Assembly: GCA_003512525.1 (NCBI GenBank)
Contig: DOQG01000071.1
Span: forward strand, 1,587-65,586
Direction: 5' to 3'
DNA length: 64,000 nt
From: Oscillospiraceae bacterium
GTDB lineage: Bacteria > Bacillota > Clostridia > Oscillospirales > Ruminococcaceae
Part shown: positions 1 through 64,000 of the stretch, in pieces
How positions within the stretch are numbered: the stretch's first letter is position 1
Layout: each line of letters opens with the position of its first letter
Notes under the pieces: model-generated
What the model was told of the DNA's origin: nothing
Database searches by the model: none
The model's input: the letters and a program-made list of their open reading frames with translations, nothing else
Position numbers and translations under genes: made by a program

Positions 1-69
1 AATCACAGCCGTAAATCCGCTCTGCAAGCGGGTTTAGCTGAAGCTAGAAAATAATTTTCAAAAAAACGC

Positions 70-99
70 TTGACAAACATTAAACTTCGTGTTATAATA
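70..99 (+). promoter_or_regulatory. sigma-A type promoter for tRNA-fMet (TTGACA 70-75, TATAAT 94-99, 18-nt spacer)
   Basis: Near-consensus -35/-10 hexamers read directly, about 30 nt upstream of the tRNA 5' end. Confidence 0.6.
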
Positions 100-129
100 T
101 ACAAGCACTCAGGAGAGTGAACAGAATAT

Positions 130-204
<75 letters not shown>

Positions 205-210
205 TATAAA

Positions 211-241
211 AGCACTTAGCGTAACGCTAGGTGCTTTTTTA
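211..241 (+). terminator. rho-independent terminator after tRNA-fMet
   Basis: 11-bp stem agcacttagcg/cgctaggtgct, loop taa, followed by a TTTTTT run. Confidence 0.8.
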
Positions 242-445
242 AATGAAGCGCACCTGACGGTGCATGAAAAATGAAGTCGCCTGCGGCTTATGAAAAATGT
301 ATGCCTGACCGCACATTGCGGAAATGCGCTTTGCTTCATACGAGCGACAAGCGAGTGCTTCATATTGGCTTTATGCCAATGCTTCATTTTTCATTGAAAC
401 AATTTGCAGATTTCGTTATCATTTGTTCAGAAAGCTGGTGTCGTT

Positions 446-799
446 ATGCGTAACGATAAATTATCCGTTCAATCTATGGATTTTGCGGTTTCTGTTATAA
501 ATCTTGTGAGATACCTGAAAGAAAATAAAGAACATATTATATCCAATCAAATCGGAAGAAGCGGAACAAGCATAGGCGCTAACATTCGTGAAGCACAATA
601 CGCCCACGGAAAAGCAGATTTTATTGCTAAATTGCAAATTGCGCTAAAAGAAGCAAATGAAACAGGATATTGGTTAGAACTGCTTTTAAAGACAAACTAT
701 ATAAGTGAAAATCAGTTTAAAGAATTGGATAAAATTTGCACTAGTTTGCGTGCAATGCTTGTGGCTTCTATAAACACCGCCAAAGGAAATGTCAGATGA
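446..799 (+). CDS. four-helix-bundle protein (23S rRNA intervening-sequence protein / Avd-like family)
   Basis: Motifs SIGANIREAQ..GKADFIAKLQIALKEANETGYWLELL are typical of TIGR02436. Start moved to the in-frame ATG at 446. Confidence 0.6.
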   Translation: MRNDKLSVQSMDFAVSVINLVRYLKENKEHIISNQIGRSGTSIGANIREAQYAHGKADFIAKLQIALKEANETGYWLELLLKTNYISENQFKELDKICTSLRAMLVASINTAKGNVR

Positions 800-1186
800 A
801 TTTTTACGAAATTACAAGAAAGATAAAGAAATTATAAAACAGACTTTTCTATAACCTGACTGCACTAATCTACTGTGCTGTTTTTTGCTTTTATTTACTC
901 CAAATATGGATATCGTTTCATGCTTTGCAAACAAAGTGTGAAACGATTTTTTGTGTAAGTTTTCCAAAATTCAGTTAAGTATCGTCTTTTTATTGTGGTC
1001 TTACACCCGATTGTAATATATAAAAGTGTTAAATGTTGCAAAAATCTCTATTTCAGTGTAAACTTTTGTCGACGGAAAAGGATAGCGTACTGCCGTGTCG
1101 GTTGACACAGAGCCGAATTTGTGCTATGTAGTTTTGTTCTTATTTCTGTTTTTCCCAATATACTTAACCAAAAGGATAAAAGGAGA

Positions 1187-1783
1187 ATGAGAATGGAACA
1201 TAACGGTCGGCTGAAAGTCAAGTTTGATTTCAGCTTCTTTGCGGTAGTGGCGTTTATGATATTTGTCGATACGAGCGGGGCGGCGGTGCTGTCGCTGATC
1301 GCATGTATATTGCACGAGGGCGGTCACCTGCTTGCTATGGCTGTATGCGGCGCGTACCCTGAGCGTATAACATTTTACGGCGGCGGGATAGCGCTGACAA
1401 GGACGGGAATGGACTGCCTGCCCGATGGTAAACGTATCTTGATATTGTCGGCGGGGTGCGCGGTGAACCTGATAGTCGCGTCGACTTATCTTTTTATGCC
1501 GGATAACGGCACGGCGGCGGCCTTTTGTGCGGTGAACCTTATAATCTGCCTGTTCAATGCTCTGCCGATAGGGTACTTTGACGGAGCGGGGATACTTGAA
1601 ATACTGCTGTCAAAATTTATGTCGCTCAGAGCCGCCGAAACCGTAAAAAGGGTTATCGGTATAACGTTTTCAGTCGTGATTATCGCCGGCGTGATTATGT
1701 ATTGCGTCAGTTGCAATAAAAGCGTTTCATTGTCGCTTATTTTCGTGGTATTTTATCTCATACTCGCACAGTTCATCGGATAG
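1187..1783 (+). CDS. site-2 protease family (M50) membrane metalloprotease
   Basis: HEGGHLLAM HExxH motif inside a TM helix plus NALPIGYFDGAGI (LDG motif); multi-pass membrane protein. RBS AAAAGGAG precedes the ATG at 1187. Confidence 0.65.
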   Translation: MRMEHNGRLKVKFDFSFFAVVAFMIFVDTSGAAVLSLIACILHEGGHLLAMAVCGAYPERITFYGGGIALTRTGMDCLPDGKRILILSAGCAVNLIVASTYLFMPDNGTAAAFCAVNLIICLFNALPIGYFDGAGILEILLSKFMSLRAAETVKRVIGITFSVVIIAGVIMYCVSCNKSVSLSLIFVVFYLILAQFIG

Positions 1784-1858
1784 GGCTTGCAATAAGCGGA
1801 TTTATGTAGTAAAATATACTCTATAACTATAAATTTCGGAACGGAACGGAAGTTAAAA

Positions 1859-3709
1859 ATGCTGAAGGAAAAATTAGACAAAATTTTATTGAAGGTGCAG
1901 AAGCCGTCACGATATATCGGCGGTGAAGTCAATGCGGTCGTTAAGGACAAAAGCAAGGTAGATATACGTTTTGCTTTCTGCTTTCCCGACACTTATGATA
2001 TAGGAATGTCACATCTCGGCATAAAGATACTGTATTCGCTCAAGAACAGTGTGCCCAATTACTGGTGCGAGCGTGTATTTATGCCGCTTCCCGATATGGA
2101 AGAGCAGATGAGGAAGAATGATATCCCGCTGTACGGTCTGGAAAGCCTTGACCCTATCAAGGACTTTGAGTTCATCGGCTTTACGCTCCAGTATGAGCTT
2201 TGCTATACAAATATCCTGTCGATGCTTGACCTTGCGGGTGTGCCTGTATACTCAAAGGACAGAAAGGATCTTTTTCCGATAGTAATGGGCGGCGGTCCTT
2301 GCGTATGTAACGCAGAGCCGATAGCGGATTTCTTTGATTTGTTCGTGCTCGGAGAGGGAGAAGAGGTAAATCTCAAAATGATGCAGCTTGCCGAGAAGTT
2401 CAAGAAGAACGGCGGCACAAAGCAGGAGTATCTTGAGCAGGCGGCTCAGATAGAGGGAATCTATGTTCCTTCGCTCTATGATATAAGTTATAACGAGGAC
2501 GGAACAGTAAAGGCGATAACGCCCAAGAACGGCGCTCCCGCTAAGGTAAAGAAGCAGATAATAGACGATTTTGACAAGGTCTATACTCCCGACAGCTTTG
2601 TTGTACCTTATACTCAGATAGTACACGACAGGTCGGTGGTCGAGGTGCTGAGAGGCTGTATCAGAGGTTGTCGCTTCTGTCAGGCGGGATTTATCTACCG
2701 TCCGTTCAGAGAAAAGTCCAAGGAAACCATCGTAAATCAGGTAAAAAGCCTTACCGAAACGACAGGCTATGACGAGGTGTCGCTTTCATCGTTGTCTACC
2801 AGTGACTACAGCGATATTGAGGGACTGCTGAACGATATAACCGAATATACGGATAAGAAGGGCGTTAATCTGTCGCTCCCGTCACTTCGTATTGACAAAT
2901 TCAGCGACGAGGTCGTAAAGAAGATAAAGAGCGTCAGAAGAAGCGGACTTACATTTGCGCCCGAGGCAGGTTCGCAGCGACTGCGTGACGTTATAAACAA
3001 GAATATCACCGAAGAAGCGATATTCAAGAGCTGCAAGATTGCCTTTGAGGGCGGATACAGCTCGGTAAAGCTGTACTTTATGCTCGGACTTCCGACAGAA
3101 ACGCTTGACGACATAAAGGCGATAAAGGAGCTTGCGGACAAGATAATCGACCTTTATTATAATACGGAGGGCAGAAGCAAGAAGGCGATAAGCATTTCAA
3201 TATCGCTGTCAACATTTATACCAAAGCCGTTTACTCCGTTTGAATACGAACCGCAGGCGACAGAGGAACAGATAAACGAAAGGCAGAAATATCTGCTTGA
3301 TATAATCGGCTCAAAGGGCAGAAGACGTATCGATGTCAGCTGGAGCCACTACGACACGACTATACTTGAAGCGGTGCTCGCAAGAGGTGACAGAAAGCTG
3401 TCCGCCGTTATCTATGAGGCGTGGAAGAACGGCTGTAAGCTAGACGGTTGGAATGAATACTTCAAGCCCGAAATATGGGACGCGGCATTTGAAAAATTCG
3501 GCATAGACAAGGCATTTTATGCTAACCGTAAGCGTGAATACGATGAGATCGCTCCGTGGGAGCATATGGATATGCTGTTTGACCGCAGCTTCCTTGTCAG
3601 GGAGAATATCAAGGCGCACGAGGAAAAGACCACCGCAAACTGCCGTGAAAAGTGTGCAGGCTGCGGCATCAACAAATGCTTAGGAAGGGCTTGCTTTAAA
3701 TATGAATGA
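1859..3709 (+). CDS. TIGR03960-family B12-binding-domain radical SAM protein
   Basis: 616 aa. The N-terminal B12-like domain and a CxxxCxxC-type cluster (CIRGCRFCQAG) match the conserved Firmicutes rSAM of unknown function, and it is followed by its usual partner. Confidence 0.7.
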   Translation: MLKEKLDKILLKVQKPSRYIGGEVNAVVKDKSKVDIRFAFCFPDTYDIGMSHLGIKILYSLKNSVPNYWCERVFMPLPDMEEQMRKNDIPLYGLESLDPIKDFEFIGFTLQYELCYTNILSMLDLAGVPVYSKDRKDLFPIVMGGGPCVCNAEPIADFFDLFVLGEGEEVNLKMMQLAEKFKKNGGTKQEYLEQAAQIEGIYVPSLYDISYNEDGTVKAITPKNGAPAKVKKQIIDDFDKVYTPDSFVVPYTQIVHDRSVVEVLRGCIRGCRFCQAGFIYRPFREKSKETIVNQVKSLTETTGYDEVSLSSLSTSDYSDIEGLLNDITEYTDKKGVNLSLPSLRIDKFSDEVVKKIKSVRRSGLTFAPEAGSQRLRDVINKNITEEAIFKSCKIAFEGGYSSVKLYFMLGLPTETLDDIKAIKELADKIIDLYYNTEGRSKKAISISISLSTFIPKPFTPFEYEPQATEEQINERQKYLLDIIGSKGRRRIDVSWSHYDTTILEAVLARGDRKLSAVIYEAWKNGCKLDGWNEYFKPEIWDAAFEKFGIDKAFYANRKREYDEIAPWEHMDMLFDRSFLVRENIKAHEEKTTANCREKCAGCGINKCLGRACFKYE

Positions 3710-4340
3710 GAATAATATCGCTGTCCGTCTGTTCTTTTCAAAGACGGGCAGAGCAAAATATATATCTGCACTAGACCTTATCACCTGCTTTCAGCGTGCG
3801 ATAAGACGTACCGATATCCCGATATGGCACACGCAGGGCTTCAATCCGCACACTTACGTCAATGTCAATCTGCCGCTTTCGCTCGGAAGCGAGGGCGTGA
3901 ATGAGTCGATGGATATCAAGCTTACCGAGCAGATAGATTTTGATACGGTGCGTGACAAGCTCAATGCGGTTTTACCGCCGGATATCAGAATAATCAGGGC
4001 GGCATTGCCGGTAAAAAAGCACACCGAGATAGAAAAGTCGGTGTATTCGGTAAATATCGTATGTGATTACGATAAACTTGAAGAGTTTATGAAGCTGCCG
4101 TCTGTCGAAGTTGAGAAGAAGACCAAAAAGGGCATAACCACGCTTGATATCAAGCCGTTCACAGAGATAAAGAATTACGAACGCGGGCATTTTACTCTTA
4201 TAATGCCGTCCGGTTGTGACTTTACGCTTAATCCGTCGCTTTTCTTTGACGCATTTGAGAAATTCAGCGGCGAGGAAACCGAAAGACTTGATATAGTACG
4301 AACCGGAATACTCTGTAAAGACGGCACACAGTTTGAATAA
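3702..4340 (+). CDS. TIGR03936-family radical SAM-associated protein (DUF2344)
   Basis: 212 aa, overlaps the upstream rSAM gene by 8 nt. This is the conserved partner of TIGR03960 rSAM proteins. Confidence 0.6.
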   Translation: MNENNIAVRLFFSKTGRAKYISALDLITCFQRAIRRTDIPIWHTQGFNPHTYVNVNLPLSLGSEGVNESMDIKLTEQIDFDTVRDKLNAVLPPDIRIIRAALPVKKHTEIEKSVYSVNIVCDYDKLEEFMKLPSVEVEKKTKKGITTLDIKPFTEIKNYERGHFTLIMPSGCDFTLNPSLFFDAFEKFSGEETERLDIVRTGILCKDGTQFE

Positions 4341-4406
4341 ATTTACAATTATAAGCACCTTTGTGCGAAATAAGGCGTAGTTACCGAAAAAATTAACAAA
4401 AAACTA

Positions 4407-4435
4407 TTGCAAATTTCGTATAAAGGTGCTATAAT
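4407..4435 (+). promoter_or_regulatory. promoter of rplS (TTGCAA 4407-4412, 17-nt spacer, extended -10 TGcTATAAT 4427-4435)
   Basis: Consensus spacing read directly from the sequence. Confidence 0.55.
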
Positions 4436-4436
4436 A

Positions 4437-4640
4437 TTAAAGCATTTGAAATCCGCTGATGGGATAATTATGCCTTTTGGTATATACTGTCAGCGTGTTT
4501 AATGCCGTTAGTGCGAAAAGCACAAAGACATTAAAACGGGTAGTCCGCTGTATTTAACGGCAAAAGTTGCCGTTATCCGTAGGCAGAAAATGCGCGGAGG
4601 ATAAGCCGATACAAGAATATCCGAAAACCAGGAGGAAAAA
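4437..4640 (+). ncRNA. about 200-nt structured 5' leader of rplS (putative L19 autoregulatory leader)
   Basis: Long untranslated leader between a consensus promoter and the rplS RBS, containing several hairpins (for example aacggcaaaagttgccgtt). L19 leaders are known in Firmicutes. Identified by position only. Confidence 0.35.
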
Positions 4641-4982
4641 ATGGACGCATTAAAACTCATTGCACAGGACAGCCTTAAGGCTGACGCACCTAAGTTCAAT
4701 GTAGGTGACACAGTTAAGGTACACGTACGCATCGCCGAAGGCGACAAGTTCCGTATCCAGGTATTCGAGGGTACAGTAATTGCCAAGAAGCACGGCGGCG
4801 TAAGCGAAACTTTCACGGTAAGAAGAGTAGCTCACGGCTGCGGTATCGAGAGAGTATTCCCTCTGCACTCACCCACAGTAGAAAAGGTTGAAGTTGTAAG
4901 AGAAGGTAAGGTTCGCAGAGCTAAGCTTTACTACCTTCGCGACAGAGTCGGTAAGGCAGCTAAGGTTAAGTCAAAGATCTAA
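4641..4982 (+). CDS. rplS: 50S ribosomal protein L19
   Basis: Full-length match to L19 (..[33 protein letters not shown]..); RBS AGGAGG upstream. Confidence 0.95.
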
Positions 4983-5070
4983 GACCTTACATCATTTCCT
5001 CATCGAATTTTCAAGGCAGTGGCGATATGCCACTGCATAAATTCGATATTTTGTTTTGAAGGGACGCACT

Positions 5071-5670
5071 ATGGAAGAAAAGATCACAACGGAAAATGAA
5101 AATAACGGCACTGCTGATAAGAAAAATTTTTTCGCCGATATGTTCGACTGGATGTGCAGTATTTTTTCAGCCATATTGTGCTTTATTGTAATATTCACAC
5201 TGTTTGCCCGTGTTATTACGGTCGACGGCGAATCGATGGTTCCGACACTTCAAAATCAACAAAGACTTATTGTGTCGGATATGTTCTATACTCCGCAGTA
5301 CGGAGATATCGTCATACTTTATGCGGATAAGCTGGCAAATGAAGCAACGCGGAGCTACGGAAAGCCGATAGTCAAGAGAGTTATCGGTCTGCCGGGAGAT
5401 AAGATCAAAATAGATTTTGTTAACGGCATTGTATACAGAAACGGTGAAGCGCTGACAGAGGAGTACACAAATACTCCGACCAATCTTCCCGAAAACTTCC
5501 CCATAAACGGTGAAATCACGGTTGAAGAGGGAAAGGTATTCGTACTGGGCGATAACAGAAATAACTCAAAGGACAGCAGAAGCAATGATGTTGGACAGGT
5601 CGATATGCGTTATATAATGGGTAAGGCGTATTTAAGGATCTGGCCTTTGAACGCATTGGGAACGGTATAA
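5071..5670 (+). CDS. lepB: signal peptidase I
   Basis: N-terminal TM anchor, catalytic Ser box GESMVPT, KRVIGLPGD and GDNRNNSKDSR boxes. Confidence 0.9.
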   Translation: MEEKITTENENNGTADKKNFFADMFDWMCSIFSAILCFIVIFTLFARVITVDGESMVPTLQNQQRLIVSDMFYTPQYGDIVILYADKLANEATRSYGKPIVKRVIGLPGDKIKIDFVNGIVYRNGEALTEEYTNTPTNLPENFPINGEITVEEGKVFVLGDNRNNSKDSRSNDVGQVDMRYIMGKAYLRIWPLNALGTV

Positions 5671-5681
5671 ACGGAGGGGCG

Positions 5682-6530
5682 ATGGCACAGGTATCCAATA
5701 TACAGTGGTTTCCGGGTCATATGACCAAAACCAAGCGACAGATAGAAGCAAGCTTAAAGCTTGTTGACGCTGTTGCCGAAATAGTAGACGCAAGAATACC
5801 CGAATCCAGCAGAAACCCCGTTATCAGCGATATAACAGGTTCTAAACCGAGGATTATCCTGCTTAACAAATGCGATTATGCCGATGAAAAGGTTACTGCC
5901 GAGTGGCAGAAATATTACACGGCTCAGGGCTATAAGGCTATGATATGCGACTGCAGGAGCGGAAAGGGTGTAAAAGCGTTTACGCCAAACGTCAAAAATC
6001 TGCTCTCCGACCTTCTTGCCAAACGCAAGGCGAAAGGCATTGTGGGTCAGTCGCTGAGAGTTATGGTAGTAGGAATACCGAATGTCGGTAAATCTTCTTT
6101 TATAAACAGAATTTCAAAGGCGGGCAAAACCAAGGTCGAGGACAGACCCGGTGTTACAAGAGGTGCACAGTGGGTATCTCTTGACAAGGAGCTTGAACTG
6201 CTCGATACTCCGGGAATACTCTGGCCGAAGTTTGATGACCAGCAGGTGGCGATAAAGCTCGGTTATACGGGTGCCATCAAGGACGATGTAATGGATGTCT
6301 GTGAGCTTGCGGACAGTCTGCTAGGTTTTTTGTGGGAAAACTACAAGGGAAACGTTATCGCACGTTACAAACTTGACGAGAACACAGAGCGCCCCGACAT
6401 TGAAATGATAGCAAGAAAACGTGGAATGCTTATTTCGGGCGGCGAGCCTGATATAGAAAGAGCGGCGGCGGCTGTACTCGATGAATTCAGGAGTGGTAAA
6501 CTTGGCAGGATCTCTCTCGAAAGACCTTGA
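5682..6530 (+). CDS. rbgA: ribosome biogenesis GTPase A (YlqF/RbgA)
   Basis: Circularly permuted GTPase: NKCD.. then GIPNVGKSS G1 motif and the DTPG motif; conserved position after lepB. Confidence 0.9.
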   Translation: MAQVSNIQWFPGHMTKTKRQIEASLKLVDAVAEIVDARIPESSRNPVISDITGSKPRIILLNKCDYADEKVTAEWQKYYTAQGYKAMICDCRSGKGVKAFTPNVKNLLSDLLAKRKAKGIVGQSLRVMVVGIPNVGKSSFINRISKAGKTKVEDRPGVTRGAQWVSLDKELELLDTPGILWPKFDDQQVAIKLGYTGAIKDDVMDVCELADSLLGFLWENYKGNVIARYKLDENTERPDIEMIARKRGMLISGGEPDIERAAAAVLDEFRSGKLGRISLERP

Positions 6531-7152
6531 GGAAAAGAAGGATCTGTTCCTTTATGATAAAGAAGCGAGAAATGAATACGGCGTTATCTGCGGTATTGAC
6601 GAAGCGGGCAGAGGACCGCTTGCCGGTGATGTTTATGCGGCGGCAGTGATACTCCCCGATGATATCGTGATTGAAGGAATAAATGACAGCAAGAAGCTAA
6701 CTGAGAAGAAGCGCGAGGCGCTGTTTGATGTGATCTGCGATAAAGCCGTAAGCTACTGTATCGCAACCGCATCTGTCGAAGAGATCGACAGTATAAATAT
6801 ACTTAATGCCGCTATGCTCGCTATGAAAAGAGCATACGAGGGACTTTCGGTAAAGCCTGATACAGCGCTTATTGACGGCAATAAGACACCGGGGCTTGAT
6901 ATTCCGGAAAAGGCGATCGTCAAGGGAGATGCGACAAGTGCATCAATAGCGGCGGCATCAATACTTGCAAAGGTAGCGCGTGACCGCTATATGAAAGAGC
7001 TTGCAGAAAAATATCCGCAGTATATGTTCCAAAAGCATAAAGGCTACGGTACAAAGCTCCACTATGAAATGCTTGACAAATACGGGGCAAGTGATATCCA
7101 CCGTAAGAGCTTTCTGGTGAAATATTTCAAGGCAAAAAATGCAGGCGAATAA
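6481..7152 (+). CDS. rnhB: ribonuclease HII (start uncertain, possibly TTG 6502)
   Basis: GIDEAGRGPLAGDVYAAAVIL catalytic motif. The ORF overlaps the end of rbgA by 50 nt, so the true start may lie further downstream. Confidence 0.85.
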   Translation: MNSGVVNLAGSLSKDLEEKKDLFLYDKEARNEYGVICGIDEAGRGPLAGDVYAAAVILPDDIVIEGINDSKKLTEKKREALFDVICDKAVSYCIATASVEEIDSINILNAAMLAMKRAYEGLSVKPDTALIDGNKTPGLDIPEKAIVKGDATSASIAAASILAKVARDRYMKELAEKYPQYMFQKHKGYGTKLHYEMLDKYGASDIHRKSFLVKYFKAKNAGE

Positions 7153-7537
7153 CGAAAAAGCCGTAAAAGGCAGACTGGGTGAGGATTTCACCGCGGACTA
7201 TCTTGAAAAACACGGCTACAGTATAATAGAAAGAAATTACCGCAGACCCTGCGGAGAGATAGATATTATTGCTACGAAAGGCGATATATTGGCTTTTGTT
7301 GAAGTGAAAACACGGAAGTACAGAAGTCTTGTAAGCGGGGCGGAAGCGGTAGGATATAAGAAAAAAGGCAGGATAATCGAAACTGCCGATATATTTCTTG
7401 CCGGATACGGCGAAGAAAAAATTATCCGCTATGATATAGCGGAGGTAACTGTTTCATCCGGTACTGCTGTGCGGGTCATAGATTTTAAGTATTACGAGGA
7501 CGCATTCGACACTACCGGTTACGAAACACAATTTTAA
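7139..7537 (+). CDS. yraN: YraN-family (UPF0102) endonuclease
   Basis: GEDFTADYLEKHGYSIIERNYR..GEIDIIA..FVEVKTRK motifs; conserved rnhB-yraN neighbourhood. Confidence 0.8.
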   Translation: MQANNEKAVKGRLGEDFTADYLEKHGYSIIERNYRRPCGEIDIIATKGDILAFVEVKTRKYRSLVSGAEAVGYKKKGRIIETADIFLAGYGEEKIIRYDIAEVTVSSGTAVRVIDFKYYEDAFDTTGYETQF

Positions 7538-7555
7538 CAAAGAAGGATGTTTGTT

Positions 7556-9049
7556 ATGAATTACAAAAGCACCAGAGATGTCAAGGTAAATGTACCGAGC
7601 GCTTATGCTATCTCACAGGGACTTTCTGCCGATGGCGGACTTTTTGTGCCTGATAGTCTTCCCAAGCTTTCCGAAGAGAAAATAATGTCGCTTTGTGATA
7701 TGTCGTATGCCGAAAGAGCGTATGAGATATTCAAGCTCTTCCTTACAGATTTTACTGATGATGAGATAAAGCACTGCGTAAACGGCGCTTACAACGATAG
7801 GAATTTTGCTACCGACAATATTGCTGAAATTTCTCACCTTATACCCGGTACATACATTCTTGAGCTGTGGCATGGACCTACCTGCGCTTTCAAGGATATG
7901 GCGCTTCAAATTCTTCCTTATCTGCTCACAACTTCCGCAAAGAAGACAATTGACGGAAAGAAGATATCTATCCTCGTTGCTACAAGCGGCGATACAGGCA
8001 AAGCCGCTCTTGAAGGCTTCAAGGACGTTGACGGTACTTCAATAATGGTATTCTACCCTGAGGACGGCGTAAGCAATATGCAGAAGCGTCAGATGACAAC
8101 TCAGGAGGGAAGCAACGTAAACGTTTGTGCTGTTGTCGGCAACTTTGACGACTGCCAGAGCGGCGTTAAGCAGATATTCACTGATAAGGCTGTAATTGCC
8201 GAGCTTGAAAAGGCTAATACGGTATTCTCAAGCGCAAACTCCATCAACTGGGGCAGACTTGCTCCCCAGATAATTTACTACGTTTCTTCTTATGTACAGC
8301 TCGTCAAGGACGGCGAACTGAAATACGGCGAGAAGCTCAACGTTGTAGTTCCTACAGGTAACTTCGGTAACATACTTGCCGCATATTACGCTAAGCAGAT
8401 GGGTATCCCGATAGGCAAGCTGATATGTGCGTCAAACGCCAACAACGTACTTACCGACTTTATAAACACAGGTATCTATGACAGAAACAGAAAGTTCTAC
8501 ACAACTGTTTCTCCCTCTATGGATATCCTTATTTCAAGCAACCTCGAAAGACTGCTGTATCACCTCACAGGTGAAGACGACAAGCTGATTAACGAATGGT
8601 TCACAGCTCTTAAGACAAGCGGCAGATACGAGGTAAATGAAAGCGTAAAGGCTGCTATCAAGGAAAACTTCTATGCAGGCTGCTGCAACGATGAGGAAAC
8701 AAAGGGTGCTATCAAGGAAGTATTCGGCGAATACAGCTACCTTATGGATACTCACACTGCCGTTGCTTACAAGGTATATGAGGATTACAAGAAGAAGACA
8801 GGCGACAACACAAAGACTCTTATCGCTTCTACTGCTAACCCCTACAAGTTCGGCTTTGCTGTATACGATGCGCTGGGCGGCGAAACCGAGGGTGTTGACG
8901 AGTTTGAGCTTATCGGCAAGCTTGAAAAGCTGACTAAGACAACTTGCCCCAAGGCGCTTTCCGATACAAAGAACAAGCCTGTAAGATTTACAGGTTCAAT
9001 AAAGCCCGAAGAAATGTCAAAGGCAGTTCTCGAATTTATAAACAAGTAA
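7556..9049 (+). CDS. thrC: threonine synthase (long form)
   Basis: 497 aa. PLP-binding region FKD(M)ALQ with the Lys, GNFGN and the ATSGDTGKAA motif; RBS GAAGGA before the ATG at 7556. Confidence 0.85.
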   Translation: MNYKSTRDVKVNVPSAYAISQGLSADGGLFVPDSLPKLSEEKIMSLCDMSYAERAYEIFKLFLTDFTDDEIKHCVNGAYNDRNFATDNIAEISHLIPGTYILELWHGPTCAFKDMALQILPYLLTTSAKKTIDGKKISILVATSGDTGKAALEGFKDVDGTSIMVFYPEDGVSNMQKRQMTTQEGSNVNVCAVVGNFDDCQSGVKQIFTDKAVIAELEKANTVFSSANSINWGRLAPQIIYYVSSYVQLVKDGELKYGEKLNVVVPTGNFGNILAAYYAKQMGIPIGKLICASNANNVLTDFINTGIYDRNRKFYTTVSPSMDILISSNLERLLYHLTGEDDKLINEWFTALKTSGRYEVNESVKAAIKENFYAGCCNDEETKGAIKEVFGEYSYLMDTHTAVAYKVYEDYKKKTGDNTKTLIASTANPYKFGFAVYDALGGETEGVDEFELIGKLEKLTKTTCPKALSDTKNKPVRFTGSIKPEEMSKAVLEFINK

Positions 9050-9064
9050 TTAAGGAGCGTTTAT

Positions 9065-9760
9065 TTGAAAGTATACACAATGGGTGATCTTCATCTGCCG
9101 TTCGGCAGACCAAAGCCGATGGATATTTTCGGTGGCTGGGAAAATTACACCGAGCGCATTGAAAAGAACTGGAACAGTATAGTCGGTGAAGATGATTGCG
9201 TTGTTATACCCGGTGATCTTTGCTGGGCTATGTCGCTGGAGGAGGCACTTCCTGATTTTGAGTTTGTAAGTAAAAAACTACACGGCAGGAAGATAATCTC
9301 AAAGGGCAACCACGATTACTGGTGGACTACACTTAACAAAATGAACAGCTTTTTACAGTCAAACGATTTCCACAATATCAGGATAATGCACAACAACGCG
9401 TTCAGCGAATGCGGCATAGCGATATGTGGAACAAGAGGCTGGATAAATGATGACGGAGAGGCGCAGGACGCAAAGGTTCTTGCGCGTGAAGCTGGCAGAC
9501 TGGAGATGTCGCTTCAATCCGCAATATCGACAGGTCTTGAACCTGTTGTGTTTATACATTACCCGCCGATATACGGCAGTGAGCACAATGACTACATTCT
9601 TGATGTAATGTCAAGGTATCCAGTGAAGCGTTGCTTCTATGGTCACGTTCACAGCGCTCCGTGTTTTCCTAAAGCGTTTCAGGGAGTGAAGGACGGAATT
9701 ACCTACAGAATGGTGTCGGCTGACTATGTTAAATTTACACCTGTACTTGTGCAGGAATAA
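9065..9760 (+). CDS. metallophosphoesterase (calcineurin-like phosphoesterase family)
   Basis: GDLHLP, VIPGDL, GNHDYWW and the FYGHVH metal-binding motifs. TTG start with AAGGAG RBS 7 nt upstream. Confidence 0.7.
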   Translation: MKVYTMGDLHLPFGRPKPMDIFGGWENYTERIEKNWNSIVGEDDCVVIPGDLCWAMSLEEALPDFEFVSKKLHGRKIISKGNHDYWWTTLNKMNSFLQSNDFHNIRIMHNNAFSECGIAICGTRGWINDDGEAQDAKVLAREAGRLEMSLQSAISTGLEPVVFIHYPPIYGSEHNDYILDVMSRYPVKRCFYGHVHSAPCFPKAFQGVKDGITYRMVSADYVKFTPVLVQE

Positions 9761-9817
9761 AATACAATAATACGCATCGCCGTATACAAGGCTTTGCAAA
9801 AACGGAGGATTTTTCAA

Positions 9818-11110
9818 ATGGAGATCATTTCAAACAACAAGACCGCTACAAATACGGTAGAGGTAGAATTCAAGGCAACAGCCGAAGAATTTGAGCAGGC
9901 AGTACAGGCAGCTTATTTGAAGAAGAAAAAGAACATCAACGTTCCCGGCTTCAGAAAGGGTAAGGCACCCCGTAAGATAATAGAGGCTGAGTACGGCGAG
10001 GGTGTTTTCTATGAAGATGCGGTAAACGGTATGTACCAGAAGAGCGTTGCCGAGGTTATCGACGAGCTCAAGCTTGAAGTCGTTGATATGCCCAATATCG
10101 AAGTAACAGATGTAAGCAAGGAGAACGGTGTTTCTTTCAAGGCTACATTCACAACAAAGCCCGAGGTAGAAGTTAAGGACTATAAGGGTATAAAGGTAAC
10201 CAAGACTGTCAAGACTGTAACTGACGAAGATGTTGCAAACGAACTCAAGAGATATCAGGAGAAGGACGCAAGAATAATCGACGTTACAGACAGAGCGCTT
10301 CAGAAGGGCGATACAGCAGTATTTGACTTTGAAGGCTTCGTAGACGGTCAGCCTTTTGAGGGTGGCAAGGCAGAACACTTCTCACTCGAGATCGGCAGCG
10401 GTCAGTTTATCCCCGGCTTTGAGGACGGTATGGTAGGTCACAACATTGACGAAGAGTTTGATGTTAATGTTACATTCCCCGAGAACTACAACGCCGAGAA
10501 CTTAAAGGGCAAGCCCGCAGTATTCAAGTGCAAGATCCACGAGATCAAGGCTAAGGAATATGCAGAGCTTGACGATGAATTTGCAAAGGACGTAAGCGAT
10601 TTCGATACGCTTGACGAATTTAAGGCTGACATCAGAGCTAAGCTTGAAGAGAGCGCTAAGAATGCCGCTGACACAAAGCTTGACGCAGATATCACAGACG
10701 CTGTTATCGAGAAGCTTGAGGGCGAGATCCCCGATGCTATGATAAACAACCGTGTTGACGACCTCGTTCGTGACTGGGAATACAGAAACAGATACCAGGG
10801 TATCACAATAGCCGATTATCTGAAGTTCACAAACACAACTATCGAGCAGTTCAAGGAGAACTTCAAAGAGCCCGCCGCAAAGCAGGTTAAGCTCAGACTC
10901 GCTCTTGAGAAGATCGCTCAGATAGAGAACGTTAGCGTTACAGACGAGGACGTTGAGAAGGAATACGCTGAGATGGCTGAAAACTACAAGATGGAGCTTG
11001 ATAAGGTAAAGGCTCTTGTTGCTGAGGACGCACTCAGAAAGGATCTTGAGGTTGAAAAGGCATTCGACATCGTTCGCGAGAGTGCAGACGTAACCGAAGT
11101 TACTGAATAA
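9818..11110 (+). CDS. tig: trigger factor
   Basis: Ribosome-binding signature GFRKGKAPRKIIE near the N-terminus, FKBP-type PPIase middle domain; tig-clpP-clpX synteny. Confidence 0.95.
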   Translation: MEIISNNKTATNTVEVEFKATAEEFEQAVQAAYLKKKKNINVPGFRKGKAPRKIIEAEYGEGVFYEDAVNGMYQKSVAEVIDELKLEVVDMPNIEVTDVSKENGVSFKATFTTKPEVEVKDYKGIKVTKTVKTVTDEDVANELKRYQEKDARIIDVTDRALQKGDTAVFDFEGFVDGQPFEGGKAEHFSLEIGSGQFIPGFEDGMVGHNIDEEFDVNVTFPENYNAENLKGKPAVFKCKIHEIKAKEYAELDDEFAKDVSDFDTLDEFKADIRAKLEESAKNAADTKLDADITDAVIEKLEGEIPDAMINNRVDDLVRDWEYRNRYQGITIADYLKFTNTTIEQFKENFKEPAAKQVKLRLALEKIAQIENVSVTDEDVEKEYAEMAENYKMELDKVKALVAEDALRKDLEVEKAFDIVRESADVTEVTE

Positions 11111-11193
11111 TTTAGTTTTACAATCGGGAGCTTTCTGTGTCATTATAGAAAGCTCTTTATTGTCTGTATGAAATTAAGAAAGGCAGGAGTTTT

Positions 11194-11781
11194 ATGAGTT
11201 TAGTACCGACCGTCATTGAACAGACAGGCAGAGGAGAGAGAGCATACGACATTTTTTCAAGACTGCTTAACGACAGAATTATCATGCTTAACGAAGAAGT
11301 AAACAATGTTACTGCGGGACTTGTTGTTGCACAGTTACTGTTTCTTGAAGGACAGGATCCGGATAAGGATATCAGCCTTTATATCAACAGCCCCGGCGGT
11401 TCTATCTCTGCCGGCATGGCAATATATGACACAATGAATTACATCAAGTGTGATGTATCCACAATCTGTGTAGGTATGGCGGCTTCTATGGGCGCATTCC
11501 TGCTTTCAAGCGGCGCTAAGGGCAAGCGTTTCTGCCTGCCGAACTCGGAAGTTATGATACACCAGCCCCTTATAAGCGGCGGACTGAGCGGTCAGCAGAC
11601 CGATATCACAATCCACGCAAAGTATCTTGAAAAGACAAGAGAAACGCTTGAAAAGATAATGGCAGACAACTGTGGCAAGAGCTATGAACAGCTCCACAAG
11701 GACTGCGAACGAGATAACTTCCTTTCAGCAGAAGAGGCTTGTGCTTACGGTCTTGTTGACAAGGTAATTGCAAAGAGATAA
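11194..11781 (+). CDS. clpP: ATP-dependent Clp protease proteolytic subunit
   Basis: Catalytic triad context [11 protein letters not shown] (Ser), MIHQPL (His); 195 aa. Confidence 0.95.
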
Positions 11782-11803
11782 TCAGTTGAAAGGAAATTAA
11801 CCA

Positions 11804-13093
11804 ATGCTTAGATGCAGTTTCTGTGAAAGAACCGAAGATCAGGTCGAGCGAATCATATACGGCGCAAGCGGCTGTATATGCAACGACTGCATAGTGGCAT
11901 CATATCAGATGCTTATGGAGCAGGAGGGCAAGGCAGGATCAAAAAAGTCTAAAGTCAAGCATGAGGAAGAGCATGAGCTTATCAAGCCGGTTGATCTCAA
12001 GGCGATACTTGATAAATATATTGTCGGTCAGGACGAAGCCAAGAAGACGATCTGCGTTTCCGTATACAATCATTATAAAAAGAATTTTTGCGGTGATGAT
12101 GAAAAAGCAGATGAGATAGAGCTTCAGAAGAGCAATGTGCTTCTGCTCGGTCCTACCGGAGTAGGAAAGACGATGATAGCACAGACGCTCGCTAATGTGC
12201 TCAAAGTACCATTTGCTATTGCAGACGCAACAACGCTCACTCAGGCAGGATATGTCGGAGAGGACGTTGAGAATGTTCTGTTAAGGCTTATTCAGGCTGC
12301 CGACTATGATATCGAAGCAGCTGAACACGGTATCATATATATTGATGAGATAGACAAGATAACCAGAAAGTCCGAGAACACATCGATCACCCGTGATGTA
12401 AGCGGTGAGGGCGTACAGCAGGCACTGCTCAAGATAATTGAGGGCACTGTGTCGAATGTGCCTCCGCAGGGTGGCAGAAAGCACCCCAATCAGGAGTTTA
12501 TCCAGATAAACACGAAGAATATCCTGTTTATCTGCGGCGGTGCTTTTGAAGGTATCGATAAGCTGATAATGCAGAGAACAAGCTCATCTGCGCTCGGCTT
12601 CGGTGCGGATGTCAAGAGCAAGCAGGAAAATAAGATCAACGAGGCGCTCCATCAGGTTGAACCCGAGGATCTTGTAAAGTTCGGCATTATCCCCGAGCTT
12701 GTCGGCAGACTTCCTGTTATTGCGGTGCTTGATGACCTTGATGAGGATGCACTTGTGAAGATACTGTCAGAGCCTAAGAACGCTATTTTGAAGCAGTATA
12801 AGTATATGTTCTCTCTGGACGATATCGAGCTTGAGATAACCGACGATGCTATGCGTGCTATAGCTAAGAAAGCAGCAGAGAGAAAGACAGGCGCAAGAGG
12901 ACTGAGAACAGTGGTGGAAGAAGCGCTTTCGGATACTATGTTTGACGCTCCGAGCGATGAGAGTATAACAAAGGTCGTACTCACAGGCGAATGCGTTACC
13001 GAGGGCAAGAAGCCTGAAATAATCAGAGATGCGAATGTCGCAAAGATGAGAAGAAGTGCGGAGAAGAAAGCACTCAAGAAGAACGCAGGCTGA
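11804..13093 (+). CDS. clpX: ATP-dependent Clp protease ATP-binding subunit ClpX
   Basis: N-terminal C4 zinc finger (CSFCER..CICNDC), Walker A GPTGVGKT, sensor motifs. Confidence 0.95.
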
Positions 13094-13224
13094 ACGACGG
13101 CAGATTTAAAGCTATAAATGCAATGCAGTCCCGACACCGTTTTCTGTGCCGGGCTGTATCTGTTTTACGTTTACAGCAGAAAAAAGCCGCAACGCAATAA
13201 ATAATAAAATTTTTAAAAATGGTA

Positions 13225-13253
13225 TTTACAAAAGCGACTTTGTATGCTATAAT
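13225..13253 (+). promoter_or_regulatory. promoter of rpsO (TTTACA 13225-13230, 17-nt spacer, extended -10 TGcTATAAT)
   Basis: Hexamers and spacing read directly. Confidence 0.55.
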
Positions 13254-13371
13254 ATCTTTGTTGTGCATTGCACACGATCAATTCTTGTCTTGGCTTTGTG
13301 GAGAATGCTCTTTATGAGAAACACCGTTTCCCGCCGCTATGACAAAGAAAATATTTTTAAGAGGTGTAACC

Positions 13372-13638
13372 ATGCTTTTAAAGGAAGAAAAGACAGCGGT
13401 TATCGAAGCTAACCGCACACACGAGAACGACACAGGTTCTCCCGAAGTACAGATCGCTATTCTCACAAAGAGAATAAACGACTTAACCGAACACTTAAAG
13501 ACTCATAAGAAGGATCACCACTCACGCCGTGGTCTTCTTAAGATGGTTGGTCACAGACGTAATCTGTTAAACTACCTCGCTAAGAAGGATATCGAACGCT
13601 ACCGTGCAATAGTAGCAAAGCTCGGTCTTCGTAAGTAA
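13372..13638 (+). CDS. rpsO: 30S ribosomal protein S15
   Basis: 89 aa with conserved [28 protein letters not shown]; RBS AAGAGG before 13372. Confidence 0.95.
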
Positions 13639-13648
13639 GAGTTCAAAA

Positions 13649-13682
13649 AAGGGCAGGGCATTTTTGTTCTGCCCTTTAACCC
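13649..13682 (+). terminator. hairpin after rpsO (partial or bidirectional terminator, likely read through into pnp)
   Basis: Stem aagggcag/ctgccctt. The T-run is weak on + and strong on -, which fits the rpsO-pnp attenuation arrangement. Confidence 0.5.
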
Positions 13683-13727
13683 TTATTTCAGACATCATTT
13701 TCTGACGTAAAGAGAAGCAGTGCAGTC

Positions 13728-13783
13728 AGCAATAAATTGAACGGAATAGCGCTATTCCGCTGAATTTATTGCTAACGCTGTTT
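13728..13783 (+). promoter_or_regulatory. 56-nt near-perfect palindrome in the pnp 5' leader (candidate RNase III processing / autoregulatory hairpin)
   Basis: agcaataaattgaacggaatagcg / cgctattccgctgaatttattgct with 2 mismatches over 24 bp, located 30 nt upstream of the pnp RBS. Confidence 0.5.
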
Positions 13784-13810
13784 CTCTTAAAATAAAACAG
13801 GAGGAACAAT

Positions 13811-15928
13811 ATGTTCGAGAATTACAAAACATTCAAAACGACATTTGCAGGCCGTGAGCTTATGGTCGAAACCGGTAAGGTATGCGGACTTGCAAACGGT
13901 TCTTGCTGGGTTCACTATGGCGAAACAGTCGTAATGGTAAACGTTACAGCAAGTGCAAAGCCCAGAGAGGGCGTTGACTTTTTCCCTCTCGCAGTAGATT
14001 ATGAAGAAAAGCTCTATGCAGTTGGAAAGATCCCCGGCGGCTACTTAAAGAGAGAGGGCAGACCCAGCGAAAAGGCTATCCTCAATTCACGAGTTGTTGA
14101 CCGTCCCATGCGTCCTCTGTTCCCTAAGGATATGAGAAATGACGTTGCTATCGTTATGACGGTTCTCGCAGTAGATCCCGAAACACAGCCCGAGATCATC
14201 GCTATGATCGGTGCTTCTATCGCGGTTTCTATCTCCGATATTCCGTGGAACGGTCCTATCGGCGGCATCTCCGTAGGTCTTGTTGACGGTGAGATTGTTC
14301 TTATGCCTGATGCAGAGCAGAGAGCAAAGTCGGATCTTCAGCTGACTGTTGCGTCAAGCGAGAAGAAGGTAGTAATGATCGAAGCCGGCGCAAACGAAGT
14401 TGACGATGACACAATGCTCAAGGCTATTATGGCAGGTCACGAAGAGATCAATAAGTCACTTATCCCCTTCATCAAGCAGATTCAGGCTGAGATTGGCAAG
14501 CCTAAGTTCAGCTTCCCCTCAATGGAGGTAGATCACGATCTGTTCGAGGCCATTCAGAGCAAGTACACAGAGCAGGTTAAATTTGCTCTTGATACTGACG
14601 ACAAGAATGTCCGTGAGGAGCGTTTACAGCCTATAAAGGACGCTATCCACGCAGAGTTTGACGAGCAGTACCCCGACAAGGCTGCTATGATAGACGAGTG
14701 CATCTACAAGCTTCAGAAGTTCATTGTAAGACGTTGGCTGTTAGACGAGCAGAAGCGTGTTGACGGCAGAGGTATGGACGAGATGCGTCCTCTCGCCGCA
14801 GAAGTAGGACTTCTCCCCAGAGTACATGGTTCAGGTCTGTTTACCCGCGGTCAGACACAGGTTATGACTATAACGACCTTAGGTCCTGTAAGCGACAGTC
14901 AGAAGCTTGACGGCATAGATGAAGAAGAAACAAAGCGTTATATGCACCACTACAACTTCCCTGCATACTCTGTTGGTGAAACAAAAGCAAGCAGAGGACC
15001 CGGCAGACGTGAGATAGGTCACGGTGCACTTGCGCAGAGAGCGCTTGAACCTGTTATCCCTCCCGTTGAAGAGTTCCCCTATGCAATAAGACTTGTATCC
15101 GAGGTGCTTTCCTCTAACGGTTCTACATCACAGGCTTCTATATGCGGTTCTACACTTTCGCTTATGGATGCAGGCGTTCCGATAAAGTCACCCGTTGCGG
15201 GCATTTCATGCGGTCTTATCACAGAAGGTGACCGTTGGATGACAATGGTTGATATCCAGGGTCTTGAAGATTTCTTCGGCGATATGGACTTCAAGGTTGG
15301 CGGTACACACAAGGGTATCACAGCTATCCAGATGGATCTTAAGATCGACGGACTTACACCCGAGATCATCAAGGATGCATTTGCAAAGACACACAAGGCA
15401 AGAGATTATATACTTGACGAAATCATGCTCAAGGCTATCCCCGAACCTCGTCCCACCGTCAACAAATACGCTCCCAAGATGCTCAACTACAAAGTACCCG
15501 TTGACAAGATCAGAGAAGTTATCGGTACAGGCGGCAAGGTTATCCAGAAGCTCTGCGCTGATTACGAGGTCAAGATCGATATTGATGAAGAGGGTAACGT
15601 ATTCATCTGCGGTCAGGATCTTGAAAAGGCTCAGAACTGCATAGCGATGATAAAGGCTATAACATCTCCTCCGGAGGTCGGCGCTATTTACAAGGGCAAG
15701 GTAGTTCGCATAATGAACTTCGGCGCATTTGTTGAGATTGCTCCCGGTAAGGACGGTATGGTTCACATCTCAGAGCTTGAAAACAGAAGAGTTGAAAAGG
15801 TTGAAGATGTTGTTTCTATCGGCGATGAGATAATCGTTAAGGTTCTCGACATTGACAATCAGGGTAAGATCAGACTTTCAAGAAAGGCTGCACTTGCTGA
15901 AATCGAAGCCAAGAAGAAAAACGGCTGA
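13811..15928 (+). CDS. pnp: polyribonucleotide nucleotidyltransferase (PNPase)
   Basis: 705 aa with two RNase PH domains, KH and a C-terminal S1 domain (..FGAFVEIAPGKDGMVHISE..). Confidence 0.95.
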   Translation: MFENYKTFKTTFAGRELMVETGKVCGLANGSCWVHYGETVVMVNVTASAKPREGVDFFPLAVDYEEKLYAVGKIPGGYLKREGRPSEKAILNSRVVDRPMRPLFPKDMRNDVAIVMTVLAVDPETQPEIIAMIGASIAVSISDIPWNGPIGGISVGLVDGEIVLMPDAEQRAKSDLQLTVASSEKKVVMIEAGANEVDDDTMLKAIMAGHEEINKSLIPFIKQIQAEIGKPKFSFPSMEVDHDLFEAIQSKYTEQVKFALDTDDKNVREERLQPIKDAIHAEFDEQYPDKAAMIDECIYKLQKFIVRRWLLDEQKRVDGRGMDEMRPLAAEVGLLPRVHGSGLFTRGQTQVMTITTLGPVSDSQKLDGIDEEETKRYMHHYNFPAYSVGETKASRGPGRREIGHGALAQRALEPVIPPVEEFPYAIRLVSEVLSSNGSTSQASICGSTLSLMDAGVPIKSPVAGISCGLITEGDRWMTMVDIQGLEDFFGDMDFKVGGTHKGITAIQMDLKIDGLTPEIIKDAFAKTHKARDYILDEIMLKAIPEPRPTVNKYAPKMLNYKVPVDKIREVIGTGGKVIQKLCADYEVKIDIDEEGNVFICGQDLEKAQNCIAMIKAITSPPEVGAIYKGKVVRIMNFGAFVEIAPGKDGMVHISELENRRVEKVEDVVSIGDEIIVKVLDIDNQGKIRLSRKAALAEIEAKKKNG

Positions 15929-15949
15929 TAAAAGCTTAGAATTGATAAA

Positions 15950-15985
15950 ACAGACCTGTGGGATACTCCCGCAGGTCTTTTTATG
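15950..15985 (+). terminator. rho-independent terminator after pnp
   Basis: 12-bp stem agacctgtggga/tcccgcaggtct followed by TTTTTAT. Confidence 0.8.
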
Positions 15986-16124
15986 TGCATTTTCGGCTTG
16001 CAATGACACGTTGTTTGTGATATACTTATACTGTATCATTATGCGATAACAGCGTACTTTGCTGTATATTTTCAGCTCTTTTGCAGAAAATATCAAGAGA
16101 AAATTTCAGCAAAGGAGCAGGTTT

Positions 16125-17027
16125 ATGAATAAAGATAACAGCATAAATGATGAACGAACCGACGAAGGAAATGAAGAGCAGGTAACTGCGGATCAGCCGT
16201 CCGATAACGGCGTATTCGCTTCTGCTAATGCGGAGCATAACATACACTGCCTTAATGTCATAGGTCAGATCGAGGGGCACTATATCCTACCGCCGCAGAA
16301 CAAAACAACAAAATATGAGCATATTATGCCGGCTCTTGTGGCTATTGAGCAGGATATGAGCATAGAGGGACTGCTTATAATACTCAATACCGTCGGAGGA
16401 GATGTCGAGGCGGGGCTTGCCATATCGGAACTTATCGCAGGAATGTCGAAGCCCACGGTTTCGATAGTAGTCGGCGGCGGTCACTCAATAGGTGTACCGC
16501 TTGCGGTAAGTGCAAGAAAGAGCTTTATTGTGCCGTCTGCAACAATGACTATACACCCCGTCAGAATGAACGGGCTTTTGCTCGGCATACCTCAGACGTT
16601 ATCGTATTTTGAGCGTATGCAGGAGAGGATAATCAACTTTGTCAGTAAGAACAGCGATATAAAGCCCGAACGTTTTAGAGAGCTTATGATGAAGAAAGAT
16701 GAACTTGTTATGGACGTGGGTTCGGTGCTTGACGGTGAAACGGCCGTCAACGAAGGGCTTATTGACAGCCTCGGAGGACTCAGTGACGCGGTGCAGTGCC
16801 TGTATTCGCTTATCGAAAATAACGGCTCTGCTAAAAGTAAGAAAGATACAGCTTCAGATCCGACTGCAGATAAAAAGAAAACCCCTTCATCATCAAAAAA
16901 ATCAGTACGAAGCACACGGGAAAAGGGGAAAGTTACAGCTAAGGTCAGCACTTTCAGGGAATATCACCCGGGTGGTGCGGAAGCTAAGTCTATGCGGGGT
17001 ACTGCAAATGTTTCAGACCGTTATTGA
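16125..17027 (+). CDS. ClpP-like serine protease paralog (TepA/YmfB-like) with K/S-rich C-terminal tail
   Basis: ClpP/crotonase fold signature [34 protein letters not shown]. About 240-aa core plus a 60-aa low-complexity tail. RBS AAAGGAG before 16125. Confidence 0.7.
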
Positions 17028-17267
17028 TGAATACGAAGTGTTCGGCGGCGCTATGCAGTATGATAACAATGCCTATTATGCCATAGACGGCTGTGTGTTT
17101 TCATACAGTATAAATGCTGATGCAAATCATACCGAGCTATCGACTGAGCCCGGTTCATATCTCAGGTTCACGGAAATATCGATTTAGTCATTCCGGGCTT
17201 ATGCCCGTACATATAATATAATAATATGCCGGAAGGCACTACAGATTGGAAAGGAACAAAAGAAAAA

Positions 17268-18131
17268 ATGGAGTACATAAGTATAATTATTCAAGGCATT
17301 ATCCAGGGACTTACCGAGTTTCTGCCGGTATCAAGCTCGGGTCACTTATCTGTGGCACAACATTTTATGAATGTCGGTGAAAACAGTCTTATAACCTCGG
17401 TAATTCTGCACCTTGGCACTCTGCTTGCGGTATTTATAGCATTCTTTCCGACTATATGGGGAATGATAAAGGAGTTTTTCCTTACAATAAAGGATATATT
17501 CACAGGAAAATTCTCATGGAAGAATATGAACGCAAACAGACGTATGATGTTTATGGTCATAATCTCTACGGCTATGCTTGTGCCGGTGTACTTCTTCAAA
17601 GACTTTTTTACAGGTTTTGAGGGCGATAACGATATCATTTTTGAAGGTGCGGCATTCCTTTTCACGGCACTGCTTCTGTTCATGTCCGATAAGTGTGTCA
17701 AAGGCAACAAGACGGGTGATAAGATGAAGGTAGCCGATGCTGTTGCAGTCGGCGCTATGCAGTGTGTAGCGCTGTTCCCCGGTGTTTCGCGCTCCGGTTC
17801 TACAACAGCGGCAGGTCTTTTCTGCGGACTTACAAAGGAAACCGCAGTCACATTCTCATTTATACTCGGCATACCCGCGATACTCGGCGGCAGTGTGCTT
17901 GAAATTGGCAGTGCGCTTAAGAGTGATATTCAGCTTGATTGGGTTCAACTGGGCATAGGCTTTGCAGTTTCGGCAGTTGTCGGATTGCTTGCTATCGCAC
18001 TTGTAAAGTGGCTCTTAAAGAAGGACAGATTCAAGATCTTCGGCTTCTATACAGCAATACTCGGTGCGGCGTGCATAGCGGTAGGAATATATGAGCTTGT
18101 TACCGGTACGCGTATTATGATCGTTATCTGA
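17268..18131 (+). CDS. uppP: undecaprenyl-diphosphate phosphatase
   Basis: GLTEFLPVSSSGHL and SRSGSTTAAGL motifs of BacA/UppP; 8 TM segments. Confidence 0.9.
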   Translation: MEYISIIIQGIIQGLTEFLPVSSSGHLSVAQHFMNVGENSLITSVILHLGTLLAVFIAFFPTIWGMIKEFFLTIKDIFTGKFSWKNMNANRRMMFMVIISTAMLVPVYFFKDFFTGFEGDNDIIFEGAAFLFTALLLFMSDKCVKGNKTGDKMKVADAVAVGAMQCVALFPGVSRSGSTTAAGLFCGLTKETAVTFSFILGIPAILGGSVLEIGSALKSDIQLDWVQLGIGFAVSAVVGLLAIALVKWLLKKDRFKIFGFYTAILGAACIAVGIYELVTGTRIMIVI

Positions 18132-18185
18132 TAAACAGAAATTTCATTTTATCCGACAAAATCAATGGGAGAAAGGATGTAGTAA

Positions 18186-21056
18186 ATGGCTGCAAAAAGA
18201 AATATAAATGCAGATACGGCTAAGGATACGGCAAAGACAACCAAAAGGCAAAGCAATGCCGAAAAGAAGCAACAGGAATATCTGGAGCGGCGCAAGGAAG
18301 AAATGGAAAAAGAGCAGCGCTCAAAAAGGCGCAGAAGCTCGATAATCCTTTTTGCCATCGGCGTTTTGTTACTTCTGTTTACGATTATCGGACTGATTAG
18401 CGGTATGAGCAGAAGTGAGGGTGACAGCCTCAATATGCTTGACATGATCTATTCGTTCCTTTGCGGAGTGTTCGGTTTTACGGTGTTCTTTACAGGTCCT
18501 ATAGTGATATATGTTGCGGTATTGATAGCGACCGACAAGAGCAGAACGAGTATTTTCACAAAAGTATTGCAGCTATCCGGCGGAATAATAATACTCAGCA
18601 CAGCTATTCAGATAATATTTGTAGGTTCGGTCGGAAAGGGTACAACGGACTTTTTTGGTGCGATAGGCAGTCTTTACACTGACGGTGTAAATCTTATCGG
18701 CGGCGGTATAATAGGCGGACTTCCTGCGTGGGCGCTGCTCTTGTTCGGAAATATCGGCGCAATAGTGATAATAATACTTATAGCTTTTGTATTTGTTATG
18801 CTCATAAGCAGAAAATCTCTTATGGATTTTCTCGGTGCTGTCGGAAAGCCAGTAAAAAAGGCGGCTGTTACCGCTAAGGAAAAGCACGCACAGCATAAAG
18901 AGGAGATAGAAGCGTTCAGGCGTGAGCAGGAGCAGCTAAGGCTTCAGGCAGAAAGTGAAAACAAGGAACGTCTTGCTCAGCTTGAGATGAATGCTGTCGG
19001 AAGTGAAAAAACAACGCTTAAGGACAGACAGAAAGAAAATATCGAAGAGCAGAAAAAAGACAGCGATAATTTCATCAACGAGCTTAACAATTATAACGGT
19101 ATTGTATCTCCTAAGCCTGAAGAGGCAGTGCAGCACAGCAACGAAGTTCTACCCGATATAGCACCTGAGAGCGACATACATACTTCGTGCGAAAAACTTC
19201 CCGACCTGCCTGATACCTTGGTGACCGGCACGGATAATGCTGTCGCAAATGCGGCTTTTGAAAAGCAGAAAAGCGCATTTACAGAAGAAACAAAAGATAC
19301 TGCCGCAGTCGCTGACGAATATCCGCCTTTGCCTGATTATCCTCCGGAGGAGGTTAATCCCGTTGAAGCAGCTCTCAATTCGTTCATAGAAGAAACAAAC
19401 GGCGAACAGGAAGCAATAAGACAGCGCGAGGAGCAGTTTGTAAGCGACGTAAGCGCGCCTGCTTTACAGTCCGAAGAGCCGCCCGCCGAAGAAAAAGCCG
19501 CCGGGAATGACGGCGTTAAGCAGTCGGGCGAGGACGCAGAGAACAAGCTGTATACCGTTACGATAGACCCTGACGATCACCCGCTCCCGCCGACTGCTTT
19601 GCTAGATGAGATAATGCCCGGCAAGGCACAGGAGGATATTGACAGGGAGCTTGAAACCAATGCTACGACCATTGTAGAGGCACTGAGGAGCTTCGGGGTT
19701 CAGACTAAGTGTATCGGTACTTGCCGAGGACCTTCTGTAACCAGATATGAATTACAGCCTGCGGCAGGCGTTAAGATTTCCAAGATCACGGGACTTGCCG
19801 ATGATATAGCGCTTAATCTTGCGTCATCGGGCATTCGTATTGAAGCTCCGATACCGAATAAGCCTGCAGTCGGCATAGAGGTGCCGAATAAGATAAGAGA
19901 TACCGTGCCGTTCAGACAGCTTATCGAAAGCCCTGAGATTGCTGAGAAAAAGAGCAAGCTTGCGGCGGTGCTCGGTAAGGATATCTCGGGTGAGATAGTG
20001 ATCGCCGATATTGCCGAAATGCCGCATCTGCTTATTGCGGGTACTACAGGTTCAGGTAAATCGGTATGTGTAAACTCGATAATAATGTCGATACTGTTCA
20101 GAAGCAAGCCCGAAGAAGTGCGCTTTATAATGATAGACCCGAAAGCGGTCGAATTTATGGCATATAACGGCATACCGCACCTTCTTATTCCTGTTGTGAC
20201 AGATCCGAAAAAAGCCGCCGGAGCTCTTAATTGGGCGGTAGGCGAGATGCTGAAAAGATACAGTATGTTCTCGGAATATAACGTGCGTAACATTCACGGT
20301 TTTAATTCGCTTGCGGATAAAGACCCTGAGATGAAGAAGATGGAACAGATAGTTATCTTTATTGATGAGCTTGCCGATCTTATTATGGCATCTAAGAATG
20401 AGGTCGAGGACAGCATATGCCGACTTGCACAAATGGCGCGTGCCGCCGGTATGCATCTTGTTATCGCCACACAGCGTCCGACAGTAGATGTCGTTACCGG
20501 TCTTATCAAGGCGAATATACCCAGCCGTATCGCACTTAAAGTCAGCTCGGGTACTGACAGCCGTGTAATTATGGACGAGCAGGGTGCGGAAAAGCTTCTC
20601 GGTAAGGGTGATATGTTGTTCAAGTCTGTTTCTATGCCTAAGCCTACACGAGTGCAGGGCTGCTGGATATCCGACAAGGAGGTCGAGCGCGTAGTTGACT
20701 TTCTCAAGAATAAATTTGAGCTTGATTATGACGATGACGTAATCAAAGAGGTCGAGCGTCAGGCTGAGCTTGTCAAGGGCAACGATAAGTCGTCGGAGAG
20801 CTCCGGCTTTGAAAGCGGTGATATCGATGTCAGCGATGATAAGCTGGAAGATGCTATCCGCATTGTTGTTGAGAACGGTCAGGCGAGTGTAAGCACACTT
20901 CAGAGAAAGCTTAAGCTCGGGTTCGGCAGAGCCGCAAGGCTTGTCGATGTTATGGAAGAGATGGGTATTGTAGGACCGTCGCAGGGCAGTAAGCCGCGAG
21001 AGGTGCTTATGACAAAGGAACAGTATTACGAGCGCCAGATGAATAAACAACAGTGA
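18186..21056 (+). CDS. ftsK: DNA translocase FtsK/SpoIIIE
   Basis: N-terminal 4-TM domain, long linker, motor domain with Walker A GTTGSGKS and a C-terminal gamma (winged-helix) domain. Confidence 0.95.
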   Translation: MAAKRNINADTAKDTAKTTKRQSNAEKKQQEYLERRKEEMEKEQRSKRRRSSIILFAIGVLLLLFTIIGLISGMSRSEGDSLNMLDMIYSFLCGVFGFTVFFTGPIVIYVAVLIATDKSRTSIFTKVLQLSGGIIILSTAIQIIFVGSVGKGTTDFFGAIGSLYTDGVNLIGGGIIGGLPAWALLLFGNIGAIVIIILIAFVFVMLISRKSLMDFLGAVGKPVKKAAVTAKEKHAQHKEEIEAFRREQEQLRLQAESENKERLAQLEMNAVGSEKTTLKDRQKENIEEQKKDSDNFINELNNYNGIVSPKPEEAVQHSNEVLPDIAPESDIHTSCEKLPDLPDTLVTGTDNAVANAAFEKQKSAFTEETKDTAAVADEYPPLPDYPPEEVNPVEAALNSFIEETNGEQEAIRQREEQFVSDVSAPALQSEEPPAEEKAAGNDGVKQSGEDAENKLYTVTIDPDDHPLPPTALLDEIMPGKAQEDIDRELETNATTIVEALRSFGVQTKCIGTCRGPSVTRYELQPAAGVKISKITGLADDIALNLASSGIRIEAPIPNKPAVGIEVPNKIRDTVPFRQLIESPEIAEKKSKLAAVLGKDISGEIVIADIAEMPHLLIAGTTGSGKSVCVNSIIMSILFRSKPEEVRFIMIDPKAVEFMAYNGIPHLLIPVVTDPKKAAGALNWAVGEMLKRYSMFSEYNVRNIHGFNSLADKDPEMKKMEQIVIFIDELADLIMASKNEVEDSICRLAQMARAAGMHLVIATQRPTVDVVTGLIKANIPSRIALKVSSGTDSRVIMDEQGAEKLLGKGDMLFKSVSMPKPTRVQGCWISDKEVERVVDFLKNKFELDYDDDVIKEVERQAELVKGNDKSSESSGFESGDIDVSDDKLEDAIRIVVENGQASVSTLQRKLKLGFGRAARLVDVMEEMGIVGPSQGSKPREVLMTKEQYYERQMNKQQ

Positions 21057-21156
21057 TTTTTGTGACGTTATCTAAGGCTTGCGCTTATGCATAGGTTGCA
21101 GGCTTACAACGAATACATTTAACTCAAACGGTCATAAACCGGGAAAGGAATTTAAT

Positions 21157-21927
21157 ATGATAGCACTTATTACGGGCGCAAGCTCCGGAATTGGCAGAGA
21201 AATGGCTAAGAACCTTGCGACAAGAGGAGTAAGCCTTATACTTGTAGCAAGGAGAACGGAGAGACTTTTAGCTCTTAAGGAAGAGATCATATACAATTGT
21301 CCCGAAATAAAGGTCAAGACGATAACCGCCGACCTTTCTAAAGAAGAACAATGCTTTGAACTTTATGACAGGGTAAAGGACTATAAGATCGATTTTCTGT
21401 TTAATAATGCGGGATTTGGTCTGTATGGCTCTTTCCTTGAAACAGACCTTGATGATGAGCTTTCTATGATCAATGTCAATATCAAGGCTGTTCATATCCT
21501 GACTAAGCTCTTCCTGCGCGATTTTGCGAAGAGAAACAGCGGATATATCCTTAACACTGCGTCTGTTGCAGGCTTTATGGCAGGACCTCTGCTTGCTACC
21601 TACTATGCGACAAAGAACTATGTCGTACAGCTGACAAAGGCTATATATGAAGAGCTCAGGAGCACAGGCAGCAGAGTAGTGATAAGTGCACTTTGCCCGG
21701 GTCCTGTAGATACCGAGTTCAACAGTGTTGCAGGCGTAAAGAGCTTCGGTATCCCGAGTGAAAATGAGGCTTATGTTGCAGACTATGCTATTGAGCGCCT
21801 TTTATGCGGCGATCTGCTGATTATCCCGGGCGTTACCACCAAGGCGGCTGCGGCAGGCTCAAGATTTGCCCCGACAAAGCTCCTTCTAAGAACTGTGAGA
21901 ACATTACAGGAACAGAAGAACAAGTAA
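21157..21927 (+). CDS. SDR-family short-chain dehydrogenase/reductase
   Basis: TGASSGIG cofactor-binding motif, NNAG, catalytic Y..K (YYATKNY). Confidence 0.85.
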   Translation: MIALITGASSGIGREMAKNLATRGVSLILVARRTERLLALKEEIIYNCPEIKVKTITADLSKEEQCFELYDRVKDYKIDFLFNNAGFGLYGSFLETDLDDELSMINVNIKAVHILTKLFLRDFAKRNSGYILNTASVAGFMAGPLLATYYATKNYVVQLTKAIYEELRSTGSRVVISALCPGPVDTEFNSVAGVKSFGIPSENEAYVADYAIERLLCGDLLIIPGVTTKAAAAGSRFAPTKLLLRTVRTLQEQKNK

Positions 21928-21955
21928 AGAAAGAAAAAATATAATGTGAGGAACT

Positions 21956-23080
21956 ATGGCATATACTACCGATTTTGAGAAGCTGAAAGAACAGCTGAAT
22001 TATAAACCCGATCCGACAAAGCTTGTTTCAAAGCAGGCAAGCGAAAACACCGTAAAGCTTTTTGACTATCTTAAGAGCATATATGGCAAAAAGCACCTTG
22101 CAGGTCAGCAGTATCTGCAAAGCGACGAGGTCGAGGATCTTGTCTATTACCGCCTTACAGGCAAGCTCCCGGCTGTGAGAGGTTATGATTTTATGGGAGT
22201 AAGCTCCTGTAAGAAAACCGATGATCAGGTTGACAGAGCCATAAAGTGGGCTACCGAGTGCGGCGGTATTGTTACAATGTGCTGGCACTGGTACGCTCCG
22301 AATGATATGAACGATTACTCCAAAGGCTCATCGTTCTACTACAAGACGACCGGCTACGATCACAAGACCTGCTTTGATCTGTGCAAGGGTGTGACAGAGG
22401 GCACGGAGGAATATGAGTTTATTATCCGTGAGATAGATATGGTGTCTGCCGAGCTTAAACGTATGGCTGATCTGGATATACCTGTGCTGTGGCGACCTCT
22501 GCATGAAGCTAACGGCAACTGGTTCTGGTGGGGAAATCACGATGAAAAGCACCGCGAAGCCTATAAGAAGCTGTGGTATATGATATTTGACCGTATGGAA
22601 AACTATCATAAGCTGTCTAACCTTATATGGGTGTGGAACGGTCAGGACAAGTGTATGGAGGTAGACCCCAACACATTCGATATCTGCGGAGATGATATTT
22701 ATTCGGTAAAGGAATATGACCATTCTTCCCAGAAGAAGAGATTTGAATATATGAGGGAGCTTGCACACGGCAAGCTGATAACATTATCAGAGTGCGGCTA
22801 TATTCCTGAACCCGATGAGATGAAAAAGGACAACGCCATGTGGCTGTGGTGGCTTCCGTGGTGGGGCGAGTTCGTCTATAAGCGTGACGGCTACAAGCCT
22901 GTTTTCGATAAAGACGGCTATACGGTGATAAACGAAAAATACATGACGGAAGATTTTATGAAGCGCGTTATGTCGCATCCCGATGTAATTATGCGTGAGG
23001 ATCTGCCGTGGTACGACAAGGATAAGCATAAGCTCCCCGATGCGCTTTTGACAAATCTTGAGAGGATAAAAAGCAAATGA
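21956..23080 (+). CDS. glycoside hydrolase family 26 (beta-mannanase-like), no signal peptide
   Basis: WRPLHEANGNWFWWG and WVWNGQDK motifs characteristic of GH26; the N-terminus lacks a signal sequence. Confidence 0.7.
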   Translation: MAYTTDFEKLKEQLNYKPDPTKLVSKQASENTVKLFDYLKSIYGKKHLAGQQYLQSDEVEDLVYYRLTGKLPAVRGYDFMGVSSCKKTDDQVDRAIKWATECGGIVTMCWHWYAPNDMNDYSKGSSFYYKTTGYDHKTCFDLCKGVTEGTEEYEFIIREIDMVSAELKRMADLDIPVLWRPLHEANGNWFWWGNHDEKHREAYKKLWYMIFDRMENYHKLSNLIWVWNGQDKCMEVDPNTFDICGDDIYSVKEYDHSSQKKRFEYMRELAHGKLITLSECGYIPEPDEMKKDNAMWLWWLPWWGEFVYKRDGYKPVFDKDGYTVINEKYMTEDFMKRVMSHPDVIMREDLPWYDKDKHKLPDALLTNLERIKSK

Positions 23081-23628
23081 GAAAGGCGCTCACGGTATTA
23101 TTTGCCGTAATTTTTGCCGCAACGCTCTGCGGCTGTGCCAATGATGTTTCTTCCTCTGTACAGCAGGCGGAAAGCTCATCCCGTTCGTCTACAAAATGGA
23201 CGGTAACAGAAGTGGCAGACGATGATATTTCCTGCGAGGGTCTGGTGCTCACTGCACTGAATGCGGGAAGTTTCCCGGAGATGGTAAAGGCAACGGACAG
23301 CACACTGCTTGATACGATAATGGATTTCAGCAAATACGGAATTACCGATTACTGTGTATATCAGCAGGCGATAAGCGTTGAGCTGTCGGAGGTAATTGCG
23401 GTGCGTGCAGTTGATACGGACGGAGTATATGACGCTCTCCAAAGCAGGAAAGAAAGCTTGATAAAGCAATTCGGAACATATCCTGAGCAGGCAAAGAATG
23501 CCGAGCAGACAGTAGTATTCAAAAAGGGCGATCTGTGCTTTCTGATAGCATCGGAAGAGCCTGATAAAGCCGAGAAAGCAATATCTGATAAAATCAAGGC
23601 AAACTCCGATGTCTTATCGATTTCTTGA
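23077..23628 (+). CDS. lipoprotein, DUF4358-like
   Basis: Lipobox LCGC at residues 17-20 after a hydrophobic signal. ATGA start/stop overlap with the GH26 gene suggests translational coupling. Confidence 0.6.
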   Translation: MRKALTVLFAVIFAATLCGCANDVSSSVQQAESSSRSSTKWTVTEVADDDISCEGLVLTALNAGSFPEMVKATDSTLLDTIMDFSKYGITDYCVYQQAISVELSEVIAVRAVDTDGVYDALQSRKESLIKQFGTYPEQAKNAEQTVVFKKGDLCFLIASEEPDKAEKAISDKIKANSDVLSIS

Positions 23629-23674
23629 AAAGAAAGACTATCTGAAACAAAGCATAGAGTGTGAAAATGTAATG

Positions 23675-23703
23675 ACCGCAGATTTTCTGCGGTTACTTTT
23701 TTA
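23675..23703 (+). terminator. rho-independent terminator
   Basis: accgcagattttctgcggt hairpin followed by tacTTTTTTa. Confidence 0.75.
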
Positions 23704-23851
23704 TCGGTAAAGCGCTGTCGTGCTGCTTTTTTCGCCTCGCTACTTGAAAAACCGACAGAAAAATGCTATAATTATAAAGATTTATCGGCGGTTATTTTCA
23801 GCCTGTCGATTGGAAATAAACGGGTAGAACCGTAGGAAAGGTATAGATTTT

Positions 23852-25633
23852 ATGTTAGACACAATGAAAGGTCTTAAGCGCACACATTATTGCGGCGAGG
23901 TCGAGGGGATAGGCAATACGGTTACAGTTGCCGGATTTGTACAGAGAGTAAGAGATAAGGGAAGCCTTATGTTTGTTGACCTGCGGGATCGCACGGGAAT
24001 AGTTCAGCTTGTATTTGACGATACTACTGAACCTGCTGTTTTTGAAAAGGCTAAACAGATAAAGAGCGAATATGTGCTTATGGTGCAGGGACTTCTGCGT
24101 GAAAGAGAGAGCAAAAATAACGATATAAAGACAGGTAACGTTGAGATACTGGTTACCGACCTGCGCATACTTTCAATGGCGCAAACAACACCGTTTGAGA
24201 TAGTAAACGATACAAAGACAAATGAGGAGCTCCGCCTTAAGTACCGATATCTTGATCTTCGCAGAAAGAAGTTACAGGATAACCTTATAATGCGTCACAA
24301 GATAGCAAAGACAGCACGTGAGTATTTTTATGATAACGGCTTTCTTGAAATAGAAACACCTATGATGATGAAGTCTACTCCCGAGGGTGCAAGAGATTAC
24401 CTTGTACCGTCAAGAGTTCACGAGGGTAAGTTCTATGCGCTTCCCCAGTCGCCCCAGATATATAAGCAGTTACTGATGATCTCGGGTTTTGACCGTTATA
24501 TCCAGCTTGCGAGATGCTTCAGAGATGAGGATCTGCGTGCGGACAGACAGCCCGAGTTCACACAGATCGACCTTGAAATGTCATTTATGGACGTTGATGA
24601 GATACTTGAACTTACAGAGGGCTTTATCAGGAAGCTGATGAAGGATGTTCTTGATGTTGATATCACAACTCCGCTCCCCAGACTGACATATAATGACGCT
24701 ATGTCACGTTATGGCTCGGATAAGCCCGATACACGCTTCGGAATGGAGATACAGGATCTGTCCGATATTGTTAAGGATACCGAGTTTTCCGTATTCTCCT
24801 CGGCAATTGCCGCAGGCGGAAGTGTAAGAGCTATCGTTGCAAAGAACGCCGCAGGCATTCTCACAAGAAAAGAGATCGACAAGCTGACCGAGTTCTCAAA
24901 GGGTATCGGCGCTAAGGGTCTTGCTTATATCCGTTGGAATGATGATGCGCCGAACTGCTCGTTTGCAAAATTCCTCAAAGAGGGCGAGCTTGACGCTATC
25001 CTTTCGCACCTCGGCTGTGAAAAGGGAGATGTAGTGCTGATTGTTGCCGATAAGAATAAGGTGACGCTCCCTGTACTCGGTGCTCTGCGTCTTAAGGTCG
25101 GCAAGCAGATAGGCATTGTACCCGACAGCGGCTACAATTTCTTATGGATAACCGAGTTCCCGTTCTTTGAGTGGGACGATGAATCGGAAAGCTGGCTTGC
25201 TATGCACCACCCATTCACGATGCCTATGGAAGAGTGCCTTGAATACCTTGACACCGACAAGGGCAAGGTAAGAGCAAAGGCTTACGACCTAGTTCTTAAC
25301 GGCATCGAGCTTTGCAGTGGTTCTATCCGTATAACCGACCCTGAGCTTCAGGAGAGAATGTTCAGACTGCTCGGTCTTACAGATAAGGAAATTGAAGAGA
25401 AATTCGGCTTCCTTGTTGACGCATACAAGTATGCCGCACCTCCGCACGGTGGTCTTGGTATAGGTCTTGACAGGCTTTCGATGCTCCTTTGCGGTGCAGA
25501 CAGCCTGAGAGATGTAGTTGCATTCCCGAAGGTAAAGGACGCAAGCGAGCTTATGTCGCAGTGCCCGTCAGTAGTTGACGATAAGCAGCTTGAGGAGCTT
25601 CATATAAGAACGGTTGTTTCCGATAAGCAATAA
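23852..25633 (+). CDS. aspS: aspartate--tRNA ligase
   Basis: 593 aa, class II aaRS motifs (FRDEDLRADRQPEFTQID, GGLGIGLDRL) and an N-terminal OB anticodon-binding domain. Confidence 0.95.
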   Translation: MLDTMKGLKRTHYCGEVEGIGNTVTVAGFVQRVRDKGSLMFVDLRDRTGIVQLVFDDTTEPAVFEKAKQIKSEYVLMVQGLLRERESKNNDIKTGNVEILVTDLRILSMAQTTPFEIVNDTKTNEELRLKYRYLDLRRKKLQDNLIMRHKIAKTAREYFYDNGFLEIETPMMMKSTPEGARDYLVPSRVHEGKFYALPQSPQIYKQLLMISGFDRYIQLARCFRDEDLRADRQPEFTQIDLEMSFMDVDEILELTEGFIRKLMKDVLDVDITTPLPRLTYNDAMSRYGSDKPDTRFGMEIQDLSDIVKDTEFSVFSSAIAAGGSVRAIVAKNAAGILTRKEIDKLTEFSKGIGAKGLAYIRWNDDAPNCSFAKFLKEGELDAILSHLGCEKGDVVLIVADKNKVTLPVLGALRLKVGKQIGIVPDSGYNFLWITEFPFFEWDDESESWLAMHHPFTMPMEECLEYLDTDKGKVRAKAYDLVLNGIELCSGSIRITDPELQERMFRLLGLTDKEIEEKFGFLVDAYKYAAPPHGGLGIGLDRLSMLLCGADSLRDVVAFPKVKDASELMSQCPSVVDDKQLEELHIRTVVSDKQ

Positions 25634-25675
25634 ATCGTCCAAGCCATTACTGAGAAAGCATACGAGGAAATGTAA

Positions 25676-25897
25676 ATGAATAAAGCATCATCTGCCGCCG
25701 CTAAAAAAAACAACGGCATACAAAGAAGCTTAAGACACTGTGTAGAGCTTGTATTCTGTATAACTGCAGTAATGATACTGCTCCTGACGTATTTTACATC
25801 GATAACGAATGCGATAAACAGCAAGCACAGCATATTCGTTGCGCAGACATCCAAGAGAGCCTCTGACATAACGGCATGGTTCGATAAGCATTTATGA
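25676..25897 (+). pseudogene. N-terminal fragment (TM1 plus start of Cache domain) of the downstream MCP, in a different frame
   Basis: 73-aa ORF with one TM helix, ending in TGA inside ATGA. The downstream MCP ORF begins at the overlapping ATG in another frame, so the two together resemble a single MCP gene split by a frame shift. Confidence 0.5.
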
Positions 25898-27672
25898 TGG
25901 ATAACTTAGCAGAGGCTGTTGACAGCGGTAAATACGATGCCGATAATTTCGACAAGGCTTATGGTTTTCTTGTCGATATGCAGTCGGTTTCAGACGAGGT
26001 ATATGTGTTCTACATCGGAAAGTCGGATAAATCATCTGTATTCTCTGACGGCTGGGATGCTGCCGCAGAAAATTACGACCCTACCGACCGTGACTGGTAC
26101 ACAAAGGCGGTTGAAGCTAAAAAGACGGTTGTTTCCGATCCGTATATCGATGTCAAGACAAAAGAGCTTGTAATAACGGTTTCAAAGCCGATATTCCACG
26201 ATAACGGCGATATTTCGGTAGTTGCTGCCGATATCTTTGTAACGTCTGTCATTGATATAGCAAAGTCCAATGTCAACGGCGGATATTACCCGATACTTAT
26301 CGATGCCGCAGGAGATATAGTTGTACATAGGAATGATGCATATCTTCCTTATGTAGATAATGATGAAAGCGAACATTATACAAAGGCTTCCGATACGAGT
26401 ATTGCGGCGATTGTCGGAAATGAGAACGGAAGGATATATACAGGCACAGATGAAAACGGTCAGCTTTCAATCTATGCAAAGGAAAACGTCGGCGGCTATG
26501 GATGGACAATAATTTACGCACAGGACACATATACTTTCTATTTTAGCGAGATGTGGCTGGTTATAATATTCATCTCAGTACTTGTCATACTTACTGTGAT
26601 AAGCACGATTGTACTTAACATTCAGATAAACCGTAAGCTTAAACCAATGAGCGAAATCAATAAGGCGGCTGATTCGATGAAGAACGGTCAGCTGTCATAT
26701 AAGAGCGGATATCGCAAAAACGATGAGATCGGCTCTGCCTGCCTTGCCATCGAAGAAGCTAACGGTATGCTTAAGAACTATGTTTCGGATATCGATATGA
26801 AGCTCGGACAGATGGCGGAAGGCCGTTTCAACAATGAGATAACATTGCAATATAATGGGGATTTTGCCGATATAAAAGCTTCAATGATAAAGATACAGAA
26901 CTCACTTAAAGATACGCTTACACAGATTGAAAACGCGGCAAGTCAGGTATCTGAAGGTTCAGAACAGTTGGCGGCGGGAGCACAGGAGCTTTCTGACGGT
27001 GCGGCTATGCAGGCGGGAGCTATCGATACGCTTTCGTCGAACTGTGAGCTTGTATCCGGAAACGTAAAGACCACAGCCGACAATGCAAATCGCGCAAATG
27101 TGATAGTGACTGAGATGGGCGAAAAGGTAAATCTCTGTAATGACAGTATGAACAAGCTTTCAGCGGCTATGCAGGAGATCGGCGACAAGTCGGGAGAGAT
27201 CAAAAAGATTATTCAGACGGTCGAGGATATTGCATTCCAGACAAACATACTCGCGCTCAATGCAGCTGTCGAGGCGGCAAGAGCCGGTGAGGCAGGCAAG
27301 GGCTTTGCGGTCGTTGCCGATGAAGTAAGAAACCTTGCGGGCAAAACCGCAGATGCGGCGGCGCTTACATCACAGCTTATCGAGCATACAGTCGGAGCTG
27401 TTGCTAATGGTACGGAGCTTACAACGGATACTGTTGATGCTATGCTAACGCTTGTTGGCAGTGTAAATGAAGCAGTAAGTATTGTAAGAAGCATCACAGC
27501 AGACGCAAATGCCGAAAGTGAGGAGCTTGAGAAAATAACCGAAGGCGTAGAGCAGATAGCAAGTGTTATTCAGCGCAATACCGCAACCGCGGAAGAAAGT
27601 GCAGCATCAAGTGAGGAGCTGAGCGGTCAGGCGGCATTACTGAAAACGCTTACCGATAGATTTGAACTTTGA
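25894..27672 (+). CDS. methyl-accepting chemotaxis protein with dCache-type sensor (N-terminus apparently frame-shifted away)
   Basis: DRDWYTKA (Cache RPWY-like) motif, TM2, HAMP, and the highly conserved MCP signalling-domain sequence [32 protein letters not shown]. Confidence 0.85.
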
Positions 27673-27691
27673 TAAATGAATAACTTACCGG

Positions 27692-27722
27692 GAACGCATG
27701 AGAGATCATGCGTTCTTTTTTT
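27692..27722 (+). terminator. rho-independent terminator after MCP
   Basis: gaacgcatgagagatcatgcgttc hairpin followed by TTTTTTT. Confidence 0.8.
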
Positions 27723-27780
27723 ATACCCTCGCGCATAGACTTTACTAAACAAAAAAGACAAGCCGAAAGGATATGAAAAA

Positions 27781-28680
27781 ATGATAGAAAGTAAAACAAA
27801 TGAATATGACGTTGCAATTCGACCGATAGCGAGAGTTTTTCCCGCATTATGTTCTGTGCCGCAGTCGATAAAGCTTGTTGCCGAGGAGATACGGATAAAA
27901 TGCGGCGCGCCGCTTATGATCCGTACAGGTGACCGAAATCATATTATGCAGGTCACTGCTGACAGTGCACTTATCAGTGAGTGTATCAGCGCAATTTGTC
28001 AGAACTCAGTCCATACATATGAAAAGGATATAGCAAACGGCTTTATAACGCTGTACGGCGGTCATAGGGCGGGTATTTGCGGAAGTGCCGTGTATAGCGG
28101 TGACAGACTGCACACAGTGAAGAATATCAGCTCCCTGAATATCCGCATAGCCAGACAGCACTATGGGGCGGCGAGGGACTTGCTACCGCTTTTTGATGAT
28201 GTCGGCAGCAAGGGTCTGATGATAATCGGCAGACCGCTCAGCGGTAAGACTACGGTACTGCGCGATCTATGTCGGGGTATCGGCGGGCGGTTCAGGATAT
28301 CGCTTATTGACGAACGACAGGAGATCGCGGCGGTATATGACGGAAAACCATGCCTTGATGTAGGGCTTATGACGGACGTGTTCAGCGGTTACGGAAAGTC
28401 CGACGGCATAATAAGGGCGATAAGATGTATGTCGCCTGACTATATTGTGACCGATGAGCTCGGAGTGGACGCCGAAAGCATAAGACAGCTTATAAACTCG
28501 GGTGTCGGGCTTATTATGACGGCTCATGCGGACAGTATTGAAACCGCTTTAGCAAACGAGGGGATAAAAGCGATCGTTGACAGTGGAGCAATACAACATA
28601 TTGCACTACTCCGGAATCATAGGATAACCGCCGTGAAGCAGATCATTACGCCCGAAGTTATGGCGGAGTGCACGTTATGA
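27781..28680 (+). CDS. spoIIIAA: stage III sporulation protein AA (ATPase)
   Basis: Walker A GRPLSGKTT; first gene of an eight-gene spoIIIA cluster. Confidence 0.9.
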   Translation: MIESKTNEYDVAIRPIARVFPALCSVPQSIKLVAEEIRIKCGAPLMIRTGDRNHIMQVTADSALISECISAICQNSVHTYEKDIANGFITLYGGHRAGICGSAVYSGDRLHTVKNISSLNIRIARQHYGAARDLLPLFDDVGSKGLMIIGRPLSGKTTVLRDLCRGIGGRFRISLIDERQEIAAVYDGKPCLDVGLMTDVFSGYGKSDGIIRAIRCMSPDYIVTDELGVDAESIRQLINSGVGLIMTAHADSIETALANEGIKAIVDSGAIQHIALLRNHRITAVKQIITPEVMAECTL

Positions 28681-29171
28681 TATGCATTGTCATATTTATG
28701 CTTACAACACTCAGCGGTGCGGCTGTGGGAGCGTATTTTTCGGACAGACTGTCACAACGTTGCGAGGTTATATCGGCGTACATCTCGCTTTTTCGGAATA
28801 TGACGGCTTATGTCACTTATAACGGATATAAGCTTGACGAAATGCTGAAAGCGCAGTGCAAAACATCACGTTGTTATATTTCGGACAAACTGATAGCAGT
28901 CTGCGAAAGTGGCGGAAATATCAGCGAGGAGTGGGATGCTTGTGTGAACACAAGCGGCTGTCTGAAAGCGGAAGAAAGGAATATTTTATCAGAGCTTGGC
29001 AGAAATATCGGTAAAAGCAATACTGAGGGAGAAACTGCCGTTTTAGCTCTTGCACAGACAAGACTTGAGAGCGTGCTTGAAAGCGCAAGCGAAGAAAAAA
29101 AGCGCAAAGGCAGGCTTTACCGCACACTCGGGATAATGCTGGGAGCAGCGGTAGGTATAATGCTGATATAG
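28668..29171 (+). CDS. spoIIIAB: stage III sporulation protein AB
   Basis: Position in the operon, size and N-terminal TM helix. Confidence 0.8.
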   Translation: MHVMICIVIFMLTTLSGAAVGAYFSDRLSQRCEVISAYISLFRNMTAYVTYNGYKLDEMLKAQCKTSRCYISDKLIAVCESGGNISEEWDACVNTSGCLKAEERNILSELGRNIGKSNTEGETAVLALAQTRLESVLESASEEKKRKGRLYRTLGIMLGAAVGIMLI

Positions 29172-29187
29172 AAAGCGGCGGTGTGAT

Positions 29188-29382
29188 ATGAATGTAGATT
29201 TTATTTTCAAGATAGCGGCGATAGGGATCGTCGTAGCCGTGTTAAATCAGCTTTTACAGCGCTCGGGCAGAGAAGAGCAGGCTATGATGACCACTATTGC
29301 GGGGCTTATTGTCGTGCTTATGATGATAGTGACAGAGATAAGCAACCTGTTTGATACGATAAAAAATATCTTCAATCTTTAG
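29188..29382 (+). CDS. spoIIIAC: stage III sporulation protein AC
   Basis: 64-aa two-TM protein in the expected position. Confidence 0.85.
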   Translation: MNVDFIFKIAAIGIVVAVLNQLLQRSGREEQAMMTTIAGLIVVLMMIVTEISNLFDTIKNIFNL

Positions 29383-29401
29383 ACTTCAAAAGGACGGGAA
29401 T

Positions 29402-29788
29402 ATGAACATTATCGCATTTGTCGGTGCGGGAATTATCGGCGCGGTGCTGTCGGTGGTGCTCAGGCAGTACAAGCCTGAGTTCAGCGTGTATATTACGCTT
29501 ATCACGGGAATGCTTATGCTCGGTGCGGCGGTAACGGCGGTAAAGCCTGTTATAGAAACTATATCCGGCTACCTGCAGATAGCAGACCCCGATTCATCAT
29601 ATGCGGACGTGCTTGTGAAATCGCTTGCGGTCTGCTACATTACGCAGATGGCATCAGACAGCTGTGCAGACGCGGGTGAAAAGTCGATAGCCGCAAAGAT
29701 AGAGCTTGCGGGAAAGTTTGCAATAGTATTGCTCGCACTGCCGGTGTTTGACCGCCTTACGGAAGTAATAAAACAGCTATTGCAGTGA
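29402..29788 (+). CDS. spoIIIAD: stage III sporulation protein AD
   Basis: 128-aa membrane protein, GAGIIGAVLSVVLRQ, in the expected position. Confidence 0.85.
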   Translation: MNIIAFVGAGIIGAVLSVVLRQYKPEFSVYITLITGMLMLGAAVTAVKPVIETISGYLQIADPDSSYADVLVKSLAVCYITQMASDSCADAGEKSIAAKIELAGKFAIVLLALPVFDRLTEVIKQLLQ

Positions 29789-29794
29789 GGAAAT

Positions 29795-30904
29795 ATGAAA
29801 GCAATTATAAAAATAATTACGGTGTTTGTCACGGCGCTTGTGATGCTTGCCGTGCCGTTTTGTGCGGGCGCGCAGGACAGCACGATACTTGACGGCTACA
29901 GCGCCGACATACCGCAGGAGCTTGATCGACAGCTGTCGGCGGCGGGAATAACACCGCAAAGCATAGACAGTAATACATTGTCGCTCGATAAGGTGGTAAG
30001 CAATGTAACAGGTATGTTATGGGACAGCATACAAAGTCCGCTTAAGCTGCTTGTGTCACTTCTCGGCATTACGCTTCTTTGCAGTGCAGCAAATGTATTT
30101 GCCGATAATTCCGGCAATCTTAAGACCGTGTTCTCGGTGGTATCAGTACTTGCGTGCAGCACTCTTACCGTTACAGCTGCGAGCGACTCACTGGCGGCGG
30201 CATCAAAGACGCTTGAGTCGGGCAGTGTGTTCCTTGCAAGTTTTATCCCCGCGTTTGCGGGAATACTCGCTACAAGCGGACACGTCACATCTGCCGCAAT
30301 GTTCAATACCGTGGTAATGGGCGGCGCACAGTGCTTTACTCAGCTTGCGTCAAAGATACTTATGCCGGTGTCTATGAGTATACTCGGTGTATCGCTTGCA
30401 GGGAGCGTGTGCAGTGAGCTTAAGCTGTCGGCGCTTGCCGAAGCGGTAAAGAAAACAGTGATATGGATACTCGGACTTATTATGACGATATTCGTGGCAC
30501 TGCTTGCGATGCAGAGCTTTATCACAGTACCGTCAGACAATGTCGGGCTCAAAGCCGCAAGGTTCACTGTGTCGAATGGTGTTCCGTTCATCGGCGGCGC
30601 TGTGTCAGATTCGCTGTCGGTGATGTACGGCGGTATAGGGCTTATCCGTAACAACTTCGGCGTGTTCGGGATAATAGTCGGCGGGGCGTTGATACTGCCG
30701 TCAATATTGTCGGTGCTGTGCTATAAGCTTGCGTTTTCGGTGGCGGCGGCGTTCAGTGACCTGTTCGGTATATCACAGCTCACGGGGCTTCTCAAGTGCG
30801 CCGAGGGGGTTAGCTCTATAATTATGGCGATGCTCGTATCGTTCCTGCTGATGGCGGTAATATCGATATCTCTTATGATATTTATGGCGGGAGGTGCGGT
30901 ATGA
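29795..30904 (+). CDS. spoIIIAE: stage III sporulation protein AE
   Basis: 369-aa polytopic membrane protein with signal peptide, in the expected position. Confidence 0.85.
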   Translation: MKAIIKIITVFVTALVMLAVPFCAGAQDSTILDGYSADIPQELDRQLSAAGITPQSIDSNTLSLDKVVSNVTGMLWDSIQSPLKLLVSLLGITLLCSAANVFADNSGNLKTVFSVVSVLACSTLTVTAASDSLAAASKTLESGSVFLASFIPAFAGILATSGHVTSAAMFNTVVMGGAQCFTQLASKILMPVSMSILGVSLAGSVCSELKLSALAEAVKKTVIWILGLIMTIFVALLAMQSFITVPSDNVGLKAARFTVSNGVPFIGGAVSDSLSVMYGGIGLIRNNFGVFGIIVGGALILPSILSVLCYKLAFSVAAAFSDLFGISQLTGLLKCAEGVSSIIMAMLVSFLLMAVISISLMIFMAGGAV

Positions 30905-31377
30905 ACGAGATAAAGCAGGCGGCGCTCGGTATATGCGTGCTTGCCGCGGCGGCGGGGCTGCTCAGAATGCTGATACCGTGTGAAAAATACAAGTTGCAGA
31001 TAACATTTGCGATAGCGTGTATTTTTTCGGTGTGCCTGATAAATTCGGTCACCGATGTTATCCCCGCACTTACCATAGAAACTAAGATCGCCGATATCCC
31101 TCAGGTGGATTTCAGCGATAAGCTTTCCGAGCAGGCACGCGTCACTGCGGCAAGAGCCGTCAGGGAAAAGGTCGAGGAGCTACTCACCTCGCACGGATTT
31201 GTTTACCGCAAGGTGTATATTACAGCGCATATTGACGGCGCGTTCTGCATATCTATTAGTGAGGTCGAGCTTGTATTTGATGATAATACGGACGATGGAT
31301 ACATCGCCGATGCTGTATCACTTGTACAGTCGGCAGTCGGGAACGATATAAAGGTCAGATACGCAAAAGAAAGGTAG
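30901..31377 (+). CDS. spoIIIAF: stage III sporulation protein AF
   Basis: 158 aa with two N-terminal TM helices, in the expected position. Confidence 0.8.
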   Translation: MNEIKQAALGICVLAAAAGLLRMLIPCEKYKLQITFAIACIFSVCLINSVTDVIPALTIETKIADIPQVDFSDKLSEQARVTAARAVREKVEELLTSHGFVYRKVYITAHIDGAFCISISEVELVFDDNTDDGYIADAVSLVQSAVGNDIKVRYAKER

Positions 31378-31380
31378 ATT

Positions 31381-31722
31381 ATGAAAGAACTGCTGAGATC
31401 CGATAAGCTGCTTAAAATAGCTTTCATTGCCGGGATAGCGGCGATCGCGCTTATCTTTCTTTCAAGCTTCGGCAGCGGGTCAGACACACAGCTTACCGAA
31501 GAACAGCTGCTTGAACAGCGCATAATGCTGATGCTTGCGGCTATGGACGGGATAGATGATGTTCCGAATGTCACGGTCAGGCTTGATGAGGATAAGCACA
31601 CAGTGCTCGGGGTGACGGTGGTATGTCCCGAAGCTTCAAGCAATCGGATAGCCGAAAGGGTAATCAATGCGGTAAAAACGGCACTCGACGTTTCCGCATC
31701 GAGAATATGTATTACAACATAA
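31381..31722 (+). CDS. spoIIIAG: stage III sporulation protein AG (short clostridial form)
   Basis: N-terminal TM plus C-terminal ring-building motif GVTVVCPEA..INAVKTALDVSASRICIT, which resembles the B. subtilis AG C-terminus. Confidence 0.75.
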   Translation: MKELLRSDKLLKIAFIAGIAAIALIFLSSFGSGSDTQLTEEQLLEQRIMLMLAAMDGIDDVPNVTVRLDEDKHTVLGVTVVCPEASSNRIAERVINAVKTALDVSASRICITT

Positions 31723-31736
31723 GTGAGGTATTTGTT

Positions 31737-32342
31737 ATGAGAAGACCGAGAATCAATCTTATACTTGGCAAAAAGCATCTTGTTGCGGCAGGTCTGGCGC
31801 TTGTGCTTGCAGTCGGACTGTATGCCAATTTTGCCATAGGGAGTAACGTGAGCAGTAAGAGCGCATCGGGGGATAACTACGGCGATACAAGGCTTGTATC
31901 AAATGAAAACGACAATACGGGCAAAGTGTCCGACAAAAAGGACAGCGATATTGTTTCCGCTTCTGCCAATACCGAAAAGGTAGCCGACAGCAGTGAGGAA
32001 TATTTTGCAAAGGCGCGCATTGACAAGCAGGCAAGCAGAGAAGAGGCTAAGGAAACGCTCAAGAGTATTTACGGCGGCGGAGATATGACCAAAGACGAAC
32101 TTGCGGTAGTCGCACAAGACGCACAGCAGCTGACCGACCTTATGGAGGCTGAAAACAAGATCGAAACAACGCTTAAGGCACAGGGCTTTGAAGATGTGCT
32201 TTGCTACCTAAGCGATAACAGTGCGAATATCATTGTGAAGTCGCAGGGACTCGATACCGCTCAGGCGGCACAGATAAAGAGCGCATTGCTATCTGAGGTC
32301 GAGGTCGCAGGGGAGAATATTACTATTGTGGAAGTGCAGTAA
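31737..32342 (+). CDS. spoIIIAH: stage III sporulation protein AH
   Basis: N-terminal TM anchor and a charged extracytoplasmic domain; last gene of the operon; RBS GTGAGGT before the ATG at 31737. Confidence 0.75.
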   Translation: MRRPRINLILGKKHLVAAGLALVLAVGLYANFAIGSNVSSKSASGDNYGDTRLVSNENDNTGKVSDKKDSDIVSASANTEKVADSSEEYFAKARIDKQASREEAKETLKSIYGGGDMTKDELAVVAQDAQQLTDLMEAENKIETTLKAQGFEDVLCYLSDNSANIIVKSQGLDTAQAAQIKSALLSEVEVAGENITIVEVQ

Positions 32343-32361
32343 GATAGAATAAGATACAGAT

Positions 32362-32385
32362 AAACCGCAGGCGTACCTGCGGTTT
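32362..32385 (+). repeat. 24-bp hairpin aaaccgcaggcgtacctgcggttt, copy 1 (spoIIIAH terminator-like)
   Basis: Perfect direct repeat with copy 2 at 32561-32584; the unit itself is a 9-bp-stem hairpin. Confidence 0.9.
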
Positions 32386-32560
32386 CAGTCTGTCGAAAAA
32401 CCTCTTGCTTATTTAAAAATGGGGTCGCAGGGGCGTAGCCCCCGACAGGGACTAGGGGCGGTAGCCCCAGCAAAATAGCCCCTTTCAGGGGGAAAGGGGT
32501 TTGGGGATAGGGATAATAAATCAGAAGTTTATTTCAAAAACAGACTTTTTCTACAAGCTG
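32386..32560 (+). other. 175-bp GC-rich, hairpin-dense insert bracketed by the duplicated 24-bp hairpin (miniature element or att scar)
   Basis: Multiple GGGGC..GCCCC stem-loops (ggggcgtagcccc, ggggcggtagcccc, cccctttcaggggg). Imperfect terminal inverted repeats cagtctgtcgaaaaa / aaaaacagacttttt. No ORF. Confidence 0.6.
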
Positions 32561-32584
32561 AAACCGCAGGCGTACCTGCGGTTT
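32561..32584 (+). repeat. 24-bp hairpin direct repeat, copy 2
   Basis: Identical to 32362-32385. Confidence 0.9.
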
Positions 32585-32620
32585 ATTTTGATGTAAATAA
32601 CGACAAATAAGGTTGACAAA

Positions 32621-32917
32621 GTGCTGTCCGACAAACAGAACTATCGGTACGAGTATCTGCTCCATACTCCCGACGGCAAGCAGTTCATTTACCGCAACTA
32701 CTATGATTCCTACTGGACACCTGTTATGGAACTGATCGGCTGCTCACACAAGCCCCACGATACCCGTCACACCTGCATCTCGATGATGACCGAGAAAGAG
32801 GTATCGCCTACGCTGATAAAGAAGATCGTCGGTCATTCGGGTGCAATGTCGCTGACCGAGAAGGTGTACACGCACGTTAATGCGCAGGAGCTGTTGGACG
32901 CTATTAATAGGATATAG
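32621..32917 (+). pseudogene. tyrosine recombinase / phage integrase, C-terminal catalytic fragment only
   Basis: HDTRHTCISMM (HxxR box II) and IVGHS..VYTH (His..Tyr nucleophile) motifs cover only about 98 aa of a protein that is normally 350-400 aa; the N-terminal domains are missing. Confidence 0.7.
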
Positions 32918-32929
32918 GCATAAATAAAC

Positions 32930-32962
32930 CGCTGAGGGATGTGCTTCCTCAGCGTTTTTTTA
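32930..32962. terminator. bidirectional rho-independent terminator (serves the integrase fragment on + and the TIR gene on -)
   Basis: cgctgagg/cctcagcg stem flanked by an A-run and a T-run. Confidence 0.8.
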
Positions 32963-32964
32963 AT

Positions 32965-33759
32965 TTATTTTGATGATTTTGGATAGATGATTTCATATAA
33001 AACGTCTAATGGTTCTTCCTTGCACATAATAGAGCGATTATTCCATTTATCTCTCCATGACAATAAAGTATTATCATCTATTCGTGTAAGCTCTTTGAGA
33101 ATTTTGGAAACATCATATTTTATATTAATATCACTATATGCAGAGTGTTCTAAAATGATTTTTCTGGGTTGTGTCGATTTTATTAATGTCATCATTGACA
33201 ATTCGTAATAAATCCAAGGTGATAGTGTTGCTTCGCTTTTTTTGATTTTTGTAAGTTCATCACTCATGCTTATTGAATTTGGCGTATTAAAAAAAATAAC
33301 ACATTCAGTTTTGTTTAGCATTTCGGCTAAAGCAGTAGATAACATCATATGAACGTGGCTTGTTGTATAGTTGCGTAAATCATAATCATATGTTTTGCTT
33401 TTGGGATTGTAGCAATATTTGTTGTCTATTTTTTTTAGTAATTTATCACAGTATCCCCATGAACAAGAATCAATGAAGGCTTCTAATCCAAAAGTATCAT
33501 ATAACCAGCCTGCAAACGCCTTTACTTTATTTATATCCTTGTGTGAATGTGATATAAAAATATCCTTATCAGAAATCGAAAACCAATGTTCTTTTAAGTC
33601 GGAACCGTTAATTACACCATCTTCTGTTATATATTTGGATAAGCAATCCTGTACTTCCTTTTCATGTTGACTGAATAGCTCGCTCCCTTTTGTAAGATGT
33701 TGGTTTAAAGTGTTGTTATAAAAAAAGTTGGATGGGCTATAGTTAAATCTTGAAAACAT
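32965..33759 (-). CDS. TIR-domain protein (predicted NAD+-consuming TIR; conserved W..E(L) catalytic-Glu motif present)
   Basis: Positions 76-190 align with TIR_2/BtpA-type TIR: betaA DIFISHSHKD, alphaA, betaB LEAFID, betaC ECVIFFN..SISMS, alphaC SPWIYYELSMM with the Glu at the NADase catalytic position. Low GC (about 31 percent). Second gene of a two-gene operon. Confidence 0.75.
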   Translation of the reverse strand: MFSRFNYSPSNFFYNNTLNQHLTKGSELFSQHEKEVQDCLSKYITEDGVINGSDLKEHWFSISDKDIFISHSHKDINKVKAFAGWLYDTFGLEAFIDSCSWGYCDKLLKKIDNKYCYNPKSKTYDYDLRNYTTSHVHMMLSTALAEMLNKTECVIFFNTPNSISMSDELTKIKKSEATLSPWIYYELSMMTLIKSTQPRKIILEHSAYSDINIKYDVSKILKELTRIDDNTLLSWRDKWNNRSIMCKEEPLDVLYEIIYPKSSK

Positions 33760-33793
33760 AATATCACCTTCTTACAAACCATAAAACAACTTC

Positions 33794-34207
33794 TCATTTA
33801 ATGGTAAGATATATTACTCCAGCGCAAACTAAAGCTAATGGTAAATAAAAAAATGACTCTGTTGGAGAAATAAAACAAGCCCAAAAAGTATTTCTTCCTC
33901 CACCAAACTCTTTCTTTGTAGCTGATAATGAGAAATCAATATCATTTTCTTTGGTGGAACGCACTTTATTGTACAATTCCCTATATAGGCGTTCTTGAAG
34001 AAGGTAATAGGAATCAAGTAACCAAAATACTATTATAGGAATATAGGCGACCAAGAAATACATTTTATTTGCATCTTTTTCAGCTAAAGCCATTATACCA
34101 GCTACAAGAGTAACTGCCCACCCTTTCAATATAAAAGAATTGCTTGCCATGCGCTTTATTACATCTTGCACCATTTCGAGATGTTTGATTTTATTCTCGT
34201 TATTCAT
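33794..34207 (-). CDS. small 3-TM membrane protein, SLATT-like (candidate effector or partner of the TIR protein)
   Basis: 137 aa: N-terminal amphipathic helix, TM1 ILKGWAVTLVAGIMALA, TM2 MYFLVAYIPIIVFWLLDSYYLL, a 50-aa loop and TM3. RBS GAGGTGA 8 nt before the ATG. 34 nt upstream of the TIR gene on the same strand; low GC. Confidence 0.6.
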   Translation of the reverse strand: MNNENKIKHLEMVQDVIKRMASNSFILKGWAVTLVAGIMALAEKDANKMYFLVAYIPIIVFWLLDSYYLLQERLYRELYNKVRSTKENDIDFSLSATKKEFGGGRNTFWACFISPTESFFYLPLALVCAGVIYLTIK

Positions 34208-34273
34208 AATAAATCACCTCATATAACCCTTATATGGAAAAGGCATTCACCAAACGATGAATGCCTTGTTTTT

Positions 34274-34306
34274 GTTAGTTACCCGTTAGTTACGCGTTAG
34301 TTACCG
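34274..34306. repeat. 3 tandem copies of an 11-mer gttagttacNc (GTAACTAAC iterons on the - strand)
   Basis: gttagttaccc gttagttacgc gttagttaccg read directly; located between the rpsI 3' end and the TM gene. Confidence 0.8.
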
Positions 34307-34392
34307 TCCGAATTTCACCATATTTCAGATAAACCCATATCGAATAAAACAGCGTAAATACGTGATTTTGAATGCTCCCAGTTGGGATAAAA

Positions 34393-34791
34393 TTATCTCT
34401 TTGAGAACTGGGGAGCGCGACGTGCAGCCTTTAAGCCGTACTTCTTTCTTTCCTTCATTCTGGGGTCACGAGTTAAGAAGCCTGCCTTCTTGAGTACGGG
34501 ACGGAGCTCGTCACTGTACTGAAGTAAAGCTCTTGAAAGACCGTGGCGGATAGCGCCTGCCTGACCTGTAACACCGCCGCCTGCAACTGTGCAAACGATA
34601 TCGAACTTTTCAGTTGTGCCTGTCAGAGCGAGAGGCTGACGAACGATGAGCTTTAATGTTTCAAGACCGAAATAGTCATCGATGCCGCGACCGTTAATTG
34701 TTATAACACCGCTGCCGGGATAAACACGTACTCTGGCAACTGAGTGCTTTCTTCTACCTGTTCCGTAGTAATAAGGCTTTGATTCGTACAT
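34393..34791 (-). CDS. rpsI: 30S ribosomal protein S9
   Basis: [19 protein letters not shown] ... C-terminal ..[16 protein letters not shown]. Confidence 0.95.
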
Positions 34792-34803
34792 TTTTATCCC
34801 TCC

Positions 34804-35232
34804 TTAATATTTGAATTCTTCGGGCTTCTGAGCGCCGTTCTTGTGCTCAGCGCCTGCATAAAGACGCATTCTTGTAGCGGCTTTTCTACCGAGTGTGTTG
34901 TTGGGGAGCATACCCTCGATAGCGAGCTGCATAGCCTTTTCGGGCTTTTCGCTCATGAGCTTGCTGTACTGTACTTCCTTAAGACCGCCGATGTAGCCGG
35001 TGTGCCATCTGTAGTACTTGTTCTCAAGCTTCTTGCCTGTTAAAACTGCCTTTGCGCAGTTAATTACGATTACATGATCGCCACAGTCACAGTGAGGTGC
35101 GTATGTGGGCTTGTGCTTACCGCGGAGAATGTGAGCGGCCTTTGCAGCAACACGACCGAGAGGCTTTCCTGCTGCGTCGAGAATATACCACTTACGTTCA
35201 ACTGTTTCAGCTTTAGGCATAAATGTTGACAT
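34804..35232 (-). CDS. rplM: 50S ribosomal protein L13
   Basis: 142 aa; conserved KWYILDAAGKPLGRVA..HTGYIGG. Confidence 0.95.
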   Translation of the reverse strand: MSTFMPKAETVERKWYILDAAGKPLGRVAAKAAHILRGKHKPTYAPHCDCGDHVIVINCAKAVLTGKKLENKYYRWHTGYIGGLKEVQYSKLMSEKPEKAMQLAIEGMLPNNTLGRKAATRMRLYAGAEHKNGAQKPEEFKY

Positions 35233-35297
35233 TCTGATTCTTTCCTTTCAATTACTCTTGAGGTTTTACCTCGTTTGATTATTTTCACAACTTCTAT

Positions 35298-35326
35298 ATT
35301 ATAGTCAAACACCGTCCGTTTGTCAA
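35298..35326 (-). promoter_or_regulatory. consensus sigma-A promoter of rplM-rpsI (TTGACA-17-TATAAT on the - strand)
   Basis: Reverse complement reads ttgaca aacggacggtgtttgac tataat; exact consensus hexamers with a 17-nt spacer. Confidence 0.7.
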
Positions 35327-35674
35327 ACAATTTTTGAGCTAAAATCTAAATATATATCTATATCTCTTTAAATCGCTTTAATTATCGCTGTTTCTCTCTA
35401 TTTCTCGTCTGTGATTTCACTTTGCTTTTGCGTGATGCAAATAAGCAGCGTTTTCGGCAGTTTTTATTCTTTTTCTTTTGCTTTTGCATTGTGGCTCTTT
35501 TACCGTTTCAATTTTGATTATCGGCAGAAAAGTTTGCTTTTATGCGTTTAATGATGCCTTAGTTATCTCTGTCCATTTTGATATTACGGCGTATTTTCTG
35601 TGTTCTTTTATTGCAGAAATTGCGCTTTTGTGCTATGCTTATGTTATCAAATTCATTATAAGGAGCGATGAGGA

Positions 35675-36169
35675 ATGACACAGTACCATAATATTCCGCC
35701 CGTATATGATAAAAACAGCAAAATTCTGATATTAGGCTCTTTCCCGTCTGTGAAATCACGGGAAGCGCAGTTCTTCTACGGTCATCCGCAAAACCGTTTC
35801 TGGAAAGTGCTGTCCGCTGTTCTCGGCTGTGAATGTCCTGTCACCACAGAAGAGAAGAAGGCGATGCTGTTAAGTCATAACATAGCTGTGTGGGACGTTA
35901 TAGGATCATGTGAAATAACAGGCTCGTCAGATGCTTCAATACGCGCCGTAGTCCCTAACGATATAGCGGGACTTGTAGCTAAAACTTCAATCACACATAT
36001 ATTTACTAACGGTGCAACTTCATCTAATATGTACAAGCGCTATTGTTGCAACAGAGTCGGGATAGAAGCTGTCAGACTGCCGTCCACAAGCCCCGCGAAT
36101 GCGTCGTACAGCCTTGAAAGGCTAACAGCGGAGTGGAGCGGTCAGCTTCTGTCCGTCCTGTCAGAATAA
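35675..36169 (+). CDS. DNA glycosylase of the UDG superfamily (DNA-deoxyinosine / hypoxanthine glycosylase-like)
   Basis: 164 aa; ILGSFPS and HPQNRFW motifs in the positions of UDG motifs A/B of family-6-like enzymes. Confidence 0.55.
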   Translation: MTQYHNIPPVYDKNSKILILGSFPSVKSREAQFFYGHPQNRFWKVLSAVLGCECPVTTEEKKAMLLSHNIAVWDVIGSCEITGSSDASIRAVVPNDIAGLVAKTSITHIFTNGATSSNMYKRYCCNRVGIEAVRLPSTSPANASYSLERLTAEWSGQLLSVLSE

Positions 36170-36399
36170 TTTATTGTAATGTTGCGTTGTTTCGCGTTTC
36201 TTATAAGGTGGTCTATCCTTATAAGAATAGCTTTTTCTTCATACACAACAGCCTCGATCTTTTCAGGCTCTGTTTCTATATCGAAAAGCTGTCTTGTCTT
36301 TTCAAGACGGCTTTGCAGATAATCAAGACGCGAGCGCATTTCCTCCGCTTCGCTGAAATTATGATCTTTGTTTTTCTTTTTGAATATCAGTCCGCACAT
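36142..36399 (-). CDS. small charged helical protein, DUF2508 (YaaL)-like; start uncertain (alternative M at 36339)
   Basis: 85-aa ORF with coiled, charged composition. 28-nt convergent overlap with the glycosylase gene. A long hairpin lies immediately upstream. Confidence 0.35.
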   Translation of the reverse strand: MCGLIFKKKNKDHNFSEAEEMRSRLDYLQSRLEKTRQLFDIETEPEKIEAVVYEEKAILIRIDHLIRNAKQRNITINYSDRTDRS

Positions 36400-36453
36400 A
36401 ATACGCCCGCCCTTTCATAGTTTGTACATTCTATGAAGAGGACGGGCGTAAAA

Positions 36454-37833
36454 TTACTTGCAGAGTTTTTCTATGGCGTTTGCAAACATAGCCGTATTGT
36501 CTATAAGTTCGCTTACAGGTACAAATTCATCAGCACCGTGTATGTTGTAATCGGTGTCGGGGTGTTCAACACCGAACGCAACACCACCCTCGATCCCATG
36601 GACGTATGTTCCGCCGCCGATAGCTATACATTCGCCTTTTTTGCCTGTCTGTTCCTCGTATACGCTGAGAAGCGTCTTTACAAGGAAGCTGTCCGGGGAA
36701 GCATAATGCGCGTCTGTTCCCATAAAGTCTGCGATGCTCATATCTGTATCTGAAAGCGCCGACGTGACTTTTTCTTTCAATTGTACGGCAGTCATGCTTA
36801 TCGGAAATCTTGTATCGGTGCTGAAAGTCAGCTTACCGTTTTCGGCGTTGATAAGACTTAAAACGCAAGTCAGCGCACCTGACTTGTCGCTGCACGAAAT
36901 GCCGAGTGAGCTGCCGTCGGTTTCACCGTAAGGGTAGAGCCTGAGAATATCCGACAGCAGTCTTTTGGTATTGTTGTTCAAATCAAGCGATACCAGCATT
37001 TCAAGCATGGCTGTTATAGCGTTTCTGCCTTTCTCGGGAGTTGATGCGTGTGCGGATTTTCCTTTGCAGATAATTTTTATGTTATCGCCGCAAGGCTCAA
37101 TATTATAAGCACATCCGTTCTTACCGCCGATTGTATATGAACAAATTTCATCTTTGTGCTTACCGCACACGACGGCACAGCATTCGGCAGGGACAGCGTT
37201 TATTACCTGTCCGCCGCAGATCGAGACAATATCGCTATTATCAAAATCGGCGCTGTATTTTATCCGCGCCATACCTTTTTCACAGTTGATGAGCGGATAT
37301 GACGCGTCAGGAGTGAAAACCATCGGCGGCATTTTATCTTTTTTCAGATAATGCTCTATATCTGCCGAGCCGTTTTCTTCATTCGTTCCGAATATCAGTC
37401 TTACGCCCTTTGAGAGCTTTGCTCCAAGCTGTTTTACGCTGTACAGCGCATAGAGTGCCGATACGGCGGGACCTTTATCGTCCGTTACGCCTCTGCCGTA
37501 GAGAATGCCATCCTTTTCGGTGCAGGCGAAAGGCTCATATGTCCAGCCCTTGCCCTCGGGTACAACATCCAGGTGACAAAGAATTGCAAGCCCAGGAGTG
37601 CTCACGCCGTCCGGCAGATAGTCTGCCGTGCCGTAATAATTATCGACGTTATTTACCGCAAAGCCGAGCGCTTTTGCCGCGGCAAGCATTGTTTCGAGTG
37701 CTTTTGCGGGAGCTTCTCCGAAAGGATAACCGGGCTTTGCTTCTTCTATAACGCTGGGAATTGCAACGAGCTTCGCCAGAAGGTCACAGATGTCATCTTT
37801 TCTGTCCGATGCGTATTTTTTGTATCTATCCAT
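36454..37833 (-). CDS. M20-family dipeptidase (Sapep/PepV-like)
   Basis: 459 aa; metal-binding His/Asp/Glu pattern (HLDVVPEG, GVTDDKG, NEENG). RBS AAAGGAAG before the ATG at 37833. The ORF-track N-extension is removed. Confidence 0.8.
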   Translation of the reverse strand: MDRYKKYASDRKDDICDLLAKLVAIPSVIEEAKPGYPFGEAPAKALETMLAAAKALGFAVNNVDNYYGTADYLPDGVSTPGLAILCHLDVVPEGKGWTYEPFACTEKDGILYGRGVTDDKGPAVSALYALYSVKQLGAKLSKGVRLIFGTNEENGSADIEHYLKKDKMPPMVFTPDASYPLINCEKGMARIKYSADFDNSDIVSICGGQVINAVPAECCAVVCGKHKDEICSYTIGGKNGCAYNIEPCGDNIKIICKGKSAHASTPEKGRNAITAMLEMLVSLDLNNNTKRLLSDILRLYPYGETDGSSLGISCSDKSGALTCVLSLINAENGKLTFSTDTRFPISMTAVQLKEKVTSALSDTDMSIADFMGTDAHYASPDSFLVKTLLSVYEEQTGKKGECIAIGGGTYVHGIEGGVAFGVEHPDTDYNIHGADEFVPVSELIDNTAMFANAIEKLCK

Positions 37834-37900
37834 ATTTGTTACTTCCTTTGCTGTTATGCTATTATTATACTCGAAAAACCCGTTAACGTCAACGAAGTTA

Positions 37901-37929
37901 TTGACATTTTTTGTGTGATATGGTATACT
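37901..37929 (+). promoter_or_regulatory. promoter (TTGACA-17-TGgTATACT) of the 592-aa/1225-aa gene pair
   Basis: Consensus -35 and extended -10 read directly. Confidence 0.55.
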
Positions 37930-37966
37930 TATTTTTATATAATTGTTTATCAGGGAGGAAAAGCCG

Positions 37967-39745
37967 ATGAGTGCATCTGCCCCTACAAGTTCAAAAATCA
38001 AGTTATTCAGAGCTAAGAAGAAAATGTTGAAAAGCTTTATTCTCAGAGATCCTTATCTTGACAGTTCGCTGGGTAATTATAAGCGCGGTTCGCTTTTCCG
38101 CAATGATGTAGTTTTTGTATCGGTCACTGATGGCAGTTTTTCGGCAAGGGTATTCTGTGCTTGCGGTGACGGGTTCGCTTCGGCGTTTGATACCGCTATG
38201 AAGAAAACGGAGAGCTTTGTTGCGGAAAACAATTTTGATCCGTTATGGTTAAAGGTTGATTACATAAACAGCAGTGATATAATAAGCCGCACTGAGTTTA
38301 CCGAAAAAATACGCGGTGCAAGAGAATTTTTCTTCAAGAAGGGTGTAAGCTTTGATGTCGGTTTTGAAACTGCTTTGCTTGAGGCACAGCTTAACTGTTG
38401 CGGGCTTATAGACTATAAGCTCGGAGTACTCAATGACGAAAAGATAAAACAGTATCTGGCGGAATGCGGCACCGTGCTTACTTCGATCCCCGATATGCTG
38501 GTCGAATTTACAACAGTCGGATATATCTGTGATGAGAATAAAAAAATGTACAAGCTCTATCCCGATGAAGAAAATTACGGCAGGAGAATTATCGGTGAGC
38601 TTACAAAGGACGATATAAAGCAAGTAATAGAAACCTCATCTGTTTATCTTGCAAACGCTGTCAAAGATAACGGACAATTTGACTACGGTGTAAATCCCGT
38701 GAACGATTTTCATTTCGTTACATATAACATACTGCGTCATTCCGGTACTATCTGGAGTCTTATCATGCAATATGACATTACAAAGGACGAAAAGCTGATT
38801 TCAAAGATCGAAAGTACCATAAATTTTCTTATGCAGAGTATAGAGTATTCCGATGATGACCACGCTTATCTTGTTGAGCGTAAGGCAGATGAGATAAAGC
38901 TTGGCGGAAATGCGATAGCAATAGTAACGTTATCTACCTATGCGAGCGTATTCGGCAGTAACAAGTATGACAAGCTGATAACTGCTCTTGCAAATTCCAT
39001 ACTTGATATGCAGGAAGCGAACGGCAGCTATTATCATGTATTATCATTCCCCGGATTTGAACGTAAAGAACGTGACAGGATAGTGTATTATGACGGTGAG
39101 GCTACATTTGCGCTTGCCAGAGCCTACAGTGTGACAAACGACAGGCGTTATCTTGATGCCGCTGAGAAAGCTCTTGATTACTTTATAGAAAACGATTATA
39201 CTCGTTTCTGCGATCATTGGATAGCATACGCGGTAAACGAAGTCACGATTTATGATCCGAAAGAGCGCTATCTCAACTTTGGACTTAAAAACGCAAACGA
39301 TAATCTCGGGAAGATTTTTAATCAGGATACAACATTCCATACGTTCCTTGAACTTCTTATGGCGGCATTCAGTCTTTATGAGCGCATAAAGGAAAAGAAA
39401 ATATATGCTTCATATATGCAGAAGTTCAACTTTGAGGCTTTCATACGAACCATTTACAGACGTGCTCACTATATGCTCGGCGGTTATCTGTATCCCGAAA
39501 CCGCAATGTATATGAAAGTGCCGTTATCGGTCGCTTATACATTCTGTGTGCGTCACGACAGCTACAGAATAAGAATAGACGATGTTCAGCATTATATCGG
39601 AGGTTATTATAATTTCTACAACAATTTTGACAAACTTGATGAATATTACAAGGATATCATCGACAAACCGAAAACAGCACAAATCGATACGAATGCGGAC
39701 AGCGAACGAGCATCGTTTGTAAACTGGATACTCAGCAATATATAA
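37967..39745 (+). CDS. hypothetical cytosolic protein, 592 aa (no recognisable catalytic signature; possibly alpha-helical toroid-like)
   Basis: Strong RBS GGGAGGAA 6 nt before the ATG at 37967. No signal peptide or TM segment. No motif I can assign. Confidence 0.5.
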   Translation: MSASAPTSSKIKLFRAKKKMLKSFILRDPYLDSSLGNYKRGSLFRNDVVFVSVTDGSFSARVFCACGDGFASAFDTAMKKTESFVAENNFDPLWLKVDYINSSDIISRTEFTEKIRGAREFFFKKGVSFDVGFETALLEAQLNCCGLIDYKLGVLNDEKIKQYLAECGTVLTSIPDMLVEFTTVGYICDENKKMYKLYPDEENYGRRIIGELTKDDIKQVIETSSVYLANAVKDNGQFDYGVNPVNDFHFVTYNILRHSGTIWSLIMQYDITKDEKLISKIESTINFLMQSIEYSDDDHAYLVERKADEIKLGGNAIAIVTLSTYASVFGSNKYDKLITALANSILDMQEANGSYYHVLSFPGFERKERDRIVYYDGEATFALARAYSVTNDRRYLDAAEKALDYFIENDYTRFCDHWIAYAVNEVTIYDPKERYLNFGLKNANDNLGKIFNQDTTFHTFLELLMAAFSLYERIKEKKIYASYMQKFNFEAFIRTIYRRAHYMLGGYLYPETAMYMKVPLSVAYTFCVRHDSYRIRIDDVQHYIGGYYNFYNNFDKLDEYYKDIIDKPKTAQIDTNADSERASFVNWILSNI

Positions 39746-39765
39746 CTCTGTGAGAGGTAAAGCTT

Positions 39766-42700
39766 ATGAATTTTAAGCAGTTGCGTGAACAGCAGCCGCA
39801 ATTTTCTGTTACCGTAAAGACGGGCGAGGGAGTTGTAGAGCTGATATGGGACAATATAAAATATGCGGATGGATATCGCGTGTTTTCATCACCGCTTGGG
39901 AAAAATCACTTTACCGGTGTGATGAATGTAAAGGATTCAAGAGCGGTGATAAAGAAACGCACAAACGGTCTGCCGCTTAAGTATAAGGTCAAGGCGTACA
40001 GAATTGCGGACGGACCGGATAATTTTTTCGGAGAGTCGGAGATAGTTGCGGCGTGTCCTCTTGAAACGCCCCGAAAGCTGACGGCGATTATAGGCGCAGA
40101 CGGTGTATGCACTTTGTCTTGGCGTTATAATTCACAGTGCGATGGCTATAAGATATATGCCGACGCAAACGAAAGCGGAAAGTATACATTTGTTTGTTAT
40201 AGCAAAAATACGTCCTGCAAACTCGAAAACTATACAAAGAGCGGTAAGGTTTCGTTTACGGTACGCAGTTTTGTGATGGTTGAGCATGAGGAAAAACTCA
40301 GCGTTTCCTGTGCACCTGCTGTGGCTGTCATTCCGAAAGCAAAGGGCGCAAAAGCACCTCAGCCTGTCCACTCGGGCGTAAAAAAAAGTGCGGGTGTTTA
40401 CAAAAACAGGCGCTTTTCGGGCAGTGACGGAAGGCTATGTAACGACCATCATAAATGCACGATAATGATCGGCGGAGATATAACGGTTGCGGCGCAGATG
40501 CAGAAGAATGCAGCATTGGGTATGCCTGTCTTTGATGAGGCTTTTTCATCACTGGGCGGAATATTCGGTTCGTTTGATTTTTCGGTCGCCACGCTTGATA
40601 CAGATCTTAACGATAAAAAAGCATACGCATTTGAAGACAGCAGGAGTATAAATTGCCCGTCTTCTGTTGCCGATGCTGTGTGCAAAAGCGGGATCGATGC
40701 GCTTGCAGTCAATGCAGGACTTCTTCAGCGTGCACCTCAGTCGCTTGAAAAGTATCCGTTGACGGTTATAAGCGAAAGTGACTGTATGCTAGGCGGAGTT
40801 AAGTATTCCGTTGTTGATATCAATAATATCAGTGTCGGTTTTGTTTCGGCTACTGTAAATAAGGATATATCCCAGTATGTATCAAAGCTCAGGAAAAGCG
40901 GAGCGGAATACATATTTCTTTTTTGCTCGTGGAATGAACGGCATACACCTGTTGTAAAACCCAAATGGCGCAATGCGGCAAAAAAAGCGGCAGAAAGCGG
41001 TGTTGATTTTATTGTCGGAAACGGACTGAATGCAATTGCGGAGTATGATGTTATAGAATGCACCGATGGCAGAAAAGTTCCTGTTGCGTATTCTCTAGGC
41101 TCGCTTATACCTGCTGATTATGCAACAAGATTTGAAACAATAGGCGCTTTGCTTTGCGTCAGGCTGAAGAGAGATGTTGCAAGCGGCGGCGTTTTTACCG
41201 ACTTTGTCGGATATATCCCATATGCATTCAAGGACTATGGAGCAGAGCATCGCGCAGTGCTTTTGACAGACGATAATGTGCACTATTTTGGGTTGTCCGA
41301 ATATGATTCGTTCAGAAAGCAGATAGTAAATGCCCTCGGCGGTAAGATAGATCTTGCGCGTTATGCGGTGAAGACCGAGCAGCAGTCATTCGCACTTTTG
41401 GGCTCTGCACTTATATCGGAGCTTTTCAAGGGTGACGAAGATGTTGAAACCGACCGTTCCCATCTGTTCATATCACAGCTTACTATGTATGGAACGCATT
41501 GTGACGTTGATGAAAAATACTTCCGTGACGGTGTAGTACCGCTGTATTACAACCTTTCAAAAGGATATGACGAGTATCTTTCGGATAACAGGTCGGACTG
41601 CATAATAATGGATCTTTATTATGCGGCGGCAACACCTGTATATCAGCTTGACGGAGTGCTTTACTCGGGAGGCAAGGCATTTATCCGGTCACGCTTTTAT
41701 GAGGAAAACAAAAAGAAGCTCAAAAAGCTTGATATAAAAGATGAAGCCGTATGGAAACCGCTTCTGGATAAGTTTATTGACAGTATAACCGCTGTTTATT
41801 CTTCAGACAAGATAATACTTGTCAGGGTGTCAGATCCTAAGCTTTACTATGTAAACGGCAGATATATACGTTCTTCCGACCGTTCATGCAACTTCAAGCT
41901 GCTGCTTGATATGGAGAACTATCTGATACGCCGTGTATCGCCTAAGATAATTGACATATCCCGTTATTATCCCGGAGTTATCAATAAGCGTGGCAGAAGC
42001 TATGCCGTGTGCCGCGACGAGTTGTTCCGCAACAATATTTCACTTGTTGCAAAAAAAATCGGTTCGGGCGAAAAGGGCAGTTACATAAACGCATTGTCAT
42101 ATGACTGTGAAATATGGCTTACGGAAATAGCAGAAAATATCGATGCTATAAAATCAAGCGGCTGTGATAAATTTTTCTTTGCGCATAATAATGCTGTCGA
42201 TTATTTCATAAGTCGCCTGAGCAGTGATTTTATCTGTGCGGAATTTAACGATATACTCAGACTCAAGGAAAGCAATTTTATAACGTTTGAAGAGATAAGA
42301 TTGCGATATGACTTTGGAAAAAACGTTACGCTTAAAAAAGTGTTTGAAGCAGTGTGCGCCATACGCAAAGGAAAAGTCGCTGACCCTGATATCGGTGAAG
42401 TTATAAGGCTCGGTCTTTATGCAAAAGACGATCTGGCGGATATGTTGGCGGCGTTTTTCCGTAAAAAAGGCATCATACCGGATTGCGTGCTTGATAAGTG
42501 CAGCATAGAGTTCTATCTCAAATGTGCAAGATTGTGGCTGACCGGTGCAGACAAGAGTGCTGTGGAGCAGCTTGTATCCGAATATTACAAAAAGAACAGA
42601 CCGTTTGCGTTTGATACGTTTGGCAGAACGGATAGCAAAACTTTACTTTCGCTGTGCGATAAAGCTGTTGTAAATAACTGTATCTGCGGCTTTTCCCCGC

Positions 42701-43443
42701 TTACGGTATGTGAACAGAAAGCCGATGTAGATCTCAGCTTTGTTGACAGTACATCTGATGTGTTCAGAGAACTTACACGTTCATATTTCCCGGACAAGAA
42801 TTCAGATTGGCTGATCGTTGATTTTTCCGATGCGGAAAAAGAACTTTACAGTCACAATAATACATATATTGCGGCGATTGACGGCTTATATGATACAATG
42901 GTGTACAGAGCGTTTATGATCGATGACGAGAGTTTCGCTCCGTATGCCGACGATTTTGACAAGGAATATATTAAAAATGCCGTAAAAGGCTTTGGTAAAG
43001 CGGTAACCGAAAGATATGGCAGCAAGATTATCCTTAGAAAGACGCGCCTTTCGCTTAACCGTCTTGATATGACGGGACGAATAAGACCGTTTGAGGATAC
43101 AGAGTATATTGAAGAAAAGAACCGTCTTACTGCGTATTGCGAAGAGTTATTCATAAAGTATACCGACTGCTTTGTGATTGATTATGAAAGCAGCTATATG
43201 CCTGTTTGCGGCGATAAAAATGCCGATGTAGCTGAGCGTATGCTTGAGAGCGATTTTTATAAAGAAGCATCAAAGGCTGTTGACAAAATACTTTCCGGTG
43301 ATAGCGAAAAGAAGCTTTGCAATGTCGATATTGTCGGTTATATTGAGCGCTGTGAGAGGATAAAGGCGGATAATCCCGATATGAGCGCCGAGCTTTCCCG
43401 GGAAATATTCGGCGGTGCGGCTAAGCTGTTTATGACAGAGTGA
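39766..43443 (+). CDS. large multidomain protein (1225 aa): N-terminal FN3-like repeats, central CapA/PGA_cap-like metallophosphatase-fold domain, about 700-aa uncharacterised C-terminal region
   Basis: Two about 90-aa repeats with DGY(R/K)(V/I)(F/Y) beta-sandwich signatures. TIMIGGDIT..GIDALAVN..FLFCSWNERH..GVDFIVGNG resembles the CapA family. No signal peptide. Confidence 0.5.
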   Translation: MNFKQLREQQPQFSVTVKTGEGVVELIWDNIKYADGYRVFSSPLGKNHFTGVMNVKDSRAVIKKRTNGLPLKYKVKAYRIADGPDNFFGESEIVAACPLETPRKLTAIIGADGVCTLSWRYNSQCDGYKIYADANESGKYTFVCYSKNTSCKLENYTKSGKVSFTVRSFVMVEHEEKLSVSCAPAVAVIPKAKGAKAPQPVHSGVKKSAGVYKNRRFSGSDGRLCNDHHKCTIMIGGDITVAAQMQKNAALGMPVFDEAFSSLGGIFGSFDFSVATLDTDLNDKKAYAFEDSRSINCPSSVADAVCKSGIDALAVNAGLLQRAPQSLEKYPLTVISESDCMLGGVKYSVVDINNISVGFVSATVNKDISQYVSKLRKSGAEYIFLFCSWNERHTPVVKPKWRNAAKKAAESGVDFIVGNGLNAIAEYDVIECTDGRKVPVAYSLGSLIPADYATRFETIGALLCVRLKRDVASGGVFTDFVGYIPYAFKDYGAEHRAVLLTDDNVHYFGLSEYDSFRKQIVNALGGKIDLARYAVKTEQQSFALLGSALISELFKGDEDVETDRSHLFISQLTMYGTHCDVDEKYFRDGVVPLYYNLSKGYDEYLSDNRSDCIIMDLYYAAATPVYQLDGVLYSGGKAFIRSRFYEENKKKLKKLDIKDEAVWKPLLDKFIDSITAVYSSDKIILVRVSDPKLYYVNGRYIRSSDRSCNFKLLLDMENYLIRRVSPKIIDISRYYPGVINKRGRSYAVCRDELFRNNISLVAKKIGSGEKGSYINALSYDCEIWLTEIAENIDAIKSSGCDKFFFAHNNAVDYFISRLSSDFICAEFNDILRLKESNFITFEEIRLRYDFGKNVTLKKVFEAVCAIRKGKVADPDIGEVIRLGLYAKDDLADMLAAFFRKKGIIPDCVLDKCSIEFYLKCARLWLTGADKSAVEQLVSEYYKKNRPFAFDTFGRTDSKTLLSLCDKAVVNNCICGFSPLTVCEQKADVDLSFVDSTSDVFRELTRSYFPDKNSDWLIVDFSDAEKELYSHNNTYIAAIDGLYDTMVYRAFMIDDESFAPYADDFDKEYIKNAVKGFGKAVTERYGSKIILRKTRLSLNRLDMTGRIRPFEDTEYIEEKNRLTAYCEELFIKYTDCFVIDYESSYMPVCGDKNADVAERMLESDFYKEASKAVDKILSGDSEKKLCNVDIVGYIERCERIKADNPDMSAELSREIFGGAAKLFMTE

Positions 43444-43455
43444 AAATTATATACT

Positions 43456-43487
43456 AAATGCCCCCAAGCTTTATGTTGGGGGCATTT
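43456..43487. terminator. bidirectional terminator between the 1225-aa gene and pfkA
   Basis: 11-bp stem aaatgccccca/tgggggcattt. Confidence 0.8.
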
Positions 43488-43600
43488 CTGCAATATGATT
43501 AAATCTGTTAAGCGATTATACAGAACTATGTTATCGCTTGATTTTGCTGTGTCGCAATCCTGACGATAACTGACACCATAAATAAGTGAAGGCGTTGCTT

Positions 43601-44686
43601 TTATTTGCCAAAGGATACACCGATGCTTTTACCGGTGATTACAAGCTCATCGTTTTCGGGGACGAATTTCGTCTTCATTGTAACATCAGACAGCTTATTT
43701 TCTGAGATTTTACTGCCGATTTTTGCGACCGTGTAGCCGTATTTTTCCTGCTTTATCAGCATTGCGGCTCTTGCGCCGAACTTTGTTGCAAGCACTCTGT
43801 CATAAGCGGAGGGAGAACCGCCTCTCAGGATATGACCCGGAACAACAGTTCTTGACTCAAAGCCTGTTGCGGCTTCAATCTGCTTTGCTATGCGGTTTGT
43901 AACGGTAACCTCTCCTGCTTCAGCACGTTTTTTTGCACGTTCCTTTTTCTTCATAGCGGCTTCCGAAATATCCATCGCGCCCTCTGCGACCGCAATTATC
44001 GAGAATGTCTTTCCGGACTGCGCACGTTTTTCGCAAGCGTCGATGACCTTATCAATATCATAAGGGATCTCCGGGATAAGAATAATATCCGCACCGCCTG
44101 CAATACCCGAATAAAGCGTCAGCCAGCCTGCCTTGTTGCCCATTATCTCGATTACCATAATACGTCTGTGGGAGGTGGCTGTGGTGTGTATTCTGTCAAC
44201 AACTTCGGTCGCTATATCTACTGCGGTATGGAAGCCGAATGTAACATCTGTTCCCCATATATCGTTATCAATGGTTTTGGGAAGTCCGATTATATTCAGA
44301 CCCTCTTCGGAAAGAAGATTTGCGGTCTTATGAGTTCCGTTGCCGCCGAGCGTCAGTATGCAGTCGAGCTTCTGCTGTTTATAGGTGGCTTTCATTTCAG
44401 CGACCTTGTCTATGTTATCCGCCTCTATTACCTGCATCATCTTATACGGTGTACGCTTTGTGCCGAGTATCGTTCCGCCTTGAGTGAGTATGCCGGAAAA
44501 ATCCTCCGGCTTCATTATGCGGCAGTTATTATGGATCAGACCGTGAAAACCGTTGGATATGCCGACTATCTCAACGTTGTCCTCGCCGAACATAGTGTAA
44601 CAGGCTTTCGCCGCACCTCTTATAGTAGCGTTGAGACCGGGGCAGTCGCCGCCGCTTGTCAGTATACCTATTCTGCGTTTTGCCAT
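43601..44686 (-). CDS. pfkA: 6-phosphofructokinase
   Basis: GILTSGGDCPGLNA, GGNGT, and the MVIEIMGNKAGWL region; start at MAKRRIG. Confidence 0.9.
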   Translation of the reverse strand: MAKRRIGILTSGGDCPGLNATIRGAAKACYTMFGEDNVEIVGISNGFHGLIHNNCRIMKPEDFSGILTQGGTILGTKRTPYKMMQVIEADNIDKVAEMKATYKQQKLDCILTLGGNGTHKTANLLSEEGLNIIGLPKTIDNDIWGTDVTFGFHTAVDIATEVVDRIHTTATSHRRIMVIEIMGNKAGWLTLYSGIAGGADIILIPEIPYDIDKVIDACEKRAQSGKTFSIIAVAEGAMDISEAAMKKKERAKKRAEAGEVTVTNRIAKQIEAATGFESRTVVPGHILRGGSPSAYDRVLATKFGARAAMLIKQEKYGYTVAKIGSKISENKLSDVTMKTKFVPENDELVITGKSIGVSFGK

Positions 44687-44808
44687 TTGTACATCCAACC
44701 TTTCCTGAAAGATTTGTCGTTTTCTGCTATTTCAATTATATCAGAAATACTCCAAAAGTCAAGAAAATATTATAGCTCGGATTATGCAGATTATACAATT
44801 TTTGTGTG

Positions 44809-46059
44809 TTATACGCCTGTATATATTCCTGCGAACAGCGGTAACATCGTTTCATTGTCAAGTATCATATACATGAACGGACGATTAAGAATTACCTGCT
44901 TTTCGGCAATTACACACCCCTCGTCAACCATTTCCACAAGAGCGGCGGCTCCTGCCTTTGTACCTTTTTCGTTTACCTCTATTTTCGTCTTGTGGATCAC
45001 TTCGCCGATGGATATATTGCCCATTGTCGATTTACCGATACCTGAAAAATCGGCGTTATTTTGGTCAAACGCAGTCGGCATACCGAGTGCCGAAAGGGCA
45101 TCGTTCAGCTTTGAGGAATATTCATAGCCAAATTTCGGAAGCTTTACCTCTACAATGCAGTCTTCGGCACTTCCGAGTATCTTGCTTAATTTTTCACCCG
45201 ATAACGATGTTATAAAACTTTTGATATCACCGCCAGGCAGTATTGCGGCAAAGCTGTACTTACCGTCCTTGTACTGCTTAATAAAGCCCTTGCAATCCTC
45301 ATCTTCCAGATAAATACTTTCATCTGAGCACAACATAGTGACTTTCATAAGCTTGTCTTCGGAGTTTGTGAATTTTCCGTCCGCTATATCATTTTCGCGA
45401 TAGATGATATCCCATTCCGCGTCAAAGCTGACAGCATTTACAAGATACATAATTGCTTCGTCCGGAATGCTGTCAAGTATATTGTTTATCATACCGTCGG
45501 TATTGTCGTTTACCCAACTGTTGATCTCTTTGCAAGTATCGTTGTCAAACGCACGCTTGTGTATCGCCGCACCGAAATAATCGGCGTTTGTCTGTAAAAA
45601 GTCCTTTTCAACGGTAAGTCTGTTTTCTTCATCTCTGAACCATATTGAATTTGCGTTTTTCAGCTTGAAGTCCTCGCCTGATGTAAGCGAGCCGCTGAAT
45701 GAGGAAAGATACTTGTTCAGCTTGTCAAGGGGTATTCCGCTCCCGAGTACCTTTTCCATTTCGTCTTTGGTCTGACCGTTTGCACCGTTCACAGTCATTG
45801 TGAGTGCGGTCGATACCGACAGGGGAGAGATAAGAGTGTTTGATTTGCCGTCAAAGCATTTCTTAAGCAGTTCGACAGAGAAATTGCCGTATGCGTTTTT
45901 GAAAGCATCGTCGGGTTTTACGGTTTCGTGGCTTGCGGCTTTAATGCCTGTCATAAGATCCGTTGTTTCGAGGGATTTTTCCGACTGACAAGCCGAGAGG
46001 GTGAGAGTTGACGTGATGAGTGAACCTGCGATTATTGCTGATAAAATTCTTCTTTTCAT
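44809..46059 (-). CDS. serpin-family lipoprotein (serine protease inhibitor), paralog 1
   Basis: Lipobox LSAC; serpin core; hinge GTKAGAAA followed by a reactive-centre loop and the C-terminal PF(M/L)(F/Y) motif NRPFMYMI. Confidence 0.85.
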   Translation of the reverse strand: MKRRILSAIIAGSLITSTLTLSACQSEKSLETTDLMTGIKAASHETVKPDDAFKNAYGNFSVELLKKCFDGKSNTLISPLSVSTALTMTVNGANGQTKDEMEKVLGSGIPLDKLNKYLSSFSGSLTSGEDFKLKNANSIWFRDEENRLTVEKDFLQTNADYFGAAIHKRAFDNDTCKEINSWVNDNTDGMINNILDSIPDEAIMYLVNAVSFDAEWDIIYRENDIADGKFTNSEDKLMKVTMLCSDESIYLEDEDCKGFIKQYKDGKYSFAAILPGGDIKSFITSLSGEKLSKILGSAEDCIVEVKLPKFGYEYSSKLNDALSALGMPTAFDQNNADFSGIGKSTMGNISIGEVIHKTKIEVNEKGTKAGAAALVEMVDEGCVIAEKQVILNRPFMYMILDNETMLPLFAGIYTGV

Positions 46060-46100
46060 ACTGTTCTCCTTTCGATAGACGGTTTATGCACCGTCATTTA

Positions 46101-47336
46101 TCATATACCTGTATACACGCCTGCAAACAGCGGTAACATTATTTCGTTGTCGATTATCATATACATGAACGGACGATTCAGGATTACCTGCTTATCGCCG
46201 TCCGGAGCGGCGGACATAACCACGCCTGTTGCGGCGACAGCCCTTGTACCTTCTTCGGTAACGGATATCTTCGTTTTGTGTAGTACATCACTGATGAGAA
46301 GTTTATCACCCGAAATACCCGAAAAATCAGCGCTGTCGGAAAAGGCTGTAGGCATACCGAGAGCTTTCAATGCTTCACTGAGTCCGGCGCTGTATTCATA
46401 CTCAAACTTCGGAATTTTAGCAACAACGTTTGTGGTTTCGGTATTCTGCAACATTTTGAAAAGCTTATCTCCGTTGAGTGAACCGACAAAATCCGATATA
46501 GAAACATTGCTGTCGGGTAGTATTGCGGCGAAACCGTATTTACCGCCCTTATACTTCTTGATAAAACCTGTGCAGTTATCGCCGTTTATGTATTCGCTTT
46601 CTTCGGAAATCAGCATTGTGACTGACTGCTCGTTGCCGTTAGCGTCTGTGAACGTTCCGTCTTCAACAAAGTTGTCAAAGTAGTAAGTTTCCCATACGGC
46701 ATTGAAAGCTGTTGCGTTGATAAGTGCAATATTTGAAAGCGCATCGCCGTTGTCAAGAAGCTTGTCGATCATACCGTCTGTATGTTCACTGACCCAATTG
46801 TTGATATCGTTCACAATCTCGCTGTTATATGCACGTTTGTATATTTCGGCGTGGTAAAAGTCGGCGTTGGTATGTAAAAACTCATTGTTCACATTGAAAT
46901 TGTTGTCTTTGATAAACCATATCGAATTTGCGTTTTTCAGCTTGAAACCCTCACCGGAAGTCAGCGAGCCGCCGAATGATGAAAGATATTTGTTCAGTTC
47001 GTCAATGGGCATTCCGCTCCCGAGTACCTTTTCCATTTCATCTTTGGTCTGACCGTTTGCACCATTTGCGGTCATTGTGAGTGCGGATGATACCGACAGG
47101 GGAGAGATAAGCGTGTTTGATTTGCCGTCAAAGCATTTCTTAAGCAGTTCGACAGAGAAATTGTCGTATGCGCTCTTAAAAGCATCGTCGGGTTTTACGG
47201 TTTCGTGGTTTGCGGCTTTGATGCCTGTCATAAGATCCGTTGTTTCGAGGGATTTTTCCGACTGACAAGCCGAGAGTGAGAGTGCTGATATGAGTATTGC
47301 GCTTGTTAATGTGAGGGATGTAAATTTTCGTTTCAT
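46101..47336 (-). CDS. serpin-family lipoprotein, paralog 2 (tandem duplicate with divergent reactive-centre loop)
   Basis: N-terminal 120 aa nearly identical to paralog 1. Hinge GTRAVAAT and a shorter, different RCL (GVVMSAAPDGDKQ). RBS AAAGGAG before the ATG at 47336. Confidence 0.85.
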   Translation of the reverse strand: MKRKFTSLTLTSAILISALSLSACQSEKSLETTDLMTGIKAANHETVKPDDAFKSAYDNFSVELLKKCFDGKSNTLISPLSVSSALTMTANGANGQTKDEMEKVLGSGMPIDELNKYLSSFGGSLTSGEGFKLKNANSIWFIKDNNFNVNNEFLHTNADFYHAEIYKRAYNSEIVNDINNWVSEHTDGMIDKLLDNGDALSNIALINATAFNAVWETYYFDNFVEDGTFTDANGNEQSVTMLISEESEYINGDNCTGFIKKYKGGKYGFAAILPDSNVSISDFVGSLNGDKLFKMLQNTETTNVVAKIPKFEYEYSAGLSEALKALGMPTAFSDSADFSGISGDKLLISDVLHKTKISVTEEGTRAVAATGVVMSAAPDGDKQVILNRPFMYMIIDNEIMLPLFAGVYTGI

Positions 47337-47576
47337 AAATAGCTCCTTTCGCAGTAAGAAAATCGTGTACTGTATTCGCATATAATACAATTCAAAGCGT
47401 CTGATTGTCCACGAAATAATTTATTTTCTGATTAAATTATATAATATTTTTCCTCAAAGTCAATAAAAGTTACAAGATTGTAACCATTTCGTCGGCATCA
47501 TGCAACCGCTTTTGCCGACCGCTGAGTTCAACGGGCGGCGATGGCGTTTTTAATGACGATATTTCGGTTTTTTCTA

Positions 47577-47606
47577 TTGACAAACGTAAGCCGGATAGAT
47601 TATAAT
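47577..47606 (+). promoter_or_regulatory. promoter of xylB (TTGACA-18-TATAAT)
   Basis: Hexamers read directly. Confidence 0.5.
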
Positions 47607-47675
47607 TATGTAAGGAGCGTGTAAGGTTTTACACGACAAAATTCTATGAAGTTTTGAAAAACAAGGAGAACAGAT

Positions 47676-49205
47676 ATGGCATACATACTCGGTGTCGATA
47701 TAGGAACGTCCGGTACAAAGACTGTACTTTTCAGCGAAGACGGTACACCCGTTGCATCGGCGCTTTACGATTATCCTCTTTACACTCCCTGCAACGGCTA
47801 TGCCGAGCAGGAGCCCGCAGACTGGTGGAATGCCTGCGTAAACGGTATACGTGACGTAGTTGCAAAGAGCGGAGTCCCCGCAGATGAGATAAAGGGCGTA
47901 GGTCTTTCGGGTCAGATGCACGGTCTTGTTATGCTGGACAAGGATAACAAGGTAATAAGAAAGAGTATTATCTGGTGCGACCAGCGTACAGGCAAGGAAG
48001 TGGTTGAGATAACCGAAAAGGTAGGTCATGACAGACTTATCGCTATCACAGCTAACCCCGCTATCACAGGCTTTACAGCCGCAAAGATCATGTGGGTAAA
48101 GAACAACGAGCCTGAAAATTACGAAAAGTGCCGTCACATTCTGCTCCCTAAGGACTATATAAGATTTATGCTGACGGGCGAGTTTGCTACCGAAGTTTCC
48201 GATGCATCGGGTATGCAGCTTCTTGATATTCCCGGCAGATGCTGGTCTGACGAGGTACTGACAAAGCTCGGTATCGACAAGTCGCTTCTTGCAAAGGTTT
48301 ACGAAAGCCCTGAGATAACAGGTACTGTTACAAAGGCGGTAGCACAGGCTACAGGCCTTAAGGAAGGTACTCCGGTAGTCGGCGGTGCAGGCGATAATGC
48401 GGCTGCAGCTGTCGGAACGGGTGTAGTAGAAGACGGTAAGGCTTTCACAACTATCGGTTCAAGCGGCGTTGTATTTGCGCATACTTCCGATATATCTATC
48501 GACCCCAAGGGCAGAGTACATACATTCTGCTGTGCTGTTCCCGGTTGCTGGCACGTTATGGGTGTTACTCAGTCCGCAGGTCTGTCACTCAAGTGGTTCA
48601 GGGATAACTTTGCATGGAGTGAGATGGAAACAGCCGCTTCTATGGGTGTTGACCCGTACTACCTTATGGACAAGGAAGCAGACAGTGTACCGATAGGCGC
48701 AAACAGACTGCTCTATATGCCTTATCTCAACGGTGAGAGAACACCTCACCTTGACCCCAACGTAAGAGGTGCATTCGTAGGACTGTCTACAATGCATAAG
48801 AAGAAGGATATGCTCAGAGCTGTTATGGAGGGTGTTTCCTATTCACTGCGTGACTGTGTTGAGGTTATGCGTGAGATGAATATCAACATTGATGATATGA
48901 TGGCTTGCGGCGGCGGCGGAACATCACCGCTGTGGCGGCAGATGCTTGCAGATCTTTATGCCTGCAACGTAAAGACTACAGCAAACAAGGAAGGTCCAGC
49001 ACTCGGCGTTGCACTTCTTGCGGCTGTAGGCGCAGGTATTTACAGCTCTGTGCCTGAGGCGTGCAAGGCGGTAATCAAGCCCGAAAAGATACAGGAGCCT
49101 ATAGCTGAAAACAGTGCCAAGTACGAAAAGGTATATGCGCTTTACAAGAAGCTGTATCCCGCTATGAAAGCAAACTTTGACGAGCTTGCTTCACTTGATG
49201 TTTAA
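47676..49205 (+). CDS. xylB: xylulokinase (FGGY carbohydrate kinase)
   Basis: ILGVDIGTSGTK N-terminal motif, FGGY family throughout; followed by a transaldolase-family gene. Confidence 0.8.
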   Translation: MAYILGVDIGTSGTKTVLFSEDGTPVASALYDYPLYTPCNGYAEQEPADWWNACVNGIRDVVAKSGVPADEIKGVGLSGQMHGLVMLDKDNKVIRKSIIWCDQRTGKEVVEITEKVGHDRLIAITANPAITGFTAAKIMWVKNNEPENYEKCRHILLPKDYIRFMLTGEFATEVSDASGMQLLDIPGRCWSDEVLTKLGIDKSLLAKVYESPEITGTVTKAVAQATGLKEGTPVVGGAGDNAAAAVGTGVVEDGKAFTTIGSSGVVFAHTSDISIDPKGRVHTFCCAVPGCWHVMGVTQSAGLSLKWFRDNFAWSEMETAASMGVDPYYLMDKEADSVPIGANRLLYMPYLNGERTPHLDPNVRGAFVGLSTMHKKKDMLRAVMEGVSYSLRDCVEVMREMNINIDDMMACGGGGTSPLWRQMLADLYACNVKTTANKEGPALGVALLAAVGAGIYSSVPEACKAVIKPEKIQEPIAENSAKYEKVYALYKKLYPAMKANFDELASLDV

Positions 49206-49298
49206 ATAATATATGTATGTGACGGAAAGCGGCTTTGTGTGTATGCCGTGTTCCGTATAAATATTATGTTTAGTCCGGTTTACCGGAAAGGAGTAGTT

Positions 49299-49952
49299 AT
49301 GAAACTTTTTATCGACACAGCGAACGTTGATGACATCAGACGTGCCAATGATATGGGCATTATCTGCGGCGTTACAACAAATCCCTCACTTATCGCAAAA
49401 GAGGGAAGAGATTTCAAGCAGGTAGTAAAGGAGATCACAGAGATTGTTGACGGACCTGTTTCCGCCGAAGTAATTTCGCTTGAAGCAGACAAGATGGTTG
49501 AGGAGGCTCTTCCTCTTGCCGCAATACACAAAAATATCGTTATAAAGCTCCCTATGTGCGAAGAGGGTCTTAAGGCTTGCAAGCAGCTCACTGCAAAGGG
49601 CATAAAGACAAACGTTACTCTCGTATTCTCAGCCGCTCAGGCGCTTCTCGCCGCAAGAGCAGGAGCTACATTTGTAAGCCCGTTCCTCGGCAGACTTGAC
49701 GATATAGGCATGGAAGGCATGAACCTTATCGAAGAGATCGTTGATATCTTCAACGCACAGGGTATTGAAACAGAGATCATAGCCGCATCTATCCGTAACC
49801 CCATGCATGTTACACAGGCGGCAAGACTCGGTTGTGATATCGCAACCGTTCCTATGAACGTTCTTCTCCAGATGCTTAAGCACCCCCTTACCGACAACGG
49901 TATAGACAGATTCCTTAAGGACTGGGAAGGTTTCACTTCTAAGCAGAAGTAA
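49299..49952 (+). CDS. fructose-6-phosphate aldolase / transaldolase-family protein
   Basis: 217 aa; [18 protein letters not shown] and the Schiff-base Lys region (IVIKLP). Confidence 0.85.
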
Positions 49953-50001
49953 TCAGAGCCGCTCAAAAAGCGTGCTTAAAATAACCGAAAGGACAAATGA
50001 A

Positions 50002-51258
50002 ATGTACAGTAATTTAGTTGACACGATCGGCTTTCTCAAGGGTATAGATCCCGATGTTGCTGATGCAATGGACAAGGAGCTTGCCCGTCAGAGAAGAAAT
50101 CTTGAGCTTATTGCAAGCGAGAATATTGTTTCTCCGGCTGTTATGGCGGCTATGGGAAGCGTTCTTACGAACAAGTATGCTGAGGGATACCCCGGCAAGC
50201 GTTATTACGGTGGATGCGAGGACGTTGATATAGTTGAGAATATCGCTATTGAACGTGCCTGCAAGCTGTTCGGAGCAAAGTATGCGAATGTACAGGCTCA
50301 CTCCGGCGCACAGGCTAATACAGCGGTTTATTTTGCACTGCTTAACCCCGGTGATACCGTAATGGGTATGAGTCTTGCACACGGCGGACACCTGACACAC
50401 GGTTCGCCCGTAAATATCTCGGGCAAGTACTTCAACTTCGTGCCATACGGTCTTGACGAGAAAACCGGCAGACTGAATTACGACAATATACTTGCGCTGG
50501 CAAAGGAGCATAAGCCTAAGCTTATCGTTGCAGGTGCAAGCGCATATCCCAGAGCTATAGATTTTGAAAAGCTCTCGGCTATTGCTAAGGAAGTAGGAGC
50601 ATATCTCATGGTAGATATGGCTCATATCGCAGGTCTTGTTGCAGGCGGTCAGCATATGTCACCCGTGCCTTATGCCGATATCGTAACAACGACCACACAT
50701 AAGACTTTAAGAGGTCCTCGCGGCGGACTTATTCTCACAAACGACGAGGAGCTTTCAAAGAAGATAAATAAGGCTATATTCCCCGGAACACAGGGCGGTC
50801 CTTTAATGCACGTTATCGCCGCAAAGGCAGTTTGCTTCGGAGAGGCATTGAAGCCGGAATTTACGGAATATGCAAAGCAGATAGTTAAGAATGCTGCAGT
50901 TCTCGCCGATTCGTTGCTTGAAAAGGGATTTGATCTGGTATCCGGCGGTACGGACAACCACCTTATGCTTGTTGACCTCCAGCCTTTCAACATCACCGGC
51001 AAAGAGCTTGAGAAGAAGCTCGATGAGGTATATATCACAGTTAATAAGAATGCTGTTCCGAACGACCCTCAGAGTCCGTTCGTAACAAGCGGCGTACGTA
51101 TAGGAACACCTGCTGTTACAACAAGAGGTCTTAAGGAAGACGATATGAAGCAGATCGCACAGTGCATCTATCTTACTGCAACCGACTTTGACAACAGCGC
51201 AGACAAGGTAAGAGAAACCGTAACGGAAATTTGCAGAAAGTACCCGCTGTACGAATAA
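50002..51258 (+). CDS. glyA: serine hydroxymethyltransferase
   Basis: PLP site [14 protein letters not shown], classic SHMT throughout; start at MYSNL after RBS AAAGGA. Confidence 0.95.
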
Positions 51259-51343
51259 ATTATATTTAATCGAAAACGAGAGATGAAAGCTGTCCCTCGT
51301 TTTCGTGCTGTATAAAATGTTGAAGACAGAAAGGAATTTATAA

Positions 51344-52492
51344 ATGACAGCATCAGCAAGAGACATTATTTTTAATCATTCCGAAAGAGTAGCTCCTCTC
51401 GGACTTATTGCAATCCCGGGTTCTGAGGAGCTCGGCAGGAAGGTAAATGAGTACCTTGTAACATGGTCACAGGAAGCCGGCTATGATTATGATAATTTCC
51501 TTATTGAGAATGAGTGCCCCAGGTTTTCTTCCGGTGACGGCAAGGCTCTTATCAAGAACACCGTAAGAGGCTATGACCTTTACATTATTGCGGATTTTGG
51601 CAATTACAGCCTTGAATATCCGCTTTTCGGAAGAATGAACCGTATGTCGCCCGACGACCACTTCCAGAACCTTAAACGTATCATACAGGCTATCGGAGGT
51701 AAGGCTCACCGTATCAGCATAATCACGCCTATCCTTTACGGCGGAAGACAGCACAGAAGGAATTACAGAGAGTCGCTTGACTGTGCTGTAGCTCTTCAGG
51801 AGCTTCAGAATATGGGCGTTTCCAATATCATTGCGTTTGACGCTCACGACCCCAGAGTATGCAACGCAGTACCGCTTATGGGCTTTGATAACATTATCCC
51901 CACATATCAGGTATTGAAGGCTCTGTTCAAGTATGTCAAGGACTTCAAGATGGATAAGGATCACTTTATGGTTGTCAGCCCCGATGAGGGTGCTCTCAAC
52001 AGAAATATGTATTATTCGTCTGTTCTTGGTGTGGACCTTGGTATGTTCTATAAAAGACGTGACTATTCGCAGGTGGTGAACGGACGCAACCCTATCGTAG
52101 CTCACGAATATCTCGGTAACTCTGTTGAGGGTAAAGATGTATTCATCGCCGATGATATCATTTCATCCGGTGAATCTATGCTCGATATAGCTATCGAACT
52201 CAAAAAGCGAAATGCTAAAAGAATTTTTGCATATGCGACGTATCCTATCTTTACAAACGGTCTTGAAGCATTTGACAAGGCTTATGCCGAGGGCAAGATC
52301 GACTATGTGTTCGGTACGAACCTTTCCTACAGAACTCCCGAACTTCTCAGCAGAGAATGGTTCTGCGAGGTTGACGTATCAAAGTATCTGTCATATCTGA
52401 TTATGGCTCTTAACCACGATATGTCGATCAGCAAGGTTATAGATCCTCACCAGAAGATAAGCGCTTTACTTGAAAAGCACATGAACGACTGA
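51344..52492 (+). CDS. prs: ribose-phosphate pyrophosphokinase (long-form PRPP synthetase)
   Basis: RFSSGDG..VRGYDLYII, DAHD, RQHRR, VVSPDEGA and the PRPP-binding loop FIADDIISSGES. Confidence 0.7.
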   Translation: MTASARDIIFNHSERVAPLGLIAIPGSEELGRKVNEYLVTWSQEAGYDYDNFLIENECPRFSSGDGKALIKNTVRGYDLYIIADFGNYSLEYPLFGRMNRMSPDDHFQNLKRIIQAIGGKAHRISIITPILYGGRQHRRNYRESLDCAVALQELQNMGVSNIIAFDAHDPRVCNAVPLMGFDNIIPTYQVLKALFKYVKDFKMDKDHFMVVSPDEGALNRNMYYSSVLGVDLGMFYKRRDYSQVVNGRNPIVAHEYLGNSVEGKDVFIADDIISSGESMLDIAIELKKRNAKRIFAYATYPIFTNGLEAFDKAYAEGKIDYVFGTNLSYRTPELLSREWFCEVDVSKYLSYLIMALNHDMSISKVIDPHQKISALLEKHMND

Positions 52493-52513
52493 TAAGGTAA
52501 TATGGTTATTTCT

Positions 52514-52550
52514 GCCTCCGCTCTGTGACGGGCGGAGGCTTATATTTTAC
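52514..52550 (+). terminator. rho-independent terminator after prs
   Basis: gcctccgc/gcggaggc stem followed by ttatatttta. Confidence 0.7.
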
Positions 52551-52562
52551 AGGAGATAAACT

Positions 52563-53813
52563 ATGCCGTTAGCAGACAGAATACGTCCGTCGACACTTAA
52601 CGAGGTTGTCGGACAAAGGCACATCTTAGCGCCCGGAAAACCACTCTATAATATCATCGACAGAGGTAAAATACCGAATATGATATTTTACGGACCGTCG
52701 GGTGTCGGCAAGACCACTATAGCAAATATAATAGCAAAGAAAACGAGTATGAGTCTGTACAGACTTAACGGTACGCAGGCATCTACATCGGATATAAAAG
52801 ATATTGTAGCAAACCTCGGAACTTTCGGTGCGGCGGGAGGAATACTGCTGTTTCTTGATGAGATACAGTATCTGAACAAAAAACAACAGCAGACATTGCT
52901 TGAATATATTGAAAGCGGTGAGATAACGCTGATAGCGTCTACGACAGAAAATCCGTATTTCTATGTATATAGCGCAATTCTTTCACGATGCACTGTGTTT
53001 GAGTTTAAACAGGTGACGGCAGAGGATATACTCCCGGCGGTTGAACGTGCATTCAGGCTTATGAGCGAGGAAATGAACACTGAGTTTGTACTCGAAGACG
53101 GTGTGGTACGACATATTGCATACGGCTGCGGAGGAGATGTGCGCAAAGCGGCCAATACGGTCGAGCTTTGCTGTCTGTCGAGTGAAAATGATACCGTCAC
53201 TATGGAAACGGCAAAGCTTCTGACACAGAAGAGCAGTATGAATTATGACCGTGACGGTGATCAGCATTATGATATCTTATCAGCGCTTCAGAAGTCAATA
53301 AGAGGTTCAGACGAAAATGCGGCTCTTCATTATGCGGCACGCTTGCTGTCGGCGGGGGATCTGACTTCGCTTTGCAGGCGACTGCTTGTTATAGCAAGCG
53401 AGGATATCGGGCTTGCTTATCCTATGGCTGTGCCGATAGTCAAGGCTTGCGTTGACAGTGCATTACAGCTTGGTCTTCCGGAAGCAAGGATACCGCTTGC
53501 TGATGCGGTAGTTTTGCTTGCCATATCTCCTAAATCCAACAGTGCATATCTCGGCATAAATTCCGCTATGCAGGATATTGAGGATGGTAAGACAGGCGAT
53601 ATACCGCGGCACCTTCAGAATAAGCACTATGACGGAGAGGGCGACGTGATAAAAGGTCAGCATTATCTGTATCCGCACGACTATCCCAATCATTATGTTG
53701 ATCAGCAGTATCTGCCAGATGCTATAAAAGACAGGGTTTATTATACATTCGGGGATAATAAATTTGAACAACAGTCAAAAGCCTACCGGGATAATATCAA
53801 AGGCAAAAAGTAA
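52563..53813 (+). CDS. rarA: replication-associated recombination protein A (AAA+ ATPase)
   Basis: RPSTLNEVVGQ, Walker A GPSGVGKTT, MgsA C-terminal domain. Confidence 0.9.
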   Translation: MPLADRIRPSTLNEVVGQRHILAPGKPLYNIIDRGKIPNMIFYGPSGVGKTTIANIIAKKTSMSLYRLNGTQASTSDIKDIVANLGTFGAAGGILLFLDEIQYLNKKQQQTLLEYIESGEITLIASTTENPYFYVYSAILSRCTVFEFKQVTAEDILPAVERAFRLMSEEMNTEFVLEDGVVRHIAYGCGGDVRKAANTVELCCLSSENDTVTMETAKLLTQKSSMNYDRDGDQHYDILSALQKSIRGSDENAALHYAARLLSAGDLTSLCRRLLVIASEDIGLAYPMAVPIVKACVDSALQLGLPEARIPLADAVVLLAISPKSNSAYLGINSAMQDIEDGKTGDIPRHLQNKHYDGEGDVIKGQHYLYPHDYPNHYVDQQYLPDAIKDRVYYTFGDNKFEQQSKAYRDNIKGKK

Positions 53814-53832
53814 TAAACAAGCCTGACAGCGG

Positions 53833-54219
53833 TCATTCGTTGTCAGGCTTGCTTTTGTCTGTAAATTCACTTTTCTTGTCGCCGCTGAACAATTGAGATA
53901 TGCCGATGTAAAGCAGAAATGCCGCAAACAGCTTTCTGAGAATTTCAACATCAATAATTCCGGCGACAAAACTTCCCACAGCAGCACAGGGAAGTCCGAG
54001 TATCAGATATTTACCGACAAGCTTAAGGTCGATCAGCTTGTTTTTTATATGGATTATGAGAGATAGCAGTGCAATGGGCAGAAAAAACAACAGATTTATT
54101 CCCTGCGCCAGATCCTGAGGTGTATTTGTAAAGATCGAAAGATACACAAGCAGAACAAAACCACCGCCAAGTCCCATTGATGCAGCGGCACCTGTTATAA
54201 GACCGACAAAAATATTCAT
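53833..54219 (-). CDS. TauE/SafE (TSUP) family transporter, C-terminal 4-TM half
   Basis: 128 aa, 4 TM, GxGGG-like motif MGLGGGF. ATGA overlap with the upstream half. Confidence 0.6.
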   Translation of the reverse strand: MNIFVGLITGAAASMGLGGGFVLLVYLSIFTNTPQDLAQGINLLFFLPIALLSLIIHIKNKLIDLKLVGKYLILGLPCAAVGSFVAGIIDVEILRKLFAAFLLYIGISQLFSGDKKSEFTDKSKPDNE

Positions 54220-54563
54220 ATAAGCATCCTCAATGCGCCGGCTATTATCAGTATTCCGAACATCTTTTTTATCAGTTTGTCAGGGATTTTCTTAAGCAAT
54301 ACCGCTCCGAGCACTGCGCCGATCAGTCCGTAAGGAATGTATTCCCACGCCGCCGTAAAGTCGATTTTGCCGTTTATAAGGTAAACAACTGCCGTGACAA
54401 GACTGAGAACGAATATGAGCGCTACCGACGAAGCGTGAGCTTTTTTAGGTTCTGCGCCGTTTTTTTCAAAGGCAGGAACTGCGACCGTGCCGCCGCCTGA
54501 GCCGAAAAGTCCGTTCAGAAAGCCGCAGATAGCGCCGTAAATAAGTCCGATATATTTATTCAT
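54216..54563 (-). CDS. TauE/SafE (TSUP) family transporter, N-terminal 4-TM half
   Basis: 116 aa from MNKYIGL; GSGGGTVAVPAF motif. Together with the downstream half this equals one full-length TSUP protein. Confidence 0.6.
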   Translation of the reverse strand: MNKYIGLIYGAICGFLNGLFGSGGGTVAVPAFEKNGAEPKKAHASSVALIFVLSLVTAVVYLINGKIDFTAAWEYIPYGLIGAVLGAVLLKKIPDKLIKKMFGILIIAGALRMLI

Positions 54564-54608
54564 ATCAGTAGTTTTTGCGTTAATAGTCGGTTTATGCAAA
54601 TTGAAAAG

Positions 54609-54645
54609 CCGTACTGTTTTTAGCAGTACGGCTGTTATTTTTGAG
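54609..54645. terminator. hairpin with flanking T-runs on both strands, located 45 nt upstream of the tauE start on the - strand (terminator or attenuator)
   Basis: gccgtactg/cagtacggc stem. Confidence 0.6.
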
Positions 54646-54836
54646 ACCACCTTGCCGTGGTATGACGATGAAACCCGCACATAAAAGTACGGTGGGTAAC
54701 TTTCCCCCGAATGTTTCACGCTCCCTTCGTCCGCAAAGCGGGAGGTCTGCAATCCGCAAACGGAGAGAAATCCCTATTAAAGAGTGTCGGATCATATGAA
54801 ATCATACTGAAGCGCACAAGGCAGTGTAATAACTGA

Positions 54837-55145
54837 TTATTCGTCTTCTTCGTCAAGCTCGTCGAAGACTTTGAAAAATTCTTTTGCAACACGATCATAT
54901 TCTTTATCGTCATCGATCGTTGCAAGATAAACTTCATCGTTCTTGTTTATTTCTTTGAGGATCACATATACGTCGCTGTCGGCGTTTTCGTCATCTTCTT
55001 CGGGAATGACGGCACAATAGTTGCTACCGTCTACTTCAATTCTTCCGATAAGCTCAAAAGAAACGGTTTCGCCGTTTTCGTCCTCGAGGTCAATGAACTC
55101 AGCAGTGTCTAAGTCGTTTTCGGGGATATTTTCGATTTCTGACAT
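54837..55145 (-). CDS. DUF1292-family small acidic protein
   Basis: 102 aa, extremely acidic, with the pattern ..DENGETVSFELIGRIEVDGSNYCAV..VYVILKE.. Confidence 0.6.
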   Translation of the reverse strand: MSEIENIPENDLDTAEFIDLEDENGETVSFELIGRIEVDGSNYCAVIPEEDDENADSDVYVILKEINKNDEVYLATIDDDKEYDRVAKEFFKVFDELDEEDE

Positions 55146-55426
55146 TCTTTATTCCTTCCTTTTCCGAGGACCTTGTTCCGGACATTTCGCCTTTCTTTTA
55201 AGACCTCTGTTCTTTATTTATAATTTTACACGAAATGCATGGTATTGTCAAGAGGTATTTTATGATTTTTTCACAGTGTTATCCTTGATGGTAGAAATTG
55301 TCGATTTTCTTTTTGTTAGGTTATTAACACAGCTGAAAATCCTGTTTTATGTGTAACTTGTGTAACTATGTGACTTATATACAAAACGCAGCTGTGCAAT
55401 TTGTACAATTTTAAGCTGTAAAACTG

Positions 55427-55455
55427 TTGACATTGTTGTTTTCTTGTGGTATCAT
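55427..55455 (+). promoter_or_regulatory. near-consensus promoter (TTGACA-17-TGgTATCAT) reading into an ORF-free region
   Basis: Read directly from the sequence. Confidence 0.5.
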
Positions 55456-55595
55456 ATAGACAAGGAAAAGGAAAGTTCCCCAGACAGAACAAAACATCTT
55501 GGTGCTGACTATTTAACATTATAAAGAGGGTTTTGTTCACCGCTATATACGAGTCGGAAGCGTATATAAATACAGTCGGACAGGAGGCGAGTCCA

Positions 55596-55652
55596 ATGGG
55601 TCAAGAAATCAGTGAGTCACAGCAGTCTGTTGAGACTCGCAACATAAAGTAA
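55596..55652 (+). CDS. 18-codon sORF MGQEISESQQSVETRNIK with a perfect SD
   Basis: AGGAGG at 55582-55587, 8-nt spacer, ATG; about 130 nt downstream of the promoter above. Confidence 0.3.
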   Translation: MGQEISESQQSVETRNIK

Positions 55653-56207
55653 GAAGTGAATGGGACGATGATAATACTCATACGGTACTCATCGACACAC
55701 ATAATAAAAGGGTTTTGACCTTATAAATTGCGAGCAAAACAGCTACGGTGATATAAAAACCTTATAGCGATTGGAAAATCGCGGATTTCCGCAAAAGCGT
55801 TTATTATATAAAGCTTTCAAGGTAATATAGGTAAGGTGATTGAGATGTACAGTTTAAGACATTCAAAGAGGCAGTTTTACTGATTAAGAGCTCTGAAGGA
55901 TGTGTTGCTTATGGTAATATACACTGACTGCTTAATATGGCATCTAAGATTGGTGCTGAATGAAGAAAGACAGTGAGGTATAGTCCAATGTATTAAATGT
56001 ACAGGTAGCAGTAGCTACGAAAAATGTAAAAGTCGGTTATAGTTTAACGGCAGTAATAACGGGATGAGTTCCGTAAGGATATGCGAAGAACGCATAAAGC
56101 GATAATGACTCATAACCGATAAAACATAAGAACAATTAAATATTAAAAAATTCAGACGGGCTTTGGAGTATGTTTTGCTTCAAAGCCTGTTTCCATTGTG
56201 TGCAAAC

Positions 56208-56236
56208 TTGCATTTACCGACAAAAAGTGATATAAT
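56208..56236 (+). promoter_or_regulatory. near-consensus promoter (TTGCAT-17-TGaTATAAT) inside the ORF-free region
   Basis: Read directly. Confidence 0.5.
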
Positions 56237-56620
56237 CAGAAAAACGCGATTAAGGAGATTACTATAATAAAATTACCGAAGATATACAGCAAATTCAATT
56301 AAAGCGATGTACGAGAAGCTTAACCTTGATGTAGAAACAGTAATGCTGTAATACGATTATTTTGATGCGTTTTCAAATTTTTATGAGATGTTACCTTTGA
56401 TAGGCATTATATCACGTTTGAATAACTTTACAAGAACACCGGTAAATCGTGGATTTACACCTGTCGAGCTTAATCAACCCGGCAGTGGTCTGTCTGCCGG
56501 TAGTGTAGTATTTGAAGAAGATGGCGCATTACCTCTTAATGTTATAAATTCTGTTCCGTTAAGCGGAATATAATAACAATATTTAAAGCAGACATTAAAG
56601 CGTACTGCATATATCAAAAA

Positions 56621-56656
56621 AGCTGTGGTTTCGTTTGTGAAACCACAGCTTTTATT
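56621..56656. terminator. bidirectional terminator (typA on -, unknown transcript on +)
   Basis: 11-bp stem agctgtggttt/aaaccacagct flanked by an A-run and a T-run. Confidence 0.8.
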
Positions 56657-56666
56657 GTGTCCGGTT

Positions 56667-58505
56667 TTAAGTGTTCTGCTTTCTTCTCTTAGCATCTTCC
56701 TTGGCACGAAGGTCATTGTCGAGAATTTTCTTTCTGATACGGATCGTCTTGGGCGTTACCTCGACAAGCTCATCATCGTTTATAAATTCAAGGCTTTCTT
56801 CAAGACTCATTCTCTTGTAGGGGATAAGTCTTAATGCGTCATCACTGCCGCTGGCTCTTGTATTTGTCAGGTGCTTTTTCTTGCAGACGTTGACATTGAT
56901 ATCGCCTGCCTTGGGAGATACGCCGACAACCATACCTTCGTATACGGGAACACCTGCATCAATGAACAAAGTACCTCTTTCCTGAGCATTGAACAGACCG
57001 TAAGCCATAGCTGTACCTGACTCAAACGCAACAAGTGAACCGACTGTTCTGGTGGGGATTTCACCCATATAAGGACGGTAGCTGTCGAAAACGGTATTCA
57101 ATACACCCTCACCTTTTGTATCTGTCATAAACTCGCTTCTGTAGCCGAACAGACCTCTTGAGGGGATAAGGAACTCAATTCTGGTTCTGCTACCTACAGG
57201 TTGCATATGAACAAGCTCAGCTTTTCTTACGCCCATTTTTTCCATAACAGAGCCGACACAGCTATCGGGCACGTCAATAAGCAGACGTTCGATAGGTTCA
57301 CATCTTACGCCGTCAATTTCTTTGAAAAGTACACGAGGAGTACTTACCGAAAGCTCATAGCCCTCACGGCGCATTGTTTCAATTAAGATCGACAGATGCA
57401 TTTCGCCTCTGCCGGCAACGTTATAAGCATCTGAGTTTTCACTGTCGGTAACTCTGAGCGAAACGTCCTTTAAAAGCTCCTTGTGAAGACGTTCTCTTAT
57501 CTGACGAGAGGTTACAAATTTTCCCTCTCGACCGGCAAAGGGGCTGTCGTTTACCGAGAAAGTCATTTCTACTGTAGGCTCGCTTATCTTTACGAAGGGG
57601 AGAGGCTCGGGGTTGTTTACAGAGCAGATAGTCTGTCCGATTGTGATACCCTCGATACCTGATAAGCATACGATATCGCCTATCGTAGCCTCAGTCACAG
57701 GAACCTTGTTCATACCCTCAAAAGTGTAAAGGCTTACTACCTTTGACTTGAAGGGCTTGTGCGAACCGTTGTAATCGCACACCATAACTTCCTGGTTCTG
57801 TTTTATTGTACCTCTTTCAATTCTGCCGACTGCAATTCTGCCTACATAGTCATTGTAGTCGATGGAAGAAACGAGCAGCTGCAAATCACCGTCCGGATCA
57901 CCCTCGGGGCAGGGAATATGCTCAATTATCTTGTCAAACAGCGGCTTAAAATTTTCTCCCATAACATCGGGTGAGTATGAAGCGACACCGTTTCTGCCGG
58001 AGCAGAAGATAACGGGGCTGTCGAGCTGTTCATCTGATGCATCAAGGTCGAGCAGAAGTTCAAGAACTTCATCTACTACTTCCTTATTTCTGGCATCGGG
58101 GCGGTCTGTCTTGTTAACTACAACAATAACCTTAAGACCCAAGTCAAGTGCTTTCTGAAGGACAAATCTTGTCTGAGGCATTGTACCCTCAAAGCTGTCA
58201 ACAAGGAGCAGTACGCCGTTTACCATCTTTAATATACGTTCCACTTCGCCTGAAAAATCTGCGTGTCCGGGAGTGTCAACGATGTTGATCTTAACACCGT
58301 TATAGTGTGCGGCGGCATTTTTTGCAAGGATCGTGATACCACGCTCTCTTTCAAGTGCGTTGCTGTCCATTACGCGGTCTTCTACTTCCTGATTGTCACG
58401 GAATACGCCGCCTTGCTTCAGCATTTCATCGACCAGTGTTGTCTTGCCGTGGTCAACGTGTGCGATTATAGCTATATTTCTTAAATCTTCTCTTTTCAAC
58501 GTCAA
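56667..58505 (-). CDS. typA: translational GTPase TypA/BipA
   Basis: [15 protein letters not shown]1, DTPGHADF G3, EF-G-like domain order; TTG start. Confidence 0.95.
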
Positions 58506-58629
58506 GTCTCCTTCTTCGCATAAATTCTGTCTTTATCCTTATAATTATACTCATTTTCTTCGATTTTTACTAGATTATATTTAGATAATTTTGCACAAGT
58601 GATAAAAGTTTCGCTTGTCTATTTTTCAC

Positions 58630-58661
58630 AAAAAAATCGGGAGTCCCCGCAGGGACTCCCG
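58630..58661 (-). terminator. rho-independent terminator directly after the 47-aa sORF
   Basis: cgggagtccc/gggactcccg stem followed by ATTTTTTT on the - strand. Confidence 0.8.
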
Positions 58662-58676
58662 GTTGAGTTGGCGTTA

Positions 58677-58820
58677 TCAGCAGCCGCATCCTCCGCAGTT
58701 ATTGCCGCAACCGCCGCCGCAGCCGCAGTCGTTATTGCCGCAGCCGCCGCTGTTACCACAGCAGGCAAATAAGAGAATGAGAATAATGATCCACCAGCAA
58801 GAGTTGTTTGAACAGAACAT
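58677..58820 (-). CDS. 47-aa Cys/Gly-rich small membrane peptide (MFCSNNSCWWIIILILLFACCGNSGGCGNNDCGCGGGCGNNCGGCGC)
   Basis: RBS GGAGGA, 8-nt spacer, ATG at 58820; TGA stop at 58677-58679; strong terminator 15 nt downstream. Not in the ORF track because it is under 60 aa; the two longer overlapping ORFs in other frames look spurious. Confidence 0.6.
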   Translation of the reverse strand: MFCSNNSCWWIIILILLFACCGNSGGCGNNDCGCGGGCGNNCGGCGC

Positions 58821-58980
58821 AATATGTTTCCTCCGTTTAGTATTTGAGCATAGCCGTTTGAGCGTTGCTCATAGTACATAATATGCCGTTGGTTAAAATG
58901 TGTTACTGCTTTTTACTTGTCCGCTGTGATTAAAGAGTAAAAATCTGCCTATAATTGTATATGAGAAAGGCGGTCATATT

Positions 58981-61386
58981 ATGGTATTCAACGGTTTTAC
59001 AGATAAAGCTAACGATGCACTTACCTGCGCTCTGACCGGTGCTATGAGTATGGGGCATACCTATGTCGGCAGTGAGCATATTCTGTACGGATTATGTGCT
59101 TGTAAGGGCGGGGTGGCATCTATGGTACTTGAACAGAGCGGTGTAACTTGCGCCGCCGTTATTTCGCGCATAAACTCGCTTATCGGAAAAGGTCTGCCGA
59201 CAACGCTGGATGTATCGGATTTTACGCCGAGGAGTAAGCGTATACTTGAAGAGTCTGTGTTGATAGCAAGAAATTCGGGCAGGAATGTTGCAGGCACAGA
59301 GCATATTCTGCGTGCAATAATGCGTGACAGTGAATGCTATGCCTCTGTGTTTCTGCGTGAGATGGGGCTTGACTGCGAAACTGTTATTAACAGGTGTGCA
59401 GATCCGCTTAAGAAAACCACACAAGTAAAAAGCACAGATACCAAGAACAGCAAAGAATTGTCTTCCACTCTTGCAAAGTACGGCAGAGATCTTACGGCGG
59501 CGGCACGCAAAGGTAAGCTTGATCCTTGCCTTTGCCGCAAAAAGGAAACAGGTAGGGTTATCGAGATACTTCTCAGGCGCACAAAGAATAACCCGTGTCT
59601 GGTAGGTGAGCCGGGTGTAGGAAAAACGGCTATCGCAGAGGGGCTTGCAATAAGGATCGCAGAGGGTAAAGTTCCTGACGAACTTCAGACAAAGCGCATA
59701 TATATGCTTGATATAACAGCGATGCTAGCCGGTGCAAAATATCGCGGAGATTTTGAAGAGCGGTTGAAAGCCGTATTTGATGAGATAATAAATGACGGCA
59801 ATATTATAGTGTTCATTGATGAAATTCACAATATCGTCGGTGCAGGTGCGGCTGAGGGTGCTATAGATGCGGCAAACATACTTAAGCCTATGCTTGCAAG
59901 GGGAGAAGTAAGGCTTATCGGAGCTACCACTAATTCAGAGTACAGGAGATATATTGAAAAGGACGCGGCACTTGAACGTCGTTTGCAACCTGTAAGTGTA
60001 TCGGAGCCTGATGTGAACGAAACAATAACTATCCTGAATGGGCTTAAAGGACGTTATGAGAGTTATCATAGGGTAAAAATTACCGACGGGGCGATAAAAG
60101 CGGCTGTTGAGCTTTCGGTACGGTATATAAACGATCGTTTCCTGCCCGATAAAGCGATTGATCTTATAGATGAAGCTTCGGCAAAAGTGAGAGCTTCACA
60201 AACAATAAAAGGAGAAACGGCAAATCGGAATAACAGATTAAAAGAGCTGTCTGAGAGAAAAATAAAAGCAATAAATGATAAGGATTTTGCACTTGCGTTA
60301 AGACTCCGTGAAGAGGAAAGGGCAGTTGCGGCAGGTGTACAGGCTGACAGCCCGTTCGCTATATTGACAGAGAAAGATATAGCCGATGTTGTGACAAGTT
60401 ATACAGGTATACCTTTAGACTATGATGGCGACAACGCTAAAAAGCTTGTTGAGCTTGAAAGAATACTGTCAGAAAGGATAACAGGTCAGACTGAGGCGAT
60501 ATCAGCTGTTGCAAATGCCGTAAGAAGAGGTCGCTCCGGGCTTTCCGATGAACATCGTCCTATAGGCTCATTTATTTTCCTTGGTACAAGCGGAGTAGGC
60601 AAGACTAAGTGCTGTAAGGAGCTGGCGGGAGCTTTATTCGGTGATGAAAAGGCTTTGATACGTTTTGATATGTCAGAGTACAGCGAAAAGCACTCAGTAT
60701 CAAAGCTTATAGGTGCTCCTGCGGGATATGTGGGGTATGAGGACGGAGGAAAGCTGATTGACAGAGTAAGAGGCAAGCCCTACAGCGTTGTATTATTTGA
60801 TGAAATAGAAAAAGCCCATCCCGATATATTTGATATTTTGTTACAGGTGCTTGATGACGGACATCTGACCGACTCTGCAGGAAGAACGGCGGATTTCACA
60901 AACACGGTTATTATAATGACAGGAAATATAGGAAGCAGACTTATAAGCGGAGGCAAAAACAAGTTAGGCTTCTGCACTCAGCAAAGACAAACAGTAATAT
61001 CAGAGCTAATAAGAAATGAACTTAAGGAATATTTCCGACCTGAATTTCTAAGCAGGGTAGACGAAGTTATAGTATTCAATGAGCTTGGTATGAACGATTT
61101 TAAGCAGATATGCGGCAATATGCTTGCAAAGCTCGCAAAGAGGTGTAGTCGGCAGGGAGTGTCGCTGTCGTGGAGTGAGCGTTTGTCAGACAGAATATGC
61201 GCTGATGCGGAAAAAATGCATGAAGGTGCGCGACCTATAGCAAAGCTGATCGATAAGAATGTTATGGACCGTATATCCGACGGTATAATAAAAGGTGAAT
61301 TTTCAGACGGCGATGAAATATATGCCGATATTTCGGATAGCGGCAATTATACTGTGAGAAAAATGTGCGCGGATAAGCTGGGATAA
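58981..61386 (+). CDS. clpC: ATP-dependent Clp protease ATP-binding subunit ClpC (class III AAA+ chaperone)
   Basis: Two Clp_N repeats, two AAA+ modules ([16 protein letters not shown]), UVR-like segment between them. No ctsR or mcsAB upstream. Confidence 0.85.
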
Positions 61387-61515
61387 TCGGATATAAGAAT
61401 GCGCTGAAAAGCTAAATTTGAAGAGCTTGTTTGACAGTGCCCGGGTTAGTGCCGCCGGTCTGAGCATTGACGCTTGCAGTCAGCCGCATAAGGTCACTGC
61501 CGGGGACGCATAAAA

Positions 61516-61566
61516 ACAGCCACACAGTGCCGTTGCGCGATGCAACGGTTCTGTGTGGCTGTTGAC
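61516..61566 (-). terminator. long compound hairpin terminating the Sel1-repeat gene (- strand)
   Basis: cagccacacag..ctgtgtggctg with an inner ccgttgc/gcaacgg stem, followed by TTTTTAT on -. Confidence 0.7.
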
Positions 61567-61716
61567 CTGTACAGTGCTTCGCTTCAGAAGCAAGTACACT
61601 TGATCCAAATGAACTTGCGTATATGCAAAACCGACAGAGCAGGGAATAGTGACACTGCATTTTGGAGTTTTATCTGTTTTTCTGCAGTTTATATAATGTG
61701 TCACAGCTATGTATTT

Positions 61717-64000
61717 TTACATTGCAGGTACAGCTTCTGTAGAAAAATACTGCTGTACATCTTCGTCATTGCTAAAGTCCTCAAAGCCTTTTGCTATATC
61801 TTCTTCAGATGGCGATGCGATATAATTGCGGAGCATACATATCTCTTCAACCATAGGAGTGAGTTTATTACGGCAGAAGACCTTTCTGTCACTTGACTGG
61901 AATATGTCGCGCAGACCGCTGTCTGTCAACAGATCAGAGCCTCTGAGGTCATCTATCACCAGATTTAGTTCATCTTCTGCAAGCATATACTCTTCTGCCA
62001 GCATTCCCAGTTCACCGTTCAGAATTTCCAGCATTTTATCGCCATCATTCTCAATAAATACATCTAATGTGCATTTTACAGCCTTGCTTGCAACAGAAGA
62101 CGCAACAGCCGAACCGATAAAGCCGCCGATAAACGTACCAACAACAGGAATTACCGAACCACAGGCTGCGCCGACCGCAAATCCTGCACTGCCTGCCGCA
62201 ACGCTTGCAGTGGTTACGGCGACATTCTTAAATAATTGTTCTTTGGATATTCTGCCGCTTATTATACGCAATATATCTGCCGATGATAAGACAGCAATAG
62301 TTACCGCACCGGTCACTACACTTCCCTTCAAAAAGTTTTTAGCTTCTGATGCAGATGCCGCAGTGCCTGTACTTTTACTGACTACTTTTTGTAGTGATTT
62401 TGAATTTGCCATCTTATTTAACATATGACTATTCTCAAGTGCATTTACTACCGGCGTAGCTTTAAGCAATTGGCTTGAAATCATTGTAATAGCAAATGTA
62501 GTTCCGAAAGCTTTAGCTGTAGCCCGGAGTGTGGACTTTACCGCTTCTTCATTATCTGCACCGTTTATCTTAGATACGCTGAATGTAACTATAGCTGAAA
62601 TCATCGCACCTCTCGTAGCTGTCACGATGCCGAGCTTTGCATCGACTTTCAAAGACTCTATAGTTCCGAATTTACCTATGTTTTCCACTTGCTTGTTTGA
62701 GTATTTACTTGCTTGAGTATATTTATTTGCGTATTCTTCTCCTTTATTATCTATAACCATTTTCCGGTATTCATCATACGTGTCTGAAGTAGTTTCAATT
62801 ACCATCGGTTTGCCGTTTTCACCAACATATATTGGATTTCCGTTTTTATCAAACGTATGATTATATAGCATTTTAGCATCTCTATAGCATTTAGACTGAA
62901 TTTCGGTCTGTTTAAAAAGACCTACAACTCGATCTGCTCCACCTTTTACGTTATCTCCGCCTTTCCATGATGCGGCTTTGAAGTGGAACAAATCTTCAAC
63001 ATGATTTGCATATTCAAACGCGTGTCCGTGACCTTGAACCTGTCTGAATTTTGTAAAGTTCATAAATATCGAACCAACGTTGGACTGATTTAAAGACACC
63101 TGAGCAGATGATATAAGATTTCTTTCTAGACCTGCATATTTACGTTTTAATTTCTTTATCCTGTCTTCGGGAAGATTTTTAGATTCTTCTATAGGATAAT
63201 TAAAAACATACGAATTAAGACCTATTCCGTTAATACAGTTTTCATCAAGCTCTTTTGTTTCGCTGATATACAGATCATCATCTTCGCTTTCATCAGCATA
63301 AACCTTACTCATTGTCCTGAGCGAATTGAGATACTTCTTTGTATAATCACGCCAGTTTTCAGAATAATAATCTCCGCCGAGAGCCGCCTTTGCGTACAGT
63401 TCGTTGGCGTGCATAATATCCTTTTTTACTCCCAGTCCGAACTGATACATTACGGCAAGATCGCGCAGTGCGTCTACCATACCTCTCTCGGCAGCCTCTT
63501 TCATATAGTAGACAGCCTGTTCACAGTTTTTATCCTTATAGAACAGCATGAGAGCATAATAATAACAGCCTATAGAATAGTTGGGCTCTGATTTATTTAT
63601 CTGCTTGATTTTTTCAAGGTAGTACAGTGCTTTTTCAACATCGGCTTCTACCCATTCACCTGTAAAATAAAGAATACCGAGATTTATACCCGCAGCCGCA
63701 TATCCCTGTCTATCAGCCAGTTCATGCAACCAGTCAATGCCTGTCTGTGCTTTTTCGTTATAATCTTTATTTTCGATATAAAGCATCGATAACAAGTATT
63801 TCGCCTGGCAGTCAACATCTTTAACAGATGTAAGCAATTCATGTGCCTTTCTGATATTTTTATCACAACCATATCCGTAAAGATAGCAAATTCCGAGATT
63901 AACCTTAAGGCTGACAGGTATTTTATCGTATTCTACAGTGTCATATATACGTTTGTAAATGCCAAACGCTTTTTTATGTTCGGTATGTTCTCTGTTTATA
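61717..64000 (-). CDS. Sel1-repeat (TPR-like) protein with C-terminal Gly-zipper hydrophobic segment; partial, the N-terminus extends beyond the window
   Basis: Sel1-type repeats (GI..G.LY..G.GV..D...A..Y..KAA) in the N-terminal 200 aa. The reading frame stays open upstream of the annotated TTG to position 64000. The C-terminus has GxxxG-rich VAAGSAGFAVGAACGSVIPVVGTFIGGFIGSAV. Confidence 0.6.
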   Translation of the reverse strand, partial: INREHTEHKKAFGIYKRIYDTVEYDKIPVSLKVNLGICYLYGYGCDKNIRKAHELLTSVKDVDCQAKYLLSMLYIENKDYNEKAQTGIDWLHELADRQGYAAAGINLGILYFTGEWVEADVEKALYYLEKIKQINKSEPNYSIGCYYYALMLFYKDKNCEQAVYYMKEAAERGMVDALRDLAVMYQFGLGVKKDIMHANELYAKAALGGDYYSENWRDYTKKYLNSLRTMSKVYADESEDDDLYISETKELDENCINGIGLNSYVFNYPIEESKNLPEDRIKKLKRKYAGLERNLISSAQVSLNQSNVGSIFMNFTKFRQVQGHGHAFEYANHVEDLFHFKAASWKGGDNVKGGADRVVGLFKQTEIQSKCYRDAKMLYNHTFDKNGNPIYVGENGKPMVIETTSDTYDEYRKMVIDNKGEEYANKYTQASKYSNKQVENIGKFGTIESLKVDAKLGIVTATRGAMISAIVTFSVSKINGADNEEAVKSTLRATAKAFGTTFAITMISSQLLKATPVVNALENSHMLNKMANSKSLQKVVSKSTGTAASASEAKNFLKGSVVTGAVTIAVLSSADILRIISGRISKEQLFKNVAVTTASVAAGSAGFAVGAACGSVIPVVGTFIGGFIGSAVASSVASKAVKCTLDVFIENDGDKMLEILNGELGMLAEEYMLAEDELNLVIDDLRGSDLLTDSGLRDIFQSSDRKVFCRNKLTPMVEEICMLRNYIASPSEEDIAKGFEDFSNDEDVQQYFSTEAVPAM

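What the first reader, a model, noticed from the sequence alone, without database searches (positions are those of the whole stretch)
32965..34207. Low-GC two-gene operon: small SLATT-like 3-TM protein plus TIR-domain NADase-like protein, a candidate undescribed TIR-signalling defence / abortive-infection module
Two co-directional genes separated by 34 nt, each with its own RBS, have about 31 percent GC against roughly 48 percent in the flanking core genes. They sit between a core sporulation operon and a ribosomal-protein operon, next to an integrase remnant and att-like repeats, so they were clearly acquired horizontally. The downstream protein has an unambiguous TIR domain (DIFISHSHKD ... 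LEAFID ... ECVIFFN ... SPWIYYELSMM) that retains the Glu in the W..E(L) motif, which is the NAD+ hydrolase or signal-synthase catalytic residue in BtpA, AbTir, ThsB and plant TIRs. The upstream protein is a 137-aa membrane protein with an amphipathic N-helix, two closely packed TM helices, a 50-aa cytoplasmic loop and a third TM. That architecture is reminiscent of SLATT / 2TM pore-forming effectors, which computational work has repeatedly found next to nucleotide-generating enzymes including TIR. Known TIR systems pair TIR with SIR2/SLOG (Thoeris I), with TM+Macro (Thoeris II), with STING, with pAgo or with CBASS/Pycsar. A TIR paired with only a minimal TM protein and no recognisable ligand-binding domain does not match any of these. 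It would be the smallest such arrangement: TIR signal or NAD depletion on one side, a membrane-disrupting partner on the other.
Basis: partly seen in the sequence, partly recalled or inferred. Interest (0 to 1): 0.85.

Follow-up and report, generated by a model that had tools for sequence, protein, structure and literature searches.

The report
Type V Thoeris anti-phage operon (thsF–thsB)
This two-gene island is a type V Thoeris anti-phage system, a TIR sensor enzyme paired with a small three-helix membrane effector; a close relative of it was tested experimentally and named in a December 2025 preprint, so this is a new example of a known system, not a new kind of defence.

Summary
Two intact, co-directional minus-strand genes lie 34 nt apart, each with its own ribosome-binding site. 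They sit in a ~31% GC block between spoIIIAH and rpsI, next to an integrase stub.

The "undescribed" claim does not hold. [quoted passage not shown] That system was shown to defend B. subtilis and to signal with 3'cADPR (Yirmiya et al., bioRxiv 2025). The 137-aa membrane protein is 45% identical (E 9e-40) to the 141-aa three-TM protein encoded right after that ThsB, i.e. its effector ThsF. PADLOC-DB (2023) already carries models for both proteins (ThsB; PDC-M50A).

In 59 of 80 reference-genome loci holding this TIR family, a ThsF-family gene lies next to it, across many phyla. Elsewhere the partner is a SIR2-SLOG ThsA. The membrane protein is not SLATT.

The operon is a ~1.4-kb cassette, 97–99.8% identical in genomes whose adjacent ribosomal genes are only 62–77% identical. 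dN/dS is 0.07–0.17.

Verdict: a new member of a known kind. The mechanism is inferred by homology. Interest is low.

The parts
33794..34207 (-). thsF: 137-aa three-TM membrane effector (PADLOC family PDC-M50A)
   Evidence: ORF. It is 45% identical (E 9e-40) to the 141-aa protein encoded after the verified Bt ThsB. PADLOC PDLC04686 scores E 6.3e-50. It has three hydrophobic segments, and the AF2 model has three long helices at pLDDT 73.
32965..33759 (-). thsB: 264-aa TIR-domain protein, the predicted phage sensor and 3'cADPR synthase; catalytic-motif Glu186 lies in SPWIYYE
34214..34220 (-). Ribosome-binding site GAGGTGA, 6 nt before the thsF ATG
   Evidence: Read directly from the sequence.
33764..33770 (-). 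Ribosome-binding site AAGGTGA, 4 nt before the thsB ATG
   Evidence: Read directly from the sequence.
34240..34267 (.). 10-bp hairpin between rpsI and thsF, inside the transferred cassette; possibly the rpsI terminator or an attenuator of read-through
   Evidence: Terminator-like scan and sequence. It lies within the block that is near-identical to L017.
34274..34304 (-). Three copies of GTAACTAAC with an 11-nt period at the upstream edge of the cassette; a conserved cis-element, possibly an operator or a recombinase-binding site
   Evidence: These are the only 3 matches in the window, where 0.4 are expected. The doublet pattern is present upstream of thsF in 10 rpsI-linked loci.
32930..32954 (.). 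10-bp GC-rich hairpin between the convergent thsB and integrase stub; a likely bidirectional terminator
   Evidence: T-run on the + strand. The minus-strand tail GTTTATTTAT was read.
32621..32917 (+). C-terminal remnant (98 codons) of a tyrosine integrase, left over from the mobile element that carried the operon
   Evidence: Pfam Phage_integrase scores E 4.6e-8, covering profile positions 94-171 of 172. Intact 345-349-aa integrases occupy this position in L001-L006. Collinearity stops at about 32651.

Best explanation
The locus is a type V Thoeris anti-phage system, thsF-thsB, carried on an eroded integrative element inserted downstream of rpsI.

Proposed mechanism:
1. ThsB, a TIR protein with a family-specific N-terminal helical extension, stays inactive until phage infection.
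2. On infection, its TIR active site (Glu186) converts NAD+ into the cyclic ADP-ribose isomer 3'cADPR.
3. 3'cADPR binds positively charged pockets between protomers of a ring-shaped ThsF homo-oligomer in the membrane.
4. ThsF then breaches membrane integrity, which stops growth of or kills the infected cell before the phage completes replication (abortive infection).

Shown here: homology of both proteins to the verified system, the three-TM architecture, the TIR fold with its conserved Glu, conserved adjacency of the two genes, purifying selection, and horizontal transfer.

Shown elsewhere, for the 44-45% identical B. thuringiensis system: defence, infection-dependent 3'cADPR synthesis, 3'cADPR-specific toxicity, and cancellation of defence by the Tad1 sponge.

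Inferred only: the same signal in this Clostridial member, the oligomeric channel, and membrane disruption. The last two are predictions even in the source paper.
For: - ThsB match. The window TIR is 44% identical (E 6e-61) to Bt DAR 81934 ThsB and 42% identical over its full length (E 6e-71) to B. cereus VD021 ThsB. Both belong to the same TIR cluster (2734579397) and both were shown to make 3'cADPR on infection.
- ThsF match. P0390 is 100% identical to the verified Bt ThsB. Its contig encodes a 141-aa three-TM protein 14 nt downstream, while the upstream 271-aa protein is soluble. The window TM protein is 45% identical to that 141-aa protein (E 9e-40).
- Shared PADLOC models. Both pairs hit the same models with similar scores.
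- Conserved adjacency. A ThsF-family ORF lies next to the TIR gene in 59 of 80 genome loci across many phyla, in either gene order. The pair is also on a C. botulinum plasmid.
- Interchangeable effectors. In loci without ThsF, the partners include SIR2+STALD (ThsA, the known 3'cADPR receptor) in 4 loci. A 72%-identical ThsF sits between two PF08937 ThsB genes inside restriction-modification islands. A SLOG-ThsF fusion exists (P0328).
- Selection and transfer. dN/dS is 0.07-0.17, and the operon is 97-99.8% nt identical in genomes whose rpsI and rplM are only 62-77% identical.
Against: - No experiment has been done on this locus or on any Clostridial member.
- Identity to the verified system is only 44-45%.
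- The source paper reports that a second type V system (Bacillus sp. 1NLA3E, different TIR cluster) was not made toxic by 3'cADPR. The VD021 ThsB makes 3'cADPR, yet its own type IX effector was not triggered by it. Signal identity therefore cannot be assumed across the type.
- The 'DUF2270' label used to define ThsF is not met at Pfam's threshold by the window protein (15.3 vs 25 bits). In my scan it is not met by the verified Bt ThsF either.
- No sigma-70-like promoter was found upstream of thsF.
- The oligomeric state was not modelled here.
- The source is a preprint.
Confidence: 0.87

Rival explanations
1. The architecture is the same (type V-like), but the signal is not 3'cADPR or a second input is required. 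ThsB would make another NAD-derived molecule, or ThsF would need an additional infection cue.
For: The paper reports type V (1NLA3E) and type IX systems in which 3'cADPR did not trigger toxicity. Compared with L001/L018, thsF is only 73% nt identical while thsB is 91%, so effector and TIR have partly separate histories. Identity to the verified pair is only 44-45%.
Against: The window TIR falls in the same cluster as two ThsBs that verifiably produce 3'cADPR. The same TIR clade also pairs with SIR2-SLOG ThsA, the 3'cADPR receptor. ThsF is homologous along almost its whole length to the 3'cADPR-responsive Bt ThsF.
Confidence: 0.15
2. The logic is reversed: the TIR protein is the NAD+-depleting toxic effector, and the small membrane protein is a sensor, anchor or regulator rather than the killer.
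For: Many bacterial TIRs (in CBASS, Pycsar and SPARTA) are NADase effectors. The source paper itself notes this possibility for unverified types. SPARTA TIR chains appear weakly in the Foldseek list.
Against: For the homologous Bt system, ThsB alone accumulates 3'cADPR only on infection, and adding 3'cADPR externally is toxic only when the system is present. The same ThsF family pairs with at least three unrelated TIR families and is found fused to a SLOG sensor domain, which is the behaviour of an effector module.
Confidence: 0.04
3. The operon is a decaying, non-functional relic of a degraded mobile element.
For: The neighbouring integrase is reduced to 98 codons and the rest of the element is gone. 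No consensus promoter was found upstream of thsF.
Against: Both ORFs are full length relative to their homologs (137 vs 135-141 aa; 264 vs 251-269 aa). Strong RBSs are present. dN/dS is 0.07-0.17, and near-identical intact copies exist in other genomes. All family-invariant residues are retained.
Confidence: 0.03
4. The membrane protein is a SLATT-family pore former, making this a SLATT-type (type VII-like) Thoeris that signals with canonical cADPR, as the first reader's 'SLATT-like' label implies.
For: There is a superficial resemblance: a small helical membrane protein next to a nucleotide-signal generator. One of 55 family members gave a weak SLATT_4 hit (E 0.0028).
Against: No SLATT family hits the window protein even at E<=1. 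Among 111 diverse members the recurring weak hits are DUF3278, 8xMP and DUF2270, not SLATT. Direct homology is to ThsF. SLATT effectors go with other TIR clusters in Table S1.
Confidence: 0.02

Closest known systems
Type V Thoeris (ThsB + ThsF) of Bacillus thuringiensis DAR 81934 (Yirmiya et al., bioRxiv 2025, doi 10.64898/2025.12.03.692087)
   Same: A two-gene operon made of a ~250-265-aa TIR protein from the same TIR cluster (44% identity) and a ~140-aa three-TM effector (45% identity). Both pairs hit the same PADLOC models. E186 and the other invariant TIR residues are conserved.
   Different: The gene order is reversed: thsF comes first here, thsB first in Bt. The host is a spore-forming Clostridial gut or rumen organism rather than Bacillus. 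Here the operon is cargo of an integrase element inserted downstream of rpsI, whereas in Bt it sits next to a Gabija-like gene pair. This member is untested.
PADLOC-DB v2.0.0 candidate system PDC-M50 (component A) together with ThsB model PDLC00430
   Same: The window proteins match these models over their full length (E 6e-50 and 1e-72).
   Different: PDC-M50 is only a computational candidate. I found no paper that mentions it, and I could not see what PADLOC defines as its other components.
Type I Thoeris (ThsB + ThsA, SIR2-SLOG)
   Same: The TIR clade is the same: 4 of the 21 loci lacking ThsF carry SIR2_2+STALD next to this TIR. The presumed signal, 3'cADPR, is also the same.
   Different: The effector there is a soluble NADase with a SLOG sensor. 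Here it is a minimal membrane protein with no separate sensor domain.
Type II (TM-Macro ThsC) and type VII (SLATT ThsH) Thoeris
   Same: A TIR signal producer paired with a membrane-spanning effector.
   Different: Type II uses His-ADPR and a Macro domain. Type VII uses canonical cADPR and a SLATT domain. Neither domain is detected in the window protein, and the TIRs belong to other clusters.
Pfam DUF2270 (PF10028), DUF3278 (PF11683) and 8xMP (PF24838)
   Same: Weak, recurrent sub-threshold similarity over the first TM hairpin: 12, 37 and 13 of 111 family members respectively.
   Different: None reaches its gathering score. The family, with 5,026 representatives of 50%-identity clusters, has no Pfam model of its own.

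Membership tests
Type V Thoeris | A ThsB protein with a TIR fold and the catalytic glutamate | tested here: met
Type V Thoeris | ThsB homologous to an experimentally verified type V ThsB | tested here: met
   44% identity, E 6e-61, to Bt DAR 81934 ThsB. The sequence comes from Table S1.
Type V Thoeris | Effector homologous to the verified ThsF | tested here: met
   45% identity, E 9e-40, over residues 3-127 to the 141-aa protein at L096:4773-5198, which follows the 100%-identical Bt ThsB. The equation of that protein with IMG gene 2624526260 is inferred from the consecutive gene IDs, the three TM helices, and the fact that the other neighbour is soluble.
Type V Thoeris | Effector with three membrane-spanning helices | tested here: met
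   Hydropathy segments at 24-43, 47-70 and 117-137, at the same positions as in Bt ThsF. The AF2 model has helices at 3-45, 50-84 and 115-136.
Type V Thoeris | Effector annotated as Pfam PF10028 (DUF2270) | tested here: not met
   E 0.016 and 15.3 bits against a 25-bit cut-off, covering only residues 30-67. The verified Bt ThsF gives no DUF2270 hit at E<=1 in the same scan. This label is therefore a remote-homology annotation and not a usable membership criterion.
Type V Thoeris | thsB and the effector adjacent in one operon, with the linkage conserved | tested here: met
   34-nt gap on the same strand. The pair is adjacent in 59 of 80 genome loci and in metagenomic and plasmid contexts.
Type V Thoeris | Infection-dependent 3'cADPR synthesis and 3'cADPR-triggered toxicity | not testable with these tools
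   Shown only for the Bt homolog.
Type V Thoeris | Protection against phage | not testable with these tools
   Shown for the Bt DAR 81934 and Bacillus sp. 1NLA3E systems in B. subtilis.
Type V Thoeris | ThsF homo-oligomeric ring (AF3 heptamer) with positively charged pockets between protomers | not tested
   No multimer prediction tool was available. The conserved basic residues R19, K28 and R76 are candidates for the pocket.
SLATT effector family (type VII Thoeris / CBASS 2TM effectors) | Match to a SLATT Pfam model (PF18181-PF18186 and related) | tested here: not met
   No SLATT hit for the window protein at E<=1. None appears among the recurring families in 111 members.
Type I Thoeris | A SIR2-SLOG ThsA adjacent to ThsB | tested here: not met
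   The low-GC island holds only the two genes, between the integrase stub and rpsI.
Type II Thoeris | A TM + Macro-domain effector | tested here: not met
   No Macro hit. A 137-aa protein with three TM helices leaves no room for a Macro domain.

The most novel reading that the evidence does not exclude
The ~1.4-kb thsF-thsB cassette (about 34310-32925) may be a self-contained exchangeable unit. It would be targeted repeatedly to the 3' side of rpsI through its conserved 3x GTAACTAAC (11-nt period) array. Its effector gene would be swapped independently of its TIR gene, as suggested by thsF at 73% and thsB at 91% nt identity against L001/L018. This Clostridial branch might also respond to a signal or second cue different from the Bacillus prototype. 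That would make it a model for how minimal Thoeris modules spread and re-pair in gut and rumen Firmicutes.
Probability: 0.15. Interest if true: 0.4.

Novelty: new member of a known kind. Interest (0 to 1): 0.17.

Why it matters
For defence biology this adds little, because the system type, its signal and its effector class were described in late 2025.

It has modest practical value in four respects:
- It places type V Thoeris in spore-forming gut and rumen Clostridia.
- It shows that the ThsF family is very large (5,026 representatives of 50%-identity clusters) yet has no Pfam model. The published 'DUF2270' label does not recover it at Pfam thresholds, so annotation pipelines that rely on Pfam will miss it.
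- It documents very recent horizontal transfer of a minimal 1.4-kb defence cassette to a fixed site downstream of rpsI.
- It shows that a first-pass reading from sequence alone can correctly infer 'TIR plus membrane effector defence' while overestimating novelty.

Tried and rejected
- Pfam and NCBIfam on both proteins gave only sub-threshold hits. On their own these would have wrongly suggested an unclassifiable pair.
- A literature search for 'PDC-M50' found nothing.
- The separate '3TM' effector class in Table S1 was considered as the match. Its TIRs belong to other clusters (2734565194, 2556961318), and direct homology to the Bt ThsF settled the question.
- The afdb50 fold library was unavailable.
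- A PDB sequence-profile search gave only marginal TIR hits (E 0.4-0.7).
- The 24-nt hairpin repeats were tested as att sites and rejected, because both lie on one side of the operon.
- No tRNA integration target lies nearby; the only tRNA is at 130-204.
- Rfam found no leader or riboswitch in the region.
- I first took L016 (RUG13073) to be a close relative of the host. I withdrew this because only the cassette is near-identical, while rplM is 60% identical at the protein level.
- The 484-aa ThsF-containing ORFs in L020 and L024 gave no clear additional domain.

Full report
**1. What is in the sequence**

On the minus strand there are two intact ORFs: 34207..33794 (137 aa) and 33759..32965 (264 aa), separated by 34 nt. 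Each is preceded by a strong Shine-Dalgarno sequence. GAGGTGA lies at 34220-34214 and AAGGTGA at 33770-33764. GC falls to 0.305-0.35 between about 33000 and 34400, against 0.46-0.53 on both sides.

The flanking genes are SpoIIIAE (E 1.3e-42) and SpoIIIAH (E 2.3e-35) on one side, and ribosomal proteins S9 and L13 on the other. Between spoIIIAH and the operon lies a 98-codon ORF. It matches only the last ~78 positions of the Pfam phage-integrase profile (E 4.6e-8), so it is a C-terminal remnant.

There are two caveats. First, Pfam TIR_2 is below its gathering score (17.4 vs 28 bits), so the TIR call needed other evidence. Second, the 24-nt hairpin sequence AAACCGCAGGCGTACCTGCGGTTT is indeed present twice exactly (32362 and 32561; none expected by chance). 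However, both copies lie on the spoIIIAH side, forming 41-nt inverted arms, so they do not bracket the operon as att sites would.

**2. Identity of the two proteins**

PADLOC-DB models gave the first decisive lead. The 264-aa protein matches ThsB model PDLC00430 end to end (E 1.2e-72). The 137-aa protein matches all four models of the candidate family PDC-M50A (best E 6.3e-50, full length).

[quoted passage not shown] That paper defines Thoeris types V-XI. Type V is a ThsB TIR protein plus ThsF, an effector with three membrane-spanning helices, labelled DUF2270. AlphaFold3 models ThsF as a ring-shaped homo-heptamer with positively charged pockets between protomers.

The type V system of B. thuringiensis DAR 81934 protected B. 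subtilis against phage. Its ThsB made 3'cADPR only upon infection. External 3'cADPR, but not 2'cADPR or cADPR, was toxic to cells carrying the system. The 3'cADPR sponge Tad1 reduced defence.

**3. Direct comparison with the verified system**

Table S1 of the paper prints the Bt ThsB sequence. The window TIR protein is 44% identical to it (E 6e-61). It is also 42% identical over its full length (E 6e-71) to the B. cereus VD021 ThsB, which belongs to the same TIR cluster (2734579397) and is also a verified 3'cADPR producer.

To obtain the effector, I searched with the Bt ThsB and recovered a 100%-identical protein, P0390, from the B. cereus group. On its contigs, ThsB (L096:4001-4759) is followed 14 nt later by a 141-aa protein (4773-5198), next to a Gabija-like OLD-TOPRIM/UvrD gene pair. 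The gene on the other side encodes a soluble 271-aa protein. The 141-aa protein has three hydrophobic segments. It is therefore the three-TM effector that the paper lists under the consecutive IMG gene ID.

The window's 137-aa protein is 45% identical to it (E 9e-40, residues 3-127). Both proteins hit the same PADLOC models with equal strength. Both components of the window operon are thus homologous to both components of an experimentally verified type V Thoeris system.

**4. Structure and conserved residues**

In an alignment of 28 family members, including the verified Bt ThsB, the glutamate of SPWIYxE (E186) is invariant, along with the FxSHSH motif. The first ~60 residues form a family-specific helical extension whose role I cannot assign.

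**5. Is the pair conserved?**

The ThsF family is very large. There were 1,297 hits in the word-indexed search and 5,026 representatives of 50%-identity clusters in the exhaustive profile search.

A scan of one genome per species with the TIR-family alignment returned 80 loci. An HMM of the ThsF family finds a ThsF-type ORF in 59 of them. It is almost always directly adjacent to and co-directional with the TIR gene, in either order. The loci come from Bacillota, Bacteroidota, Planctomycetota, Verrucomicrobiota, Cyanobacteria, Proteobacteria and Spirochaetes. A C. botulinum plasmid carries the pair as well.

Where ThsF is absent, the neighbours include SIR2_2+STALD proteins in 4 loci (ThsA, i.e. 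type I Thoeris), further ThsB_TIR genes in 3, and a PNP_UDP_1 protein in 2. Conversely, a ThsF 72% identical to the window protein sits between two unrelated PF08937 ThsB genes inside restriction-modification islands. One family member is a SLOG-ThsF fusion (P0328).

This is the pattern expected of a signal-producing TIR with interchangeable effectors, and of an effector module that accepts signals from different TIRs.

**6. What it is not**

No SLATT family hits the window protein even at E<=1. Among 111 members, the recurring weak hits are DUF3278 (37), 8xMP (13) and DUF2270 (12), all below threshold.

The 'DUF2270' label of the paper is not met at Pfam's cut-off by the window protein. In my scan it is not met by the verified Bt ThsF either. 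I therefore treat it as a remote-homology label, not a membership criterion.

Table S1 also contains a separate, untested '3TM' class. Its TIRs belong to other clusters, and the direct homology to Bt ThsF makes it irrelevant here. No SIR2-SLOG, Macro or cyclase gene lies in the island.

**7. Mobility**

Homologs 77% identical to the window ThsF occur in gut and rumen Oscillospiraceae or Ruminococcus assemblies in the same place: rplM-rpsI-thsF-thsB. They are followed by a convergent, intact 345-349-aa integrase, an HTH protein, a DUF5906 primase-like protein and a MobC/NikA-like protein, which together make up a small integrative mobilisable element. The window is collinear with these loci from rplM to about 32651, inside the integrase 3' end. 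In the window, therefore, the element has been eroded down to its Thoeris cargo plus an integrase stub.

Against L016 and L017, thsF and thsB are 97-99.8% nucleotide-identical to the window, while the adjacent rpsI and rplM are only 62-77% identical. The near-identical block runs from about 34310 to about 32925. It consists of the two genes, ~100 nt upstream and the downstream hairpin, and it coincides with the low-GC segment. This is direct evidence of recent horizontal transfer between divergent hosts.

dN/dS is 0.07-0.17 for both genes in every informative comparison, so the genes are maintained by selection.

The upstream edge of the block carries three copies of GTAACTAAC with an 11-nt period (34274-34304). 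These are the only three in the window, and the pattern is conserved upstream of thsF in ten rpsI-linked loci, even where thsF is only 73% identical.

**8. Expression**

A 10-bp hairpin (34240-34267) lies between rpsI and thsF. No sigma-70-like promoter was found upstream of thsF. The one consensus match (34120-34092) lies inside thsF. Expression may depend on read-through from rplM-rpsI or on a promoter that the scan does not recognise; this remains open. A GC-rich hairpin at 32930-32954, between the convergent thsB and integrase stub, can serve as a terminator in both directions.

**9. Mechanism and confidence**

I conclude, with confidence ~0.87, that this is a type V Thoeris system. ThsB senses infection and converts NAD+ to 3'cADPR through its TIR active site. 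The signal binds an oligomeric ThsF in the membrane, which then disrupts membrane integrity and aborts the infection.

Homology, architecture, conserved linkage, selection and transfer are shown here. Defence and the signal are shown only for the 44-45% identical Bacillus system. The ThsF ring and membrane disruption are predictions even in the source paper.

The main residual uncertainty (~0.15) is whether this branch uses 3'cADPR alone. The paper reports another type V system and a type IX system that 3'cADPR did not trigger.

**10. Novelty and score**

The type was published as a preprint in December 2025, and it is the only paper in the library that mentions it. Both components had PADLOC models in 2023. 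The locus is a new member of a known kind.

The claim of an undescribed arrangement and the SLATT analogy were not.

Interest is low (0.17). The small residual value lies in the host range, the missing Pfam model, and the tidy example of a 1.4-kb defence cassette moving to a fixed site downstream of rpsI.

Noticed in passing
window 34274-34304 (- strand): Three exact copies of GTAACTAAC spaced 11 nt apart (one helical turn) lie about 70-100 nt upstream of thsF, at the edge of the transferred cassette. The array is conserved in 10 rpsI-linked loci (L001-L006, L016-L019), even where thsF is only 73% identical. It could be an operator or a recombinase arm site.
   Followed up: partly
window 32360-32586: Two exact copies of a 24-nt palindromic hairpin (32362-32385 and 32561-32584) form 41-nt inverted arms (83% complementary) around a ~145-nt G-rich spacer, between the spoIIIAH stop and the integrase stub. 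This could be a duplicated terminator, a MITE-like insert or a scar of the element's deletion. It was not resolved.
   Followed up: partly
window 32965-34207 vs L001/L018: The operon is mosaic. Against the same loci, thsB is 91% nt identical (dS 0.30) but thsF only 73% (dS ~2.5). This suggests recombination or effector replacement within the operon.
   Followed up: no
P0328, P0349, P0372 (hits): Longer proteins carry the ThsF module at the C-terminus. P0328 has an N-terminal SLOG (LD_cluster2, E 1.7e-15) and P0349 an N-terminal 8xMP octameric membrane protein domain (E 1.6e-27). P0372 has no recognised N-terminal domain.
   Followed up: partly
L020:2512-3966 and L024:2527-3981: Next to TIR proteins 63-71% identical to the window ThsB, the ThsF-like module (E ~1e-28) lies at the end of a 484-aa open reading frame. 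This frame has only weak hits (SLATT_4 at 0.0028; Iron_permease at 2e-4) around residues 156-266. It may be a multi-module membrane effector or an over-extended ORF.
   Followed up: partly
L096/L097 7249-8759 and 5454-7244: The verified B. thuringiensis type V Thoeris sits directly beside a Gabija-like pair (OLD-like TOPRIM/AAA protein and UvrD helicase) and near a DAC-domain (diadenylate cyclase) protein, so it lies in a defence island. The window copy has no defence neighbours.
   Followed up: no
window 37943-43443: Two large ORFs (600 aa with no Pfam hit; 1,225 aa with weak PGA_cap and DUF6270 matches) lie in a ~40% GC stretch, lower than the ~48% of core genes. This may be another acquired surface-polymer locus.
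   Followed up: no
window 35240-35680: An AT-rich (GC ~0.33) ~440-nt non-coding stretch lies upstream of rplM, with strongly negative AT skew. No Rfam family reached threshold there.
   Followed up: no
ThsF family as a whole: The family has 5,026 representatives of 50%-identity clusters but no Pfam model. The published 'DUF2270' label is not recovered at Pfam's gathering threshold, even for the verified B. thuringiensis ThsF.
   Followed up: yes

Follow-up and report, generated by a model that had tools for sequence, protein, structure and literature searches.

Results

The gap between the DUF1292 gene and typA

The window, as we call the whole 64,000-nt stretch of DNA that was analysed, has its largest interval without ORFs between a DUF1292 gene (Pfam PF06949; 54837-55145, - strand) and typA (56667-58505, - strand). 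By a crude ORF tiling, this interval measures 1310 nt; the second-largest has 442 nt, and the median is 41 nt. The original prediction described an ORF-free block at this position; the gap is real, but a 74-aa ORF (55316-55540, - strand), which is not maintained in relatives, and an 80-aa ORF (56474-56716, - strand) overlap its edges. The block had also been read as one locus with two transcripts, either a large noncoding RNA (ncRNA) or a small-ORF (sORF) locus. We find that the 1.5-kb gap consists of two unrelated things, an RNA gene (unit 1) and then a wrecked protein gene: the first transcript behaves as a conserved RNA gene, and the second is a pseudogene. Alignment of the orthologous regions, proposed at the time as a check, revealed nucleotide-level constraint with no codon signature in the first transcript and an intact gene behind the second.

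Unit 1 has its own conserved promoter and terminator

Unit 1 and its flanking elements are as follows:

55348-55411, no strand assigned: repeat block just 5' of the -35, TGTGTAAC / TGTGTAAC / TATGTGAC spaced about 9 nt apart and followed by TTGTGCAATTTGTACAA
55427-55455, + strand: unit 1 promoter, near-consensus with extended -10 (TTGACA, 17-nt spacer, TG-n-TATCAT)
55461-56197, + strand: RNA gene (unit 1), with predicted ends; its length is about 737 nt in the window, versus about 840 nt in the L048 lineage
56157-56197, + strand: unit 1 intrinsic terminator, 14-bp stem of 56157-56170 with 56176-56189, then UUUCCAUU

The start was predicted at about 55461-55463 from the position of the -10; at its other end, the unit closes with the U-rich tail that follows the terminator hairpin. 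Both the promoter and the internal terminator hairpin (56157-56189) had been noticed originally, and both are present, the promoter with 11 of 12 positions matched. Overall, our scans returned promoter-like sites (9 versus 7.0 expected) and terminator-like sites (3 versus 2.3 expected) in numbers not above chance; these sites are credible because they are conserved across species, not because they match a pattern. In the 8 lineages that carry unit 1 (see below), no substitution touches TTGAC of the -35 and the -10 is retained, against an identity of only 56% in the spacer, and such retention of the hexamers around a freely varying spacer points to a real promoter. In the terminator stem, 5 of 12 sequences show a compensatory change from G-C to A-U, and the G-U pairs of the stem become mismatches if read on the opposite strand. 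Unit 1 therefore has what a stand-alone ncRNA gene is expected to have, a conserved promoter and a conserved terminator of its own, on one strand.

Upstream of the promoter, TRF detects 9-nt repeats at 55348-55372 and 55393-55411, and the whole repeat block is 87.5% identical between lineages, versus 55% for the adjoining spacer. The block is probably a transcription-factor operator acting on the RNA promoter, on the divergent DUF1292 promoter, or on both.

Unit 1 is conserved within one clade

Using nhmmer, we found homologues of unit 1 in 8 species-level lineages of gut Oscillospiraceae/Ruminococcaceae, with constant synteny: unit 1 is always divergent from the DUF1292 gene. The alignment covers these 8 closely related lineages, whose sequences are 82-95% identical. 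Identity between lineages is about 85-89%, with invariant blocks 20-37 nt long; the 5' half reaches about 89%, whereas the adjacent spacer is at about 55% and the four-fold sites of typA are at 57-65%. A scan of metagenome contigs with an 18-mer returned 27 loci, of which 10 were true homologues and none represented a new lineage.

Could unit 1 be without function, a gene in decay or the relic of a mobile element, and be conserved only because these species are close? The segment adjoining it is a pseudogene and the unit is restricted to one narrow clade, as might be expected of a relic. However, neutral DNA in the same genomes is only about 55-65% identical, far from the values and the long invariant blocks of unit 1, which also lacks protein-like periodicity, keeps its promoter and terminator and shows compensatory changes in the latter. 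The unit is moreover single-copy: neither the window nor any of the homologous loci has a second one, its chromosomal position beside DUF1292 is fixed, and it matched neither viral contigs (searched with two 20-mers) nor phage records or plasmid records (searched with blastn). A single copy that is absent from the viral, phage and plasmid collections searched speaks against a relic of a mobile element, phage or plasmid, and we regard a unit 1 without function as exceedingly improbable.

Sister clades whose TypA is 92, 91, 89 and 86% identical have neither unit 1 nor the 266-aa gene described below near typA. At distant DUF1292 loci, we found no large gap upstream and no nhmmer match to unit 1. 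The literature that we searched holds no description of this RNA. So restricted a distribution would be uncommon for a structured RNA that is essential, and it counts against an RNA gene.

The downstream segment is a decayed protein gene

Downstream of unit 1 lie the following:

56208-56236, + strand: promoter of the decayed gene (TTGCAT, 17-nt spacer, TGATATAAT)
56252-56573, + strand: pseudogene remnant of a 266-aa gene, with Shine-Dalgarno (SD) sequence AAGGAG at 56252-56257 and former start at 56264
56618-56653, no strand assigned: bidirectional intrinsic terminator for typA (- strand) and the former gene (+ strand), 15-nt arms with 100% complementarity, 6-nt loop

Intact orthologues of 266 aa are present in L001 (4092-4892) and at the equivalent place in L002, and a 267-aa counterpart is called in L048. 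A tblastn search of the window with the intact 266-aa protein supports the remnant, which carries these lesions: (i) the ATG at 56264 has become ATA, which is why the AAGGAG has no start codon, as had been remarked; (ii) 2 nt are deleted near 56284; (iii) an in-frame TAA lies near 56349; and (iv) about 480 nt (codons ~47-209) are missing at 56399/56400. The 61-aa ORF at 56388-56573 is the surviving C-terminal end of the gene, about 57 codons. The promoter, originally credited with a consensus -35, has in fact a weak one that matches at 3 of 6 positions, and our scan did not list the site; its extended -10 is present. L001 and L002, which have the intact gene, carry this promoter unchanged; in L005, whose gene is broken, it is degraded. 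The strong bidirectional terminator was correctly described: a perfect 15-nt inverted repeat (56618-56632/56639-56653) is flanked by A and T runs and is conserved in relatives.

The 266-aa protein resembles Oscillospiraceae proteins with a SEC-C motif (PF02810; ~319 aa), to which it is 41-49% identical over about 90% of its length. Unlike them, the clade's own 266-aa copies are without the C-terminal SEC-C motif and match nothing in Pfam or NCBIfam, and an AlphaFold model of the protein (pLDDT 81) gave no fold match in the PDB. Thus, the second of the two transcripts gives way to a gene that is intact at orthologous loci and decayed here, an outcome that the original prediction had itself named as refuting: 56208-56610 is a pseudogene unrelated to unit 1, a case of ordinary gene decay that should not be annotated as RNA.

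The position of unit 1 suggests another role for it, that of a long cis-acting leader or attenuator controlling read-through of the 56157-56189 terminator into the 266-aa gene. Wherever that gene exists the RNA lies directly upstream and co-oriented, with the terminator hairpin between them, and an alternative fold allows a 5' GUUCCCC to pair with the SD. Yet the gene has its own conserved promoter, distant SEC-C-bearing members of the family have no unit 1-like RNA upstream, and conservation of the RNA is no weaker where the gene is fragmented (L005 group), wrecked (the window) or deleted (L003). In L003, the downstream gene is lost entirely and the RNA kept, its terminator hairpin almost directly abutting the typA terminator, which argues strongly against a leader; we consider this role very improbable.

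Small ORFs within unit 1

Unit 1 has 6-24 stop codons in every frame of both strands. Three sORFs retain start, SD and stop in orthologues:

55596-55652, + strand: sORF1, 18 codons, MGQEISESQQSVETRNIK, with AGGAGG at 55584-55589 and an 8-nt spacer
55845-55883, + strand: sORF2, 12 codons, MYSLRHSKRQFY, behind GGUGAU, intact in all covering lineages
55911-55976, + strand: sORF3, 21 codons, overlapping the covarying hairpin 55939-55945/55951-55957, intact in all covering lineages

sORF1 had been reported with its AGGAGG and is indeed present. Its start, stop and length are retained in all 8 lineages, and its SD is predicted to be mostly unpaired (P 0.5-0.8). A perfect AGGAGG at this spacing has an estimated chance of about 1-3% in an RNA of such composition. 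Given the predicted accessibility of the SD, sORF1 may be translated. In sORF2, the final two codons vary yet always encode F or Y, and the TGA stop is TAA in L004; its translation is doubtful because its SD is mostly paired in the predicted folds (P unpaired 0.2-0.35). The SD of sORF3 is likewise mostly paired in prediction, and its amino-acid changes are radical and fall at positions of the covarying hairpin; sORF3 is probably not a gene.

Is unit 1, then, mainly an mRNA for very small proteins (18-aa MGQE.SESQQSV..., 12-aa MYS.RHSKRQ(F/Y)(F/Y) and possibly a 21-aa one), its conservation reflecting translational control elements? The retention of three open frames in every covering lineage, the strong and accessible SD of sORF1 and the aromatic end of sORF2 speak for such an mRNA. 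Against it, no sORF or frame shows 3-base periodicity and the excess of third-position changes typical of protein-coding sequence is missing, the variable columns at the three codon positions numbering 4/4/5 in sORF1, 1/3/3 in sORF2 and 4/4/5 in sORF3. In sORF1, the even spread over codon positions and the 22 nt of AGTGAGTCACAGCAGTCTGTTG without a synonymous change indicate constraint on the RNA and not on the peptide, in which residue 5 can be I, L, S, V, T or K; the C-terminal third varies freely as well. Stretches of 22-37 nt without synonymous change stand against typA four-fold sites that are about 60% identical. Pairing is predicted to cover most of the SD in both sORF2 and sORF3, a covarying hairpin lies just where the residues of sORF3 vary, and together the sORFs span only about 160 of 740 conserved nt. 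We consider a primarily small-protein mRNA unlikely.

Unit 1 is predicted to form many short helices

The minimum free energy z-score of unit 1 is -4.0 on the + strand versus -2.8 on the - strand; this folding energy and the G-U pairs favour the + strand. The predicted structure has 202 pairs, with 97.6% of cells paired, and most pairs never vary. Double changes occur at 8 pairs (23 cells), compared with 0-3 pairs (0-7 cells) in slid controls. The observed number of covarying cells was reached by none of 500 shuffles; that of covarying pairs was reached by 66 of 500 and is not above shuffles by pair count. The sequences are too much alike for more than modest support from covariation. The elements of the fold include:

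55487-55538, + strand: 5' domain hairpin, 9-bp stem of 55487-55495 with 55530-55538
55612-55640, + strand: 12-bp hairpin with 3-nt loop within the 18-codon sORF, all pairs kept, one U-A changed to U-G
55887/55888, + strand: point at which the L048/L056/L058/L060 lineage has 76 nt inserted, on a predicted hairpin tip
55939-55945 with 55951-55957, + strand: covarying hairpin, closing pair seen as A-U, G-C and U-A
56059-56074, + strand: variable hairpin with a compensatory change from G-C to A-U, its place taken in the L048 lineage by a longer sequence unlike it

The 5' domain hairpin encloses an inner helix (55500-55508 with 55513-55521) and a nearly invariant apical region, and its outer stem shows a compensatory change from C-G to U-A. 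In L048, the sole four changes within a 37-nt invariant block hit two predicted pairs, turning one G.U into C-G and another G.U into A.C. Long-range helices predicted by RNAalifold differ between 13 and 14 sequences, giving no single confident global fold, and the overall picture is one of many short helices with long invariant stretches between them. Two observations were made by eye: one long-range helix has a local alternative in L004, and the 76-nt insert could form a stem-loop (CAGCUU/AAGCUG, UAUCCU/AGGAUA, AUCGGC/GUCGAU).

Comparison with known RNA classes

At the gathering threshold, Rfam 15 found only a tRNA (130-201) in the whole window. With E up to 10, the segment 55100-56750 gave terminator-driven or noise matches of at most 25 bits, none of them consistent, and the L048 copy, the most divergent homologue, gave noise only. 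No covariance model for ROOL, GOLLD, OLE, raiA, HEARO, 6S, SRP, RNase P, T-boxes or riboswitches reached its gathering score; the covariance-model scan suggested in the original prediction thus returned none of its candidates (ROOL, GOLLD, OLE, raiA, 6S and SRP), and its dismissal of RNase P holds. Its rejection of tmRNA holds as well, as ARAGORN found no tmRNA or tRNA in 55000-56800 and Rfam no match. A sponge of the CsrB/RsmZ type was rejected, since unit 1 has 12 GGA versus 13.9 +/- 3.2 expected, and conservation is lacking at several of these sites. A trans-acting antisense regulator was likewise set aside: RNAduplex, a crude method here, found nothing beyond shuffled controls against the 96 translation-initiation regions of the window.

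Discussion

What is unit 1? Its nucleotide-level purifying selection, the lack of a codon signature, some compensatory pairs and the conserved promoter and terminator argue for a conserved RNA gene. We think it fairly probable that this is a stand-alone gene for a large, clade-restricted noncoding RNA of no described family that acts as a folded RNA. A strong housekeeping-type promoter would drive its transcription, with a regulator probably binding the 9-nt-periodic repeats upstream, and transcription would stop at its own intrinsic terminator. The invariant single-stranded blocks may serve to bind a protein or an RNA partner or to make tertiary contacts, and the RNA could act in trans as a scaffold or as a component of a ribonucleoprotein. 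The exposed AGGAGG-AUG may recruit ribosomes, either for an 18-aa peptide, as in a dual-function RNA, or for stabilisation of the transcript. More speculatively, unit 1 might be the founding member of a new class, an intricately folded RNA of 0.74-0.84 kb, specific to an abundant Oscillospiraceae clade of human and animal guts, that would resemble OLE, ROOL and GOLLD, form a ribonucleoprotein or self-assemble, and perhaps feed ribosomes to the 18-codon sORF; we hold this extended reading only tentatively.

To our knowledge, there are few large structured bacterial RNAs other than those of the ribosome, RNase P and tmRNA. OLE, GOLLD, ROOL and raiA each led to biology that had not been foreseen, and little is known so far of what they do. 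With its clear boundaries and strong promoter, unit 1 is a directly testable candidate in a common gut lineage: in one lineage, the protein cluster of a neighbouring gene (P0145) has 1400 member sequences, and the TypA cluster nearest to the window has 1256. Unit 1 is also young, being present in 8 sister species and not found at the loci examined in more remote relatives, and the origin of a large RNA might therefore be traceable.

How does unit 1 compare with known systems? OLE, ROOL, GOLLD and the raiA motif RNA are large bacterial ncRNAs whose function is unknown or poorly known (PMC12286853, PMC12968392). Unit 1 is like them in being a stand-alone gene of several hundred nt in Firmicutes/Clostridia, with many helices, highly conserved unpaired stretches and no coding signature. 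It differs in its much narrower range (one genus-level clade of 8 lineages), in its far weaker covariation support and in matching none of their covariance models, even with E values allowed up to 10. Many ROOL and GOLLD loci are associated with phage or tRNA; unlike these, unit 1 showed no phage or tRNA link in the searches made. Unlike OLE, it has no OLE-type partner genes among its neighbours (DUF1292, the 266-aa gene and typA).

Some sRNAs have a dual function and encode a small peptide as well, among them SR1/SR1P of B. subtilis, RNAIII/hld of S. aureus and SgrS/SgrT of E. coli. Unit 1 exceeds SR1 or SgrS three- to fourfold in length and, unlike the dual-function sRNAs, it has no target complementarity among the initiation regions of the window and its peptide is under no detectable selection. 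What it shares with them is its conservation, a promoter and a terminator of its own, and a short ORF behind a strong SD that is predicted to be accessible.

A conserved ORF-free gap with two distinct parts

The original prediction described 1.2 kb without ORFs between the DUF1292 gene and typA as a candidate large non-coding RNA or small-ORF locus. This gap is genuine, and by crude ORF tiling no other in the 64-kb window is as long (1310 nt; runner-up 442, median 41). Its features are:

54837-55145 (-): DUF1292 gene (PF06949)
55427-55455: first promoter (unit 1), TTGACA, 17 nt, TATCAT, with upstream TG; 11/12 positions matched
55596 (ATG) to 55650-55652 (stop): AGGAGG-driven 18-codon ORF, sORF1
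56157-56189: internal hairpin, the 14-bp terminator stem of unit 1
56208-56236: second promoter, TTGCAT -35 and extended -10; missed by the promoter scan
56252-56257: orphan AAGGAG
56618-56653: perfect 15-nt inverted repeat
56667-58505 (-): typA

The predicted first promoter, internal terminator-like hairpin, strong inverted repeat ahead of the typA end, 18-codon ORF and orphan AAGGAG were all recovered. The second promoter has the extended -10 claimed for it, but its -35 is not consensus. As bare pattern matches, promoter-like and terminator-like sites show no excess over chance; they carry weight because they are conserved across species.

Loci of six close relatives, retrieved via the DUF1292 protein from species-representative genomes (MAGs labelled Ruminococcaceae or Ruminiclostridium sp.), align over the entire gap at 81-87% identity (blastn, MAFFT). 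An 18-mer scan of metagenome contigs yielded ten extra copies and zero new lineages, and a divergent group (L048, L049, L050, L056, L058 and L060; the L048 lineage) was reached through a neighbouring protein. Together these represent eight species-level lineages that share 82-95% identity in the RNA region. One locus, L004 (CAVJKI010000194.1), is a 4.3-kb contig filed under Sodaliphilus sp., a Bacteroidales genus, yet it carries the clade's DUF1292 gene (90% amino acid identity) together with the RNA, and probably reached that MAG as contamination during binning. The alignment divides the block into a candidate RNA gene (unit 1, ~55461-56197) and an almost certainly decayed gene (56208-56610).

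The second part is a decayed gene

A second RNA transcript had been proposed for 56208-56610. The orthologous site in relatives L001 and L002 instead holds an intact 266-aa ORF with the same promoter and AAGGAG, followed by ATG where the window reads ATA. In a tblastn search with the intact protein, the window retained residues 1-46 and about 210-266; besides losing the start codon (56264), it has lost 2 nt at one site and ~480 nt at another and gained an in-frame TAA. The sequence thus marks this segment as almost certainly a pseudogene. The 61-aa ORF noted originally does exist, but as the C-terminal remnant of this gene rather than an independent ORF. The gene is also broken up in the L005 group and missing from locus L003. 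Its product matches no Pfam or NCBIfam family, and its AlphaFold model (pLDDT 81) has no fold match in the PDB; Oscillospiraceae proteins of ~319 aa with a SEC-C motif at the end share 41-49% identity with it.

Unit 1 is conserved at the nucleotide level

The + strand of unit 1 is conserved in 8/8 lineages. Conservation begins at the promoter, where TTGAC of the -35 and the -10 are retained and the intervening 14 nt are 56% identical. The 5' half is 89% identical, with invariant blocks of 20-37 nt, against 55% for the neutral spacer 55276-55349 and 57-65% identity to the window copy at typA four-fold degenerate sites. These comparisons show purifying selection at the nucleotide level; we give next to no credence to a neutral relic.

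Could unit 1 be the mRNA of a small protein? Each reading frame on either strand contains 6-24 stop codons, and variable columns spread evenly over codon positions (61/56/58), also within each small ORF (starts 55596, 55845 and 55911). All three (sORF1, 18 codons; sORF2, 12; sORF3, 21) are open in every lineage covering them. In sORF1, 22 consecutive nt (AGTGAGTCACAGCAGTCTGTTG) lack any synonymous change across lineages, whereas codon 5 specifies six different residues (I, L, S, V, T, K) and the final third is free to vary. Its perfect Shine-Dalgarno (8-nt spacing) is predicted to be largely single-stranded (P unpaired 0.5-0.8); the SD-like elements ahead of sORF2 and sORF3 are predicted to be mostly paired. 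Given the even codon-position spread and this accessible SD, translation of sORF1 is plausible, but coding does not account for the conservation of the RNA around it. A small-protein mRNA is an unlikely description of the whole unit.

Upstream, between the divergent DUF1292 and RNA promoters, 55348-55411 holds conserved 9-nt-periodic repeats (TGTGTAAC, TGTGTAAC, TATGTGAC) followed by a near-palindrome (TTGTGCAATTTGTACAA). This block is 87.5% identical across lineages (flanks ~55%) and is probably a transcription-factor operator. The DUF1292 5' UTR (55146-55275) and - strand promoter (TTGACA-17-TAAAAT, 55251-55223) are also conserved. The ribosome-binding region of that mRNA (GGAAAAGGAAGGAA) and the RNA's first 16 nt (AAGGAAAAGGAAAG) are almost identical purine-rich strings, alike in sense and not complementary.

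Unit 1 is separable from its neighbours

Without exception the RNA points away from DUF1292 and, where the 266-aa gene is present, precedes it, an arrangement that a cis-acting leader would share. A leader or attenuator role nevertheless seems unlikely, since L003 keeps the RNA though the gene is lost and distant relatives of the 266-aa protein are encoded without a comparable region upstream; we consider a cis-acting leader highly improbable. In the L048 lineage the downstream neighbour is not typA: L048, L049, L050, L056 and L058 read DUF1292 - RNA - 267-aa gene - HTH gene and others, and in L049 DUF1292 also has a ClpB-like gene nearby. The different gene orders indicate rearrangement around a conserved DUF1292-RNA-gene core. 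Unit 1 is single-copy; it was not found near typA in sister clades (TypA 86-92% identity) or in viral, phage and plasmid collections, and no large gap occurs at DUF1292 loci that are more distant.

Two further observations concern the flanks. Between typA and a clpC-like gene, 58619-58879 (-) is a low-complexity stretch of overlapping small ORFs. One would encode 47 aa (MFCSNNSCWW...CGGCGC), hydrophobic at the N-terminus and rich in Cys and Gly in the tail, and gene calls in sister clades place a gene of 50-69 aa here. A strong bidirectional terminator-like hairpin (54607-54633, 12 bp) lies in the N-terminal extension of a 178-aa TauE-like ORF (54216-54752), so the true start is probably downstream (~126 aa, as called in L048), which would leave the hairpin intergenic.

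A working model of the structure

RNAalifold (14 sequences) gave a model of 202 pairs in which 97.6% of cells are standard pairs. The folding z-score is -4.0 on the + strand and -2.8 on the - strand; G-U pairs, found in the terminator and at other positions, turn into mismatches when the opposite strand is folded. Both sides change in 8 pairs (23 cells), versus 0-3 pairs (0-7 cells) with partners slid 1-3 columns; 0/500 shuffles matched the observed double-change cells and 66/500 the observed pairs. Among the clearest changes, (i) the 9-bp stem 55487-55495/55530-55538 shows a compensatory C-G to U-A; (ii) within a 37-nt invariant block the L048 lineage has only four substitutions, all at two predicted inner-helix pairs (G.U to C-G and G.U to A.C); (iii) the closing pair of hairpin 55939-55957 occurs as A-U, G-C or U-A; and (iv) hairpin 56059-56074 and the 14-bp terminator stem each show G-C to A-U. 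The L048 lineage also carries a 76-nt insertion at a predicted hairpin tip, which by inspection could form its own stem-loop, and longer sequence in place of the 56059-56074 hairpin. Structured RNAs usually change length by such hairpin insertion or replacement. Most predicted pairs are invariant, and the long-range helices, one of which has a local alternative, change from run to run; we regard the fold as a working model rather than a result.

A candidate large RNA outside known families

The suggested covariance-model scan (ROOL, GOLLD, OLE, raiA, 6S, SRP) gave no Rfam 15 match at gathering or permissive thresholds, in the window or the divergent L048 copy. The earlier rejection of tmRNA holds, no tmRNA or tRNA being found. 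GGA motifs are not enriched, so unit 1 is not a CsrA sponge, and of the window's 96 translation-initiation regions, none emerged as a target in a crude duplex search. We found no description of this RNA in the literature.

On balance, and with thin covariation support and a narrow distribution, we favour ~55461-56197 as probably a new clade-restricted large ncRNA gene that acts as RNA and is possibly also translated at sORF1. As a new large RNA of common gut bacteria the candidate is credible, and it lends itself to direct testing. Large orphan RNAs of Firmicutes include OLE, ROOL, GOLLD and raiA (PMC12286853, PMC12968392). Unit 1 most resembles these in kind, but it is a member of none and has a much narrower range.

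Follow-up and report, generated by a model that had tools for sequence, protein, structure and literature searches.

The minus strand at 58677-58820 raises two questions: whether a reading frame of only 47 codons in a GC-rich island is a genuine gene, and what a protein so small and so rich in cysteine might do in its host. The window, that is, the whole stretch of 64,000 nucleotides analysed from an Oscillospiraceae bacterium (contig DOQG01000071.1), has a GC content of 44.4 %, against 66 % in 58650-58749 and 66.7 % across codons 20-47 of the frame. This local enrichment had been described in an earlier note made from the sequence alone, and the open reading frame and its peptide were found exactly as given there.

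A stand-alone gene and its family

The coding region, its signals and the competing frames are located as follows.

58677..58820, minus strand: coding sequence of the 47-aa protein, MFCSNNSCWWIIILILLFACCGNSGGCGNNDCGCGGGCGNNCGGCGC, identified by relatives in at least 202 clusters and by a synonymous bias restricted to this frame
58679-58677, minus strand: stop codon TGA of the 47-aa frame
58834-58829, minus strand: Shine-Dalgarno sequence GGAGGA, with a spacer of 8 nt to the ATG at 58820
58628..58661, minus strand: intrinsic terminator, stem CGGGAGTCCC/GGGACTCCCG, loop TGCG, followed by ATTTTTTTGT
58615..58881, plus strand: proline-rich open reading frame of 88 aa, overlapping the 47-aa gene
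58619..58879, minus strand: spurious alanine-rich open reading frame of 86 aa in the +1 frame, publicly called in place of the true gene

The Shine-Dalgarno sequence and the strong terminator stand where the earlier note had placed them. The terminator starts 15 nt past the stop codon, its stem (58661-58638) comprises 10 bp, 8 of them G-C, and closes on a loop of 4 nt; ATTTTTTT follows. The features of the gene are far beyond chance; a Shine-Dalgarno sequence was present in 95 of 95 family genes and a GC hairpin within 80 nt past the stop codon in 90 of them. Both overlapping frames exist as the note had reported, but the start of the 88-aa frame is not inside the terminator: it lies 13 nt beyond the T-tail, and the frame then reads back through the terminator.

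A word-indexed search yielded 34 relatives, and an exhaustive profile search revealed relatives of 40-55 aa in at least 202 clusters at 50 % identity. Metagenome relatives were found when the helix segment was searched for as an exact DNA pattern; a degenerate peptide pattern was too loose, and none were found with it. The gene thus belongs to a large, undescribed family of tiny Cys/Gly/Asn-rich proteins in Oscillospiraceae-type gut Clostridia. Common to the members are an N-terminus of Cys, Gly and Asn, the helix WWIIILILLF and a tail of the form CGNN...CGCDNNCGCC, in which the C-terminal block CGC-D/E-N-N-CGC(C) is the best conserved part. Among 93 clean members the composition is 20.6 % cysteine, 19.5 % glycine and 18.6 % asparagine. 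Number and spacing of the tail cysteines vary freely across the family, strain-level repeat expansion included: strains whose upstream DNA is identical differ in the copy number of a 27-nt repeat, and the frame is kept. Tandem fusions of two or three units also occur.

Reading frame and cysteine pattern are conserved in the relatives, and the 47-aa frame is under purifying selection. Synonymous and non-synonymous substitutions in this frame numbered 12 and 2 between the window and the relative L007, 18 and 1 between L014 and L016, and 8-10 and 2-4 in the group of L002. Read in the alanine-rich frame, the same substitutions counted as 2 synonymous and 13 non-synonymous in the comparison with 12 and 2 in the true frame, and as 0 and 11 in a second comparison. 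Every indel among the compared relatives was a multiple of three. Variation is thus mainly synonymous in the 47-aa frame and non-synonymous in the alanine-rich one, the pattern that the earlier note had expected of a true gene. Its view that the two longer frames are implausible also proved sound: in-frame stops break the alanine-rich frame in 10 of 17 relatives and the proline-rich frame in 9 of the 17. In the alignment the alanine-rich frame moreover loses its ATG start codon in L007.

The gene is organised as a stand-alone unit. The gene downstream of it on the same strand in the window is typA, but of 17 genome loci only 2 have the same neighbours as in the window, and typA is found downstream at only 2 of the 17. 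Housekeeping genes flank the family loci examined. Among the viral contigs scanned only one carried the gene, against 107 metagenome stretches, and on these numbers the idea that the gene stems from a phage or mobile element was rejected.

Promoter and leader

Three elements were assigned upstream of the Shine-Dalgarno sequence.

58902..58903, minus strand: putative -35 element AC of the sigma-K type, in the context GTAACACATTTT, 16 nt before the -10 box
58878..58885, minus strand: -10 box CATATTAT of the mother-cell sigma factor type (family weight matrix and PMC3789822)
58845..58871, minus strand: 5' hairpin UGAGCA...UGCUCA where the transcript is predicted to begin, folded on the relative L070, whose leader equals that of the window

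The octamer CATATTAT has been named the "canonical -10 box for mother cell sigma factors", and the -35 consensus is AC for sigma-K and ATA for sigma-E (PMC3789822). Since the -10 box is common to both factors, the call of sigma-K hinges on AC versus ATA at -35. The strict form AC-N16/17-CATANNNT was present in 37 of 55 de-replicated upstream regions, while shuffles gave a mean of 0.98 (maximum 6), an enrichment that has to be seen as a conserved element rather than as independent recurrences, because homologous genes have homologous upstream regions. A loose form was found in 50 of the 55 regions (2.75 by shuffle), with a spacer between AC and the -10 box of 16 nt at 38 sites and 17 nt at 12; five regions lacked the motif at standard spacing. 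The 55 loci stand in unrelated neighbourhoods. Anchoring on the -10 box alone let A (40 of 76) and C (55 of 76) emerge at positions -18 and -17 across the family. The -35 element of sigma-A is TTGACA. As TTG preceded the AC at 0 of 50 sites, the dinucleotide is not part of a sigma-A -35.

A weight matrix built without the window's own lineage scored the window promoter (58906-58874) at 26.9 bits, while the next best site in the window reached 13.8 bits and the best of 20 shuffled windows 17.7 bits. In 870 kb of loci 118 of 121 matches to the family-derived matrix sit before family genes; the matrix detects family genes only, so this count is no independent validation of the sigma-K assignment. 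None of the recognised targets of sigma-K was present in the DNA covered. The bare CATANNNT is too unspecific, with 213 matches in the window where 160 were expected.

The promoter motif is conserved across the family, and it combines the AC at -35 with a CATAnnnT -10 box at the 16-18 nt spacing of the sigma-K promoter class. From this arrangement we infer that the gene is probably sigma-K dependent and expressed in the mother cell. The window also holds sporulation genes, spoIIIAA/AB/AD/AE at 27781-30904. Upstream of spoIIIAA, taken as a sigma-E comparison, lies a CATAGACT box, but no convincing -35 element was identified there.

In nearly all of 50 de-replicated leaders a hairpin begins 5-10 nt past the -10 box. 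The stem sequences differ among lineages, and per-sequence folds had a mean z of -2.0 against shuffles. As to covariation, RNAalifold predicted no pairs in the leaders, whose 3' arms were misaligned by MAFFT. The hairpin may act as a stabiliser of the mRNA. Rfam matches were far below the gathering scores, and a known small RNA or riboswitch family was rejected.

A candidate component of the outer spore layers

The 47-aa peptide consists of a short Cys/Asn N-terminus (residues 1-8), a helix (8-22) and a Cys/Gly/Asn tail (20-47). Its cysteines occupy positions 3, 8, 20, 21, 27, 32, 34, 38, 42, 45 and 47; the total of 12 stated in the earlier note has to be corrected to 11 of 47 residues (23 %), while its count of nine in the tail was right, all of them from residue 20 onward. 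AF2 predicted a single helix of 15 residues at 8-22 (pLDDT around 76) and a tail of low confidence. The strictly hydrophobic run is just 10-11 residues long in 224 of 258 members, and the helix has no flanking positive charges; both lysine and arginine are absent in 44 of 93 members. The modelled helix would be compatible with a membrane location of the peptide, whereas insertion and topology are uncertain.

We regard it as somewhat probable, at roughly 55 %, that the protein is expressed under sigma-K and, rich in thiols, forms part of the outer spore layers or of the outer forespore membrane of Oscillospiraceae. The proposal of the earlier note that the locus encodes a small, disulfide-cross-linked protein of the spore or envelope gains support from the conserved sigma-K-type promoter and from the sporulation genes in the window. 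According to this model, sigma-K RNA polymerase would transcribe the gene in the mother cell late in sporulation, starting from AC-N16-CATATTAT. The short mRNA, probably protected by its 5' stem-loop, would be translated from a strong ribosome-binding site and end at its own terminator. The short and very hydrophobic helix (WWIIILILLF, flanked by cysteines) would embed in the outer forespore membrane or drive self-association. It would carry an uncharged, presumably unstructured tail of about 60 % Cys, Gly and Asn that ends in the conserved CGC-D/E-N-N-CGC(C). Many copies packed on the developing spore could form a dense thiol layer, which could be cross-linked by disulfides or metal-thiolate bonds after lysis of the reducing mother cell, and the cross-linked layer would make the outer spore layers harder or buffer them chemically. 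The hosts are strict anaerobes, thus disulfides would require exposure to an oxidant.

The design principle may be common to the larger Cys-rich proteins CdeC, CdeM, CsxA, CotY and ExsY, although no homology to any of them was detected for 94 members in Pfam and NCBIfam (E<=1) or in the PDB. The loci CD1067 and CD1581 are presumably cdeC and cdeM. In a sigK mutant of C. difficile the expression of these two loci was 0.03 and 0.01 of the wild type (PMC3789822). CdeM contains NGNNGGNNNNC and CNCCNCC repeats (PMC6101409). Like the family, CdeM and CdeC of the Clostridioides difficile exosporium are Cys-rich and lineage-restricted, with Asn/Gly/Cys low-complexity repeats and no recognisable domain; for them disulfide cross-linking in the outermost spore layer has been proposed (PMC6101409), a role that we infer for the family. 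However, they are far longer (161 and 405 aa) and contain about 9 % cysteine, against 47 aa and 23 % in the window peptide, and they have charged repeats (RREA, KKNKRR) and no hydrophobic helix. CsxA, CotY, CotZ and ExsY are late mother-cell Cys-rich proteins that form disulfide-stabilised spore layers (PMC7333573, PMC4950064), and this general strategy would be shared. They are folded, far larger than 47 aa and arranged in two-dimensional hexagonal lattices; for such an architecture the window peptide is too small and disordered, and it has a membrane-like helix instead. Unrelated Cys-rich proteins can self-assemble into similar spore lattices (PMC7333573). The Cys content of the family is unusually high, as in the Cys-rich outer-layer class, and the promoter points to the late timing of that class.

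In size and layout the family resembles YjcZ (TIGR01732, "tiny_TM_bacill"), sporulation-associated and often multi-copy proteins of Bacillus with about 30-50 aa and a single very hydrophobic helix after a Gly/Cys/Tyr-rich stretch. YjcZ proteins end essentially after the helix, whereas the family adds a tail of 20-40 residues, and they occur in Bacillaceae, the family in Oscillospiraceae. None of 94 members matched TIGR01732 at E<=1 (cut-off 21.35 bits), while YjcZ-like controls scored 43-56 bits; hhalign against the model gave a probability of 7.7 %.

Several other explanations were weighed. The peptide might, as the earlier note had also suggested, be a metallothionein-like, membrane-anchored protein. 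Its CxC/CGC tail would then hold Zn, Cu, Cd or a cluster of the Fe-S type at the membrane surface and serve to store, detoxify or deliver the metal, during sporulation or otherwise; we consider this unlikely. CxC and CC motifs are dense, the best conserved block of the tail is CGC-D/E-N-N-CGC(C), and the tail has no predicted fold of its own, as would be the case for a metal-dependent structure. A sigma-K promoter would fit as well, and the idea overlaps with the preferred one, with metal-thiolate bonds in place of disulfides. However, no metallothionein or other metal-binding family matched any of 94 members at E<=1, neither a metal transporter nor a metalloregulator is a conserved neighbour in the window and the contexts of relatives, and the freely varying number and spacing of tail cysteines fit a bulk or structural role better. 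Metallothioneins, insect chorion high-cysteine proteins and keratin-associated high-Gly-Cys proteins are rich in CxC and CC and of Gly-rich low complexity. In chorion and keratin-associated proteins Cys-Gly arms lie beside a hydrophobic core, and disulfides harden an extracellular shell. These proteins are eukaryotic and unrelated, Pfam models of metallothioneins and chorion proteins gave no match, and the likeness to the family is one of compositional convergence only.

A small membrane toxin of the type I toxin-antitoxin or holin-like kind, e.g., one with a part in mother-cell lysis when sporulation ends, would suit the late mother-cell timing as well as a stand-alone gene of about 45 codons with a single strongly hydrophobic helix, a strong Shine-Dalgarno sequence and a structured 5' leader. 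We judge it quite improbable. Type I toxins and holins typically have charged, usually basic termini, whereas 44 of 93 members are free of lysine and arginine, and nothing in these families corresponds to the conserved Cys/Gly/Asn tail. No antisense promoter-terminator pair stands out at the locus and no known small RNA family matched; fusions of two or three units would be unusual for a toxin, and among the scanned viral contigs just one carries the gene.

The idea of a Cys-modified RiPP precursor (ranthipeptide/SCIFF-like, thiazole-forming or lanthipeptide-like) that matures by enzymes encoded elsewhere had also been raised in the earlier note and has lost support, so that we hold it for very improbable. 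Small size and many Cys-Gly repeats are traits of heterocycloanthracin and SCIFF precursors, and like those of SCIFF, ranthipeptides and heterocycloanthracin, which occur in Clostridia and Bacilli with about 45 aa, the C-terminal half is rich in Cys and Gly. A radical SAM gene is present in the window at 1859-3709; it is located 55 kb from the peptide gene and encodes a TIGR03960/TIGR03936 pair, not a RiPP maturase family. SCIFF and heterocycloanthracin precursors have an adjoining radical SAM or cyclodehydratase maturase and a hydrophilic leader, and the family has neither. The statement of the note that no maturase is adjacent was confirmed for the window and two relatives: none was found near the gene in the window or within 8 kb to either side in the other contexts (L125-L127), and neither the window gene nor its relatives in two further contexts have a protease or an exporter beside them. 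Only 7-15 residues precede the extremely hydrophobic helix and do not resemble a leader, the helix and not a recognition sequence is the most conserved part, no SCIFF, heterocycloanthracin or other precursor model matched in 94 members, and a sigma-K promoter would not be expected.

Still less credible is a lipoprotein or secreted-peptide precursor, in which the helix would be a signal peptide cut before a cysteine and the tail released or lipid-anchored. The junction of helix and tail often reads L-F-[S/A/C]-C and superficially resembles a lipobox, but the canonical [LVI][ASTVI][GAS]C is present in only 7 of 258 members and absent from the window peptide, lysine or arginine in the n-region in only 10 of 258, and the common junctions LFCNC and LFNCG break the -1 rule; this idea was rejected. 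That no protein gene exists here, and that a longer overlapping frame, a Cys-sensing leader peptide or attenuator, or a small RNA controlling typA accounts for the locus, has a negligible probability: public pipelines call the alanine-rich frame, and a terminator with typA downstream on the same strand follows, but the frame-specific substitution pattern refutes these readings, both longer frames have stops in relatives, the alanine-rich one has lost its ATG in L007, no Rfam family matched, the proline-rich frame is uncatalogued, the downstream genes are not conserved among loci, which led to the rejection of an attenuator of typA, and an attenuator would not conserve the helix of the peptide.

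Annotation gap and spore biology

The description of the gene as unannotated in the earlier note was borne out and can be sharpened. Among about 15 billion catalogued proteins the exact 47-aa product does not occur, and the wrong-frame 86-aa product is catalogued on 278 contigs in a cluster of 48 members; the 88-aa frame is not catalogued. The single window peptide had no match in Pfam and NCBIfam at E<=10, and 94 members searched at E<=1 yielded only weak look-alikes of transmembrane helices (short TatA helix, ODV-E18). A profile search of the PDB returned chance matches to p53 and no relative. In the literature we found no description of the helix sequence or of small Cys-rich proteins of Oscillospiraceae. 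Catalogues that hold the wrong frame and omit the true product cause homology-based and small-protein surveys to miss the family in this lineage, and gene callers are systematically misled by GC-rich codon repeats when the genome is AT-rich.

Commensals of the Oscillospiraceae and related Clostridia abound in the gut and pass from host to host as oxygen-resistant spores. To our knowledge, the make-up of their spore surface has hardly been described, and they lack conserved counterparts of most of the coat and exosporium proteins of Bacillus and C. difficile. A far-reaching and rather doubtful version of the spore proposal sees in the family a minimal building block of the spore envelope. Peptides of about 45 aa, whose short helix would lie in the outer forespore membrane or a hydrophobic sublayer of the coat, may form a thiol carpet that would be reduced in the gut and turn, triggered by oxygen, into a disulfide or metal-thiolate network outside the host. 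If this is true, the hardening or redox-buffering layer would help spores of Oscillospiraceae to tolerate air and to be transmitted, it could replace the missing coat-anchoring peptides of the Bacillus type, and the variation of repeat number among strains would tune the thickness of the layer. Widespread, strongly conserved, Cys-rich and probably sigma-K-driven, the protein is a candidate for a structural or redox-active component of these spores.

Gene, family and reading frame

A Shine-Dalgarno sequence, an ATG, a 47-codon ORF and a downstream terminator were located on the minus strand at the positions described in the earlier note.

58834-58829, minus strand: Shine-Dalgarno sequence GGAGGA, 8 nt upstream of the ATG at 58820
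58820 (ATG) to 58679-58677 (TGA), minus strand: peptide CDS, 47 codons
58661-58638, minus strand: terminator stem of 10 bp with 8 GC, 15 nt past the stop; ATTTTTTT after the stem

The translated product, MFCSNNSCWWIIILILLFACCGNSGGCGNNDCGCGGGCGNNCGGCGC, contains 11 Cys, 12 Gly and 7 Asn; the 12 cysteines counted earlier had to be corrected to 11. The local GC richness was confirmed (66.7 % in the tail codons versus 44.4 % in the window), as was the presence of two longer overlapping ORFs, an 88-aa Pro-rich frame on the plus strand and an 86-aa Ala-rich frame on the minus strand. A second ORF of the peptide type was not present elsewhere in the window. A word-indexed search through 5.8 billion proteins brought up 34 small ones that share the three-part layout, and a profile run exhaustively against 1.84 billion cluster representatives yielded 202 clusters at E<=0.001. 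Most family members have 40-55 aa and follow the consensus MCNNG-FGGNN-C-WWIIILILLF-CCCGNG...CGC-D-NN-CGCC. In a few, two or three complete copies of N-terminus, helix and tail are fused in tandem within a single ORF (DNA loci L014 and L016; catalogued proteins P0035, P0052, P0063 and P0170). The named carrier genomes were Oscillospiraceae, Faecousia, Ruminococcus and 'Clostridia' MAGs from gut samples. A further 107 metagenome stretches with a family gene came from a scan with an exact DNA pattern; in two of them, L070 and L089, the encoded peptide is identical to that of the window.

Substitution types supported the 47-codon frame. Between the window and locus L007, 12 synonymous and 2 non-synonymous codon changes and one 9-nt indel were counted in the peptide frame, and the L002 group had 8-10 synonymous and 2-4 non-synonymous changes. 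The comparison of L014 with L016 gave 18 synonymous changes and 1 non-synonymous change, thus the two-helix form is likewise under purifying selection. Every indel in the family comparisons was a multiple of three. A 27-nt unit encoding CGNNCGGCG was present in one, two or three in-frame copies among strains with identical upstream DNA (L044, L053 and L064, with 45, 54 and 63 aa, respectively), and its copy number also varied in L066, L087, L092, L099 and L102; the pattern is that of repeat slippage with the frame always kept. Read in the Ala-rich frame, the substitutions between the window and L007 were 2 synonymous and 13 non-synonymous, those between the window and L045 0 and 11, and the Ala-rich start codon was lost in L007. 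Only the peptide frame was open in 18 of 18 genome loci; of 17 relatives, 10 have stops in the Ala-rich frame and 9 in the Pro-rich one. The frame conservation that the earlier note had named as decisive was thus observed, by substitution types and open frame, for the 47-codon ORF, which is almost certainly a real gene and a member of a conserved family.

Annotation and genomic neighbourhood

The gene had been described as unannotated, and indeed the exact 47-aa product is not recorded as a called gene; it was not found among approximately 15 billion catalogued protein sequences. The exact 86-aa Ala-rich sequence is catalogued on 278 contigs (NCBI, JGI, Logan, ENA) in a cluster of 48 members. 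Gene callers in the window lineage favour this longer GC-rich frame, which opens at an ATG within the leader; the wrong-frame call is systematic because of the GC-rich codon repeats. Correctly called relatives are unnamed or termed 'hypothetical protein'. Many catalogued relatives carry N-terminal extensions (MSGK..., MECK..., ...ITWNE...) that are spurious, since they are the translated conserved promoter and leader. The C-termini of P0136 and P0153 read ...LLYTSDAADEL or ...LSLIHISEPTRPY, presumably translated sequencing-adapter DNA; P0065, P0066, P0071 and P0079 also have aberrant C-termini, and other aberrant members continue into unrelated frames. The GC-rich repeat tail seems to be a place where assemblies break or shift frame.

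The neighbours were housekeeping genes, in agreement with the earlier statement that no maturase is adjacent: TypA and a ClpC-like ATPase in the window, ctsR-mcsAB-clpC and glnA at L125, and a rex-like gene at L126.

58981-61386, plus strand: ClpC-like gene, 801 aa, 160 nt from the peptide ATG, no ctsR between
1859-4340, plus strand: TIGR03960 B12-binding radical SAM gene (1015 bits), directly followed by its partner TIGR03936

The peptide gene is a stand-alone unit, since the window's neighbours recur at only 2 of 17 genome loci while a Shine-Dalgarno sequence precedes 95 of 95 family genes and a GC hairpin follows the stop in 90 of 95. Divergent orientation to a clpC-type gene was seen in four lineages (window, L004, L007, L125), in L125 with the full ctsR-mcsA-mcsB-clpC operon; this pairing may be coincidence or remnant synteny. 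L007 (CAVJKI010000253.1, 3 kb, labelled Sodaliphilus sp.) is syntenic with the window (TypA 99 %, ClpC 77 % identity, peptide gene) and binned in a Bacteroidales genome; most likely it is a mis-binned Oscillospiraceae contig.

A RiPP precursor, as proposed earlier, is unlikely with such housekeeping neighbours and with the only radical SAM genes of the window 55 kb away. TIGR03960 and TIGR03936 form a conserved pair of unknown function, and no sign of a link to the peptide gene was seen in the window. A phage-borne gene was rejected, as one viral contig stood against the 107 metagenome stretches. This single contig of the viral collection (L128, IMGVR_UViG_3300031555_006911, 1000-1200) has a promoter-like element, AACC-N-AATAGTAT, and a leader hairpin that match the chromosomal copies; host DNA probably accounts for this stretch of a predicted viral contig.

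Promoter, leader and sporulation

Aligned DNA from unrelated neighbourhoods shared an upstream element of AC, 16-17 variable bases and CATAnnnT, located 42-75 nt before the ATG, or 95-165 nt in one long-leader subgroup.

58906-58874, minus strand: promoter element GTAACACATTTT-N-CATATTAT, 26.9 bits
58871-58845, minus strand: leader hairpin
27781-30904, plus strand: spoIIIA operon with spoIIIAA, AB, AD and AE (NCBIfam scores under the equivalog cut-offs, yet clear best matches)

The strict motif occurred in 37 of 55 de-replicated upstream regions (dinucleotide shuffles: mean 0.98, maximum 6) and the loose motif, [CA]ATA, in 50 of 55 (shuffles: 2.75). The spacer between AC and the -10 box was 16 nt at 38 sites and 17 nt at 12. 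As this search required 'AC', it was rerun anchored on the -10 box alone and gave A in 40 and C in 55 of 76 at positions -18/-17. TTG directly preceded AC at 0 of 50 sites, which argues against a sigma-A -35 element. The first base of the -10 box was C in 37, A in 16, T in 6 and G in 1 of the regions. The window promoter was scored with a weight matrix built without the window's own lineage; the runner-up in the 64 kb reached 13.8 bits and the best site among 20 shuffled windows 17.7. In the DNA scanned (870 kb of loci), 118 of 121 matches to the family-derived matrix precede family genes, and the matrix picked out no gene outside the family. The -10 sequence is common to sigma-E and sigma-K promoters in a genome-wide sporulation study of C. 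difficile, which gives 'AC' at -35 for sigma-K and 'ATA' for sigma-E, and where CATATTAT is called 'a canonical -10 box for mother cell sigma factors' (PMC3789822).

The presence of spoIIIAA, AB, AD and AE shows that the host has endospore machinery. The operon probably reaches to about 32342; ORFs 30901-31377 and 31623-32342, 3' of spoIIIAE, had no family match and may be divergent spoIIIAF-AH. Upstream of spoIIIAA lies a mother-cell-type -10 box, CATAGACT (27734-27741), without 'AC' at -35. The promoter element and the spoIIIA genes together led us to assign the peptide gene to the late mother-cell (sigma-K) programme. Judged from sequence, a sigma-K or mother-cell sporulation gene is the probable reading.

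A hairpin starts 5-10 nt past the -10 box, at the expected mRNA 5' end, in almost every one of 50 de-replicated leaders. Its stems vary by lineage (GAGCG/CGCTC, GCGGC/GCCGC, ACGGC/GCCGT, AAGC/GCTT), and the leader folds had a mean z-score of -2.0 versus shuffles, 74 % being under -1. In Firmicutes, 5'-terminal stem-loops shield transcripts from 5'-end-dependent ribonucleases, which suggests by analogy a candidate role in shielding the peptide mRNA. The long-leader subgroup (MCCGNNGGFGGGCWWIIILILLLCCCC..., 65-75 aa, CCCCC runs; L019-L025, L034, L035, L041, L043, L047, L056, L074, L083, L091, L098, L105, L107, L123, L124) has a GC-rich leader of 95-165 nt between sigma-K-like promoter and Shine-Dalgarno sequence, with the direct repeat ccggtctctgtgaccgg on either side of a GC hairpin. 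It had no family match in Rfam and may be a regulatory leader.

Protein features and proposed role

AlphaFold2 predicted from a 94-sequence alignment one helix (residues 8-22, pLDDT ~76) and, with low confidence, an unstructured tail. The family composition was extreme: C 20.6 %, G 19.5 %, N 18.6 %, I 9.3 %, L 7.2 % and W 5.2 %, with Pro essentially absent. The strictly hydrophobic run has just 10-11 residues in 224 of 258 members, and the helix may act as a short membrane anchor or, alternatively, as a core for self-association. Lys and Arg are absent in 44 of 93 members and acidic residues average 1.3; with so few charges, membrane topology is not predictable from charge. A lipoprotein or secretory signal was excluded (lipobox in 7, charged n-region in 10 of 258 members). 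Neither the peptide nor any of 94 clean members had a family match in Pfam, NCBIfam or PDB, apart from weak helix similarities to TatA and ODV-E18 (E>=0.015), and no Rfam family came near its threshold for the peptide locus. The YjcZ model (TIGR01732) recognised 0 of 94 members (hhalign probability 7.7 %), while YjcZ-like control sequences scored 43-56 bits.

We place the peptide, rich in thiols, in the outer spore layers as a structural or redox component, with a probability of roughly 0.55. In the proposed mechanism, sigma-K would direct transcription late in the mother cell, and a short, stable mRNA and the 47-aa product would be made in many copies. The helix would be buried in the outer forespore membrane or a hydrophobic coat sublayer, the tail would display a dense thiol array, and the thiols could cross-link via disulfide or metal-thiolate bonds once the reducing mother cell lyses. 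Such a thiol strategy is documented for larger, unrelated Cys-rich proteins, among them CdeC and CdeM, whose genes we take to be CD1067 and CD1581. CdeC (405 aa, 9 % Cys) and CdeM (161 aa, 8.7 % Cys, with repeats NGNNGGNNNNC and CNCCNCC) are required for the C. difficile exosporium (PMC6101409), and in a sigK mutant CD1067 and CD1581 were at 0.03 and 0.01 of wild type, respectively (PMC3789822). Similar lattices on spores arise by self-assembly of Cys-rich proteins that are unrelated to each other (PMC7333573). Curated families, structures and the searchable literature provided no coverage of the proteins described here. The kind, a late-mother-cell Cys-rich spore protein, is already known; the form is new, with about 45 aa, a hydrophobic helix and an uncharged Cys/Gly/Asn tail, and confined to Oscillospiraceae-type Clostridia. 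Beyond exposing a systematic wrong-frame annotation that leaves the family largely invisible, the finding gives a concrete and testable entry point to the spore surface of gut anaerobes that are abundant yet poorly studied.
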